A stretch of DNA of 32,000 nt from Delftia acidovorans NBRC 14950 (GTDB lineage Bacteria; Pseudomonadota; Gammaproteobacteria; Burkholderiales; Burkholderiaceae_C): positions 305,026 through 337,025 of the forward strand of contig NZ_BCZP01000005.1 of NCBI RefSeq assembly GCF_001598795.1, read 5' to 3'. Position 1 is the stretch's first letter. Every line of letters starts with the position of its first letter. The notes beneath the pieces were generated by a model. It was not told where the DNA came from and made no database searches. It saw nothing but the letters and a program-made list of their open reading frames with translations. The position numbers and the translations under genes were made by a program. This document shows, piece by piece, positions 1 through 32,000 of the stretch.

Positions 1-47
1 AGCTGCCCTGTGCCAGGGAGCTGGCCGCCTGCCGGCCCTGACCGGGC

Positions 48-1193
48 TCAGGCCTGCAGCGCAACCGCCCAGGCGTCGTAGCCGTAGACGCCATCGGCAT
101 TGCCACCGGCGCGCAGCCAGTTGTTGCCGCGCGAGCCGATCTGAATCTCGCTGGTGCGCTGCATGCGCATGGCCTGGTAGCGCGCCAGGACCTCGGGCAC
201 CTGCTGCGGACCCGGGGCGGCATCCAGGTTGCGGGCCAGCACCACGGCGTCTTCGATGGCCATGCCTGCGCCCTGGGCCATGAAGGGCATCATCGGGTGG
301 CAGGCATCGCCCAGCAGCGTGATGCGGTCCTGCGACCAGGCCGGCAGGGGATCGCGCTCGTACAGCGCGGTCTTGAGCACGCCATCGCAGGCGTCGAGCA
401 GCGCCCGGGCGTCGGGATGGAAATCGGCGTAGAAGCCGCGCAACTCCTCGACGCTGCCGGGCGTGGTCCACGATTCCTCGTGCCAGGAATCCTGGGCCGT
501 GGTGGCGAAGATGAAGGTGTCGCGCCCCTGGTTCAGCGGAAAGGTCACGATCTGGCTTTGCGGCGTGGCGCCCCACCATTTGGTGAAGGCCTGGATGTCG
601 GGCACATGGCGCACGCGCTCGGTGGGCACCACCGCGCGGAAGGCCACCACACCCGTGAAGCGCGGGCTCTCGGCACCGAACAGGGCCGCGCGCACCACGG
701 AGTGGATGCCGTCCGCGCCAATGAGTGCGTCCAGCCCGGCCACTTCGCTGCCATCGGTGAAGGCGATGTCCACGCCGTGCCCCGTCTGCGTGATCTGGCT
801 GGCACGCTTGCCCAACTGCACCTGGTCCAGCGGAAAGGCATCGGCCAGCGCGGCCAGCAGATCGGCGCGGTGGATGGTCAACTGCGGGGCGCCGTACTTG
901 CGCTCGGCCTCGTCACCCATGGTCAGGCGCGAGGTTTCCTCGCCCGTGTCCCAGTTGCGGCTGATGCGGTGCGTGGGCCGGGCGGCGCTGGCGCGCACGG
1001 CGGCGGCAATGTCGGCGCCCAGGCCATCGAGGGCGCGCACGGCATTGGGCGTGAGGTTGATGTCCGCGCCCACGCGCAGAAACTGCCGGCTTTGCTCGAA
1101 CACCAATACTTCATGCCCTGCCTGGTGCAGCGCATTGGCTGCCGCCAGTCCGCCAATGCCTGCTCCGACGATGCCTATCCTCAAACGCGCCAT
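48..1193 (-). CDS. FAD-dependent aromatic monooxygenase (salicylate / 3-hydroxybenzoate hydroxylase-like)
   Basis: ORF 48..1253. It has a GxGxxG fold (IGIVGAGIGGLAAA), GADGIHSVVR, and the LLGDACHPMMPFMAQGAGMAIEDA FAD fingerprint. I moved the start to Met21 (ATG at 1193), which is preceded by GGAGAC. Confidence 0.85.
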   Translation of the reverse strand: MARLRIGIVGAGIGGLAAANALHQAGHEVLVFEQSRQFLRVGADINLTPNAVRALDGLGADIAAAVRASAARPTHRISRNWDTGEETSRLTMGDEAERKYGAPQLTIHRADLLAALADAFPLDQVQLGKRASQITQTGHGVDIAFTDGSEVAGLDALIGADGIHSVVRAALFGAESPRFTGVVAFRAVVPTERVRHVPDIQAFTKWWGATPQSQIVTFPLNQGRDTFIFATTAQDSWHEESWTTPGSVEELRGFYADFHPDARALLDACDGVLKTALYERDPLPAWSQDRITLLGDACHPMMPFMAQGAGMAIEDAVVLARNLDAAPGPQQVPEVLARYQAMRMQRTSEIQIGSRGNNWLRAGGNADGVYGYDAWAVALQA

Positions 1194-1360
1194 GATTCCT
1201 GTCTCCTGCTGGTGGGGTCTATTCGGTGATGCGCCCCGTGATCCGGAGCGCACCGATGCAGGACATTGTCTTTTTGACAGGCCTCAGGCCTCAACCTCCG
1301 CAAGGCCCGAATTGGGCACGATTCGTCCCCATCGGCGCCGGCACATGTGCGGCAGGCGCC

Positions 1361-3964
1361 TCAGTCCACGCGCCGCAGTTGCCCTTGCGCCAGCAGCTTG
1401 TCGCGCATGCGGCGCGTCATGGACTGGGTGCTGCCGTCGGTGGCCGTGAACAGGAACAGCGTCTGCTGCGGGCTGACCCAGGTCAGCTGGGTGCGGATGC
1501 ACTGCCGGGCGTTGGACAGTTCCACCCAGGTGCCCAGTGCCCAGTCTTCGGACACCACGGGAACCACCGGCGGCGGTGGCTCCAGGGGCAGCGCGGGCTC
1601 GGCAGGCATCGGGGCGGCTTCGCCACCGGCCAACGCAGCCTGCCCCGCAAGCCCAGCAAAGGCCTGCGGCGCTTGTGCAGCCGGGGTGGCCGGCAGCTCA
1701 TCCTGCAGCGCCTCGGGCAGTTCCAGGTCCTGCTCGGTCAGCGCGCCGATATCGTCCGCCATCGGCTGCCGCACATCGAGCGGCACCGGCAGGGAGGCCG
1801 CCACGCCAAACAAAGACTGCGGCAGACGGCCCGCCAGGGAGCCGGGCGTTGTCTGGCCAAGCGTTGCCGCACCATTGGAGGAAGACAGGGACGCCAGCAC
1901 CGAGTCCGACCCGTAGATGGTCGGCGGTATGGAGTCCAGATAAATGTCCACGCTCTCTATGGGCTGGCGGACCACACCGGCATCCAGCGCGTCCTGGTGC
2001 AGGCCGGCCAGGCGCGCGGCAAAGGCCTGGATTTCCTCTTCCGTACGCCCCACGCTGCGCAGGCCGGCGCGCAGCCGGGCCTGCAGCCGGGGTGCCAGCG
2101 CCACCAAGCGGTCGGTATCACGGCCCGCATGTGCCGACACGCTCCACAGCAGGCTGGGCACCAAGGCCAGATAGCCGCCGGGGTCCCGAGCCTCGCTGCC
2201 GTCCACGGGTTCCTGAACGCTGGCGATCACTTCGGCCCAGGGTCCCGTGGCGAATTCCAGAATGTCATCGGGCACGCCCTGGGCGCTGGGCAGGCGCCGG
2301 ATGGCGGCTGCAATCTGCTCGGCCCTGGGCATGGCGGTTTCGGGCCAGCGCGGGTCCACGCCCCGCCTTTCCACATGCCTGAGCGCAGCCGAGACAGGCC
2401 CGGTCACCGTGCCGCCTTCCGGCATTTCGCCAGGACCCACGGGCTGCATGCCGCTGCCGCCCCAACCGTCGCGCAGTTGCTGCAGCACCGTGGCAAAGGC
2501 CGACGCATCGGCACGCTGCAGGGCCGCCAGCCGCATGGCGGCGGAATCGGCCACCTGCAGGAATTGACCGTAGCCCGGCGCGGATTCACTGTCGAACCAC
2601 AGGCTGCGCGCCGTCAGCTCATCCAGCAGTTGGCGCGCGGGGTGGCTGCGGTCTTCAAAAAAGCGTGCGTCCTGGACCACCAGCTGCTGCAGCAGCGGCT
2701 CCAGACGGCCCACGGTGCGCTGCACGGAAGGCAGCAGGCGCGTGTCGGCCGCCATGAAACGCATCATGCGCTGCAGGGTGTGCAGCGCGGCGCCGTCGTC
2801 GGCGCGCACGCCGGGTGCGGGCTCCTGCTGCTCGGGCGGCTGCAGCGCCTGCATCAGTTGCTCCAGCTGGGCCGAGTGGTGCTGCACGGACTCCAGTGCC
2901 ATGCAGCTCAGCGAAGTCCAGCCTTCGGGCAGCGCCGCCAGCACGGTGGGTGCCGTCTCGCTGCCCTGCCAGGCGGTGGTCTGCAGGCGGCTTGCGCCGT
3001 CCATGGCCGGCGCAAACTGCCCGGGCACGGAATAGGCGGATGTGTGGGCCAGCGCCAACATGGAAGAAGGCGCCGCAGCGGGCGCCTCGCGGTGCGAATC
3101 CATCCAGCGTGGATCGGACAGCAGGGCCGCCACCAGGCGCCGCGTCAGCTCATCTTCCTGGGCCTGCTGGCCAAAGGAGCCATAGGCGCGGCTCTGGGCC
3201 ACGGCATCGCCATAGTGGGAAGGTGCCCGCCAGCGGCTTTGCCCCGGCAGGTCGGAATGGCGGCGTCCCGCGTCGGGCGAAGGGGCCTGTACCGGCGCCA
3301 GGCCATAGGCCGCAGGCTGCACCCCCTTGTCACGCAGGGATTGGGCGATATGGCCGTACTCGGACACCAGCAGCGCACCCAGGTGCTCGCGCATGAAGCC
3401 CAGCCAGCAGGCGGCGGAGCCGGGGTCCACCCCGGTGTCGTCGATCACGCGCTGCAGCGCCTGCACATAGCTGTGGGGCCGCAGCGGATTGCGTTCGGGC
3501 TGGACACGGTCCAGGCCCTGGACGGCGCTGACCAGGGCATCGAGCTCGGCCAGCGCGATCTCCACCTGCGGCGCCACATGCTGCAGCAGGCGCTGGTGGG
3601 CCAGCTGCGACTGCAGCACGGAGTCGTCCAGGAGGGAGAGGGAGGCGAAATCGGTGGTGCCGGGCACACCGGACGCACCGGACATGCCAGGCACAGGGGG
3701 CCAGGCAGCAGCGCCGCCGGATTGACCAAAGCATTCCAGCAGCGCCCGCCCATAGCCCTTGAGCATGGGCGCCCGGTGGCGGGCCAGCAGCTCCAGCGCC
3801 TCGGGGATTTCAGCGCGGCGCGGCAGGCCGGAGCCCGGCTGGTCGGCCTGCTCCATGGCATGCGCCGTGCGCTGCAGCAGCCGCAGGATCAGCGCCTCCG
3901 AGCCGCGAACAGCCTGCACCAGGCAGGCTTGCAACGCGGCAACAGAAACGGGTGGAGGATTCAT
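1361..3964 (-). CDS. large conserved hypothetical protein, DUF1631-like
   Basis: 867-aa ORF with host-like codon bias. The helical Ala/Leu/Gln-rich sequence and the C-terminal segment WVELS..QLTWVSPQQTLFLFT match my memory of the proteobacterial DUF1631 family. No catalytic motif seen. Confidence 0.6.
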   Translation of the reverse strand: MNPPPVSVAALQACLVQAVRGSEALILRLLQRTAHAMEQADQPGSGLPRRAEIPEALELLARHRAPMLKGYGRALLECFGQSGGAAAWPPVPGMSGASGVPGTTDFASLSLLDDSVLQSQLAHQRLLQHVAPQVEIALAELDALVSAVQGLDRVQPERNPLRPHSYVQALQRVIDDTGVDPGSAACWLGFMREHLGALLVSEYGHIAQSLRDKGVQPAAYGLAPVQAPSPDAGRRHSDLPGQSRWRAPSHYGDAVAQSRAYGSFGQQAQEDELTRRLVAALLSDPRWMDSHREAPAAAPSSMLALAHTSAYSVPGQFAPAMDGASRLQTTAWQGSETAPTVLAALPEGWTSLSCMALESVQHHSAQLEQLMQALQPPEQQEPAPGVRADDGAALHTLQRMMRFMAADTRLLPSVQRTVGRLEPLLQQLVVQDARFFEDRSHPARQLLDELTARSLWFDSESAPGYGQFLQVADSAAMRLAALQRADASAFATVLQQLRDGWGGSGMQPVGPGEMPEGGTVTGPVSAALRHVERRGVDPRWPETAMPRAEQIAAAIRRLPSAQGVPDDILEFATGPWAEVIASVQEPVDGSEARDPGGYLALVPSLLWSVSAHAGRDTDRLVALAPRLQARLRAGLRSVGRTEEEIQAFAARLAGLHQDALDAGVVRQPIESVDIYLDSIPPTIYGSDSVLASLSSSNGAATLGQTTPGSLAGRLPQSLFGVAASLPVPLDVRQPMADDIGALTEQDLELPEALQDELPATPAAQAPQAFAGLAGQAALAGGEAAPMPAEPALPLEPPPPVVPVVSEDWALGTWVELSNARQCIRTQLTWVSPQQTLFLFTATDGSTQSMTRRMRDKLLAQGQLRRVD

Positions 3965-4024
3965 GGCCCGAAGAATACAGGCTCCAGCCCGTGCCGGAGG
4001 CGCTTTGAGGCTTGCCTTTGATGC

Positions 4025-5686
4025 TTACTTCAGTGCCTTGTAGCGCATGCGCTTGGGCTTGGCACCCTCCTCGCCCAGACGCTTTTTCTTATCGGCTTCG
4101 TACTCCTGGTAGTTGCCGTCGAAGTACACCCATTGCGAATCGCCTTCGGCCGCCAGGATGTGCGTGGCGATACGGTCGAGGAACCAGCGATCGTGGGAGA
4201 TCACCAGCACCGTGCCCGCGTACTCCAGCAGCGCATCTTCCAGCGCGCGCAGGGTTTCCACGTCCAGGTCGTTGGAGGGCTCGTCCAGCAGCAGCACGTT
4301 GCCGCCCTGGATCAGCGTCTTGGCCAGGTGCAGGCGGCCGCGCTCGCCGCCGGAGAGGTTGCCGACCTTCTTTTGCTGGTCCTGGCCGTTGAAGTTGAAG
4401 CGGCCCGCGTAGGCACGCGACGCCATCTGGAACTTGCCGACGTTGATGATGTCCAGCCCGCCCGAGATGTCTTCCCACACCGTCTTGTCGTTGGCCAGCG
4501 CGTCACGCGTCTGCTCCACATAGGCCATCTTGACCGTCTGGCCCACGATGACTTCGCCGGAGTCGGCCTGCTCGCGCCCCGCGATCAGCTTGAACAGCGT
4601 GGACTTGCCGGCACCGTTGGGGCCGATGATGCCGACGATGGCGCCAGCGGGGATGTTCATGGTCAGGTTGTCGATGAGCACGCGGTCACCAAAGCTCTTG
4701 GTGACGTTGTTGAACTCGATGACCTGGGTGCCCAGGCGCTCGGCCACAGGAATGAAGATTTCCTGGGTTTCGTTGCGCTTTTGGTATTCGAAATCGCTCA
4801 GCTCCTCGAAGCGCGCGATACGGGCCTTGGACTTGGTCTGGCGGCCCTTGGCATTCTGGCGAACCCACTCCAGTTCCTTCTTCAGGGCCTTGGCGCGGGC
4901 TTCCTCGCCCTTTTGCTCGGACTCCAGGCGGCTTTGCTTCTGGAACAGCCATTCGGAATAGTTGCCCTTGTAGGGAATGCCGTGGCCACGGTCCAGTTCC
5001 AGAATCCACTCGGCAGCGTTGTCCAGGAAGTAGCGATCGTGGGTGATGGCCACCACGGTGCCGGTGAAGCGGTGCAGGAACTGCTCCAGCCATTCCACGG
5101 ACTCGGCATCCAAGTGGTTGGTGGGTTCGTCAAGCAGCAGCATGTCGGGCTTGGACAGCAGCAGCTTGCACAGGGCCACGCGGCGCTTTTCGCCACCGGA
5201 CAGCTTGCCGATCACGGCATCCCAGGCCGGCAGGCGCAGGGCGTCGGCAGCAATCTCCAGCTGGTGCTCGGAGTCGGTGCCGGCAGCGGCGATCTTGGCT
5301 TCGAGCTCGCCTTGCTCGGCGGCCAGCGCGTCGAAGTCGGCATCGGGCTCGGCATAGGCGGCGTAGATTTCATCGAGGCGCGAACGGGCCGCGTTGACTT
5401 CGGCCATGGCCTCTTCCACGGCCTGGCGCACGGTGTGCTCCGCATTGAGCTGCGGCTCCTGCGGCAGGTAGCCGATGGACAGGCCCTGCATGGGCAGCGC
5501 CTCGCCTTCGAATTCCTTGTCCACCCCAGCCATGATCTTGAGCAGCGAGGACTTGCCCGAGCCGTTCAGACCCAGCACGCCGATCTTGGCGCCCGGGAAA
5601 AAGCTGAGAGAGATGTCCTTCAAGATCTGCCGCTTGGGCGGCACGGTCTTGGTGAGGTGGTTCATCGAGAAAACGTATTGAGCCAT
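4025..5686 (-). CDS. ettA: energy-dependent translational throttle protein EttA (ABC-F ATPase)
   Basis: Canonical EttA N-terminus MAQYVFSMNHLTKTVPPKRQILKDISLSFFPGAKIGVLGLNGSGKSS. Two Walker A motifs (GLNGSGKS, GPNGAGKS) and two LSGGE(K/R) signatures. Length is 553 aa from Met31 of the tracked ORF. Confidence 0.93.
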   Translation of the reverse strand: MAQYVFSMNHLTKTVPPKRQILKDISLSFFPGAKIGVLGLNGSGKSSLLKIMAGVDKEFEGEALPMQGLSIGYLPQEPQLNAEHTVRQAVEEAMAEVNAARSRLDEIYAAYAEPDADFDALAAEQGELEAKIAAAGTDSEHQLEIAADALRLPAWDAVIGKLSGGEKRRVALCKLLLSKPDMLLLDEPTNHLDAESVEWLEQFLHRFTGTVVAITHDRYFLDNAAEWILELDRGHGIPYKGNYSEWLFQKQSRLESEQKGEEARAKALKKELEWVRQNAKGRQTKSKARIARFEELSDFEYQKRNETQEIFIPVAERLGTQVIEFNNVTKSFGDRVLIDNLTMNIPAGAIVGIIGPNGAGKSTLFKLIAGREQADSGEVIVGQTVKMAYVEQTRDALANDKTVWEDISGGLDIINVGKFQMASRAYAGRFNFNGQDQQKKVGNLSGGERGRLHLAKTLIQGGNVLLLDEPSNDLDVETLRALEDALLEYAGTVLVISHDRWFLDRIATHILAAEGDSQWVYFDGNYQEYEADKKKRLGEEGAKPKRMRYKALK

Positions 5687-5953
5687 TCTGGTCCGAGTAC
5701 TTGAATCGTTGATTTCTGCAAAAACCGGGCAACAAATCGGTTGCACGCCAGCCGTGATTATCGGCGCATGCGACAATACCCTGCGTCACGGGTTCCAGTT
5801 GCCCGTGACATCAGCATTCCAGCTGGGGACGATGGACGCTGTTTTCCAGGCTCCCGACATTGAACTACATCCGCCTACGACTGGTCCGGCAACCGCCCTG
5901 GTTGCCTCGACAGGCAGATACCCAGCGCCCCGGACGGGCGCATCTTTGATCAC

Positions 5954-7759
5954 ATGACATTTGAAGAACTGAATCTGGCTCCCGCCATTCTGAAGGCCGT
6001 GCTTGAGGAGGGTTACGAGAACCCGACTCCCATCCAGGCACAGGCCATCCCTGCGGTGCTCGCCGGCCACGACCTGCTGGCAGGTGCCCAGACCGGCACC
6101 GGCAAGACCGCTGCCTTCACCCTGCCCATGCTGCAACGCCTCTCGCAAGGCCAGGTGCCGCGCAACAAGTTCGGCGGCAAGGGCATCCGCGCCCTGGTGC
6201 TGACGCCCACGCGTGAACTCGCCGCACAGGTCGAGGAATCGGTGCGCAGCTATGCCAAGTACCTGGACATCAACTCCACCGTCATCTTCGGCGGCGTGGG
6301 CATGAAGCCCCAGATCGACCGCATCAAGAAGGGCGTGGACATCCTGGTCGCCACGCCGGGCCGCCTGCTGGATCTGCAGCAGCAAGGCTTCATGGACCTG
6401 TCCACCGTCGAAGTCCTGGTGCTCGACGAGGCCGACCGCATGCTGGACATGGGCTTCATCCATGACGTCAAGAAGGTGCTGGCCCTGGTGCCCAAGGACA
6501 AGCAAAGCCTGCTGTTCTCGGCCACCTTCAGCGACGAGATCCGCGACCTGGCCAACGGCCTGCTGCGCAACCCGCAGTCCATCCAGGTCACGCCCAGCAA
6601 CACCACCGTGCAGCGCATCACCCAGGTGATCCACCCCGTGGGCCGCGGCAAGAAAAAGCAGGTGCTGCTGCACATCATCAACGAGAACAACTGGAGCCAG
6701 GTTCTGGTGTTCACGCGCACCAAGTTCGGCGCCAACAACGTTGCCGAATTCCTGACCAAGAACAACATCAGCGCCATGGCGCTGCACGGCAACAAGAGCC
6801 AGAGCGCCCGCACCCAGGCCCTGGCCGGCTTCAAGACCGGCGAGCTGCGCGCCCTGGTCGCCACCGACATCGCTGCACGCGGCATCGATATCGATGAGCT
6901 GCCGCACGTCGTGAACTACGAGATCCCCAACGTGTCCGAGGACTACGTGCACCGCATCGGCCGCACGGGCCGTGCCGGTCGCGAAGGCCACGCCGTCAGC
7001 CTGGTCTGCATGGACGAAGAAGGCTTCATGATGGACATCGAGCGCTTCACCAAGCAGGAAATCCCTGTGCAGGTGCTCGAAGGCTTCGGCCCCGAAGAGG
7101 ACGAAGTGGCCGAACCCATCGCCATGGGCCGCCAGACCATCTGGGGCGGTGCGGGCAAGCCGCCCAGCCGTGACGTCATGCAGGCCGCCGCCAAGGCTGC
7201 GCGCCAGGAAATGATGGACCGCATCCGCACCACCAAGGCCACCCAGCCCGACCGTGGCGGCCGCGCAGGTGGCCGTGGTCAGGCTCCCAAGGCCGGCTCG
7301 GACGAAGGCCGATCCGAAGGCAACGCCGGCGGCCAGGGCCGTGGCCGCAACCACGCCGGTGCAAGCGCCAACAACAAGCCGCGCCGCGATCGCTTCGATG
7401 GTCCGGGCAATGGCTCCGGCGCCGCCCACCGTCCCAAGGCAGCCCCCCAGAACGCCCCCAGGCGCGGCCCGCGCCCTGACGGCGAAGGCGGCGGCGGCGG
7501 TGTCCGTCGCTTCGATGACCAACCCCCGCGCGCTGATGCCCACCTGGGCACGCAGCTGGGCCATGCACGCAGCAGCGGCCCCCGTGGCAGCGCAGGTGGC
7601 GGCCAGCCCGATCCGATGCGCACCAGCGTGGACACCATGGCCGAACGCGGCCGCCGTGGCGGCTTCAACCGCGGCGGCAATGGTGGCGGCGGTGGTGGTG
7701 GTGGCGGCTTCGGCGGCGGTGGCCGCGGCGGCCCCTCGCGCGGCGGCTACGGTCGCTGA
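5954..7759 (+). CDS. rhlE: DEAD-box ATP-dependent RNA helicase (RhlE-like) with long Gly/Arg-rich C-terminal tail
   Basis: Q motif (GYENPTPIQ), motif I AQTGTGKT, motif [13 protein letters not shown], motif [12 protein letters not shown]. The tail ends in [28 protein letters not shown]. Confidence 0.9.
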
Positions 7760-7816
7760 CCTGCACCACGGCTCCTTGGCATGCCCTGCGGCAAGCCGAG
7801 GAATCCGCCAGCAAAA

Positions 7817-7853
7817 AAAGGGCTGCATCTCCCCGGGGCTGCAGCCCTTTTCA
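7817..7853 (+). terminator. rho-independent terminator after rhlE
   Basis: Stem GGGCTGCA (7820-7827) pairs with TGCAGCCC (7840-7847) and is followed by TTTT. An A-run precedes the stem, so it may work in both directions. Confidence 0.75.
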
Positions 7854-8001
7854 CATGGCGCAGATTGCGCATTCAGCCGACAGCGCGCCGCAAGCCTGCA
7901 TGGCTATCATCCCGATAGCATTGCGGCCTGCGGCGATTGAAGGCCGCGCCCTTTTCCCGGATTTCCAAAGACTCCCCCGACTGGTTCCTCAAGGCCACGC
8001 C

Positions 8002-9759
8002 ATGACACTGCAGACCCCACACGCCACCCCCTCCAGCCAGCGCCCCGATTCGGAGCTGCCACAGGACAGGTTGCGGTGGTCGGCCCTGGCGTGCGCAGCC
8101 CTGCTTTCCGCCTGCGCCAGCACCCCGCTGCCGCCATGGCCCACCACCTCCAAGCCCCAGGCGCCCGCCCCCACCCGGCCGGCCCCGGCCACCCCGGTGG
8201 TGCCCCAGGCGACCACGCAGCCCATCGCGCCGGCCAACAACCTGGTCCCCCTGCCCTACAACGCGGCCGTGGCTGCGCGCTTTCCCGATCCAGCCACCCG
8301 CTACGACACACCGGGCCTGGCACCGCAGCGCAACCAGTTCACCACGGCCAGCGAACTGTCTTCCTGGCTGAACAGCCAGGCCAGCAAATCCCTGGGCCGC
8401 GACACGCGCCTGGGTATCGTGCAGCCCGGCAGCTCGCAGCGCGGCAGCCCCATCCAGGCACTGGTGGCCACGCGCGCACCCGGCATTCAGCCGTCGGCGC
8501 TCTATGACAGCCGCCGCCCCACGGTCATGCTCGTGGCCGGCCAGCACGGCGACGAACCTGCGGGTACGGAGGCCTTGCTCATCATCGCCCGCGAGCTCGC
8601 TCCCGGCGGCCTGCTGGAGCCGCTGCTGCAGCAGATCAACGTGATCCTCGTGCCGCGCGCCAACCCCGACGCCGTGGAAGCCGGCACGCGCAATGCAGCC
8701 GATGGCACCGACATCGCCCATGACCACCTGCTCCTGAACACGCCGGAGGCCAAGGCCCTGGCCACGCTGGCGCGCGACTACCGCCCCGTCGCCGTGGTGG
8801 ACCTGCAGGAATTCCCCGCCGCCAGCATCTTCCTGCAGAAGTACCAGGCCATACAGCGCTACGACGCCCTGCTGCAGTACTCGGCCGCGGCCAACCAGAA
8901 TGAATTCGTGACCAAGGCTGCGCGCGAGTGGTACACGGCGCCGCTGCGCACCGCGCTGTCGCAGGCCGGGCTGAGCAGCGACTGGTACTACACCACCAGC
9001 CAGGATCTGCAGGACAAGTCCATCTCCATGGGCAGCCTCGCGCCCGATTCGCTGCGCAACGTCAGCGGGCTCAAGAACTCGGTGGGCTACCTGGTCAGCA
9101 GCCGTGGCTCGGACCTGGGCCGCGCCCACATCCAGCGGCGCGTGCATACCCTGGTCACCGCGTCCACACGCATGCTGCATTCCAGCGCCGAGCGCGCCAA
9201 GGACCTCACCCAGGTGCAGGCCTTCGTGGCGCGCGAGACCGCCTCCCTTGCCTGCCACCAGCAACTGGCCGTACTGGCCGAGCAGACCCCCGAGCAGCGC
9301 ACCCTCACCATGATCCAGCCCGACACGGGCGCCGACCAGCAGGTGCGCGTGGACTGGAACGCTTCGCTGCAGCCGCGCACCACGCTGTCGCGCCCGCGCT
9401 CCTGCGGCTACTGGCTGTCCGCCAGCGCCCAGCCCGCCGTGGACAGGCTGCGCCTGCTGGGCCTGCAGGTGCTCAAGGTGGCCGAGCCCGGCCAGCTGCT
9501 GGCCGACTCGTACAACGAAGCCCGCTCGGCCACGCCCGCCAGCGGCGCCTATGCGCTCACGCGCGGCGCTGTCGAAGCGCCCGTGGGCAGCTACTACCTG
9601 ACGATGAACCAGCCCATGGCCAATCTTGCCGCTGCGGCGCTGGAGCCGGACACGCCCTACAGCTACCTTGCACGCGGCCTGGTACCCACGATGACCGACA
9701 TGGCGCGCGTGATGGCGCCTCCTTCGGTGGTTTTCGAGGAAGAAGACGACGCCGAATGA
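8002..9759 (+). CDS. M14-family zinc carboxypeptidase-like lipoprotein
   Basis: Start at Met50 of ORF 7855..9759. It gives a signal peptide with lipobox LLSAC. The HxxE zinc motif sits in MLVAGQHGDEPAGTEALL. A Pro/Ala-rich linker follows the lipobox. Confidence 0.7.
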   Translation: MTLQTPHATPSSQRPDSELPQDRLRWSALACAALLSACASTPLPPWPTTSKPQAPAPTRPAPATPVVPQATTQPIAPANNLVPLPYNAAVAARFPDPATRYDTPGLAPQRNQFTTASELSSWLNSQASKSLGRDTRLGIVQPGSSQRGSPIQALVATRAPGIQPSALYDSRRPTVMLVAGQHGDEPAGTEALLIIARELAPGGLLEPLLQQINVILVPRANPDAVEAGTRNAADGTDIAHDHLLLNTPEAKALATLARDYRPVAVVDLQEFPAASIFLQKYQAIQRYDALLQYSAAANQNEFVTKAAREWYTAPLRTALSQAGLSSDWYYTTSQDLQDKSISMGSLAPDSLRNVSGLKNSVGYLVSSRGSDLGRAHIQRRVHTLVTASTRMLHSSAERAKDLTQVQAFVARETASLACHQQLAVLAEQTPEQRTLTMIQPDTGADQQVRVDWNASLQPRTTLSRPRSCGYWLSASAQPAVDRLRLLGLQVLKVAEPGQLLADSYNEARSATPASGAYALTRGAVEAPVGSYYLTMNQPMANLAAAALEPDTPYSYLARGLVPTMTDMARVMAPPSVVFEEEDDAE

Positions 9760-9844
9760 CGGCCAGGGCGCCAGGGCACGCCGCCAAGCCCTGAGCGCCC
9801 GCCCATTGCGGGTATGATCCGCGCTGGCCCGTCAGCGGCCATAC

Positions 9845-9921
9845 CTGCCCGTAGCTCAACCGGATAGAGCAATTGCCTTCTAAGCAATAGGTCGGGGGTT
9901 CGAGTCCCTCCGGGCAGGCCA
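9845..9921 (+). tRNA. tRNA-Arg (anticodon TCT), CCA encoded
   Basis: Hand-folded cloverleaf. Acceptor CTGCCCG/CGGGCAG, D arm GCTC..GAGC, anticodon arm ATTGC-CTTCTAA-GCAAT, T arm GGGGG-TTCGAGT-CCCTC, discriminator G, then CCA. Confidence 0.93.
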
Positions 9922-10349
9922 TCCTGGCATCCCAAGAAATCCCAATGCGTCCAAAGAAGTCCAAGGGCCCGCACTGGTCTCGGGCTTCAGGTACACCTAG
10001 CTTTCGATGTCGTCCAACGGCGCCCCGGTGGCGCGATACACGCGTGACGTGATGCCATCCGGCGTGGGTTCGACGTGCCTGACTACGTGCCTGACTAACG
10101 GCAAGCACCGGGACATTGCCGTGCTCTACGGGCAGGATCGATGGCGCACAAGAGCTGTCTCCTGGCGTCCGCTCGGCGCAGATGCAACACGACAGCCGCG
10201 TGATCGCACGGTCCCGACTGATTGAAAATCTGGTCGCTCTGGAAAAGCAGCTTCCGGAGGTGGAAGACATCCAGGCACCCGGCCGGATCGTTCATTTGTC
10301 AACGATGAAGACGGAGCTCCGGGTGGTAGCCAGTCGGCTTCCCGGCAGC

Positions 10350-11252
10350 TCAGTCTTCGTCCAGCGCCTCAAACCGCTCTGCCAGGAAATCCAGCAGCGC
10401 CCGCACGGCCGGCAGCAGCCCGCGCCGCGAGGCGAACACCGCATGGATGATCTCGCGCCGTGGCGCCCAGCCCGGGATGACGTGGACCAGTTCACCGCGC
10501 GCGATCTGCTCGCGCACCATCATCGAGGGCAGTTGCACCACGCCCACCCCCGCCAAGGCCGCCGCGCGCAGCGCCAGCATGCCGCGCGTGACCAGGCGCG
10601 GCCGGTGGCGGATGGCCGCCTGCGTGCCGTCCGGGCCGATCAGGTGCCACACATGCTCGTGCTGCGGCAGGCCCAGGTCCATGCTCGGCAGGCCTGCCAG
10701 GTCGGCGGGCACCTGGGGGATGCCGCCTGTCAACAGCTGCGGGCAGGCCACCAGACATTGCCCGCGCTCGGCGAGCATGCGCATCACCAGGTCGCTGTCC
10801 TCCAGCGGCGGCGGGCGCACGCGGATGGCAACGTCGATTCCTTCGCCCACCACGTCCACGCGGCGGTTGGTTTCCTCGAGGTGGATCTCCACGCGCGGGT
10901 ACGCGGCCATGAAGGCCGCCAGCATGTCGGCGATGCGCGCATCGAGCAGCGCCACCGGGCAGGTCATGCGCACGATGCCACGCGGCTCGGCGTGGGTCAG
11001 CGCGATGGCCTCGTCGGCGGCGTCGGCCTCCACCAGCATCGCCTTGCAGTGGCCATAGTAGGTCTGGCCGGTCTCGGTGACGGCAAATCGCCGCGTGGAG
11101 CGCTGGATCAGGCGCGTGCCGAGACGCTCCTCCAGCTGCGCAATGCGACGGCTCAGCTTGGATTTGGGCATCCCCAGCGCGCGGCCCGCGGGCGCAAAGC
11201 CGCCGTGGTCCACCACCTGCACGTAGTAGTAGAGGTCGTTCAGGTCTTTCAT
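10350..11252 (-). CDS. LysR-family transcriptional regulator
   Basis: N-terminal winged HTH (YYYVQVVDHGGFAPAGRALGMPKSKLSRRIAQLEERLGTRLIQRSTRR) plus a LysR substrate-binding-type C-terminal region. It is divergently arranged from the isochorismatase genes. Confidence 0.9.
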   Translation of the reverse strand: MKDLNDLYYYVQVVDHGGFAPAGRALGMPKSKLSRRIAQLEERLGTRLIQRSTRRFAVTETGQTYYGHCKAMLVEADAADEAIALTHAEPRGIVRMTCPVALLDARIADMLAAFMAAYPRVEIHLEETNRRVDVVGEGIDVAIRVRPPPLEDSDLVMRMLAERGQCLVACPQLLTGGIPQVPADLAGLPSMDLGLPQHEHVWHLIGPDGTQAAIRHRPRLVTRGMLALRAAALAGVGVVQLPSMMVREQIARGELVHVIPGWAPRREIIHAVFASRRGLLPAVRALLDFLAERFEALDED

Positions 11253-11384
11253 TGCACACCGTCTCCATCGTTCCTCAGATAAGACTCTGATGGCAATTAT
11301 TAACGACTACCGCGTTCATCGTTCGAATTCTATTCTCTATCCGTCAGCCAAGACCTTTGTCTCGGCGACCCAAGGAGATTCACC

Positions 11385-12011
11385 ATGACCAAGCCCTACG
11401 TCCGCCTGGACAAGGACAACGCCGCCGTGCTGCTGGTAGACCACCAGACCGGCCTGCTATCCCTTGTACGCGACATCGACCCGGACAAGTTCAAGAACAA
11501 CGTGCTGGCGCTGGCCGACATCGCCAGCTATTTCAAGCTGCCCACCATCCTGACGACCAGCTTCGAGAACGGCCCCAACGGACCGCTGGTGCCGGAGCTC
11601 AAGAGCCAGTTTCCCCAGGCGCCCTACATCGCCCGGCCCGGCAACATCAACGCCTGGGACAACGAGGACTTCGTCAAGGCCGTGAAGGCCACGGGCAAGA
11701 AGCAACTCATCATCGCCGGCGTGGTGACCGAGGTGTGCGTGGCCTTCCCCGCACTGTCGGCCATCGAGGAGGGCTTCGACGTCTTCGTGATCACTGACGC
11801 CTCCGGCACCTTCAACCCCATCACCCGCGATGCGGCGTGGAATCGCATGTCGCAGGCCGGCGTGCAACTGATGAGCTGGTTCGGCGCTGCCTGCGAACTG
11901 CACCGCGACTGGCGCAACGACGTGCAGGGGCTGGGCACTCTGTTTTCCAACCACATCCCCGACTACCGCAACCTGATCACGAGCCACACCATGCTCACCC
12001 AGGGCAATTGA
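11385..12011 (+). CDS. isochorismatase-family hydrolase (YcaC-like)
   Basis: VLLVDHQTGL Asp motif, a conserved Lys region, and the catalytic Cys in GVVTEVCVAFPA. GGAG lies upstream of the ATG. Confidence 0.85.
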   Translation: MTKPYVRLDKDNAAVLLVDHQTGLLSLVRDIDPDKFKNNVLALADIASYFKLPTILTTSFENGPNGPLVPELKSQFPQAPYIARPGNINAWDNEDFVKAVKATGKKQLIIAGVVTEVCVAFPALSAIEEGFDVFVITDASGTFNPITRDAAWNRMSQAGVQLMSWFGAACELHRDWRNDVQGLGTLFSNHIPDYRNLITSHTMLTQGN

Positions 12012-12021
12012 GGAGAAGACC

Positions 12022-12711
12022 GTGAGCACACCCCAAACCATCGCCAACTTCAACGGCGCCCGCCCGGTCATCGATCCCGACAATGTGGCAATGCTGCTGA
12101 TCGACCATCAAAGCGGCCTGTTCCAGACCATCAAGGACATGCCCTTCACCGAGGTGCGTGCCAATGCCACCACACTCGCCAAGGTAGCGACACTGGCGAA
12201 GATCCCTGTCATCACCACCGCATCGGTGCCGCAGGGTCCGAACGGCCCCTTGATCCCCGAGATCCACCAGTACGCCCCGCATGCCCGGTACGTTGCGCGC
12301 AAGGGCGAGATCAACGCCTGGGACAACCCGGAGTTCGTCGCTGCCGTCAAGGCCACTGGGCGCAGGCAGCTCATCATCGCGGGGACGATCACCAGCGTCT
12401 GCATGGCCTTTCCCAGCATCGCCGCAGTGCACGAGGGCTACCAGGTCTTCGCGGTGATCGACGCCTCGGGGACCTACTCGAAAATGGCGCAGGAGATCAC
12501 GCTGGCGCGCATCGTGCAGGCTGGTGTCGTGCCGATGGACACGGCGGCGGTGTGCTCGGAGGTGCAAAAGACCTGGAACCGTGAGGACGCGTTGCAGTGG
12601 GCGCAGGCCTACAGCGCAGTCTTCCCGCCGTACCAGTTGCTGATCGAAAGCTACTCCAAGGCGCAGGAAGTGGCCAGGAACGGTGAGCAGCTGGATTCGC
12701 AACGCACCTGA
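12022..12711 (+). CDS. isochorismatase-family hydrolase, second paralogue
   Basis: GTG start 6 nt after GAGGAG (12010-12015). MLLIDHQSGL and GTITSVCMAFPS motifs are parallel to those of the upstream paralogue. Confidence 0.8.
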   Translation: MSTPQTIANFNGARPVIDPDNVAMLLIDHQSGLFQTIKDMPFTEVRANATTLAKVATLAKIPVITTASVPQGPNGPLIPEIHQYAPHARYVARKGEINAWDNPEFVAAVKATGRRQLIIAGTITSVCMAFPSIAAVHEGYQVFAVIDASGTYSKMAQEITLARIVQAGVVPMDTAAVCSEVQKTWNREDALQWAQAYSAVFPPYQLLIESYSKAQEVARNGEQLDSQRT

Positions 12712-12856
12712 CTGCGGTAGCACGGCACGGGTACGAGGCCGCTTGCCCAGGCCAGGGGCAGAAGTCATTACACTTGTCGCCAAGCCGAAAGGCCCGGTGT
12801 GTCGAAGCACCTTACCAGTAGCGTTTGCGACCCCCAACGTCAAGCGGGGTTCTGTC

Positions 12857-13036
12857 ATGCCCGAATTCCTGAGGCGGACGTGCCTGTGCACGCCCCTTCC
12901 AACGGTTTTGGGCGGGATGGGGCTCTCCGTGAGGACGCCCGCACGGCTACTGACGTGCTTCGAACATCCCGTCCACCCGTCTCGTGTCGAAGCGGTGCGG
13001 GTGGCTTCCTTGAATCCAGTAGGAGCCAAGCGATGA
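12857..13036 (+). CDS. possible 59-aa upstream ORF, ATGA-coupled to the 146-aa gene
   Basis: The ATG context caagcggggtt(c/t)tgtcATGccc is conserved in both copies. The products align (MPxFxR..C.P...V.G.MGL..R..ARL.TC.EH.VHPS). However, substitutions are not concentrated at third codon positions, so coding status is uncertain. Confidence 0.3.
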   Translation: MPEFLRRTCLCTPLPTVLGGMGLSVRTPARLLTCFEHPVHPSRVEAVRVASLNPVGAKR

Positions 13037-13473
13037 CCGCATCTTCACCCGCTTCCCAACCACCCCCTTCCCTCACCACTCGCCAAGCGGGAAAAGCCAA
13101 GGCTTGCCGCAGGCATCGCAGGACCCACTGCACCATGCAGACCGCGCTGGCCTTCATGCAGCGATCCCTGGAATTCCTGGTGCGCGTGGCAGGCGAACAC
13201 GACAACGCCAACTACGACGACGACGGCACCGATGCCGATGTGGAACTGGCCGTGGAACTGGCGCTGGAGCACATCAGGCGCCTGCGCGCAGCGGAGCCCA
13301 TGGAGCGCGAGGCCTTCGCCCAACACTGGAACATGGCGGCGGCCGCTATCCGGCTGGGGGCGCTTGCCTACGGCCGCACCGACAGCACCTACTACCGCAT
13401 GCTGAGCTTTGTGCAGCAGCAGTTCGACGTATCGGCGGCCATGGTGGAATTTGTGGATGAGGCGCAGGACTGA
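13033..13473 (+). CDS. hypothetical acidic 146-aa protein, copy 1
   Basis: A conserved SD (AGGAG) lies 7 nt before the ATG. A near-identical paralogue sits 880 nt downstream. I recognise no motif. Confidence 0.6.
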   Translation: MTASSPASQPPPSLTTRQAGKAKACRRHRRTHCTMQTALAFMQRSLEFLVRVAGEHDNANYDDDGTDADVELAVELALEHIRRLRAAEPMEREAFAQHWNMAAAAIRLGALAYGRTDSTYYRMLSFVQQQFDVSAAMVEFVDEAQD

Positions 13474-13494
13474 GACCCCGGCCCCGGGTGGCGC

Positions 13495-13542
13495 TCAGCG
13501 CCAGCAGTCCTCCACCGTTCCCAAGGGCGAGGGCGAGATGCC
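13495..13542 (-). pseudogene. orphan 3' fragment of a pilE-like minor pilin gene
   Basis: The minus-strand reading ends ...GISPSPLGTVEDCWR*, versus pilE ...GISPLGTVGDCWR*. The same stop codon and the same TGGCGC-TCA-GCGCCA hairpin are present. Nothing pilin-like lies upstream of it. Confidence 0.6.
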
Positions 13543-13628
13543 TTCCTGCTTGAAGCCGCATGTCCAGGGCCGGATGGCGCGCCGGCACCTCGCGAGTGTG
13601 TCAGCCGGACTGCAGGCTTGCGGCGTCT

Positions 13629-14415
13629 CCCAGGCCAGGGGCAGAAGTCATTACACTTGTCGCCAAGCCGAAAGGCCCGGTGTGTCGTAACACCTATCTG
13701 GAGAGGTTGCAGCCCCCACCTTCAAGCGGGGTTTTGTCATGCCCAAATTTAAGAGGCTGGTGCGCCCGTGCGCGCCAGCCTGCATGGTTTCGGGCGAGAT
13801 GGGCCTACCCGCGAGGATGGCCGCACGGCTCCGGACGTGTTACGAACATCTCGTCCACCCGTCGCCCTTCGTAAGGCAGCGTGTGGTGCTCAATGAGCCC
13901 GGAGCAAGAACCATGACCGCATCTTCACCCGCTTCCCGACCACCCCCTTCCCTCACCACTCGCCAAGCGGGAAAAGCCAAGGCTTGCCGCAGGCATCGCA
14001 GGACCCACTGCACCATGCGGACCGCGCTGGCCTTCATGCAGCGATCCCTGGAATTCCTGGTGCGCGTGGCAGGCGAACACGACAACGCCAACTACGACGA
14101 CGACGGCACCGATGCCGATGTGGAGCTGGCCGTGGAACTGGCGCTGGAGCACATCAGGCGCCTGCGCGCAGCGGGGCCCATGGAGCGCGAGGCCTTCACC
14201 CAACACTGGAGCATGGCGGCGGCCGCCATTCGGCTGGGGGCGCTTGCCTACGGCCGCACCGACAGCACCTACTACCGCATGCTGGGCTTTGTGCAGCAGC
14301 AGTTCGAGGTGTCGGCGGCCATGGTGGAATTTGTGGATGAGGCGCAGGACTGAGACCCCGGCCCCGGTGGCGCTCAGCGCCAGCAGTCCCCCACCGTTCC
14401 CAGGGGCGAGATGCC
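13629..14415 (+). repeat. copy B of the ~0.8-kb duplication
   Basis: See copy A. This copy ends inside the 3' end of the intact pilE gene. Confidence 0.85.
13739..14353 (+). CDS. hypothetical protein, copy 2 (204 aa if fused to the upstream ORF; 146 aa from the internal ATG at 13913)
   Basis: Copy 2 has 2 fewer nt in the leader than copy 1, which puts the upstream ORF in frame with no stop. The internal ATG at 13913 keeps its GGAG SD. Confidence 0.55.
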   Translation: MPKFKRLVRPCAPACMVSGEMGLPARMAARLRTCYEHLVHPSPFVRQRVVLNEPGARTMTASSPASRPPPSLTTRQAGKAKACRRHRRTHCTMRTALAFMQRSLEFLVRVAGEHDNANYDDDGTDADVELAVELALEHIRRLRAAGPMEREAFTQHWSMAAAAIRLGALAYGRTDSTYYRMLGFVQQQFEVSAAMVEFVDEAQD

Positions 14416-14787
14416 CTTCACGCCCAGGGCGTTCAGGGTGTAGTCGCCGCAGCGCCTGTCCGATGCCTGGCGGCCTGTGCGCGTGGCCTTGAGCGTGTAG
14501 CCGCCGTCATTGGCGGTCGTGGCCATCGTCAGGGTGTAGTGGCCGTTCTCGGACTTGTCTCCCCAGGGCAGCCTGAGGTTGGCGACGGAGCTTGTGTAGC
14601 CGCCGTTCTGGGCCCGCCAGCGCTCCTGCCGGGCGGCGGCCTCGCCCAGCAGGCTTTGCGCTTCCACGCGCCGCGATCGCAGCACGTATTCCTGGTAGGA
14701 GGGGTAGGCGATCGCCGAAAGAATGGCGACCACCGCCACCGTGATCATCAGCTCGATCAGCGTGAATCCATGTAGCTTGCTGCGCAC
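14374..14787 (-). CDS. pilE: type IV pilus minor pilin PilE
   Basis: GTG start 6 nt after AAGGAG gives the prepilin leader MRSKLHG/FTLIELMITVAVVAILSAIAYPSY. The C-terminus has a Cys..Cys-Trp end. It is the last gene of the minor-pilin operon. Confidence 0.85.
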   Translation of the reverse strand: MRSKLHGFTLIELMITVAVVAILSAIAYPSYQEYVLRSRRVEAQSLLGEAAARQERWRAQNGGYTSSVANLRLPWGDKSENGHYTLTMATTANDGGYTLKATRTGRQASDRRCGDYTLNALGVKGISPLGTVGDCWR

Positions 14788-14867
14788 GCATTTCTCCTTG
14801 GGGGCCCGCAGGGCCAGCCAGACGGCCGGGGCCGGCAGGCCCCTGTGTGTAGTGGATGGGATGGCGG

Positions 14868-17800
14868 TCACGGGTTCGCTGGCTGGCGGCGCCAGCTCTG
14901 TCGCCCCCGGTCCACTCCGCTGTTGATATCGTCGCCCCCGGTCTTGACTGGGTCTCCCGCCCCGCTTTGCTTTCCGCTGGAGTCGAAGATCTTCGCGCCG
15001 CTGATGGTGGGCCTGCCCGGCCCCACCTCGCGGCCGTTGACCTGCTGGCCTGCCAGGTTGTCGGAGGCGTTGAAGATGCCGTCGCCGTTCACATCGAAGG
15101 CGACATAGTCGGTCTTGCCCCCGGTGTCGGGATCGATGGCGTAGATCGTGCTGGCCAGGCCTGCGGAGCAGGGGTCGCCCAGCGGTGGCCGGATGGAGGT
15201 GAACACCAGACCCCGCCCGTACAGGCTCATGTCGTAGACCAGTCTTTCTCCATCGCGCGGCAGATCGACGTACCAGCCCCAGCTGTGCACATTGGAGTCG
15301 GCGGTGCTGGTGGCGTCCTTGTACCAGGTGACCGGGTTGGCCGACAGGGCGAACTTGCCCGGAAAGCCGCTCACCTGGGTGAACTGCTGGGCCTGCAGAT
15401 CCCCGCGCCCCTTGCCGGCGGTAGGCAGCGGCTGCGGCGCAGTCGTGGCGGGTGTGCCGTAGCGATCCCAGATACCGAACACCGATTGCCGGCGCATGTC
15501 CAGCTTGTCGTCATCCGTCATGAAGCGGCCCGTGCCGAAGGCCACCACATCGCCCTTGCCGCTGGAGTGCCGCACCACGTAGGGTGCGGTGGTGATGGAC
15601 AGCCGCTTGCCGCCGCTGCGTTCGGACTCACGTGCCACAAAGAACAGTTGCGCATTCCATGAGCCGCTGGCACCACTGGCCAGGTCTACGCGCCATACAT
15701 TGCCCGCAAGATCACCGGCATAGGCCACGTCCACCTTGCCATCGCCGTTGTTGTCCACCACGGCGGCGCGCGACAGGCCGTTTTTCGGCGCAGGCAGCGC
15801 GCTCAGCTCTGCGGCCGTCATGCCTGCCGCGAAATCAAAGCGCCGGATGACCTCGCCACTGGAGACATCCAGCACAAACAGGCTGGACTCGCCGGAGGCG
15901 CTGTTCGACGCCTGGTAGCCATTGGACAGGAATACCACCCACCTGCCCTTGGACCGGCCGGCATCGTTGAGCCGCGCAACGACAGGCGCGGGCATCGAGT
16001 AACCCATGCGTTCGTCCTGTTCAACCCCGAACTCCCACAGCAACCGGGGGGAGGTGGGGTCCGTGACGTCCAGCGCAAAGACCTGCCGCCCGCCCGCACC
16101 CAGGCTGCCGACCAGCACCCTGTGCCAGGCGTTGCCGAAGTAGACATCCGAGACCACGGGCGTCCCGTCCACGAAGTAGCGGTGGGGAGCGCCGCCCGCG
16201 CCATACCGGGACGCCAGGACATTGAGCGAATCCTTCACGCCCGATGGAATGAAGGCGAACTCCTCCTTGCCCGATGCCGCGTCGAAGGCGTGCAGCATGC
16301 CGTCGTTGGCGCCCACATACAGCATCTCCTTGGTCGCCTGTTTCGCGGCAAAGGCGGCATAGGTGGTGCTGCCCTCCAGCTTGTCCGCGGCAGAGGCGCG
16401 GTACAGGCCGCCCTTGACCCGTACCAGCGAGGAATTGACGATATCGCCCAGCACATTGGGCTTTCCACTGTCCAGGGGCTTGCGCACGCGCAAGTCATCG
16501 CGCACCTCGCCACGCAGGAACTCGATGCGCTTTTTTGCCTGGCCATCGGCGGAGTTCGTGGCCGGGTCCGTGTTGAGCACGGCCAGCCAGGACGCATCGG
16601 AGCGCTGCCCGCTGAGACTGGAGTACGTGAAAGGGCTCAGCGACACGGCACTGCCGGTCCTGCTGGGATAGTAGATCTTGCGGTCATCGGCGGACCGCGC
16701 CGACAGGAGTTCCGCCGCGCTCCACACCAGCGTTCTGTCGCTGGTGGTGAGCTTCTCGCGGATGACATCGCCGCTCCAGTACTGGACCTCGAACGTGGTC
16801 CGGTACAGGTCGGCGCCTTCGCCCAGTGTCGCAGTGGGCATGTCCACGCTGACCGCCGTCACGGAACTGATGCTCTGCAGGATGTCGTTGAACGCCTTGG
16901 TCAATTGGTCCTTGAGCGTGCCGGCATTGGTCACCAGAAAATAGTTGTCCGGATCTCCCGTGATCTTGGAGGGGTCGCGGTCCGGCACACCGTACTTGGC
17001 GGCATACCACAGCGGTCCCTTCAGGAAGCTGCCCGCGTCGGTCGCATTGCCGGGAGTGAAGCTGCGGGTGGCCGTGAGTCCCAGGTTCGTGCATTCCGTG
17101 CGCTGCTGGGCCGAGATGCTGCCCCGGCAGTAGCCCGGATCGCGATTGGGTGGCGTGTTGTAGGCGTAGTAGGCCGAGGCCGTGTCCTTGTCACGCACCT
17201 CCAGGTACATGCCGTCCTTGGTGGTGCCCGAGATCACATAGCCCATGTGCTGTCCCAGGCCGCCAGCGGCGTATTCGGACACCATGTCGATCTTCACCTT
17301 GCCATCGGCCTGCAGCGCGACCGTGTAGCGCGCGATGGCGTCCATGTCATGGTCGGCGCCCTGCTCCACGTCCTCGTAGTTGATGCGGAACTCCGCATAG
17401 GGCCGCCCGCCATTGACCGAGGCATCGATGTCCGCCTTGCCCGTGTTGGCAATGTTGACCACGTAGTAGTCGACGATCTGGTTGGTCGGCGTGAAGACCG
17501 CATTGTTCACGGTGCTGCCGCCGGCACTGCCGGAGACGGTCTTGGCAAACGGCGCAATGGTCACAAAGCGTTTGCCGCCGATCGGAAAGCGTATTTCCGG
17601 CAGCGGTGACGCAATGGCCACGGAGTAGGTCCTCAGCGCATTCTTGCCCTGGCTGTTGCCGAACATGGCATTCCTGGCGCCGAAACGGGCCACACCGGCG
17701 GCATAGTAGGTGCCTTCCTTGCTGGGCTCCTCGGGAGACAGGCCGCGCGCCCAGGACAGGTCTGCAATGGTCTTGACCGAAGGAGCCTGGTCGGCATTGG

Positions 17801-19373
17801 CCGACGTTGACTGGCCGATGAAGAAGTTCTTCCCGTCTATGCGCTCGGCCGAGCCGATGGCCGCCACCTCGTCAGAGACATTGAAGCCATTGAGGGCGCT
17901 GGCACTGACGCTCGCGTAGCGGCTGCCGGGCAGCTTGCCGTCGTAGGAGGGATTGATGTCGCTGAGCACCGTCATGACGGGACGGGAGCAGTACTGGTAG
18001 CCGCCCCCGCCTTCGGCCTTGGCCCTGTAGGGCGTTTCCCAGGCGGGCTTGGACAGACCCAGGGACGCATCCTTGGAGGAGCCGCCGGCGTAGTCATAGA
18101 TGCCGAGGGCCTGGGATGCGCCGCCGAAATAGCGCATGGTCTCGAACATCATCTCGCTGATGGGGTTGCCCCACATGGCGCACTTCGAAGGCTTGTCCAG
18201 CGAACTGATGGGGCCGGACGTGATCCAGCCGCATTCCACGTATTTGCCGCCGGTGTAGCCTATCAGGCGCTGGCGGTCTATGTTGGCGACCACGCCATTG
18301 ACACCCGTCCTGAACTGGCCCGTCTGAGGGTCGACTTCGTCTGCGAAATTGCTGATATTGCGGCGCAGCACGCCGCCGGCGATGTTTTTCTCGTACGAGC
18401 CTGTGAGCAGGCCGAAGTACATCTTCCCGTTCTCTCCGAAGTCGTGCAGCAGCCCCGTGGGCTTGTAGATGGTCTTGCCGCCGTTGGGATAGGCCTTGCA
18501 GCTGGCCTCGAGCAACTGGACATTGCTGCTGGAGCAGGCCTCCACAAGCAGGTTGTAGTCGGTGATCCTGCTGCTGCCTCGCGCGCACGAATTGCCGCCT
18601 GCACAGTTGCTCTGCCCTGCAAAGCCCTCCTGGGACACCCAATCCCAGATCTGGAACGAGGAGTCATTGAGCACGCGCAACTGGGTGATGACGCCAGCGG
18701 CCTCCCCCAGCGTGGTGACGGCAAACAGATGGCGCGTGCCGACCGCCGGCGAGCGCAGCGGCGCATAGTCCGAAATGCTGTAGACCTTGGCATCCCGCGC
18801 AGGGTCATAGGCCTTGCCCCAGCTGTGCGCATCCCTGGGAATGTAGGCGGTCTGCAAAACGGTGCGCGAAGCCGTGTCCTCCGCACGCATGCCGCCATAG
18901 AGTACGCGGCGTATGGCGTCCATGCGCGATGTGCCCAGATAGTTCAGGAAGTCGCCGCTCCAGTTGTTCGAGCACTTTTTCCTGTTGCTTCCGGTCGCTG
19001 CCTGCGAGGGCACGAAAACACCCTTGGAATAGCTGTAGCAGACGTTGTTGTTGAAGTAGCCGTAGTAGTCGATCTGGTCCGGCTTGTACCCGACATCGAT
19101 CACACCGTCGCCGTTGAGGTCGGAGGCATCGTTGTAGGCCTCGTAGTACAGCTTGTGGTCACGCCCCATCACCAGCATGTTCAAGGGCGCCAGCGCCTGG
19201 TTCACGAACAGCGGCATCTGGGACAGCACGGTGTCCGCACGCCCCTGGGCATGCGCCGGCGTACTGGCCAGTGCCAGTGCGCACGTCCACAGCGCCAGGG
19301 CCGGCCACGCGCGTGCCCGGCCCTGGCGCGCCCTCGGGCCATGCATGGTTTTCCAACTTGCAATGCGAGCCAT
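14868..19373 (-). CDS. pilY1: type IV pilus tip-associated adhesin PilY1 (1501 aa)
   Basis: GGAGG SD before the ATG at 19373. Signal peptide ...ALASTPAHA/QG. Three DxNGDG calcium-loop-like motifs (LNGDGVID, DNNGDGKVD, DVNGDGIFN). Its position between pilX and pilE fits. Confidence 0.85.
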   Translation of the reverse strand: MARIASWKTMHGPRARQGRARAWPALALWTCALALASTPAHAQGRADTVLSQMPLFVNQALAPLNMLVMGRDHKLYYEAYNDASDLNGDGVIDVGYKPDQIDYYGYFNNNVCYSYSKGVFVPSQAATGSNRKKCSNNWSGDFLNYLGTSRMDAIRRVLYGGMRAEDTASRTVLQTAYIPRDAHSWGKAYDPARDAKVYSISDYAPLRSPAVGTRHLFAVTTLGEAAGVITQLRVLNDSSFQIWDWVSQEGFAGQSNCAGGNSCARGSSRITDYNLLVEACSSSNVQLLEASCKAYPNGGKTIYKPTGLLHDFGENGKMYFGLLTGSYEKNIAGGVLRRNISNFADEVDPQTGQFRTGVNGVVANIDRQRLIGYTGGKYVECGWITSGPISSLDKPSKCAMWGNPISEMMFETMRYFGGASQALGIYDYAGGSSKDASLGLSKPAWETPYRAKAEGGGGYQYCSRPVMTVLSDINPSYDGKLPGSRYASVSASALNGFNVSDEVAAIGSAERIDGKNFFIGQSTSANADQAPSVKTIADLSWARGLSPEEPSKEGTYYAAGVARFGARNAMFGNSQGKNALRTYSVAIASPLPEIRFPIGGKRFVTIAPFAKTVSGSAGGSTVNNAVFTPTNQIVDYYVVNIANTGKADIDASVNGGRPYAEFRINYEDVEQGADHDMDAIARYTVALQADGKVKIDMVSEYAAGGLGQHMGYVISGTTKDGMYLEVRDKDTASAYYAYNTPPNRDPGYCRGSISAQQRTECTNLGLTATRSFTPGNATDAGSFLKGPLWYAAKYGVPDRDPSKITGDPDNYFLVTNAGTLKDQLTKAFNDILQSISSVTAVSVDMPTATLGEGADLYRTTFEVQYWSGDVIREKLTTSDRTLVWSAAELLSARSADDRKIYYPSRTGSAVSLSPFTYSSLSGQRSDASWLAVLNTDPATNSADGQAKKRIEFLRGEVRDDLRVRKPLDSGKPNVLGDIVNSSLVRVKGGLYRASAADKLEGSTTYAAFAAKQATKEMLYVGANDGMLHAFDAASGKEEFAFIPSGVKDSLNVLASRYGAGGAPHRYFVDGTPVVSDVYFGNAWHRVLVGSLGAGGRQVFALDVTDPTSPRLLWEFGVEQDERMGYSMPAPVVARLNDAGRSKGRWVVFLSNGYQASNSASGESSLFVLDVSSGEVIRRFDFAAGMTAAELSALPAPKNGLSRAAVVDNNGDGKVDVAYAGDLAGNVWRVDLASGASGSWNAQLFFVARESERSGGKRLSITTAPYVVRHSSGKGDVVAFGTGRFMTDDDKLDMRRQSVFGIWDRYGTPATTAPQPLPTAGKGRGDLQAQQFTQVSGFPGKFALSANPVTWYKDATSTADSNVHSWGWYVDLPRDGERLVYDMSLYGRGLVFTSIRPPLGDPCSAGLASTIYAIDPDTGGKTDYVAFDVNGDGIFNASDNLAGQQVNGREVGPGRPTISGAKIFDSSGKQSGAGDPVKTGGDDINSGVDRGRQSWRRQPANP

Positions 19374-19392
19374 TGAAGCTCCCTCCCCCTGC

Positions 19393-19986
19393 TTACTTTA
19401 TGAACATGTTGACGCTGGACCGCAGGCACAGCGCATCCGCTCCGCAGGCCTGGGCCTGCGACTTTTCCGTGGCCTGGGCATTGACCTCATAGAAGTCCGT
19501 GCAGCCGGTGGCGGGTGCATCCAGCGCGGACGTCGCACTACCCGACTTGGGACAGGCGGTCGTGATGTATCGGGGATACCAGTACCCATCGGGCTTCTGA
19601 AACCCGGCCGCCTTGGCCTTGGTCGTACGAAAATCCGTACCGAGCCCGATGGAGTCCGTACGCACGTCGGACACCGAGCAGGGAATGCCGCTGCCCTCGG
19701 CCACCGGAGTGCCGGCGCCATTGCAGGGCTTGAGTGCGACGGCATGCTCCAGCAGCTTGCGCTCGCCTTCTCGCAGCGTGCCATCCGCGGTTTCATACAG
19801 CCGCTGGCTATCCACCATGTTGGCAGCGATGCGCGCCTCCAGCGTGGCCACGCGCATGCCGACCACCGCCAGCAACAACACAAGCAGCAGCATGATCATG
19901 GACACCAGCAAGGCATTGCCGCGCTGGCGCCCGTGCAGGACACAGGACATGCAGCGGCGGCTCCGGGCTCCGATCAGCGCGGTCAT
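19393..19986 (-). CDS. pilX: type IV pilus minor pilin PilX
   Basis: The ATG overlaps the pilW stop (ATGA). The hydrophobic N-terminus RQRGNALLVSMIMLLLVLLLAVVGM is followed by LEARIAAN, as in PilX_N. Confidence 0.75.
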   Translation of the reverse strand: MTALIGARSRRCMSCVLHGRQRGNALLVSMIMLLLVLLLAVVGMRVATLEARIAANMVDSQRLYETADGTLREGERKLLEHAVALKPCNGAGTPVAEGSGIPCSVSDVRTDSIGLGTDFRTTKAKAAGFQKPDGYWYPRYITTACPKSGSATSALDAPATGCTDFYEVNAQATEKSQAQACGADALCLRSSVNMFIK

Positions 19987-20777
19987 GGCATCAGATTCCT
20001 CAGGGTAAGCGTGCTGGTGGCCAGTTGCAGCAGGGGGCCGGCATTCGCATCGCATCGGGCCGCGGCGCCGCCCAGTTGCGCCCAACGCTCGCAGACGGTG
20101 GAGGCCATGCCCTGCGTCACCTTGCCGGAGCTTTCCAGCAAGAGGGCAAGGCGCAGGGAACGGATGGTTTCCTGCTGCCCGGGCAACGTGGCCGCGAAGG
20201 CATCGACCCTGCGTATCGCGCCGGGCGCTGTCTGCCGATCGATGCCGAACTCGAAATGCACCGCCCGCACGCCATCGGCGAGCGGCACAACCTCCTGCGC
20301 TGCCCGGCAGACCAGCACACCACTTTCAACGGTGTATTTCTCCGCGAACATGCCGGTCGCCGGCGCCGGAGCGTCATAGGGGCCGGCGGCTCCCAGGTTC
20401 GCGGGCGTGCCCGCACAATCGGTTTCCGCAGCGTCCCGGGGCTGGAAGCGAAGGCAGATGCTCTGCGCGTCAGCCGCGTAGAGCGCCTGTCCCTGGGCGA
20501 ACTGGCAGCCGTTGGGATGGGGCGAGGAATCGGCAGGAAATGCGTCGAACATCGCCTGCGAAGGGTCTCTCCTGTAGCCTGCCTTGGAGAACTCGGAGTC
20601 CAGCACGGCCAGCGCCAGCCGGCTGTTGCCGAGGTTCTCGCTCTGCCCCACGCGAAAACCGAAGCTCGACAGCCCCTGCATGTAGATGGTGGTGGCAATC
20701 AGCACGAGGAACAGGCCGATGGCCAGCGCCACCATAATCTCCACCAGGGACATGCCCGCCTGTGACGGCATGCGCAT
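19983..20777 (-). CDS. pilW: type IV pilus minor pilin PilW
   Basis: Leader MRMPSQAG/MSLVEIMVALAIGLFLVLI. The start is set at the first Met that leaves a Gly at position -1. 20771 is an alternative start. Confidence 0.75.
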   Translation of the reverse strand: MRMPSQAGMSLVEIMVALAIGLFLVLIATTIYMQGLSSFGFRVGQSENLGNSRLALAVLDSEFSKAGYRRDPSQAMFDAFPADSSPHPNGCQFAQGQALYAADAQSICLRFQPRDAAETDCAGTPANLGAAGPYDAPAPATGMFAEKYTVESGVLVCRAAQEVVPLADGVRAVHFEFGIDRQTAPGAIRRVDAFAATLPGQQETIRSLRLALLLESSGKVTQGMASTVCERWAQLGGAAARCDANAGPLLQLATSTLTLRNLMP

Positions 20778-20805
20778 GCGGCACGCCCGTGCGTCCGGCC
20801 CGTGC

Positions 20806-21351
20806 TCAAAGCCGCGACCGCAGCGTGAATGTGCAAAATTCATTGTCGCTTCCATCCAGACATTGGCCTTTCTTGACCGGCCAGGCCACCGTCACGGACA
20901 CCAGGCCATCGGCATCGGCGCTCACGGCGAAGGAGGTGTCGATGTGGTCCGCGGTGAGATCGGGCACCAGCTTGCGGGCCCGCTCGCCCCAGCAGGCCAG
21001 GCGCTGCGCCCGCGGCTGCGGCAAAGGCTGGCAGGCCGCAGGGGCCGCGGGCATCGCGGCCCCCTGCAGCTTCTGATAGCCGGCCAGTTCCTCCACGGGC
21101 ACACCCTTCGCGTCCAGGACCGTGGCCGTATCCCCCCGCAGGGTCTCCAGCAGTTCGGAAGCCAGCATGGATGCCATCTGGCGCCGCTCGGTATCCACGG
21201 TGTATTCAATGGCACGCACATGGATGCGCACGGCGCCCAGCAGCCCCACGGCCACCAGCAGCACGGCGACGAGTACCTCGATAAGGCCTGCGCCGCGTTG
21301 CCTGCGAGAAGAAAAAGGAATGGACATGTTGCAGACCCGTTGCATGCGCAT
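20806..21351 (-). CDS. pilV: type IV pilus minor pilin PilV
   Basis: The core RRQRGAGLIEVLVAVLLVAVGLLG is prepilin-like. The ATG at 21351 overlaps the fimU stop (TGATG). An alternative start at 21327 gives the shorter leader MSIPFSSRRQRG. Confidence 0.7.
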   Translation of the reverse strand: MRMQRVCNMSIPFSSRRQRGAGLIEVLVAVLLVAVGLLGAVRIHVRAIEYTVDTERRQMASMLASELLETLRGDTATVLDAKGVPVEELAGYQKLQGAAMPAAPAACQPLPQPRAQRLACWGERARKLVPDLTADHIDTSFAVSADADGLVSVTVAWPVKKGQCLDGSDNEFCTFTLRSRL

Positions 21352-21863
21352 CAGCAACTGCCGCCGGCAGGCAGCCGCTGCTGGCGCACAAGCCCGGCGC
21401 GAGTCACTCTCAGGCAGTGCATGCGCGTGGCATGGCGAGCCGTGACGGTCAGCGTGTACAGCGTGCTGGCGCCGGAGAACTGCCTGGCGGTCCCCGTGGT
21501 TTCGAACAGGACGCCCTGGGAAGAATCACCGGAGGGCGACACGGTCACGGCATCAGGCACCCAGGCCTCGCGCACCAGTTGCCCCCCCGACTTGGCGGAC
21601 CATGTCTGCCCCGTGCCCACGAAGCTGCTTTCCACCCGTTTGTAGACCGCTTCGGAGCGAGCCAGCTGCAGCAACGACTGCAACTCGAGCGCAGCCGAGC
21701 TGACGCGCTGGTTGGCTATTTGGACGATGAAGGAAGGAGCGGCCAGAGCGGCCAGAATCGCGATCAGCGCCACCACGACCATCATCTCGATGAGGGTGAA
21801 GCCACGGGGCCGTTGCCACCTGCCACCTGGACAGCCGTTGCGTGTGTAACCGGGATTTTTCAT
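21351..21863 (-). CDS. fimU: type IV pilus minor pilin FimU / GspH-family
   Basis: RPRG/FTLIEMMVVVALIAILAALAAPSF prepilin motif. It is the first gene of the fimU-pilVWXY1E arrangement. Confidence 0.8.
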   Translation of the reverse strand: MKNPGYTRNGCPGGRWQRPRGFTLIEMMVVVALIAILAALAAPSFIVQIANQRVSSAALELQSLLQLARSEAVYKRVESSFVGTGQTWSAKSGGQLVREAWVPDAVTVSPSGDSSQGVLFETTGTARQFSGASTLYTLTVTARHATRMHCLRVTRAGLVRQQRLPAGGSC

Positions 21864-22272
21864 GCAAGCGTGCTTCTCGTTGGCGGGGGACCATGCGACA
21901 GGCCTGAAAGCCCTGCGCCATTGCTCTTGATTGATGTTTGCAATCGTAATTCAATGGCAATGCAAAACACCTATTGACACAGGTCATGGGACAAATATAG
22001 GACTTGTCTTATAAAAACCTGCGCAGAGCGCAACACCCCATCCAGCAAGCCCGGCCCGCCGTCCGCGCACGCAAGCTCGGCGGAACGGCCCGCGCGACGG
22101 GCATGGCCACGGTGGCGATACGGCAGATCCCGAAGTCAGGCAGGCAGGCCTCGCATCAAGCGCCTGAAAATCCACGGCAGCATGAGCGGCCGCAATCCAG
22201 CCGCAGCGCGATTGGCCATGCGAATATCCCGTCTGCTTGCAGCCCGAGGAAGAAAAAGTTTTCGCCCAAAGC

Positions 22273-22313
22273 AAAAATCCCCAGAGCATTTCTGCTCTGG
22301 GGATCTTTTTATT
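22273..22313 (-). terminator. bidirectional rho-independent terminator downstream of tRNA-His copy 1
   Basis: Perfect 12-bp stem ATCCCCAGAGCA (22277-22288) / TGCTCTGGGGAT (22293-22304) with loop TTTC. An A5 run lies on one side and a T5 run on the other. Confidence 0.85.
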
Positions 22314-22390
22314 TGGGGTGGCTGATGGGGCTCGAACCCACGACAACAGGAATCACAATCCTGGACTCTACCAACTGAGCTACAGCCACC
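22314..22390 (-). tRNA. tRNA-His (anticodon GTG), copy 1
   Basis: The reverse complement folds as G-1 + GTGGCTG acceptor, GCTC..GAGT D arm, CAGGA-TTGTGAT-TCCTG anticodon arm, GTGGG-TTCGAGC-CCCAT T arm, then CAGCCAC-C-CCA. Confidence 0.92.
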
Positions 22391-22603
22391 GTTGAAGCAT
22401 TCGATTATATGCCAAAAACCAGCAGGCAAATGCTTTGGAACAGGCGTTACGTGACGGATCGGGAGCAGCAGGAACAAAGGCGCATCGGGGGACGCGGGCA
22501 ACGGGCATGATGCCGCCATCCTCCATGCAGCCGCAGCCGGCAGGAACCTTGCCCGGCGTCCCTGGAGCTTTCGGGGACAACCAGTCCCCCTGCCGCCCAA
22601 AGC

Positions 22604-22644
22604 AAAAATCCCCAGAGCATTTCTGCTCTGGGGATCTTTTTATT
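22604..22644 (-). terminator. bidirectional terminator downstream of tRNA-His copy 2
   Basis: Identical to the hairpin at 22273..22313, offset by 331 nt. Confidence 0.85.
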
Positions 22645-22721
22645 TGGGGTGGCTGATGGGGCTCGAACCCACGACAACAGGAATCACAATCCTGGACTCT
22701 ACCAACTGAGCTACAGCCACC
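22645..22721 (-). tRNA. tRNA-His (anticodon GTG), copy 2
   Basis: Sequence identical to copy 1. Confidence 0.92.
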
Positions 22722-22794
22722 GTAGAAGAACGCTATTCTATTCCAAAAAACTGCTTGATTTCTGAAATTTCTGTTTTGCTAGAAATTTCTCTCA

Positions 22795-24690
22795 TCAGGG
22801 GCGCGGGACCTTGATCTGCACCTTGAGCTGTTTCTTGAGAAGCTCGTAGTATGCCATAGCTTCTGCGACCGCAGAGCTTCGCAGGAAGTCCTGCTTCTGC
22901 GCGGCAGCAGCCTGTGCATCATCGGCCGGGCGCTCGACGATGCGGTTGATCTTGACCACGGCATAGCCTTGGGCACCCATGTCAACACCAGTCCAGGCAG
23001 GCAGCTGAGCGGTCGGTGCGCGCAGGGCGGCATCCACCACTTCGCGCGACAGGCCTTCGGGCTGGTCACGGCTGATCACCTTGGCGGCAGGCAGTTGCGC
23101 CGCATCAGGCTTGGCCTTCCATGCGGCGAGCTTGGCCTCGCCATCGGCCTTGGCCAGTTCGGCGGACTTTTGCGCCACGTACAGGGTGCGCAGCTTGTCG
23201 CCGACCTCGGCCATGGGCAGCGTGCGGGCAGGCGTGTACTCCACCACACGGCCGGCCACCAACTGGTTGGAACCCAGCTCCACCGCATCGGTGTTGCGCT
23301 TGTTGTTCAGCGAATCGCTGGAGAACAACGCTTCCAGGAAGCGTGGATTGGCCAGGGGGCCCTTGACGTTGGGGCCGGGCTGGCGCGTCACATGGTCTGC
23401 CTTTTGCACGGTGAGCTTGAACTTCTCGGCCACGGGCTGCAGGCTGTCCGACTGTTCGTAGACGGCATTGGAGAAACCTTCCGCCAGTTCGGCGAACTTG
23501 CGCTGGGCCTGCTGCTGCTTGAGTTCGGCTTCCAGCTTGGGACGCATCTGCTCGAAGCTCGGAGCCTTGGGCTTCTTGATGTCCACCAGCGAGATGATGT
23601 GGTAGCCGAAGTCGCTGTGCACCACGTCGCTGATGTCGCCGACCTTCATGCCGAAGGCTGCGTCCTCGAAGGGCTTGACCATGGCACCGCGGCCGAAGTA
23701 GCCCAGATCGCCACCCGATGCAGCGGAGCCACCGTCCTGCGAATTGGCCTTGGCCAGTTCGGCGAAGCGCTTGGGGTCCTTGCGCAGCTCGGCCAGCAGT
23801 TCCTCGGCCTTGGCCTTGGCTTTTTCCTGCTCGGCAGCAGGCGCATCCTTGCTTGCATTGATCAGGATGTGGCTGGCACGGCGCTCTTCGGGGCCGGCCA
23901 GGCGCTCGGCGTTCTGGTTGTAGTAGGAACGCACATCGTCTTCGCTCAGCGTGATGCCGGCCTCGATGCTGGGAACGTCCAGCAGCAGGTATTCCACCTT
24001 GGCCTGCTCCGATTGCTGGAACTGGCTGGTGTGGGCATCGTAGTAGGCCTTGAGGTCTGCCTCGGTGGGCTGGACCTTGCTGGCGTAGGCGCTGGCTTCA
24101 AAGCGGGCCACCTGCACTTCGCGGCGCTGGTACAGCGCATCGATAGCCTGCTTGACCTGGGTGTCGGTCGCAAAGGCCGTACCCGTCACGCCACCCATCA
24201 CCTGGTTCATGGACAGCTCGCGGCGCAGGTTGGCCTCGAAGCCTTCAGGCGTCAGGCCCTGAGATCCGACCAGGGCACGGTAGGCCTCGGCATCCATCGA
24301 GCCGTCAGGCTTCTTGAGCGCGGCAATCGCGGGGATCTCCTGCAGCGTGCGCACCAGTTGCGCATCGGACGCTGCCAGGTGCATCTTCTGCACGGCGGCG
24401 GCCAGCACCTGGTCACGCACCATCTTCTCCAGCGTGGCGTAGCGCGCCTGCGGTGAGTCCAGCAGCTTGGGGTCGATGTTGGGGTTCTCGGCGCGCAGGC
24501 GATCACTCTCCATGCGGTGCGCGTTCTCCCAGTCGGCCTGCTTGATCTCATGACCATCGACACGTGCGACGATGACGCTGGACTCTGTGAAGTAGTTCTG
24601 GTTCACACCCACGAAGATGAACGAGGGAATGATCAGCAAGAACAACAAGATCATCACGAACTTGGAATGCTTGCGGATGGATTCGAACAT
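22795..24690 (-). CDS. ppiD: periplasmic chaperone / peptidyl-prolyl isomerase PpiD
   Basis: Start [28 protein letters not shown] (N-terminal membrane anchor). Parvulin domain [11 protein letters not shown]...[21 protein letters not shown]...SDFGYHII. Length is 631 aa. Confidence 0.9.
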
Positions 24691-24714
24691 GGTCTGTCGT
24701 CTTTCAATGGCAGA

Positions 24715-24746
24715 AATAGAAAAGGCGAACTTTCGTTCGCCTTTTG
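24715..24746 (-). terminator. rho-independent terminator following the tRNA-Val remnant
   Basis: Stem AAAGGCGAAC (24721-24730) / GTTCGCCTTT (24735-24744) with loop TTTC. A T-rich tract follows on the minus strand. Confidence 0.7.
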
Positions 24747-24750
24747 TTCT

Positions 24751-24799
24751 TGGTGGGTGCTGACGGGGTCGAACCGCCGACCTACGCCTTGTAAGGGAA
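24751..24799 (-). other. 3' fragment of tRNA-Val(TAC): anticodon loop to CCA only, a prophage attachment-site remnant
   Basis: The reverse complement reads CC-CTTACAA-GGCGT-AGGTC-GGCGG-TTCGACC-CCGTC-AGCACCC-A-CCA. No matching 5' acceptor (GGGTGCT), D arm or 5' anticodon stem lies upstream. Confidence 0.75.
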
Positions 24800-24949
24800 A
24801 ATTCCACCATTACAAATCAATAGCTTACAGCGTCTACCAACTTCGTCCCACCAGCTTTAAGAGGTCGAAGCGAAACATTCTACTTTCTCCAGCACATCAG
24901 CCTCCCGGTTCGCCGGGTCATATACGCCACAGCGCGGGAACGCGCTGAC

Positions 24950-24984
24950 TTGAGGGGATCGCCGGTTACTGTATATTTATACAG
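24950..24984 (+). promoter_or_regulatory. sigma70-like promoter overlapped by a LexA (SOS) box, upstream of umuD
   Basis: TTGAGG (24950-24955), 16 nt, then TATATT (24972-24977). A perfect CTGT-N8-ACAG palindrome CTGTATATTTATACAG lies at 24969-24984, 17 nt before the umuD ATG. Confidence 0.85.
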
Positions 24985-25000
24985 CACAAGGAATTCGGCC

Positions 25001-25444
25001 ATGCCCCACCTCATCACCTCCTCACAACCAGTTGCGGTCACCATGCCGCTAACACCGCTGCCGGCCCCCAACAGCCCAGTGCGCGCTGGCTTTCCCAGCC
25101 CCGCCGAAGACTTCAGTTGTGCGCGCATCGATCTGGCCAAAATCATGGTCAAGCATCCCCAGTGCACGTTCCTGCTGCGCGTCCGCGGCGACTCGATGAT
25201 TGGGGCAGGGATCTTCGACGGCGACCTGTTGGTGGTGGACAAGTACTTGCGCCCCCAGCATGGCGACATCGTTGTGGCTGAAGTTGATGGCGACTTCACA
25301 TGCAAAAGATTCTGGGCCAGGTATGACCAGGTGATGCTCCGCGCCGAGAACCCCACATACCCAGACATCCGTGCGAAAGAAGGCCAACAGCTGGAGATCT
25401 GGGGCGTGGTGACGTGCGCCGTCAAGTCGTTCCGCTCATTGTGA
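25001..25444 (+). CDS. umuD: translesion-synthesis protein UmuD (S24 self-cleaving peptidase)
   Basis: AAGGA SD. Cleavage-site region VRAGFPSPAEDF, compared with E. coli QCGFPSPAADY. Ser in RGDSM and Lys in FTCKRF form the dyad. Confidence 0.88.
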   Translation: MPHLITSSQPVAVTMPLTPLPAPNSPVRAGFPSPAEDFSCARIDLAKIMVKHPQCTFLLRVRGDSMIGAGIFDGDLLVVDKYLRPQHGDIVVAEVDGDFTCKRFWARYDQVMLRAENPTYPDIRAKEGQQLEIWGVVTCAVKSFRSL

Positions 25445-25453
25445 GATCAGGCC

Positions 25454-26740
25454 ATGTTCGCGCTGCTGGACGGCAACAATTTCTACGTGAGCTGCGAGCG
25501 CGTGTTCCGCCCGGCGCTCAAGGGCCTGCCTGTAATTGTCCTGAGCAACAACGACGGCTGCGCCATTGCCCGGTCGGAGGAAGCCAAGGCCCTCGGGATC
25601 AAGATGGGCGAGCCATTCTTTCAGATCAAGCACCGCATCCACCAAGGCCTTGTCGCCCTGTCCGCAAATTTCGTGCTGTACGGAGACATGAGCGACCGCA
25701 TGATGTCCCTTGCCGCAGGCCTAGGGCCAGAACAAGAGATTTACAGCATCGACGAATGCTTTATCGGCCTTGCTGGCGTGCACGACGTGACACGCAGATC
25801 ATGGGCAATCCGTGATCGCATCTTGCGGGGCGTGGGCATCCCCACGTGCATCGGCATCGGCCCCACGAAGACTCTGGCGAAACTTGCCAATCATGTGGCC
25901 AAGGACGCGGAGCGCAAGCCGGGCAGCTACCCGAAGGAGCTGGCTCAGGTGTGCAACCTCACTGAGCTACCAACTGCACAGCTTCGAGAATTGCTGGAAA
26001 GCACGCCTGTGGGTGATGTCTGGGGCGTTGGCCGACGAATCAAGATGCGCCTCTTGGATCACCAGATTTATACGGCATGGGATCTCGCTCAGGCACCACA
26101 GGCCCTGGTGCGCTCACACTTCGGCGTGGTCCTTGAGCGCACGGCGCGGGAGCTTCAAGGCACTTCATGCTTGGGTCTTGAGCACGAGCCGCCGCCAAAG
26201 CAGCAAATTGCATGCACGCGCTCATTCGGCAGACCAGTCACTGACCTCGCCCCGCTGATTGAGGCCGTATCGACATTCGCGCAGCGGGCTGCCGAGAAAC
26301 TGCGTGCGCAGAACAGCAGGGCCGGCGCCGTGCATGTTTTCGCGCATACCAGCCCATTTCGTGACGGACCACGGTTTGCCCGCAGCACCACCATCCAACT
26401 CCCACAGCCCAGCAGCGACACGGCGCTGCTGGTGCGTGCTGCAGCGCGCGGGATCGCCAAGATCTACGAGCCCGGCTATCAGCTCTCGAAGGCCGGCGTG
26501 ATGCTGCTGGATCTCACCCCTGTTTCGATACAGCAAGCCTCATTGCTCGATGAGCCTAACGTCTATGCACGCGACCACAGCCCCCTCATGGAGGCCATGG
26601 ACCGACTCAACGAGCGCTATGGCAAGGGCACGTTGGGAGTGGCCAGCGCATTGCAGGTGGCCGGCTGGGGCATGCGCCAGGACCGCCGCACCCCCCGATA
26701 CACCACGGACCTGCACGACATCCCCATCGCACGAACCTGA
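25454..26740 (+). CDS. umuC: Y-family DNA polymerase V catalytic subunit UmuC
   Basis: MFALLDGNNFYVSCERVFRPALKGLPVIVLSNNDGCAIARSEEAKALGIKMG is a typical UmuC/RumB N-terminus. SIDECF motif present. Length is 428 aa. Confidence 0.9.
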   Translation: MFALLDGNNFYVSCERVFRPALKGLPVIVLSNNDGCAIARSEEAKALGIKMGEPFFQIKHRIHQGLVALSANFVLYGDMSDRMMSLAAGLGPEQEIYSIDECFIGLAGVHDVTRRSWAIRDRILRGVGIPTCIGIGPTKTLAKLANHVAKDAERKPGSYPKELAQVCNLTELPTAQLRELLESTPVGDVWGVGRRIKMRLLDHQIYTAWDLAQAPQALVRSHFGVVLERTARELQGTSCLGLEHEPPPKQQIACTRSFGRPVTDLAPLIEAVSTFAQRAAEKLRAQNSRAGAVHVFAHTSPFRDGPRFARSTTIQLPQPSSDTALLVRAAARGIAKIYEPGYQLSKAGVMLLDLTPVSIQQASLLDEPNVYARDHSPLMEAMDRLNERYGKGTLGVASALQVAGWGMRQDRRTPRYTTDLHDIPIART

Positions 26741-26753
26741 CCTGGAGATCGTT

Positions 26754-26969
26754 ATGAAAATGTCTCTCGAAGTTGAGCTTTATCCCACTTTGCTCACAAT
26801 ACCCCGTTGGTTCGGAACGCCAGAAGTGCAGATCCTGCCCGGCCTGCCTGAGCATTACTTCATAAATGAAGTGGAGCCCGGATGGTTTGTTGTGAGGGAT
26901 CTAGACAATGACCTGATTTACAGCGGTCTCGGGCCAGTGTCTGTAGAACGTTCGCGAGCACCATTTTAA
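26754..26969 (+). CDS. hypothetical 71-aa protein
   Basis: The ATG lies 13 nt after the umuC stop and 5 nt after GGAGA. G+C is intermediate (near 48% by my rough count). No motif recognised. Confidence 0.45.
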   Translation: MKMSLEVELYPTLLTIPRWFGTPEVQILPGLPEHYFINEVEPGWFVVRDLDNDLIYSGLGPVSVERSRAPF

Positions 26970-27124
26970 GATGCAATGGATGGATACGTGTTTATCATAC
27001 AATTTCTTCGGGAACTGCTGCTGTACGTTTGCGGCCCGCCTTCGTCAAGGTCACTAACTGATATAGATAGATTTTGAACAATATCAACCAAACAACGGTT
27101 TTTAGTCATCAACAGGATCACTAG

Positions 27125-27940
27125 ATGAGTACAAATGACAGTCTTCAGTTTTTTCTTCGCCTACTGACGCAAAAACATAGTGCACTTCAAGTAGGATTAA
27201 ATAATTTCCTTGGCGAATTGATTGGAAACGACCCAAAAGCGAAGAAACAAGCAGCAGAAACACTCATAAGAACCGCCAATGATTTGAAAGCTGTTTTATC
27301 AAAAAAAGATATACCCCAATGGCTTTCATCCTTAATTGCTCATCTAACTAATTATTTGTCAGGAACCAGTTCCCCAAATGATATTGTGCGAGGCTTTTTA
27401 CCTCTAAAAGTTGCACTTGATGAACATGTTTGGTCTTTTGAACAAAACCCAGAAGCTTCTTTTGATTTTGATTCAATATTTGAGCATTATAAAAAAGAAA
27501 GCCGTCTACCCCAACTTTTCGACGAGATAGTTGAACTACTTGAAGAAATTCAAAATAGTGGCGAAGTGGATAGCCTTATGATGCTACGCGCCCTCGGCAA
27601 GGTGATCGCCACAATAAAACGCTCCAAAGACGGTTCATATTTCTCAATGAACAGCGCGTGGGATTTTCTTTTAAACTTTCTCAATAACTACTTACTTGCA
27701 GAGCTTTCGAAAATTCCTGTGCTAGGCACTGCCTTGGAAGCGCTGGAAAAAACGATCAAGGAGGCTGATGCAGAAATGTGTAGTTTGCACAAAAATTTAC
27801 GGAATGAATTAATTCGCGTAGTAGGGGAAGATGTAAAGGCATTATCTAGAAACGCATCCTTTCCATTCCTAACATACAACGAATCTGGCAATCTTCAAAC
27901 CCCCAAGCCAATTCCACAACTGCCTAACGTTATTACTTAG
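27125..27940 (+). CDS. hypothetical 271-aa protein, predicted all-helical, on AT-rich foreign DNA
   Basis: It is the only long ORF in a strongly AT-rich stretch (22 G/C in the 59 nt I counted at 27121-27179). It has Lys/Asn/Leu/Glu-rich heptad-like helices. No TM segment or catalytic motif recognised. Confidence 0.7.
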   Translation: MSTNDSLQFFLRLLTQKHSALQVGLNNFLGELIGNDPKAKKQAAETLIRTANDLKAVLSKKDIPQWLSSLIAHLTNYLSGTSSPNDIVRGFLPLKVALDEHVWSFEQNPEASFDFDSIFEHYKKESRLPQLFDEIVELLEEIQNSGEVDSLMMLRALGKVIATIKRSKDGSYFSMNSAWDFLLNFLNNYLLAELSKIPVLGTALEALEKTIKEADAEMCSLHKNLRNELIRVVGEDVKALSRNASFPFLTYNESGNLQTPKPIPQLPNVIT

Positions 27941-27949
27941 CACAAGAAC

Positions 27950-28177
27950 TTAATTTGATACAGGCTCGGGACTTGCGGCGACATCCAATCTTTCCCAGAC
28001 TGCTACATCACAGGCTGGACGTCCCCCGTGCTGACGCGATGGCCCGCAGTTCGCGTAGTCCGAAGAAGTTGGTACCCAGCCCTGCACCGCGCCAGCGTCG
28101 ACGATGCATTCGCGCGAGTGGCGGCCATCGGTAGCGCAGCAGTTGGTGCCTTAGCAGTCGCAGGTGTGTTGTGTCAT
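27950..28177 (-). pseudogene. Cys-rich small ORF interrupted by an in-frame TAA after codon 8
   Basis: The ATG overlaps the lipoprotein stop (ATGA). It reads MTQHTCDC-TAA-GTNCCATDGRHSRECIVDAGAVQGW... The region after the stop has high third-position G+C but no start codon of its own. Confidence 0.4.
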
Positions 28178-28518
28178 GGGTGGCTCTCTGTGGTGGTGCC
28201 TGCGGCCGGCAGGCTCGGAGAAATGGGGCGGTGGCAGTTCGCGAGGGCTGCGGTCAGCCGGATTTCGTAGGCCTCGCGCCGCTCAATCTCTGCCTGGGCT
28301 GCCTGCGTGAATTGGTCCACCGTGGCGCCTGGGCGCAGCTGCTCGGTTTGCCTGGCCGGGCGCTCGGGCACCGGCTCGACGCAAGCCACTGGCACAGGCA
28401 CGTTGACCCGCTGCAGCTCGATGCGTGCTGGTGGGGTCTGACACCCGGCCAGGGCCAGCACGGCAGCCGCAAGCACAGGCCAACGGCTGGAATATTTCCG
28501 GGAATAAATTTCGCTCAC
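28174..28518 (-). CDS. phage lipoprotein (proline-rich, Rz1 / exclusion-lipoprotein-like), function unknown
   Basis: GTG start 8 nt after GGGGAGG. Signal peptide with lipobox LALAGC, then a Pro-rich stretch QTPPARIELQRVNVPVPVACVEPVPERP, then a short helical segment. Confidence 0.65.
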   Translation of the reverse strand: MSEIYSRKYSSRWPVLAAAVLALAGCQTPPARIELQRVNVPVPVACVEPVPERPARQTEQLRPGATVDQFTQAAQAEIERREAYEIRLTAALANCHRPISPSLPAAGTTTESHP

Positions 28519-28622
28519 TTTTGCGACCTCCCCTGCAGCCAGTTGTCCACCCGGTGCAGGGCGCTCGCACAGGTATCGTTCAGAACGGCCGGCAGCGCGG
28601 CCAGGATCTCGTCGACGCGCTG

Positions 28623-28766
28623 TTAATGTGTCCAGGCTCGGGCTGCTGCGTTGGCTCGCGCGGCTTCGCCCTCTCTCTTGCGCCGGTCAGCCAACTCCCG
28701 CAGGTCATCGACAGCATCGCTGCAGGCGGCAGCCAAGTCGCGGGTGCCGTCTCGCTGCTGAGTCAT
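28623..28766 (-). CDS. small 47-aa ORF; an 82-aa reading frame continues past its TAA
   Basis: MTQQRDGTRDLAAACSDAVDDLRELADRRKREGEAARANAAARAWTH-TAA-QRVDEILAALPAVLNDTCASALHRVDNWLQGRSQK*. The post-stop part has very high GC3 (31 of 35 codons by my count) and no start codon. Confidence 0.35.
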   Translation of the reverse strand: MTQQRDGTRDLAAACSDAVDDLRELADRRKREGEAARANAAARAWTH

Positions 28767-28960
28767 CTCGCCCACGCTGGCGCGCTCTGTTGTGGCGGTG
28801 CACGCTGGCTCAGGTAGGCCCTGACCAGCAGTGCGTTGCCGAACAGGCTCGCCAGCAGCGCGAGGACAGCAGCCGTACCTAACTCTGACAGTGGTTAATC
28901 TAAGAGAGAGACGCCCCCCCGGCGAATTCAAGCAAATATCTTACAGAAACCAACCGAATC

Positions 28961-29704
28961 TCAGCGAATGAGATTGCTCTCCCGCAAGGCTTCTTTTTGC
29001 TCCAACATTCGTTTGAAGTCAGGGTTAAGATTTGAAACGATCGATTGACCCAGTAAGATATCGGTCCCTGCAACCATATGAGCTGAGCAGTACATCCAAT
29101 CAAGCGTATCTTCGGTAAAAAATGAGCGCCGTACCGGATCGTGTACCAACTCATGCCGCAAATCGAAAAGCATTTTCAGTTTAGTCAAAGAGCTTTCCTC
29201 GAACGTTGATTCTGTCCCAGGCTGATCTTTTAATCGAATTTGCATGCCGATCACGTTACTCCACAATCCGCCTTTGGGGAGAAACTTCGAAAACACTCTG
29301 TCAATTCGGTCAATATTCTGAAAGGACTGAGAGGCTAGTACAATGTCCAGTGGATGCACATTGTGTTCGTAGAATTCTAAGATTTCGGCGACATCATACT
29401 TCTCAGAATGCAATTGCTTAAGGTGAGGCTCAAAGAAGGATGGTTCACAGCTCTTAAAAATGAGCGATAGCAAGTCTTTATAATACACCTCAATACTTGT
29501 CACAGTCGTGATAACTGCCGACCGTTCAAGTAAGTTTGCCACCTCGGTATTCAGCTCCCCTTCCAAAATAAGCTCGCCCGCCTTAGCGCATTGAGCGAAC
29601 GATTCATAAAAAATCTTGAATGGCCGCCCAAGCCGTTCTGAACGGTTTTGCCTACTTTGAAGTATTTTGTTTAGGTCCATATTTACATATCTTAGCGTAG
29701 GCAT
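28961..29704 (-). CDS. HEPN-like protein (R-x4-H motif), candidate abortive-infection RNase, on AT-rich foreign DNA
   Basis: 247-aa ORF in an AT-rich island. RHELVH lies at residues 183-188 (nt 29141-29158) in LFDLRHELVHD. The upstream helices AVITTVTSIEVYYKDLL and SFQNIDRIDRVF resemble the RiboL-PSP / MAE_28990-type HEPN layout as I remember it. Confidence 0.6.
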   Translation of the reverse strand: MPTLRYVNMDLNKILQSRQNRSERLGRPFKIFYESFAQCAKAGELILEGELNTEVANLLERSAVITTVTSIEVYYKDLLSLIFKSCEPSFFEPHLKQLHSEKYDVAEILEFYEHNVHPLDIVLASQSFQNIDRIDRVFSKFLPKGGLWSNVIGMQIRLKDQPGTESTFEESSLTKLKMLFDLRHELVHDPVRRSFFTEDTLDWMYCSAHMVAGTDILLGQSIVSNLNPDFKRMLEQKEALRESNLIR

Positions 29705-29837
29705 CTGAAAGTATGGTTATCTTTGGCGGTCCATCGCTGCACGCGTAGCTGGTACACACGCCGGTCAGCGCGCCACCTTCGGTCAAGCCTCCCGCATCAG
29801 CGCGGCGTCAGCGGCGTGGCCCTCAGCCGCTCGCAGC

Positions 29838-30368
29838 CTACTGCGCCGCCTCGGTCATCGCGCGGCCGGCATCGTAGGCCCGCTCGCAGGCGCCACCCCG
29901 GCCTCGGGCATCGTCAGCAATGCGCGCCAGCTCTCCCGCTCGCTCATCAGCGCGGCGCTGCAGGTCGGCGAGCAGATCGAGGGCGCCGGTGTCTGGCGCG
30001 CACTGTCCGGCAGCGGCGCGAGCCTGAGCGGCGGCACGGTGGGCCGTGATGTAGTCGGCGAGGTCGCCGCGCAGCCGGCCAGCAGCAGCGCGGGCAGCAG
30101 CAGCGTCCACTGCAGCGCGCGCCTGCGCCTGGTGCGCATCACGGGTGACGTTGTCGAGATTTTCACGGTAGGTGCCTTCCAGTTTTCGGTATCGCTCTGA
30201 CGCCAGTAGCGCCGCCGTAGCGGCTGCCTCGCGATCGCTGGCCATCTCGCTACGCGCCTGCGCGGCATCGCGCTCGGCGGCAAGCCGCCCCAGGGCCTGC
30301 CATGCAAGCAACGCCGCCAGCACCAGGGCCAGCGACTGCCACGCATAGGCCTTGAGACCGGCGATCAT
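29838..30368 (-). CDS. i-spanin (Rz-like, DUF2514-type)
   Basis: The ATG overlaps the endolysin stop (ATGA). It has an N-terminal TM segment AWQSLALVLAALLAWQAL followed by a long Ala/Arg-rich coiled coil. Confidence 0.75.
   Translation of the reverse strand: MIAGLKAYAWQSLALVLAALLAWQALGRLAAERDAAQARSEMASDREAAATAALLASERYRKLEGTYRENLDNVTRDAHQAQARAAVDAAAARAAAGRLRGDLADYITAHRAAAQARAAAGQCAPDTGALDLLADLQRRADERAGELARIADDARGRGGACERAYDAGRAMTEAAQ
29855..30139 (-). CDS. o-spanin (Rz1-like lipoprotein) embedded out of frame within the i-spanin gene
   Basis: MRTRRRRALQWTLLLPALLLAGC lipobox, followed by a Pro-rich mature part (SRPTVPPLRLAPLPDSARQTPAPS). It lies entirely inside 29838..30368 in another frame, as in lambda Rz/Rz1. 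Confidence 0.75.
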   Translation of the reverse strand: MRTRRRRALQWTLLLPALLLAGCAATSPTTSRPTVPPLRLAPLPDSARQTPAPSICSPTCSAALMSERESWRALLTMPEAGVAPASGPTMPAAR

Positions 30369-30979
30369 GGTGCCGCCCGTACCGCGACCAGCGCTGCGCT
30401 GAAATGCCCGTCCCTGCCCCACTGTGCGCACAGCTCGCGGGTGGCATCGCGGCGATCAACAAGGCCAGGCAGCCGCGTGGGCACGCCGTTCACGGTGCCG
30501 TGGACCCATCGAGGCATCTGCAGGCATGCAGCATCGAGTTGCCCGGCGTTCGCCAGCCGCATGACCGTCGTGTCAGGTGCCAGCGCCGAGGGCACGTTGT
30601 AGGCCATATCGATAAAGCTGGCCTGCACCCACACGTTGTAGCTGTCCCAGTTCCGCAGGGCGCGGCGCGCCAGGCGCTCGGCCTCACGGTATTTGGGTCG
30701 CTCCAGGCGCTCGCAGTCCTCGGGCTTGTAGTAGCGCCCCGCCACAACTTCGGTGCCTGTGACGCCCGCGCAAACTGTCAGCGGCTGGCCCTTGCCCAGG
30801 CGGTCAACGTAAGGCGTGCCGATATGCCGGCCGCTGCTCTCGTAGTGCAGCCCGATCTCGCGGGCCAGCGTCACGGCAGCGCTGGGCCTGGTCTCCTGCG
30901 TGGCGACATAACCACCGGCAGCGGTGGCTGCCAAGCCGGCGGCCGTAGCCAGCAGTCGATTACGCAATATCTCGTTCAT
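30365..30979 (-). CDS. phage endolysin, GH24 lysozyme-like, with SAR-type N-terminus
   Basis: Weakly hydrophobic Gly/Ala-rich N-terminus LLATAAGLAATAAGGYVA. Motifs YESSG...YVDRLGKGQPLTVCAGVTG, SFIDMAYNV and GLVDRRDATRELC are as in P21-type lysozymes. The ATG overlaps the holin stop. Confidence 0.75.
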   Translation of the reverse strand: MNEILRNRLLATAAGLAATAAGGYVATQETRPSAAVTLAREIGLHYESSGRHIGTPYVDRLGKGQPLTVCAGVTGTEVVAGRYYKPEDCERLERPKYREAERLARRALRNWDSYNVWVQASFIDMAYNVPSALAPDTTVMRLANAGQLDAACLQMPRWVHGTVNGVPTRLPGLVDRRDATRELCAQWGRDGHFSAALVAVRAAP

Positions 30980-31278
30980 CGGCCACCTCCGCCAATGGTC
31001 AGCGCCTTCCAGAAGGCCAAGCCTGCGCTGGCCATCATCACGATGTAGGTGATGGGTTTGGCCACCTTGCCGATCCAGTTGAGCACCTTGAAAGCGCCCT
31101 GCGCGGCGGCGAAGAACTCCACCATTTCGGCCGTGTTGACACGAACCTTTTCCGTGGCCTCGGTGTTTGCGCGCAGCTCTGCCTCGATGCGCGTCATGCG
31201 CGCATCCCCCTCGTCCAACCGCGCATTGATGGTCCGCGCCGTGTTCGGAGTGATTGCGTTTCCATAGTCGTCCTGCAT
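30976..31278 (-). CDS. putative holin / small membrane protein
   Basis: AGGAG SD overlaps the upstream stop codon. The 100-aa product has C-terminal hydrophobic segments (AFKVLNWIG, ITYIVMMASAGLAFWKAL). It lies immediately upstream of the endolysin. Confidence 0.5.
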   Translation of the reverse strand: MQDDYGNAITPNTARTINARLDEGDARMTRIEAELRANTEATEKVRVNTAEMVEFFAAAQGAFKVLNWIGKVAKPITYIVMMASAGLAFWKALTIGGGGR

Positions 31279-31286
31279 GGGCACTC

Positions 31287-31799
31287 CTAAAGCGTTGCCG
31301 CCAAAACAAAGGCCTCGTCCAGGGATTGGGGAGTGCCTCCAAGCTGCGCCCAAAGACCTGCAAGAAACGGGTTGCCACGCTCCCAGGTGTCGGCCTCGTA
31401 CTCAATTTGAGCCTCACGCTTTTGCACTGGGTCCGTGATCGCCGCAATGGCCGCCTCGGCTTCATCGAGCATCCCGAATGCAAGAAGGGCAAGACGCCCC
31501 TGCCGGCGCGTGCAGGACTTGGGGATCAGCGCGGCCGCAGCCTCATCGCGTAGGCGCTGCAGCTCGGCCAACTCCTCTTCGGACAGCGGCACGACGGACC
31601 ACTGCTGCCGCCACACGCCGTCGATTTCCATAGGCTCGATCTCGACGGGCTTTTGCGTGTCCGCGTCGTAAGCGGGCGCATCCGATGGCTCAACGAGCGC
31701 ATAGCACTCCAGATGCTGGGCCATCATCGTGAGCGGGTGCAGCTCCTGGATCTGAGCAACGCTCAGCGGGTATTGCCCGGTTTCGGTGTTGATGTACAT
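31287..31799 (-). CDS. phage protein downstream of tail fibre (tail-fibre assembly / DUF4376-like)
   Basis: The ATG lies 5 nt after GAGGA. The call rests on its position after the tail-fibre gene and on the C-terminal half RRQGRLALLAFGMLDEAEAAIAAI...IEYEADTWERGNPF, which resembles that family from memory. Confidence 0.45.
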   Translation of the reverse strand: MYINTETGQYPLSVAQIQELHPLTMMAQHLECYALVEPSDAPAYDADTQKPVEIEPMEIDGVWRQQWSVVPLSEEELAELQRLRDEAAAALIPKSCTRRQGRLALLAFGMLDEAEAAIAAITDPVQKREAQIEYEADTWERGNPFLAGLWAQLGGTPQSLDEAFVLAATL

Positions 31800-31807
31800 G
31801 CTGATCC

Positions 31808-32000
31808 TCAAATAACGCGGCCGAGGCGCGTGCCGGTTGCGAGCCAGGTGACGTATGCGCTACCGTCGAGGTAGTAGCCAGCTGCAGCGGGCGGACTCCC
31901 AGGGACAGAGCCTGTCGCACCAGTTCCTCCGCTGGATGCGTTTTCGCCATTCGCTCCTGCAACCCCAATAGCGCCACCGGATCCGCCAAACCCGCCCTGG
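31808..32000 (-). CDS. 3' end of a Gly-rich phage tail-fibre-like gene (5' end outside the window)
   Basis: Open frame to the window edge. It reads ...GGFGGSGGAIGVAGANGENASSGGTGATGSVPGSPPAAAGYYLDGSAYVTWLATGTRLGRVI*. It is absent from the ORF track because it has no start codon in the window. Confidence 0.45.
   Translation of the reverse strand, partial: QGGFGGSGGAIGVAGANGENASSGGTGATGSVPGSPPAAAGYYLDGSAYVTWLATGTRLGRVI

Follow-up and report, generated by a model that had tools for sequence, protein, structure and literature searches.

Positions 26970–29725 of the window (the whole 32,000-nt stretch of Delftia acidovorans NBRC 14950 DNA analyzed here) constitute a variable cargo and defence slot of a prophage family, and we consider the slot real because the interval between its flanking genes, orf71 and Rz, varies among related prophages and because relatives hold defence genes in it. 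In the present copy, the slot probably carries two separately acquired AT-rich genes of the defence type, orf271 and a RiboL-PSP-HEPN gene, situated around a relic of the older phage backbone. Both AT-rich genes are shown to be under purifying selection, and an anti-phage role is plausible for them.

The slot is tripartite, comprising an AT-rich (39–41% GC), a GC-rich (66%), and a second AT-rich (44%) part in a genome of 64% GC. The first part consists of the leader of the orf271 cassette (26970–27124, plus strand, 41% GC) and orf271 itself (27125–27940, plus strand, 39% GC, GC3 0.33), the second spans 27962–28895, and the third, 28896–29725, contains the HEPN gene (GC3 0.49). The slot flanks have 60–76% GC, GC3 equals 0.73–0.82 in host and phage genes, and each compositional step is abrupt, taking at most 100 bp. 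The first-pass annotation had described such a three-part composition, and our counts per segment agree with it, down to the exact values of 37.3% GC at 27121–27179 and 61.7% GC at 25451–25510; the genes it claimed, orf71 (26754–26969, plus strand), orf271, and a HEPN-like gene (28961–29704, minus strand), are all present.

Nucleotide homology with relatives breaks at 26965–26968 on the left and at 29726–29870 on the right; compared with 40 related prophages, it extends exactly as far as the stop codons of orf71 (26969) and Rz (29838), which are convergent genes. The right-hand limit is at 29726 in L011 and L017, at 29790 in L014, and at 29838–29870 in most other relatives, and these limits mark a GC-rich backbone spacer 3′ of Rz (29726–29837, minus strand, 72% GC) as the right edge of the slot. 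Promoter and terminator signals above chance were not found in the slot.

The left edge is formed by orf71, which was previously thought to belong to the AT-rich cargo. This assignment does not hold, as the gene has 50% GC and is conserved in related prophages, where it adjoins umuC or marks the slot edge, and hence belongs to the backbone; its tblastn matches are found in L011, L012, L014, L015, L017, L023, L029–L031, L035, L066–L070, L072, and L079, while profile searches, including PADLOC-DB 2.0, yield no family match. Upstream of it on the plus strand are umuD (25001–25444, Pfam Peptidase_S24, 4e-31) and umuC (25454–26740, IMS, IMS_C, and DUF4113), which are backbone or older cargo and are conserved together with orf71 in L015, L035, and L079 at 88–92% amino acid identity. 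A LexA (SOS) box, CTGTATATTTATACAG (24969–24984, plus strand), precedes the umuD start by approximately 17 nt and is the sole CTGT-N8-ACAG match in the 32-kb window; at least one match occurs in 30 of 100 shuffled sequences, and the box is credible because it is positioned directly before umuD. Further out, at the ppiD-side prophage end, the 3′ half of a tRNA-Val(TAC) gene is legible by eye as an att-site remnant (24752–24797, minus strand; anticodon loop CTTACAA, T-arm, and ACCA end), and the tRNA-Val/ppiD junction is common to L035 at 86% nucleotide identity. Of the tRNA-Val named earlier, only this 3′ half is readable, and ARAGORN calls no tRNA-Val there. The right flank is Rz (29838–30431, minus strand; DUF2514, 2e-15; phrog_312 “Rz-like spanin,” 5e-24), a functional i-spanin gene with an embedded Rz1 lipoprotein frame reading ...LLLPALLLAGC...

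Alignment of related prophages places the variation of the Rz-to-umuC interval between orf71 and Rz. The Rz-to-orf71 interval ranges from 0.68 kb (L015) to 4.2 kb (L031) in the nine relatives where it was measured, and its contents there show no relationship to the window's, with orf271, the HEPN gene, and the relic absent from all nine. The cargo includes AbiU/AIPR in L031 (PADLOC, 1e-108), FRG/PDC-S15 (3e-44) accompanied by a HEPN gene of PF05168 in L014, and a type II D12 methyltransferase (2e-95) in L023 and L035, and the slots of four further relatives are occupied by genes without known function. Metabolic, non-defence genes (isochorismatase, DUF421) are found in the slots of L068, L072, and L001, involving a second phage lineage. 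The idea of a variable-cargo slot put forward in the first-pass annotation is therefore confirmed, with exact breakpoints and known defence genes inside the slots of relatives.

The gene on the Rz side encodes a protein of 247 aa as annotated; homologs begin at Met9 (29680), so the product is likely to have 239 aa. Its match to RiboL-PSP-HEPN (PF18735; residues 52–198, 32.5 bits, E = 1e-7, curated cut-off 28.4) substantiates the HEPN-like nature suggested earlier, and the catalytic motif R183-H-E-L-V-H188 is of the Rx4-6H type, with R183, H184, L186, V187, and H188 invariant in 41 sequences. As the family was described in 2013 and has lactococcal AbiD and AbiF, which act in abortive infection, as distant relatives, being predicted to cleave mRNA (Anantharaman et al., 2013, PMC3710099), the gene is not undescribed as a kind, contrary to what had been proposed; it may be read as a predicted abortive-infection-type RNase. 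The dN/dS ratio, calculated against L001, is 0.16. Homologs elsewhere are solitary beside Fic and DpnII, beside CptA, or within an integrase island. Neither an L-PSP nor a ParB gene is found near the HEPN gene in the window, where it adjoins Rz and a relic spanin, or in six other contexts, the protein is single-domain, and longer homologs of 370–380 aa have no recognizable extra domain. No antitoxin or regulator is evident, and 28896–29725 contains no other intact ORF. An adjacent small antitoxin gene, MNT or another, as in a type II toxin–antitoxin pair, was looked for and not found. In L084, an NTP_transf_2 gene is located about 800 bp upstream of the HEPN homolog; this arrangement is not conserved. 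Members of RiboL-PSP-HEPN with a solved structure were not found.

On the other side, the protein encoded by orf271 belongs to an all-helical family of approximately 270 aa that lacks annotation and was delineated by homolog and cluster searches and an AF2 model. We have found 129 homologs, and the family forms 495 clusters at 50% identity; it is single-domain, with an added domain in none of the 150 clusters listed out of the 495. No match is found in Pfam, PADLOC, PHROG, or NCBIfam. The AF2 model has nine helices with pLDDT 80 and pTM 0.78 for the C-terminal domain, the fold search returned no match, and neither a catalytic nor a nucleic-acid-binding signature was found. The dN/dS ratio against L001 is 0.21. 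Invariant family residues are all retained in orf271 and in the HEPN protein, including RHELVH of the latter, and both ORFs are intact and full-length compared to families of 111–495 clusters. As neither gene occurs in any of 50,697 phage genomes, they are not phage life-cycle genes. In agreement with the earlier remark that no named defence system is recognizable, orf271, the HEPN protein, and orf71 have no match in PADLOC-DB 2.0 at E ≤ 0.1.

In 18 out of 18 loci orf271 homologs are AT-richer than the surrounding locus, and the gene, always solitary, has no conserved neighbor. Since the neighbors elsewhere are mostly housekeeping genes, with few defence-like ones (mad3/mad8, OLD-type ATPases, Fic), the neighborhoods say little in favor of defence, and it is the location of orf271 in the slot that makes such a role plausible. 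Some ATPase hits near orf271 homologs may reflect SMC.

The orf271 family in relatives is a bona fide integron cassette. In L064 (Vibrio aestuarianus), 18 attC-like repeats are present in 11 kb, with the orf271 homolog between two consecutive repeats, and in L062 (Colwellia), with 22 such repeats, the homolog is likewise flanked by a consecutive pair. The family unit, approximately 950 bp long, is a one-gene cassette that has a short leader and attC and occurs in chromosomal attC arrays or, with attC, at secondary sites outside integrons. In 11 of 20 orf271 loci (6.6% by chance), the start codon is preceded at approximately 20–25 nt by the cassette 5′ core GTTAG, and in 11 of 20 relatives the family consensus of the 5′ boundary, GCGTTAGTGCTACAGGAG, is found at a distance of about 20 nt from it; YTAAC at the stop codon is seen in seven of the 20 loci (2.5% expected by chance), and both ends, in five (0.6% by chance). 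As attC we considered an inverse core ...TAAC directly downstream, followed by an imperfect hairpin and then the core GTTA...; hairpins 3′ of the homologs reach z = –5.4 (L004) and –3.6 (L002).

The window copy retains only degenerate ends and is not in an attC array. Its leader, GGTTTTTAGTCATCAACAGGA..., resembles the GTTAG core motif but fails its strict form, and ends in a degenerate 5′ boundary, GGTTTTTAGTCATCAACAGGATCACTAG, directly before the ATG. At 27941–27961 (plus strand), where relatives read TAG followed by CACTAACAAG..., a vestige of the attC inverse core, CACAAGAACTTAATTTGATAC, ends abruptly against GC-rich DNA, and neither an attC motif nor a hairpin is found there (z of –0.6 and +1.2).

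The GC-rich middle is what remains of an alternative spanin cassette, consisting of an i-spanin pseudogene, an o-spanin gene, and a gp49-family stub, all on the minus strand. The i-spanin pseudogene (28515–28894) lacks a start codon, shifts frame near 28815, and is interrupted by an in-frame TAA at 28623–28625. Its three frame fragments line up in order along the intact 121-aa i-spanin of L075 (5555–5920), a protein with a match to phrog_214 “Rz-like spanin” (5e-6). The relic o-spanin (28174–28518; GTG start after GGAGG; phrog_3580, 7e-12) is a lipoprotein with the lipobox LALAGC, 84–90% identical in amino acids to the lipoproteins 3′ of the endolysin and i-spanin in L066–L072. The Phage_gp49_66-family 5′ stub (27950–28177) is truncated on the 3′ side and has an in-frame TAA at 28151–28153; its translation, MTQHTCDC, a stop, and GTNCCATDGRHSREC..., aligns with intact genes of 173–181 aa (L066, 6270–6815; L068, 6270–6791), with PF13876 recognized in the L066 protein (1.4e-31). 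Overall, the relic is approximately 82% identical in nucleotides to the endolysin/i-spanin/o-spanin/gp49 blocks of L066–L075, the homologous spanin block of L075 being directly 3′ of the endolysin. In L001, the relic has an additional 600-bp deletion and the o-spanin gene is wholly deleted. The decay of this module, noticed at first reading, is evident from the stops, frameshift, missing start, and truncation. The “four small ATGA-coupled ORFs” seen there turn out to be fragments of three genes, while the ATGA overlaps do exist (at 28766 and 28177, plus GTGA at 28518). In L066–L079, endolysin, spanins, gp49, and orf71 follow in the same order and strand, and because the GC-rich piece thus matches the layout of the phage backbone, it is the older resident and not an insert.

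These observations may be combined as follows. The slot lies between convergent stops, that of the SOS-boxed umuDC-orf71 unit and that of Rz, which ends the lysis operon, in a prophage that in this copy and in L035 sits at a tRNA-Val remnant beside ppiD. Two separate acquisitions would flank the remains of the older backbone, their order and the recombination events being a reconstruction. On the Rz side, the HEPN protein would be a dimeric, metal-independent abortive-infection-type RNase, presumably harmless in the lysogen and cutting RNA once triggered by a superinfecting phage. On the orf71 side, orf271 would have descended from an integron gene cassette that has since lost its attC, and its protein, a predicted two-domain helical bundle without a catalytic signature, might, with low confidence, be a single-gene phage-exclusion or abortive-infection factor acting via protein contacts. 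In the middle, the alternative spanin pair with the gp49 stub is decaying, having been made redundant by the intact Rz/Rz1. Both AT-rich genes may be expressed by read-through from the two convergent operons.

A somewhat unlikely, still sizeable alternative is that the cargo is real and not anti-phage, with the HEPN protein acting as a selfish addiction or stress-response toxin that stabilizes the prophage and orf271 being an ordinary integron cassette whose adaptive role is unrelated, or a neutral passenger. The largely housekeeping neighborhoods of orf271, its lack of catalytic or nucleic-acid-binding signatures, the empty PADLOC results, and the metabolic genes in the slot of some relatives would fit such a scenario, and integron cassettes are described as mostly of unknown and varied function. 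However, relatives carry AbiU, PDC-S15, and the methyltransferase in this very slot, the HEPN family shows kinship with Abi proteins (PMC3710099), both genes are under purifying selection and absent from phage genomes, and integron cassettes of unknown function are rich in defence genes, phage defence having been found to be encoded by such cassettes of mobile integrons (Kieffer et al., bioRxiv 10.1101/2024.07.02.601719).

The two genes are supported as independent single-gene units, because they co-occur only in one close relative, L001, given approximately 20 distinct orf271 loci and six distinct HEPN loci. Of the two options offered by the first-pass annotation, two single-gene units thus fit the data, and one system split in two does not. 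The latter, for example an RNase effector whose sensor or antitoxin was moved away from it by a GC-rich insertion, is improbable: although both genes are AT-rich and convergent, are inherited jointly in L001 at just about 390 bp from each other, and a solitary HEPN toxin might be expected to have a partner, the HEPN gene is absent within 6–10 kb of approximately 20 other distinct orf271 loci and orf271 is absent from the six HEPN loci, the families are unrelated by profile–profile comparison, dS against L001 is four-fold higher for orf271 (0.38) than for the HEPN gene (0.089), the supposed insertion is the older resident, and orf271 moves as a cassette on its own. Least probable by our estimate is that the AT-rich stretches are decaying foreign DNA with ORFs surviving by chance, for while they adjoin an obviously decaying module, show no detected promoter, and in the case of orf271 have lost attC, both ORFs are full-length with all invariant residues and have dN/dS of 0.16–0.21 against L001, whereas the adjoining relic has gathered stops, a frameshift, and a deletion.

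Returning to two independently acquired defence-type genes, a bolder suggestion, which we regard as possible rather than expected, is that the orf271 family (about 500 clusters) represents an anti-phage factor of a new kind, non-enzymatic and consisting of a single protein, a cassette captured in a prophage slot. Prophage hotspots and integrons would then share one supply of defence cassettes.

Like other RiboL-PSP-HEPN proteins (PMC3710099), the window protein scores above the PF18735 cut-off, has the invariant Rx4H, and is a small single-domain protein from mobile contexts; unlike in the associations that gave the family its name, it has neither an endoRNase L-PSP fusion nor a ParB neighbor. 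It and its closest relatives are solitary genes, not represented in PADLOC 2.0. The orf271 family resembles BRiCs (Kieffer et al., bioRxiv 10.1101/2024.07.02.601719) in comprising one-gene cassettes of approximately 950 bp with a leader and attC, in arrays and at secondary sites, but the window copy resides in a prophage and has lost attC. The relic is homologous to two-component spanins of the Rz/Rz1 type, with an i-spanin/o-spanin pair after the endolysin, an ATGA junction, and a lipobox, and differs from them in being non-functional, the intact Rz/Rz1 of a different type doing the job.

Prophage and satellite defence hotspots are flanked by core genes, as in the P2/P4 hotspots and the lambdoid moron sites beside lysis genes. 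Like P2/P4-type hotspots, orf71 and Rz bracket an interval varying in length and content among collinear prophages, with AbiU, PDC-S15, and methyltransferase genes among the contents. Unlike them, the slot belongs to a different lineage of high-GC prophages, this copy and L035 being at a tRNA-Val remnant beside ppiD, and is located between the convergent 3′ ends of the umuDC-orf71 unit and the lysis operon; moreover, its content is in part derived from an integron cassette, and it retains the relic of a swapped spanin cassette.

The GC content was measured with a 200-bp sliding profile and segment counts across the window (64% GC as a whole). The interval between umuC and Rz was described in the first-pass annotation as tripartite, and both measurements agree with this: a left leader of 41% GC (26970–27124) and the orf271 segment of 39% (27125–27940) are followed by a GC-rich middle of 66% (27962–28895), a right AT-rich segment of 44% (28896–29725), and a spacer of 72% beside Rz (29726–29837); the two spot counts made earlier, 37.3 and 61.7% GC, are exact. 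Third-position GC, from codon-position counts, cleanly separates the genes, being 0.73–0.82 in ppiD, umuD, umuC, and Rz, 0.33 in orf271, 0.49 in the HEPN gene, and 0.50 in orf71. ORF and domain analysis recovered the gene content listed previously, that is, umuD (Peptidase_S24), umuC (IMS domains), orf71 (26754–26969), and orf271 (27125–27940) on the plus strand; the minus strand carries the small GC-rich ORFs, the 247-aa HEPN gene (28961–29704), and Rz with embedded Rz1 (DUF2514, phrog_312), after which comes an endolysin of the lysozyme family. The 3′ half of the proposed tRNA-Val is legible beside ppiD at 24752–24797 (minus strand, anticodon loop CTTACAA), though ARAGORN makes no call there; this fragment fits an att remnant. 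Also present in the window are a tRNA-Arg(TCT) gene at 9845–9921 and, shortly upstream of ppiD, two minus-strand tRNA-His(GTG) genes (22314–22389 and 22645–22720), approximately 330 bp apart.

Scanning of IMG/VR with the Rz protein yielded 41 related viral contigs. By tblastn, many of them share a conserved orf71, which directly adjoins umuC in L015 and L035, as well as in L079, a contig obtained separately with the relic lipoprotein of the GC-rich middle as the query; none of the 41 contains orf271, the HEPN gene, or any of the GC-rich ORFs. In blastn comparisons with relatives, homology ends at 26965–26968 (the orf71 stop) on the left and at 29838–29870 (the Rz stop) on the right, reaching 29726 on the Rz side in L011 and L017, and the slot is 26970–29725. 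As orf71 is conserved and the homology breakpoint coincides with its stop, orf71 belongs to the backbone, and its earlier assignment to the cargo of an AT-rich cassette had to be abandoned. Although orf71 is conserved as a neighbor of umuC, neither Pfam nor PHROG matches its family; in some related phages orf71-like genes form tandem pairs (L029:5116–5515; L066:7120–7510). The distance from the orf71 stop to the Rz stop ranges from 0.68 kb (L015) up to 4.2 kb (L031). The contig L035 is 86% identical to the window in nucleotides on the ppiD–tRNA fragment–umuDC–orf71 side (blastn) and carries different cargo; given this shared junction, its prophage is integrated at the same site. The entire slot content, the GC-rich part included, is specific to the window prophage and one close relative.

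The main slot ORFs of the relatives were scanned with Pfam and PADLOC. The L031 slot holds a 589-aa AIPR/AbiU protein (PADLOC, 1e-108), an AT-rich gene for a 168-aa protein without assigned function, and a duplicated Rz 3′ fragment; the L014 slot, a 294-aa FRG-domain PDC-S15 protein (3e-44) beside a 302-aa PF05168 HEPN protein; the L023 and L035 slots, a D12 N6-adenine methyltransferase (2e-95); and the slots of L011, L012, L015, and L017, proteins of no known family. Both L014 genes are AT-rich (39–40% GC), lie side by side (L014:8395–10474), and may constitute a two-gene defense unit. In a second phage lineage with orf71 (L068, L072) the corresponding region comprises isochorismatase-like and DUF421-like genes, named by likeness to genes of L001, a contig of 6.8 kb from a closely related prophage. 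The latter lacks umuDC, of which only the last 115 bp or so of umuC are left, and carries in its place SRAP, isochorismatase, DUF421, and a second orf71 paralog (L001:221–4535); its isochorismatase and DUF421 genes recur in the slot of L068 and L072. As slot contents vary among relatives and include defense genes, this is a genuine hotspot, rich in defense genes, yet harboring other cargo too. The prophage cargo hotspot proposed from the sequence is well supported by the sharp breakpoints, the varying interval, and the presence of AbiU, PDC-S15, and D12 methyltransferase genes in the slots of relatives.

What remains of a spanin cassette makes up the GC-rich middle. Its 114-aa ORF at 28174–28518 (minus strand) encodes a lipobox-bearing protein that matches phrog_3580; with this lipoprotein as the query, IMG/VR produced 15 contigs, and tblastn against GenBank phages gave no match. 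The region 28875–28159 is approximately 82% identical in nucleotides to one contiguous block in the related contigs L066–L072, where the intact gene order is endolysin, 121-aa protein, lipoprotein, gp49-family gene, and then, on the opposite strand, orf71-like genes. The 121-aa protein is N-terminally anchored and of the i-spanin type (L075 5555–5920; phrog_214 “Rz-like spanin,” 5e-6), its gene has an ATGA overlap with that of the 111-aa lipoprotein, and the Phage_gp49_66 gene encodes 173–181 aa (PF13876, 1.4e-31). In L079, approximately 600 bp separate the end of the lipoprotein gene from a following orf71-umuC-umuD. In the window, the i-spanin gene has no start codon, as AT-rich DNA severs it at ~28895, and contains a frame change near 28815 and an in-frame TAA at 28623–28625; the lipoprotein begins with GTG, not ATG, and the gp49-family gene, cut short near 27950–28014, has a TAA directly after MTQHTCDC. 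An additional 600-bp deletion in L001, corresponding to 28042–28644, includes the lipoprotein gene. The module is therefore decaying, as initially suspected, which the presence of an intact Rz/Rz1 leaves it free to do. Since the relic matches the backbone in strand and gene order, it was there first, and the AT-rich segments were added later on both sides. A partial second copy of the Rz 3′ end (L031:9230–9391, 82% nucleotide identity to 29911–30038) is found inside the L031 slot between the AT-rich 168-aa gene and AbiU, and probably marks a recombination event at the spanin gene; it suggests that slot contents are exchanged via recombination in or near spanin genes.

The orf271 protein has no match in Pfam, PADLOC, PHROGs, or NCBIfam, and the HEPN protein has none in PADLOC, in line with the first-pass annotation, in which neither matched a recognized named defense system. 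The 129 homologs of orf271 are of nearly constant length. Profile search over 1.8 billion representatives assigned 495 clusters to the family, and among the 150 of these listed all proteins are 119–301 aa long, most of them 250–290 aa, and none has an extra domain. Conservation in the alignment is strong in the core, FDFDSIFEHYK...SGEVDS...GSYFS.NSAW.FL..F..NY, and extends to an F-x-F-x2-Y motif (F246, F248, and Y251) within the disordered C-terminal tail, with no catalytic-looking motif. The AlphaFold model has nine helices (pLDDT 80), and for the C-terminal half in isolation a bundle of five helices is predicted with confidence (pLDDT 87, pTM 0.78). The profile has no match among PDB sequences; in Foldseek searches, the best E-values were 0.33–0.38 with TM < 0.3 for the full model against PDB and BFVD, and 0.24 for the C-terminal domain, which retrieved generic helical bundles only. 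Kinship with the HEPN family of the window was also considered and rejected, as hhalign shows no relationship.

The family is rare, with 14 loci in 185,579 species genomes, one occurrence in IMG/VR, six in the metagenome scan, and no matches in 50,697 phage records or PLSDB. In all 18 loci examined orf271 is AT-richer than its own locus, and no neighbor is conserved across them; housekeeping genes predominate among 129 neighboring ORFs, with a few defense- or toxin-like ones (mad3/mad8, OLD-type ATPases, Fic, PIN, DUF4917), and one locus lies inside a Mu-like prophage. In Vibrio aestuarianus LMG 7909 (L064:4950–5943) and Colwellia sp. RE-S-Sl-9 (L062:9944–10922), a single orf271 cassette is situated between two consecutive members of, respectively, 18 and 22 attC-like repeats spaced 340–990 bp, on a contig and a chromosome; both arrays represent sedentary chromosomal integrons, and that of Colwellia holds many tandem units of ~340 bp besides. 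Approximately 20 nt before the start codon the family reads ...GCGTTAGTGCTACAGGAG..., and after the stop codon TAG, CACTAACAAG... In 20 loci, with the chance rate obtained from random positions in the same loci, GTTA[GT] is present in the 45 nt preceding the start in 11 (6.6% by chance), YTAAC within 18 nt from the stop, in seven (2.5%), and both downstream elements, in five (0.6%).

Isolated orf271 copies retain a hairpin resembling attC, with ...TAAC on one side and GTTA... on the other. Such are the lone cassette of Vogesella alkaliphila, whose hairpin is intact, between UPF0060/scpB and scpA (L004:8001–8890), and a copy in a betaproteobacterial MAG beside two toxin–antitoxin pairs (z-scores –5.4 and –3.6, respectively; none of 200 shuffles folds as well). 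Integrase-mediated cassette insertion is known to occur at secondary sites; the isolated copies fit this mode, and the Vogesella one looks like a cassette so inserted in a housekeeping region. Being an integron cassette family explains why orf271 is solitary. For orf271 of the window, motif tests and DNA folding reveal no attC and no hairpin, and both cassette ends are present only in degenerate form, so that its probable cassette ancestry rests on the family. A family of integron cassettes has apparently become prophage cargo. Mobile-integron cassettes without assigned function have been shown experimentally to confer phage resistance, and such cassettes are found outside integrons too (Kieffer et al., bioRxiv 10.1101/2024.07.02.601719), which makes a defense role of orf271 plausible.

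The 247-aa protein, initially called HEPN-like, is a member of PF18735 (HEPN_RiboL-PSP; 32.5 bits, cut-off 28.4 bits). Among 41 aligned homologs out of 111 found, R183, H184, L186, V187, and H188 are invariant, forming with E185 (conserved in at least 90%) the Rx4H motif RHELVH; R61, E72, K102, and S127-F-Q129 are likewise invariant. The start is likely at 29680 (Met9), since most homologs begin at the residue aligned with it. According to Anantharaman et al. (2013, PMC3710099), “Ribo L-PSP-HEPN” proteins bear the Rx4-6H motif, occur as fusions to endoRNase L-PSP or in operons with ParB, are distant relatives of AbiD and AbiF, and have mRNA as their probable target. Neither fusion nor operon is observed in the window or in six other contexts, where the homolog stands alone, among them a transposon-rich island of Rhodoferax ferrireducens T118, Iodobacter, a site flanked by Fic and DpnII-family genes, Nitrotoga, where it comes after a CptA toxin gene, and an integrase island of Janthinobacterium. 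The same 346-aa protein without assigned function follows the homolog in R. ferrireducens (L007:8001–9855) and in a 3.4-kb metagenome contig (L008:1319–3173), and has no counterpart in the window. The family has no relative with solved structure, is not found in IMG/VR or 50,697 phage records, and has one match in PLSDB (39% identity), a hypothetical gene on an 8.2-kb non-mobilizable plasmid of permafrost Acinetobacter lwoffii (NZ_CP080639.1:5118–5696). As for a possible cassette origin of the HEPN gene too, GTTAG is located ~30 nt 5′ of the homologs in L007 and L081, with a hairpin in L007 (z –2.2); no arrays were found around HEPN homologs. On our reading, the gene would encode a solitary HEPN RNase of the abortive-infection type.

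Both a single split system and two independent single-gene units had been considered initially. The two genes occur together in L001, and in every other fetched locus (~20 distinct orf271 and six distinct HEPN loci) the partner is absent; their profiles are unrelated, and synonymous divergence from L001 (dS) is 0.38 in orf271 against 0.089 in the HEPN gene, which suggests different histories; dN/dS is 0.21 and 0.16, respectively. We therefore regard the two genes as separate single-gene units. The two convergent transcription units each have one of them at the 3′ end, umuD-umuC-orf71 being followed by orf271, and endolysin-Rz/Rz1 by the HEPN gene. The SOS-box-like perfect palindrome CTGTATATTTATACAG just upstream of umuD (24969–24984) is the sole match to CTGT-N8-ACAG in the window, and the prophage umuDC would be LexA-controlled. 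In 26600–30000, scans for terminator-like sites and promoters gave results at or below shuffle expectation, with no terminator-like site and no above-chance promoter, so both genes could be expressed by read-through from the upstream units, which would suit a promoterless former cassette. Rfam (E ≤ 1) yielded nothing relevant in the slot, Tandem Repeats Finder, no tandem repeats, and direct or inverted repeats are short chance-level pairs, none flanking either AT-rich cassette.

These results delimit to the base a defense and cargo hotspot of a high-GC prophage family, with orf71 and Rz as bait for harvesting candidate defense genes from relatives. The relic spanin cassette illustrates slot turnover, that is, recombination with other phages at lysis genes, then decay of the redundant copy. 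Two easily tested single-gene candidates are provided, a solitary RiboL-PSP-HEPN predicted RNase and a widespread, wholly unannotated helical protein, and the latter as prophage cargo connects integrons with prophage hotspots, two exchange systems usually studied apart. That orf271 represents a new non-enzymatic single-protein defense common to both is a tentative reading, which we consider less likely than not. Compared with known systems, the prophage cargo hotspot is of an already known kind, orf271 is a previously undescribed family, its only functional leads being its location here and its mode of travel elsewhere, and the HEPN gene is a new member of an already described family, differing from the described RiboL-PSP-HEPN genes in being solitary, without L-PSP fusion or ParB neighbor.

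Follow-up and report, generated by a model that had tools for sequence, protein, structure and literature searches.

Classical phage morons, elements of the lambdoid/HK97 type reportedly described by Juhala, Hendrix and colleagues in 2000, carry their own promoter and terminator, and genes that protect a lysogen are usually expressed in the lysogen. Prophages and satellites also hold defence hotspots of the P2/P4 type, which Rousset et al. are said to have described in 2022. An integron gene cassette consists of one ORF behind a minimal leader, lacks an internal promoter and ends in an attC site, which folds into a hairpin and has the inverse core sites R'' (RYYYAAC) and R' (GTTRRRY); such cassettes stand in arrays beside intI/attI. 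Prophage-borne, DNA-damage-induced umuDC 'morons' have already been described as well, for example umuD-rumB in the cryptic prophage CP5 of A. baumannii ATCC 17978 (Hare et al. 2014, PMC3978071).

We analysed a window of 32,000 nucleotides from Delftia acidovorans NBRC 14950, in which umuD, umuC, orf71 and orf271 all lie on the + strand. By gene content, a Delftia/Comamonadaceae prophage has integrated beside ppiD, and the window carries its left end. Look-ups with orf71 homologues led to many Delftia/Comamonadaceae genomes and IMG/VR prophages, and the layout common to these sister prophages is ppiD, umuD, umuC, orf71 and then the lysis genes. Just before umuD, on the − strand at 24749–24795, the T-arm, acceptor and CCA of a tRNA-like 3' half were read by eye; this sequence is a putative attL remnant that probably marks the left end of the prophage. 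ARAGORN called no tRNA at this position and Rfam gave no match there, nor was any Rfam family found in 24500–28200. The lysis genes (29838–31492, − strand) comprise an Rz-like i-spanin (29838–30431) and an endolysin (30365–31492), with matches to Pfam DUF2514 and Phage_lysozyme and to PHROG 312 and 7, and they form the conserved right border of a variable cargo slot.

The umuD-umuC-orf71 operon

The umuD gene (25001–25444, + strand) encodes 147 aa with an S24 peptidase domain only (Pfam PF00717 Peptidase_S24, 3e-31; PHROG 811, UmuD-like), and umuC (25454–26740, + strand) encodes a Y-family polymerase of 428 aa with the Pfam domains IMS, IMS_C and DUF4113 (PF00817, PF11799, PF13438) and a match to PHROG 1268 at 1e-136; by these domains the identity of both genes is genuine. 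The LexA box of Beta- and Gammaproteobacteria has the form CTGT-N8-ACAG, to which CTGTATATTTATACAG at 24969–24984 is the sole perfect match in the 32-kb window. It lies over the −10 element of the umuD promoter (TTGAGG-16-TATATT, 24950–24977, + strand) and is kept in 12/12 sister loci that include the umuD promoter region. The locus has two features of LexA-regulated umuDC operons, namely UmuD (S24) followed by a Y-family UmuC, and a LexA box overlapping the promoter. The initial annotation had placed umuDC under a LexA-box promoter at 24950–24984, and on the evidence of this perfect, conserved box that promoter is real.

The TGA of umuC (26738–26740) is followed by 13 nt (cctggagatcgtt) and then by the ATG of orf71 at 26754, with a Shine-Dalgarno sequence GGAGA at 26744–26748. 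This gene (26754–26969, + strand) encodes a small acidic protein and ends in a TAA at 26967–26969, and a gap of 155 nt (26970–27124) separates it from the ATG of orf271 at 27125, which has AGGA (27114–27117) 7 nt upstream. The 13-nt spacing, the GGAGA and the 155-nt gap had been recorded previously, and every coordinate proved correct, as did the co-orientation of both genes with umuDC.

In every sister locus that has upstream sequence, namely L017–L024, L026, L027, L031, L033, L035 and L036, orf71 lies 13–19 nt behind umuC, although these prophages are mutually related, so that neither this linkage nor the + orientation of the genes behind it consists of fully independent observations. The dN/dS of orf71 (0.05–0.13) is similar to that of umuC (0.06–0.08). 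Because it stands directly behind umuC in the sister prophages and is under strong purifying selection, orf71 is best described as the third gene of the umuDC operon rather than as foreign cargo. The initial annotation had called both downstream genes foreign, a description that holds for orf271, which is variable cargo, and fails for orf71, a conserved member of the operon. Its base composition (GC 0.50, GC3 0.51, vs GC 0.62 and GC3 0.74 in umuC) suggests that orf71 may be an older addition to the operon, yet one that has become fixed.

Two exceptions to this arrangement were observed. The L025 contig has only a 100-nt umuC remnant upstream of orf71, and Acidovorax phage AP1 has a 51%-identical orf71 homologue with no umuC nearby; the AP1 genes upstream of this homologue were considered as umuC remnants and rejected, as they show no similarity. 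L025 also has a second orf71 paralogue, 344 nt from an SRAP (SOS-response-associated peptidase) gene. The orf71 family is small, with 18 homologue clusters, all in Comamonadaceae. No match to orf71 was found in Pfam, PHROG, PADLOC or NCBIfam, none below E = 0.1 in a PDB profile search, and its AF2 model is unusable (pLDDT 42). Most sister prophages carry a gene of 92–95 aa (orf92) on the same strand, 12–21 nt behind orf71, which is missing in the window.

The cargo slot and the orf271 family

In blastn comparisons with the sister prophages, homology ends at 26967, at the orf71 stop, and restarts at 29824, just past the Rz stop. This homology break delimits a cargo slot (26968–29823) running from the orf71 stop to the end of the Rz spanin gene. 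Other prophages carry at this position orf92 alone; orf92 with a Dam methylase and three ORFs; an integrase; an AcrIF11-like protein with a small HTH protein (the AcrIF11 label being a precomputed annotation that our Pfam scan did not reproduce); unknown proteins of 361, 332 and 170 aa; or a 488-aa AAA protein that matches the PADLOC candidate PDC-S59 at 3e-71. In all variants, including the 5 with orf92 replaced, the first gene behind orf71 reads on the + strand. Since sister prophages carry other genes at its position, orf271 is, by comparison of these loci, exchangeable cargo. It shares with morons its absence at the same position in relatives and a deviant composition (GC 0.39 vs 0.62 in umuC).

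The slot of the window has four parts. The first is orf271, and the second is a high-GC segment of 603 bp (28042–28644) that blastn did not find in the closest relative, L025, and that includes an ORF for a 114-aa lipoprotein (28174–28518, − strand; lipobox LAGC; PHROG 3580, 7e-12). The third is a high-GC stretch (~28645–28960) common to the window and L025, which holds only an unsupported 102-aa ORF (28623–28931); a proposal that this ORF is an Rz duplicate was rejected, as there is no significant similarity. The fourth is a second low-GC island with a gene for a RiboL-PSP-type HEPN protein (28961–29704, − strand; 247 aa; GC 0.44; Pfam PF18735, 1e-7, exceeding the gathering score), which is convergent with orf271 and 96% identical to the L025 copy. 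A two-gene system of orf271 and the HEPN gene was rejected, as they neighbour each other in L025 and the window lineage alone; near the 46 other orf271 loci, a HEPN homologue was not found.

The orf271 gene (27125–27940, + strand; GC 0.39) encodes a protein of 271 aa that is predicted to be soluble and acidic; a transmembrane location was rejected (maximum 19-residue hydropathy 1.1). The initial description of the protein as helical and motif-less agrees with the AF2 model, a confident all-helical fold of 9 helices (pLDDT 82.6, pTM 0.52), and with the lack of any library match: none was found in Pfam, PHROG, PADLOC or NCBIfam, none for either orf71 or orf271 in PADLOC-DB 2.0 at E ≤ 1, and none below E = 0.1 in PDB profile searches. 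A Foldseek search with the predicted structure, which the initial annotation had suggested, was unproductive, with no usable match in PDB or BFVD (best E ~0.4, TM ~0.2). The searches brought up no relative in fold or sequence that would bear on the initial suggestion of a sensor or scaffold rather than an enzyme. A per-member Pfam scan of 126 diverse relatives at E ≤ 1 returned only scattered coiled-coil noise (top family 8/126), a literature search with six homologue accessions and one locus tag found no papers, and tblastn gave no match in 50,697 phage or 72,556 plasmid records.

Close homologues number 129, in Beta-, Gamma- and Deltaproteobacteria, all labelled hypothetical, and a profile search of 1.84 billion representatives gave 496 clusters at 50% identity, from proteobacteria and one planctomycete. 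Full-length members have 260–285 aa, with no fusions among the matches listed. By these searches and the predicted fold, the family is widespread, single-domain, all-helical and uncharacterised, and the libraries searched contain no relative of it in sequence or fold. The orf271 loci in 16 genomes have no conserved neighbour, their neighbours being a mixture of housekeeping and island genes, and in most of these genomes the GC content of the gene is 10–20 points lower than that of its flanks. In one Mu-like phage from IMG/VR, a 48%-identical homologue stands between gpG and the gpI protease, co-oriented in the head operon. In the window the ORF has its full length and every residue that is invariant in the family aligns, its dN/dS is 0.21 against the 84%-identical L025 copy, and the arrangement around it was found identical in other sequencing runs; by these measures orf271 is intact, maintained and under purifying selection.

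Outside the window lineage, UmuC, UmuD, orf71 and HEPN were each found in 0/46 orf271 loci (16 genomes, 1 viral contig and 29 metagenome contigs, with flanks of 5–10 kb where the contig allows, many of the metagenome contigs being much shorter). Because these 46 loci are without umuDC or orf71 nearby, a functional partnership of orf271 with UmuDC or orf71 is, on genomic context, rejected, and the link is positional, in one prophage lineage only. The linkage of both genes to umuDC and to each other that the initial annotation wished to see examined is therefore borne out for orf71, directly behind umuC in the sister prophages, and breaks down for orf271.

Many homologue loci have GTTAGTGCTA (or GTTAGTACAA) 17–25 nt before the start codon, and a 3' motif at the stop codon, TAGCACTAAC, is the reverse complement of the 5' GTTAGTGCTA. 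By their form these end motifs are the R' and R'' core sites of integron attC, as at cassette boundaries. Cassette-type ends, with at most 1 mismatch over 10 nt, occur in at least 17/41 testable loci, including the planctomycete copy. The homologue of Vibrio aestuarianus (L014) lies between VCR-like repeats in an 18-repeat array, and the attC of another homologue locus (L001) folds better than shuffles (z = −3.3). Going by these at least 17 of 41 testable loci, the family elsewhere mostly travels as a promoterless integron gene cassette; the homologues bring a leader of 17–25 nt only, and therefore no promoter of their own. In the window the best end match has 3 mismatches, which 195/200 shuffles equal, and no attC in the flanks of orf271 folds better than shuffles; degenerate attC remnants at 27044–27108 (upstream) and 27915–27990 (downstream) were proposed and rejected, as their folding equals that of shuffles. 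The cassette boundary signature is missing from both the window gene and its L025 copy, and the window gene lies outside any cassette array, in the part of the prophage that orf71 and the lysis genes delimit. Its RBS context (AACAGGATCACTAG) is similar to that of the cassette homologues, but stands behind a 155-nt leader of other origin. From the homologues, we infer a cassette origin for the window and L025 genes, which would be stranded ex-cassette genes.

Transcription of orf271 and competing explanations

Scanning the + strand from 24745 to 29900 for a hairpin with a T-run found no terminator, the predicted fold of RNA from 26930–27135 is not more stable than that of shuffles (z = +0.8), and a C>G bias of the rut type was not found in the leader (26970–27124). 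The lack of a visible terminator between umuC and orf271 noted in the initial annotation thus recurs, as weak evidence from a scan with almost no power here. Applied to 20 kb of host DNA, the same scans gave 13 terminator-like sites vs 8.9 expected and 0 promoter-like sites, and the absence of either signal carries little weight because consensus-rule scans have little power in a high-GC genome. The leader (155 nt, + strand) is AT-rich (GC 0.41), and in comparison with L025 its first ~35 nt and last ~13 nt are conserved and its middle is diverged. AT-rich DNA in a GC-rich host often has fortuitous promoters or is silenced.

Reliance of orf271 on an upstream promoter is more likely because its homologues are promoterless cassettes with leaders of 17–25 nt. 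Read-through is the most economical account because cassette genes are without a promoter, orf271 is co-oriented 155 nt behind a LexA-box operon and there are no recognisable signals between the two. On this positional evidence, we put co-transcription of orf271 with umuDC-orf71 by read-through at an even chance, and we infer SOS control of both orf71 and orf271. Rho-dependent polarity in the 155-nt untranslated gap could reduce such read-through, and convergent late transcription could interfere with the expression of orf271; for the convergent transcript of the lysis genes, too, no terminator was visible. An own LexA box upstream of orf271 homologues was considered and rejected, as there was one distant match only, 368 nt upstream, in L006.

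The best explanation of the locus combines a LexA-box operon, a cargo slot and orf271 as a 3' extension, and as a whole it could go either way. The first transcription unit of the prophage would be LexA-box-controlled umuD-umuC-orf71, and in the window lineage the slot 3' of orf71 would have received an AT-rich piece of ~1.07 kb with orf271, a copy that would have lost its attC and been left outside any integron. The umuDC-orf71 mRNA would extend at its 3' end into the gene, which LexA would repress in the lysogen and DNA damage, the usual prophage-inducing signal, would switch on.

The main rival, which we consider somewhat unlikely, is that orf271 is an autonomous moron with its own promoter in the leader, LexA-independent in the lysogen and merely located beside umuDC-orf71. 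The initial annotation had taken an independent promoter between umuC and 27125 as a sign against its proposal; no consensus promoter at 9/12 or better was found in the 155-nt gap, where the best lenient match is a weak candidate of 8/12 at 26971–26998 (ATGCAA-16-TATCAT). The candidate has a 5/6 −10 (TATCAT, 26993–26998) and lies in the only part of the leader well conserved in comparison with L025, but its −35 is poor (3/6). A 9/12 promoter-like site does precede the cargo gene in the sister prophage L035, and some homologues, such as L013, are divergent from their upstream neighbours and are therefore transcribed independently there, whereas the cassette homologues, with their short leaders, bring no promoter along. 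Expression in the lysogen would also agree with the usual behaviour of lysogen-protecting genes.

That orf271 is a silent or decaying passenger, a stranded cassette fragment without a current role, is quite unlikely. In its favour are degenerate attC and cassette boundaries in the window, the AT-rich composition of the gene within a GC-rich host, late transcription that converges on it without a terminator, and the absence of the 603-bp segment from L025, which shows a region in flux; against this stand the full-length ORF with every family-invariant residue aligned, the dN/dS of 0.21, a good RBS that has been kept and the identical arrangement in independent sequencing runs. It is very improbable that orf71 and orf271 are UmuDC partners (regulators, sensors or scaffolds of Pol V) in one dedicated SOS module, as the tight and consistent linkage of orf71 to umuC and the L025 paralogue near an SRAP gene are set against an orf271 that is near UmuC, UmuD or orf71 in none of the 46 other loci and is replaced by unrelated genes in sister prophages, and against a phage, AP1, that has orf71 without umuC; orf71 on its own may be such a partner.

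Within the preferred explanation, a 3' extension of the SOS operon, our best guess by analogy is that orf271 has a self-contained phage-related activity, for example in defence, exclusion or counter-defence, because it is a single mobile gene found in integron arrays, in a prophage slot that elsewhere carries a candidate defence gene and HEPN, and in a second capture in a Mu-like late operon. Among mobile-integron cassettes of unknown function that were tested, roughly one in three conferred resistance to phage (bioRxiv 10.1101/2024.07.02.601719). If orf271 has SOS or late expression timing, a role in induction is as plausible as defence of the lysogen, and the Mu-like late-operon homologue, as an independent capture, would fit a role in lytic development.

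A broader proposal, which we offer as speculative and on balance unlikely, is that the 3' end of umuD-umuC-orf71 is an SOS-driven expression slot for promoterless cargo that is swapped and always co-oriented (orf271, PDC-S59-like, AcrIF11-like), comparable to the integron Pc, and that orf271 is a captured cassette founding a new single-protein, all-helical family with a phage-related activity timed to DNA damage or prophage induction. Real read-through would mean that an integron cassette gene normally dependent on Pc has been connected to the SOS signal by a prophage; cassettes would then pass directly from integrons to phage accessory slots, and accessory genes could be timed to prophage induction by simple means. 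With ~500 clusters at 50% identity, a single gene and mobility, the orf271 family is a cheap candidate for phage-defence and counter-defence screens.

Relation to described systems

Current concepts are unchanged by this locus, which is a well-delimited lead whose twist is an ex-cassette gene where an SOS operon can drive it, and orf271 is a further example both of accessory cargo in prophages and of integron cassettes without an assigned function, two kinds already known. Like umuD-rumB of CP5, the window has an error-prone polymerase operon at a prophage end by an attachment site (a probable one in the window), under an SOS-type repressor and classed as lysogenic-conversion cargo (PMC3978071). 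Unlike that operon, it has a canonical LexA box instead of UmuDAb, and a conserved third gene, orf71, with a variable cargo slot at the 3' end.

The orf271 homologues resemble integron gene cassettes in being a single ORF with a leader of ~20 nt and inverse-complement core sites (GTTAG.../...CTAAC), in the presence of at least one of them in a VCR-type array and, as with most gcus, in a protein that lacks a recognisable domain. The window gene differs from such cassettes in lying outside an integron without a foldable attC or boundary signature, and the family differs in having no known phage-resistance or other phenotype and in not being found among 72,556 plasmids.

Classical morons are matched by orf271 in its absence from close relatives at the same position, its deviant base composition and its place between conserved modules; it departs from them in having no recognisable promoter or terminator, as far as weak scans go, and in being placed as a 3' extension of an SOS operon. 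The slot itself is like P2/P4-type hotspots in its fixed position, conserved flanks and exchangeable content, and its contents include, as in defence hotspots, a PDC-S59 candidate (3e-71), HEPN, a Dam methylase and an AcrIF11-like protein. Most of its occupants, orf271 included, are without a validated defence role, unlike those of defence hotspots, and, unlike the P2/P4-type hotspots, the slot lies between umuDC-orf71 and the lysis cassette.

Cargo of the slot 3' of orf71

In the variable cargo interval that follows orf71, the third gene of the prophage umuD-umuC-orf71 operon, the window carries a gene for a RiboL-PSP-type HEPN protein of 247 aa (28961–29704, minus strand; Pfam PF18735, 1e-7), which is convergent with orf271, the gene for the 271-aa all-helical protein. 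This HEPN gene lies in a second low-GC island (GC 0.44) immediately past the Rz spanin gene. The HEPN protein is 96% identical to its copy in L025, a metagenome contig and the closest relative, and a PADLOC search with the 247-aa protein returned no match. A 603-bp high-GC segment of the window (28042–28644) is missing in L025, and within its limits lies a minus-strand ORF (28174–28518) for a 114-aa lipoprotein with the lipobox LAGC (PHROG 3580, 7e-12). Possible roles of this lipoprotein are those of a stand-alone o-spanin or of an exclusion factor.

In sister prophages, the same slot holds different cargo, co-oriented with orf71. A 488-aa AAA protein is encoded in L035 (4273–5739, plus strand; PADLOC candidate PDC-S59, 3e-71), while the slots of L022 and L023 each encode a 63-aa KorA-like HTH protein and, according to the precomputed annotation, an AcrIF11-like ADP-ribosyltransferase (L022 6609–7252, plus strand); the precomputed AcrIF11 match was not reproduced in a Pfam rescan of this protein.

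Endolysin and left prophage end

The endolysin ORF of the window (30365–31492, minus strand) encodes 375 aa, with the lysozyme domain at residues 227–350, and this long form is common to the window and the sister prophages L032 and L035. The endolysin of several sister prophages is ~204 aa (66–69% coverage by tblastn); the extra length in the window may reflect an N-terminal extension of the protein or a start call too far upstream.

At the left prophage end, a bidirectional hairpin with a perfect 11-bp stem (24720–24745) adjoins a minus-strand sequence (24749–24795) that resembles a tRNA 3' half. This sequence, for which ARAGORN and Rfam give no call, is probably the prophage attL within a tRNA gene, beside ppiD. 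Two minus-strand tRNA-His(GTG) genes (22314–22389 and 22645–22720), spaced 330 nt apart, lie just upstream of ppiD.

orf71 and orf271 relatives in other settings

In the stretch 221–1939, L025 encodes a second orf71 paralogue, 55% identical, among four small plus-strand ORFs in a run that begins 54 nt from an opposite-strand gene for an SOS-response-associated peptidase (SRAP); upstream of its main orf71 copy, umuC is reduced to a 100-nt remnant. The Mu-like phage L028 (IMG/VR UViG_3300008488_000022) carries an orf271 homologue, 48% identical (1461–2273), in its head operon, co-oriented and flanked by the gene for the virion morphogenesis protein gpG on one side and that for the gpI protease on the other. 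This copy is a second, independent capture of the orf271 gene by a phage. In Colwellia sp. CP182631 (L011, 4000–15000), an orf271 homologue lies inside a repeat array; the repeat unit, unusual in its shortness and regularity, is ~340 bp long and occurs at least 15 times. The array may be an integron array of mini-cassettes or belong to another repeat class.

Follow-up and report, generated by a model that had tools for sequence, protein, structure and literature searches.

Introduction

HEPN enzymes form a metal-independent RNase site when two protomers join their Rx4-6H motifs (PMC3710099; PMC13043305). The Ribo L-PSP-HEPN family (PF18735) was defined computationally by Anantharaman et al. 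in 2013 (PMC3710099), and its founding description stresses the fusion to an endoRNase L-PSP or an operon with ParB. The same paper calls the family 'distantly related' to the lactococcal proteins AbiD, AbiD1 and AbiF, which belong to the Abi_2 HEPN proteins. In a review table, PF18735 is assigned to the validated anti-phage proteins ApeA, PD-T4-2, PD-T4-5 and PD-T7-3 (PMC10952713); hence, HEPN domains of this type act in defence. A further single-protein case is HepS of the Salmonella prophage Gifsy-1 (STM14_3211; PDB 9OIJ/9OIK), a HEPN protein that acts in abortive infection without any partner. HepS is made constitutively as an inactive tetramer, and a phage tail-tip protein triggers it to cleave tRNA anticodon loops (PMC13043305).

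Here, we analyse a HEPN gene that is located at a prophage end in Delftia acidovorans NBRC 14950. The window, i.e. the whole stretch of DNA that was analysed, comprises 32,000 nucleotides, and its left 25 kb represent ordinary chromosome with genes for DUF1631, ABC-F, PilY1 and PpiD proteins and three tRNAs. With high confidence, we assign the gene product to the RiboL-PSP type of HEPN-fold proteins and regard its catalytic signature as intact. Its probable function is that of a stand-alone RNase of the PF18735 type, horizontally acquired as cargo in a recombination-prone slot of the prophage and acting in abortive infection, a reading that draws on the genomic context and that we hold with moderate confidence.

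The HEPN gene and its product

The HEPN open reading frame is intact and comprises 247 codons on the minus strand, from 29704 to 28961. Its GC content of 0.442 contrasts with 0.719 in the adjoining spanin gene and 0.653 in the chromosome (the first 26 kb of the window). An initial annotation of this DNA had described a 247-aa AT-rich gene on DNA of foreign composition without stating the strand; the length of the reading frame and the composition were correct, whereas the product is probably somewhat shorter. The probable start is M9, with its ATG at 29680, on three grounds. An alignment of 45 homologues has a consensus that opens at this residue; the RefSeq entry (WP_155294200.1, 'HEPN domain-containing protein', locus DR66_2058) is 239 aa long; and a close copy of the gene in a related prophage end (L074) has Ile in place of the M1 of the window but retains M9. 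The gene would hence extend from 28961 to 29680 on the minus strand and encode 239 aa, and the putative catalytic residues R183 and H188 of the 247-aa frame become R175 and H180. In the following, the 247-aa numbering is used unless stated otherwise.

The codons of the motif RHELVH (R183 to H188, or R175 to H180 in the shorter form) are located on the minus strand at 29141-29158, exactly as annotated before, and encode the C-terminal end of the predicted HEPN helix 3. The codon of E72, the conserved acid in the predicted HEPN helix 2, is found at 29489-29491 on the same strand. As the initial annotation had already stated, there is no good Shine-Dalgarno sequence, and this holds ahead of either candidate start. 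Moreover, neither a promoter nor a terminator was detected in the surroundings of the gene, including any sigma-70-like promoter on its strand. Within the species the protein is rare, being represented by one RefSeq protein on 3 contigs. The gene is under purifying selection; compared with the L074 copy (96.7% amino acid identity), it shows 13 synonymous and 8 non-synonymous differences, which correspond to a dN/dS of 0.16.

Family assignment and conserved residues

The protein has a single Pfam match, HEPN_RiboL-PSP (PF18735), with E=1e-7 and 32.5 bits compared to a gathering score of 28.4. The match aligns residues 52-198 of the protein with positions 23-168 of the profile, which has 191 positions. 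No model of PADLOC (E<=1), PHROGs or NCBIfam matches the protein. A sequence search of 5.8 billion proteins returned 111 homologues, mostly of approximately 228 aa and many of them already tagged as PF18735, and with the family profile 468 of 1.84 billion cluster representatives were matched at E<=1e-3, nearly all of 220-250 aa. Among 45 aligned homologues, 44 match PF18735 at E<=0.1, some of them below the gathering score. Because several members of the clade stay below this score, we regard it as a peripheral subfamily of PF18735. A few homologues are longer (368-381 aa) and carry an additional C-terminal region of about 150 aa, which has no Pfam match.

The residues R61, V68, E72, K102, P118, S127, F128, Q129 and F138 as well as F180, R183, H184, L186, V187 and H188 are invariant across the 45 homologues, and the protein of the window carries every one of them. 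In a wider alignment of 114 sequences, which consists of the window protein and 113 full-length cluster representatives including distant ones, R183 and H188 are each retained in 113/114 sequences, E72 in 110/114 and H184 in 108/114. The initial annotation had taken the R-x4-6-H motif with a polar residue after the Arg as a HEPN signature. The conservation of R183, H184 and H188 is in line with this claim, but the bare motif carries no weight of its own, as R-x4-H occurs in 36% and R-x4-6-H in 73% of shuffled versions of the protein. Hence, the R-x4-H motif alone is not above chance; what makes it significant is the match to the profile together with its conservation and the fold.

Predicted structure

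The AlphaFold2 model of the protein is confident (pLDDT 93.7, pTM 0.90) and helical, with one beta-hairpin at residues 155-167. Its predicted helices span residues 28-47, 53-85 (with E72), 170-188 (with RHELVH at its end, preceding the loop to the last helix) and 198-224, and an insert of residues 88-167 lies between the second and the third of them. The described HEPN layout includes a conserved acid in helix 2 and frequently an insert between helices 2 and 3 (PMC3710099); the model agrees with this layout, a comparison that was made by the order of secondary structure elements only.

A Foldseek search against the PDB yielded no significant neighbour (best E approximately 0.2); the top non-random matches were Csm6 (E 0.23-0.4) and the HEPN toxin 7bxo, of which chain 7bxo_F is a weak structural neighbour with a TM score of 0.45 normalised to the target. 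Among the viral models of BFVD, the top neighbour was a phage protein named 'MAE-28990/MAE-18760-like HEPN' (prob 0.99, TM 0.44-0.50). Together with the match to PF18735, this neighbour is consistent with the initial proposal of a RiboL-PSP or MAE-type HEPN scaffold. At the sequence level, no HEPN chain was found in the PDB at E<=10, neither with the single sequence nor with the family profile.

A variable slot between lysis genes and umuC

The initial annotation had placed the gene just downstream of spanin genes, and this position was confirmed. Immediately upstream, on the same strand and at a distance of 133 nt, lies the gene of an Rz-like i-spanin (29838-30431, minus strand; DUF2514, PF10721, phrog_312), in which an Rz1-like o-spanin of 94 aa is embedded (29855-30139, minus strand; signal peptide ending LLLAGC, phrog_11621, E=3e-19). 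It is preceded by a reading frame with the endolysin (30365-31492, minus strand; Phage_lysozyme domain at residues 227-350, phrog_7), the true start of which is probably internal. In the gap between the lysis genes and the HEPN gene, neither a terminator-like site nor a stable hairpin was found, and the intergenic sequences fold no better than their shuffled versions. A search for insertion scars where the AT-rich segment begins and ends gave no direct or inverted repeats that were convincing.

In BLASTN comparisons with related prophage ends, the homologous DNA breaks off at 29726 and is found again from 26968 on. Positions 26968-29726 therefore represent a variable slot of 2.76 kb with conserved flanks, between the spanin genes and umuC. 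The left border is formed by umuC itself (25454-26740, plus strand), which encodes a Y-family polymerase V subunit and is 89-92% conserved in the related loci L032 and L052. Beyond 26968 the homology runs through umuC, and in L052 it also includes an umuD-like reading frame and ppiD (98% protein identity). Besides the HEPN gene, the slot of the window holds a second AT-rich cargo gene on the plus strand, hence convergent with the HEPN gene (27125-27940; 271 aa, GC 0.39), and a GC-rich lipoprotein block between the two AT-rich genes. The lipoprotein gene (28174-28518, minus strand) encodes 114 aa with an LAGC lipobox and matches phrog_3580. In L074, the HEPN gene and the 271-aa gene are adjacent and convergent at a distance of 390 bp; window positions 28041-28645, with the lipoprotein gene, are missing there.

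To compare the slot more broadly, 41 related prophage lysis cassettes were collected with the spanin as probe. All of them lack the three genes that occupy the slot of the window, i.e. those for the HEPN protein, the lipoprotein and the 271-aa protein. In a handful of loci, from which the hotspot is defined, other cargo is found: L048 contains AbiU (PADLOC E=1e-108; Pfam AIPR), L031 an unrelated HEPN protein (PF05168) together with an FRG-domain PDC-S15 candidate, L052 a Dam-type orphan methylase, and L028, L032 and L034 contain low-GC genes without known function. The defence cargo of these relatives is often encoded on the opposite strand. Profile comparison gave no similarity between the PF05168 protein of L031 and the HEPN protein of the window; the two HEPN cargos are therefore independent acquisitions.

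This slot resembles known prophage cargo hotspots in its fixed position, its conserved flanks and its varying content including Abi and defence genes. It differs from them in the phage lineage and host, i.e. Delftia/Comamonadaceae, and in the position between spanin genes and umuDC.

Distribution of the homologues

The solo clade comprises approximately 470 cluster representatives from Proteobacteria, Verrucomicrobia and others. Its genes are mostly chromosomal and outside of prophages, where they occur singly in small islets that are surrounded by housekeeping genes. In all 20 inspected loci from diverse bacteria, the GC content of the HEPN gene is below that of both 3-kb flanks, for example 0.45-0.47 compared to 0.67-0.70 at two Rhodobacteraceae loci. 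Horizontal acquisition is the best explanation for the HEPN gene. By tblastn, no homologue of the protein was found in a phage collection of 50,697 records, and megablast of window positions 26500-32000 gave no match to a near-identical phage genome. Among 72,556 plasmids there is one homologue, on the 8-kb Acinetobacter plasmid pALWEK1.5 near a PemK/MazF gene.

The islet neighbours of the homologues include Fic together with a DpnII/MboI enzyme, the CptA toxin, BrnT/BrnA and a Tn7-like element with BilD. We scanned the genes that lie within 4 kb of the HEPN homologues at 22 genome loci, 139 in total, and detected the defence genes DRT2 (E=6e-210), PD-Lambda-5 A and B, a TIR effector, PD-T4-6, SoFic and PDC-M37B; as the scan has no matched background, this tally is suggestive and does not represent a measured enrichment.

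Search for a partner or antitoxin

The initial annotation had reported no obvious cognate antitoxin. This observation holds in the window, where no MNT antitoxin gene is present, and it extends to 22-24 loci in other bacteria. No neighbour is shared among the reading frames of at least 70 aa within 5 kb at 22 loci (all-against-all BLASTP), and an MNT gene does not appear as a conserved neighbour in 20-22 loci. At a smaller scale, there is no common reading frame of at least 25 aa within 700 bp and no common upstream DNA at 20 loci. A conserved partner gene was hence rejected, as nothing is common to the 20-22 loci in diverse bacteria, and the HEPN protein is stand-alone. Domains of the L-PSP or ParB type are likewise absent from the protein itself, from the longer homologues and from the sampled neighbours.

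The 271-aa protein of the slot is an improbable partner as well, since it has no relative in 24/24 HEPN loci and the sampled loci of its own family are without a HEPN gene; the two genes were found side by side only in the close relative L074. An RNA antitoxin or regulatory RNA was considered too. Positions 26500-29838 contain no tandem repeats, the region around the HEPN gene has no match in Rfam, and intergenic folds are no better than those of shuffled sequences, so that this candidate was discarded. The same applies to a type III toxin-antitoxin system with its RNA antitoxin, as upstream tandem repeats, an Rfam match and conserved upstream DNA are all missing.

Comparison with described systems

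With the Ribo L-PSP-HEPN family the protein shares the Pfam match, the Rx4-6H motif in which a polar residue follows the Arg, the order of helix-2 acid, insert and helix-3 motif, and the restriction to bacteria. In contrast to the founding description, the clade is solo and of approximately 230 aa, with neither an L-PSP fusion nor a ParB neighbour, features which are typical of the family and not strictly defining. In the literature that was searched, we found no experimental test of any PF18735 RiboL-PSP-HEPN family member.

HepS may serve as the best functional model and the closest functional precedent. Both proteins are prophage-encoded in an accessory region, smaller than 250 aa, equipped with a canonical Rx4H motif and without a co-occurring partner or inhibitor gene. 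However, the motif is found at residues 100-105 in HepS and at residues 175-180 (239-aa numbering) in the Delftia protein, and hepS is located in a replication/antirepressor region whereas our gene lies downstream of lysis genes. Homology to HepS was detected neither in phmmer and profile searches of the PDB (E<=10) nor in the top 50 Foldseek matches, for which we assumed from the publication date that 9OIJ was included. The protein works like HepS at most and is not a member of the HepS family.

Like AbiD, AbiD1 and AbiF, it would be a single-gene abortive-infection HEPN protein, but it has no match to Pfam Abi_2 or to AbiD and AbiF of PADLOC at E<=1, and the kinship rests on the 2013 paper. 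The PADLOC HMMs of ApeA, PD-T4-2, PD-T4-5, PD-T7-3 and AbiU, as well as all others of this collection, do not match either at E<=1, which places the protein outside those defined families. With the HEPN-MNT pairs it has in common the Rx4H motif of a HEPN RNase toxin and the weak structural neighbour 7bxo_F; it differs by the missing MNT neighbour, approximately twofold the size of the toxin and the large insert between helices 2 and 3.

Discussion

Profile match, conservation and fold layout support the HEPN assignment of the initial annotation, and its suggestion of an abortive-infection or toxin RNase has contextual support. The defence context is provided by the slot cargo of the related prophages and by the defence neighbours of the homologues, both of which suggest a defence role of the HEPN gene. 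If the protein acts in abortive infection, it would oligomerise, and two R-x4-H motifs together with E72 of helix 2 would form a composite metal-independent RNase site. In the lysogen, the resting protein would be kept inactive by auto-inhibition instead of a separate antitoxin until phage infection provides the activating cue. The active form would then cut cellular RNA, such as tRNA anticodon loops or mRNA, and thereby stop translation, and this stop would abort the infection and protect the lysogen population together with the prophage. By analogy with characterised HEPN enzymes, we infer that the protein is an RNase, in which oligomeric state it acts, that it inhibits itself, what triggers it, which RNA it cuts and that abortive infection results.

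A HEPN RNase of this kind could also be a selfish addiction toxin, which stabilises the prophage or the islet rather than defends and which is held in check by an unrecognised antitoxin; this could be an RNA, either antisense in cis or from the leader, an inhibitory segment within the protein itself, or a factor of the host. HEPN toxins of toxin-antitoxin systems are well known (HEPN-MNT; PMC3710099), 7bxo is among the structural matches, homologues are found beside the toxin-antitoxin genes BrnT/BrnA, CptA and PemK (the latter on pALWEK1.5), and the gene is always compositionally foreign and alone in small islets. We nevertheless consider this explanation unlikely, given that no MNT gene, conserved adjacent reading frame of any size, conserved upstream DNA, tandem repeat or known RNA accompanies the gene, and, given the observed purifying selection, a toxin that is always active would not be maintained in the absence of an antitoxin. 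Less likely again is a phage-serving late gene, i.e. an RNase co-transcribed with endolysin and spanins for the shut-off of host translation, the decay of host or competitor RNA, or counter-defence. The HEPN gene does not occur in any of the 41 related lysis cassettes and is therefore dispensable for lysis. Furthermore, the sequenced phages contain no relative, most homologues are chromosomal solo genes outside of prophages, and in relatives the slot holds classic lysogen-expressed defence cargo, often in opposite orientation. A late role stays a rival because neither a promoter nor a terminator was found and the late lysis genes precede the HEPN gene by 133 nt in the same orientation, with no terminator-like site or stable hairpin in between.

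It is very improbable that the HEPN nuclease forms a two-gene module with the 271-aa protein as sensor, regulator or immunity factor. The two genes are low-GC cargo under purifying selection, and in L074 they lie next to each other without the lipoprotein block. But their convergent orientation speaks against an operon, each family does without the other at the sampled loci, and the dS between window and L074 differs fourfold (0.089 vs 0.378), so that the two genes have separate histories. The evidence is thus mostly against such a module, and the HEPN family does not have the 271-aa protein as a conserved partner. Least probable of all, a catalytically inert or decaying remnant of a transfer without current function would agree with the lack of a recognisable Shine-Dalgarno sequence or promoter and with the rarity in the species, yet the reading frame is intact, all family-invariant residues are present, the dN/dS is 0.16 and the structural model is confident.

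Within the preferred reading of an abortive-infection RNase, a single-protein nuclease is most likely rather than a novel type of system; RefSeq already lists the protein as HEPN, and Pfam as well as the literature have included its family since 2013, hence it does not constitute a new system. Tentatively, and with almost as much reason for belief as for doubt, we propose that the solo RiboL-PSP-type HEPN clade of approximately 230 aa may represent an unrecognised single-protein Abi family that is missing from current defence catalogues, with sensor and effector united in a single chain. The insert 88-167, with its beta-hairpin and a conserved S-F-Q-N patch, and a conserved basic N-terminal segment (R18, R21, R24, P28) would then act as trigger or RNA-recognition elements distinct from HepS. 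If this is right, the 239-aa protein would be a compact candidate for a partner-free, single-gene anti-phage nuclease with identified catalytic residues, outside the models of current defence finders. The general view of HEPN nucleases would not change, since the principle is known from HepS, ApeA and the lactococcal Abi proteins.

Other cargo of the slot

The cargo hotspot between spanin genes and umuDC in Delftia/Comamonadaceae prophages could be mined for further defence genes, and the family of the 271-aa protein is one candidate. This family is widespread, all-helical and unannotated, with at least 129 members and no Pfam match. A structure-based assignment of its function was rejected, as the model is of moderate quality (pLDDT 79, pTM 0.51) and has no meaningful neighbour in the PDB. 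For the GC-rich block 28519-28960 and the neighbouring lipoprotein gene, a second, degraded spanin pair was considered and discarded, since the PHROGs matches are weak and belong to families without known function. Exact copies of UmuC, PilY1, the 271-aa protein and the lipoprotein of the window are found in a Delftia acidovorans genome.

A variable cargo slot between the spanin genes and umuC

Prophage ends of the Delftia type carry a variable cargo slot with the spanin genes on one side and umuC on the other, and these flanks are conserved. The slot was seen in the window (26968-29726) and in eight related prophage-end loci (L028, L031, L032, L034, L040, L048, L052 and L074), in which its contents span 0.7-2.9 kb. 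The cargo includes AbiU, FRG/PDC-S15, a PF05168 HEPN protein and a Dam methylase as well as several unknowns. The spanin-umuC slot looks like a prophage defence hotspot.

The two AT-rich slot genes differ in synonymous divergence (dS). When the window was compared with L074, in which copies of both genes adjoin each other (5838-6611 for the HEPN gene, 4633-5448 for the 271-aa gene), dS was 0.089 for the HEPN gene versus 0.378 for the adjoining 271-aa gene. This difference between neighbours suggests that the slot recombines gene by gene. For the 271-aa gene, the same comparison gave a dN/dS of 0.21.

This AT-rich gene (DR66_2060; 27125-27940, forward strand; GC 0.39) encodes a member of a well-conserved family with at least 129 homologues, nearly all of them 271 aa long, and a mean column identity of 62%. 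The family found no match in Pfam, PHROG, PADLOC or NCBIfam. Its members are solo insertions in many Proteobacteria; in Vogesella, for example, one is inserted between scpB and scpA, and in Comamonas testosteroni an AAA_15/21/23 ATPase adjoins the family member. The structure model is all-helical (pLDDT 79, pTM 0.51), and no PDB neighbour of it was found.

Both AT-rich genes are separated by a GC-rich block (27950-28960, reverse strand), which contains a 114-aa lipoprotein gene (28174-28518, reverse strand) with an LAGC lipobox and assigned to phrog_3580. Upstream of the lipoprotein gene, two pieces in differing frames resemble a TM segment and a coiled coil, respectively. A degraded second spanin pair was suspected here, and PHROGs gave no support for it. 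L074 is devoid of approximately 600 bp of this block (window 28041-28645).

Flanking genes

Between ppiD and the slot there are umuC (IMS family) and an umuD-like ORF, which is named from its position alone (together 24950-26740, forward strand). L052 keeps the ppiD/umuD-like/umuC arrangement, with identities of 98%, 95% and 92%, respectively. Just past ppiD are two tRNA-His(GTG) genes, 330 bp apart (22314-22389 and 22645-22720, reverse strand), and to the left of both is a tRNA-Arg(TCT) gene (9845-9921, forward strand). These tRNA genes have no established tie to prophage integration; the second prophage end lies beyond the window.

In the lysis cassette, the lysozyme domain of the 375-aa 'endolysin' ORF, which has a TTG start, is confined to residues 227-350, so that the real start is probably internal. 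Upstream of this domain, a 125-aa ORF (30976-31353, reverse strand) has a C-terminal hydrophobic segment (…KPITYIVMMASAGLAFWKALTIGGGGR) and may encode a holin or another membrane protein of the cassette.

Longer and plasmid-borne HEPN homologues

Six HEPN homologues (P0072, P0073, P0086, P0096, P0100 and P0265) are 368-381 aa long, and their N-terminal HEPN part is followed by a C-terminal extension of approximately 150 aa, which has no Pfam match and is possibly a sensor or effector add-on. Among 72,556 plasmids, the only homologue (39% identity; L073, 2532-3227) is found on the 8.2-kb plasmid pALWEK1.5 (NZ_CP080639.1) of an Acinetobacter lwoffii permafrost isolate. There it is annotated as hypothetical, with chromate-resistance genes on one side of it and a PemK/MazF toxin gene on the other.
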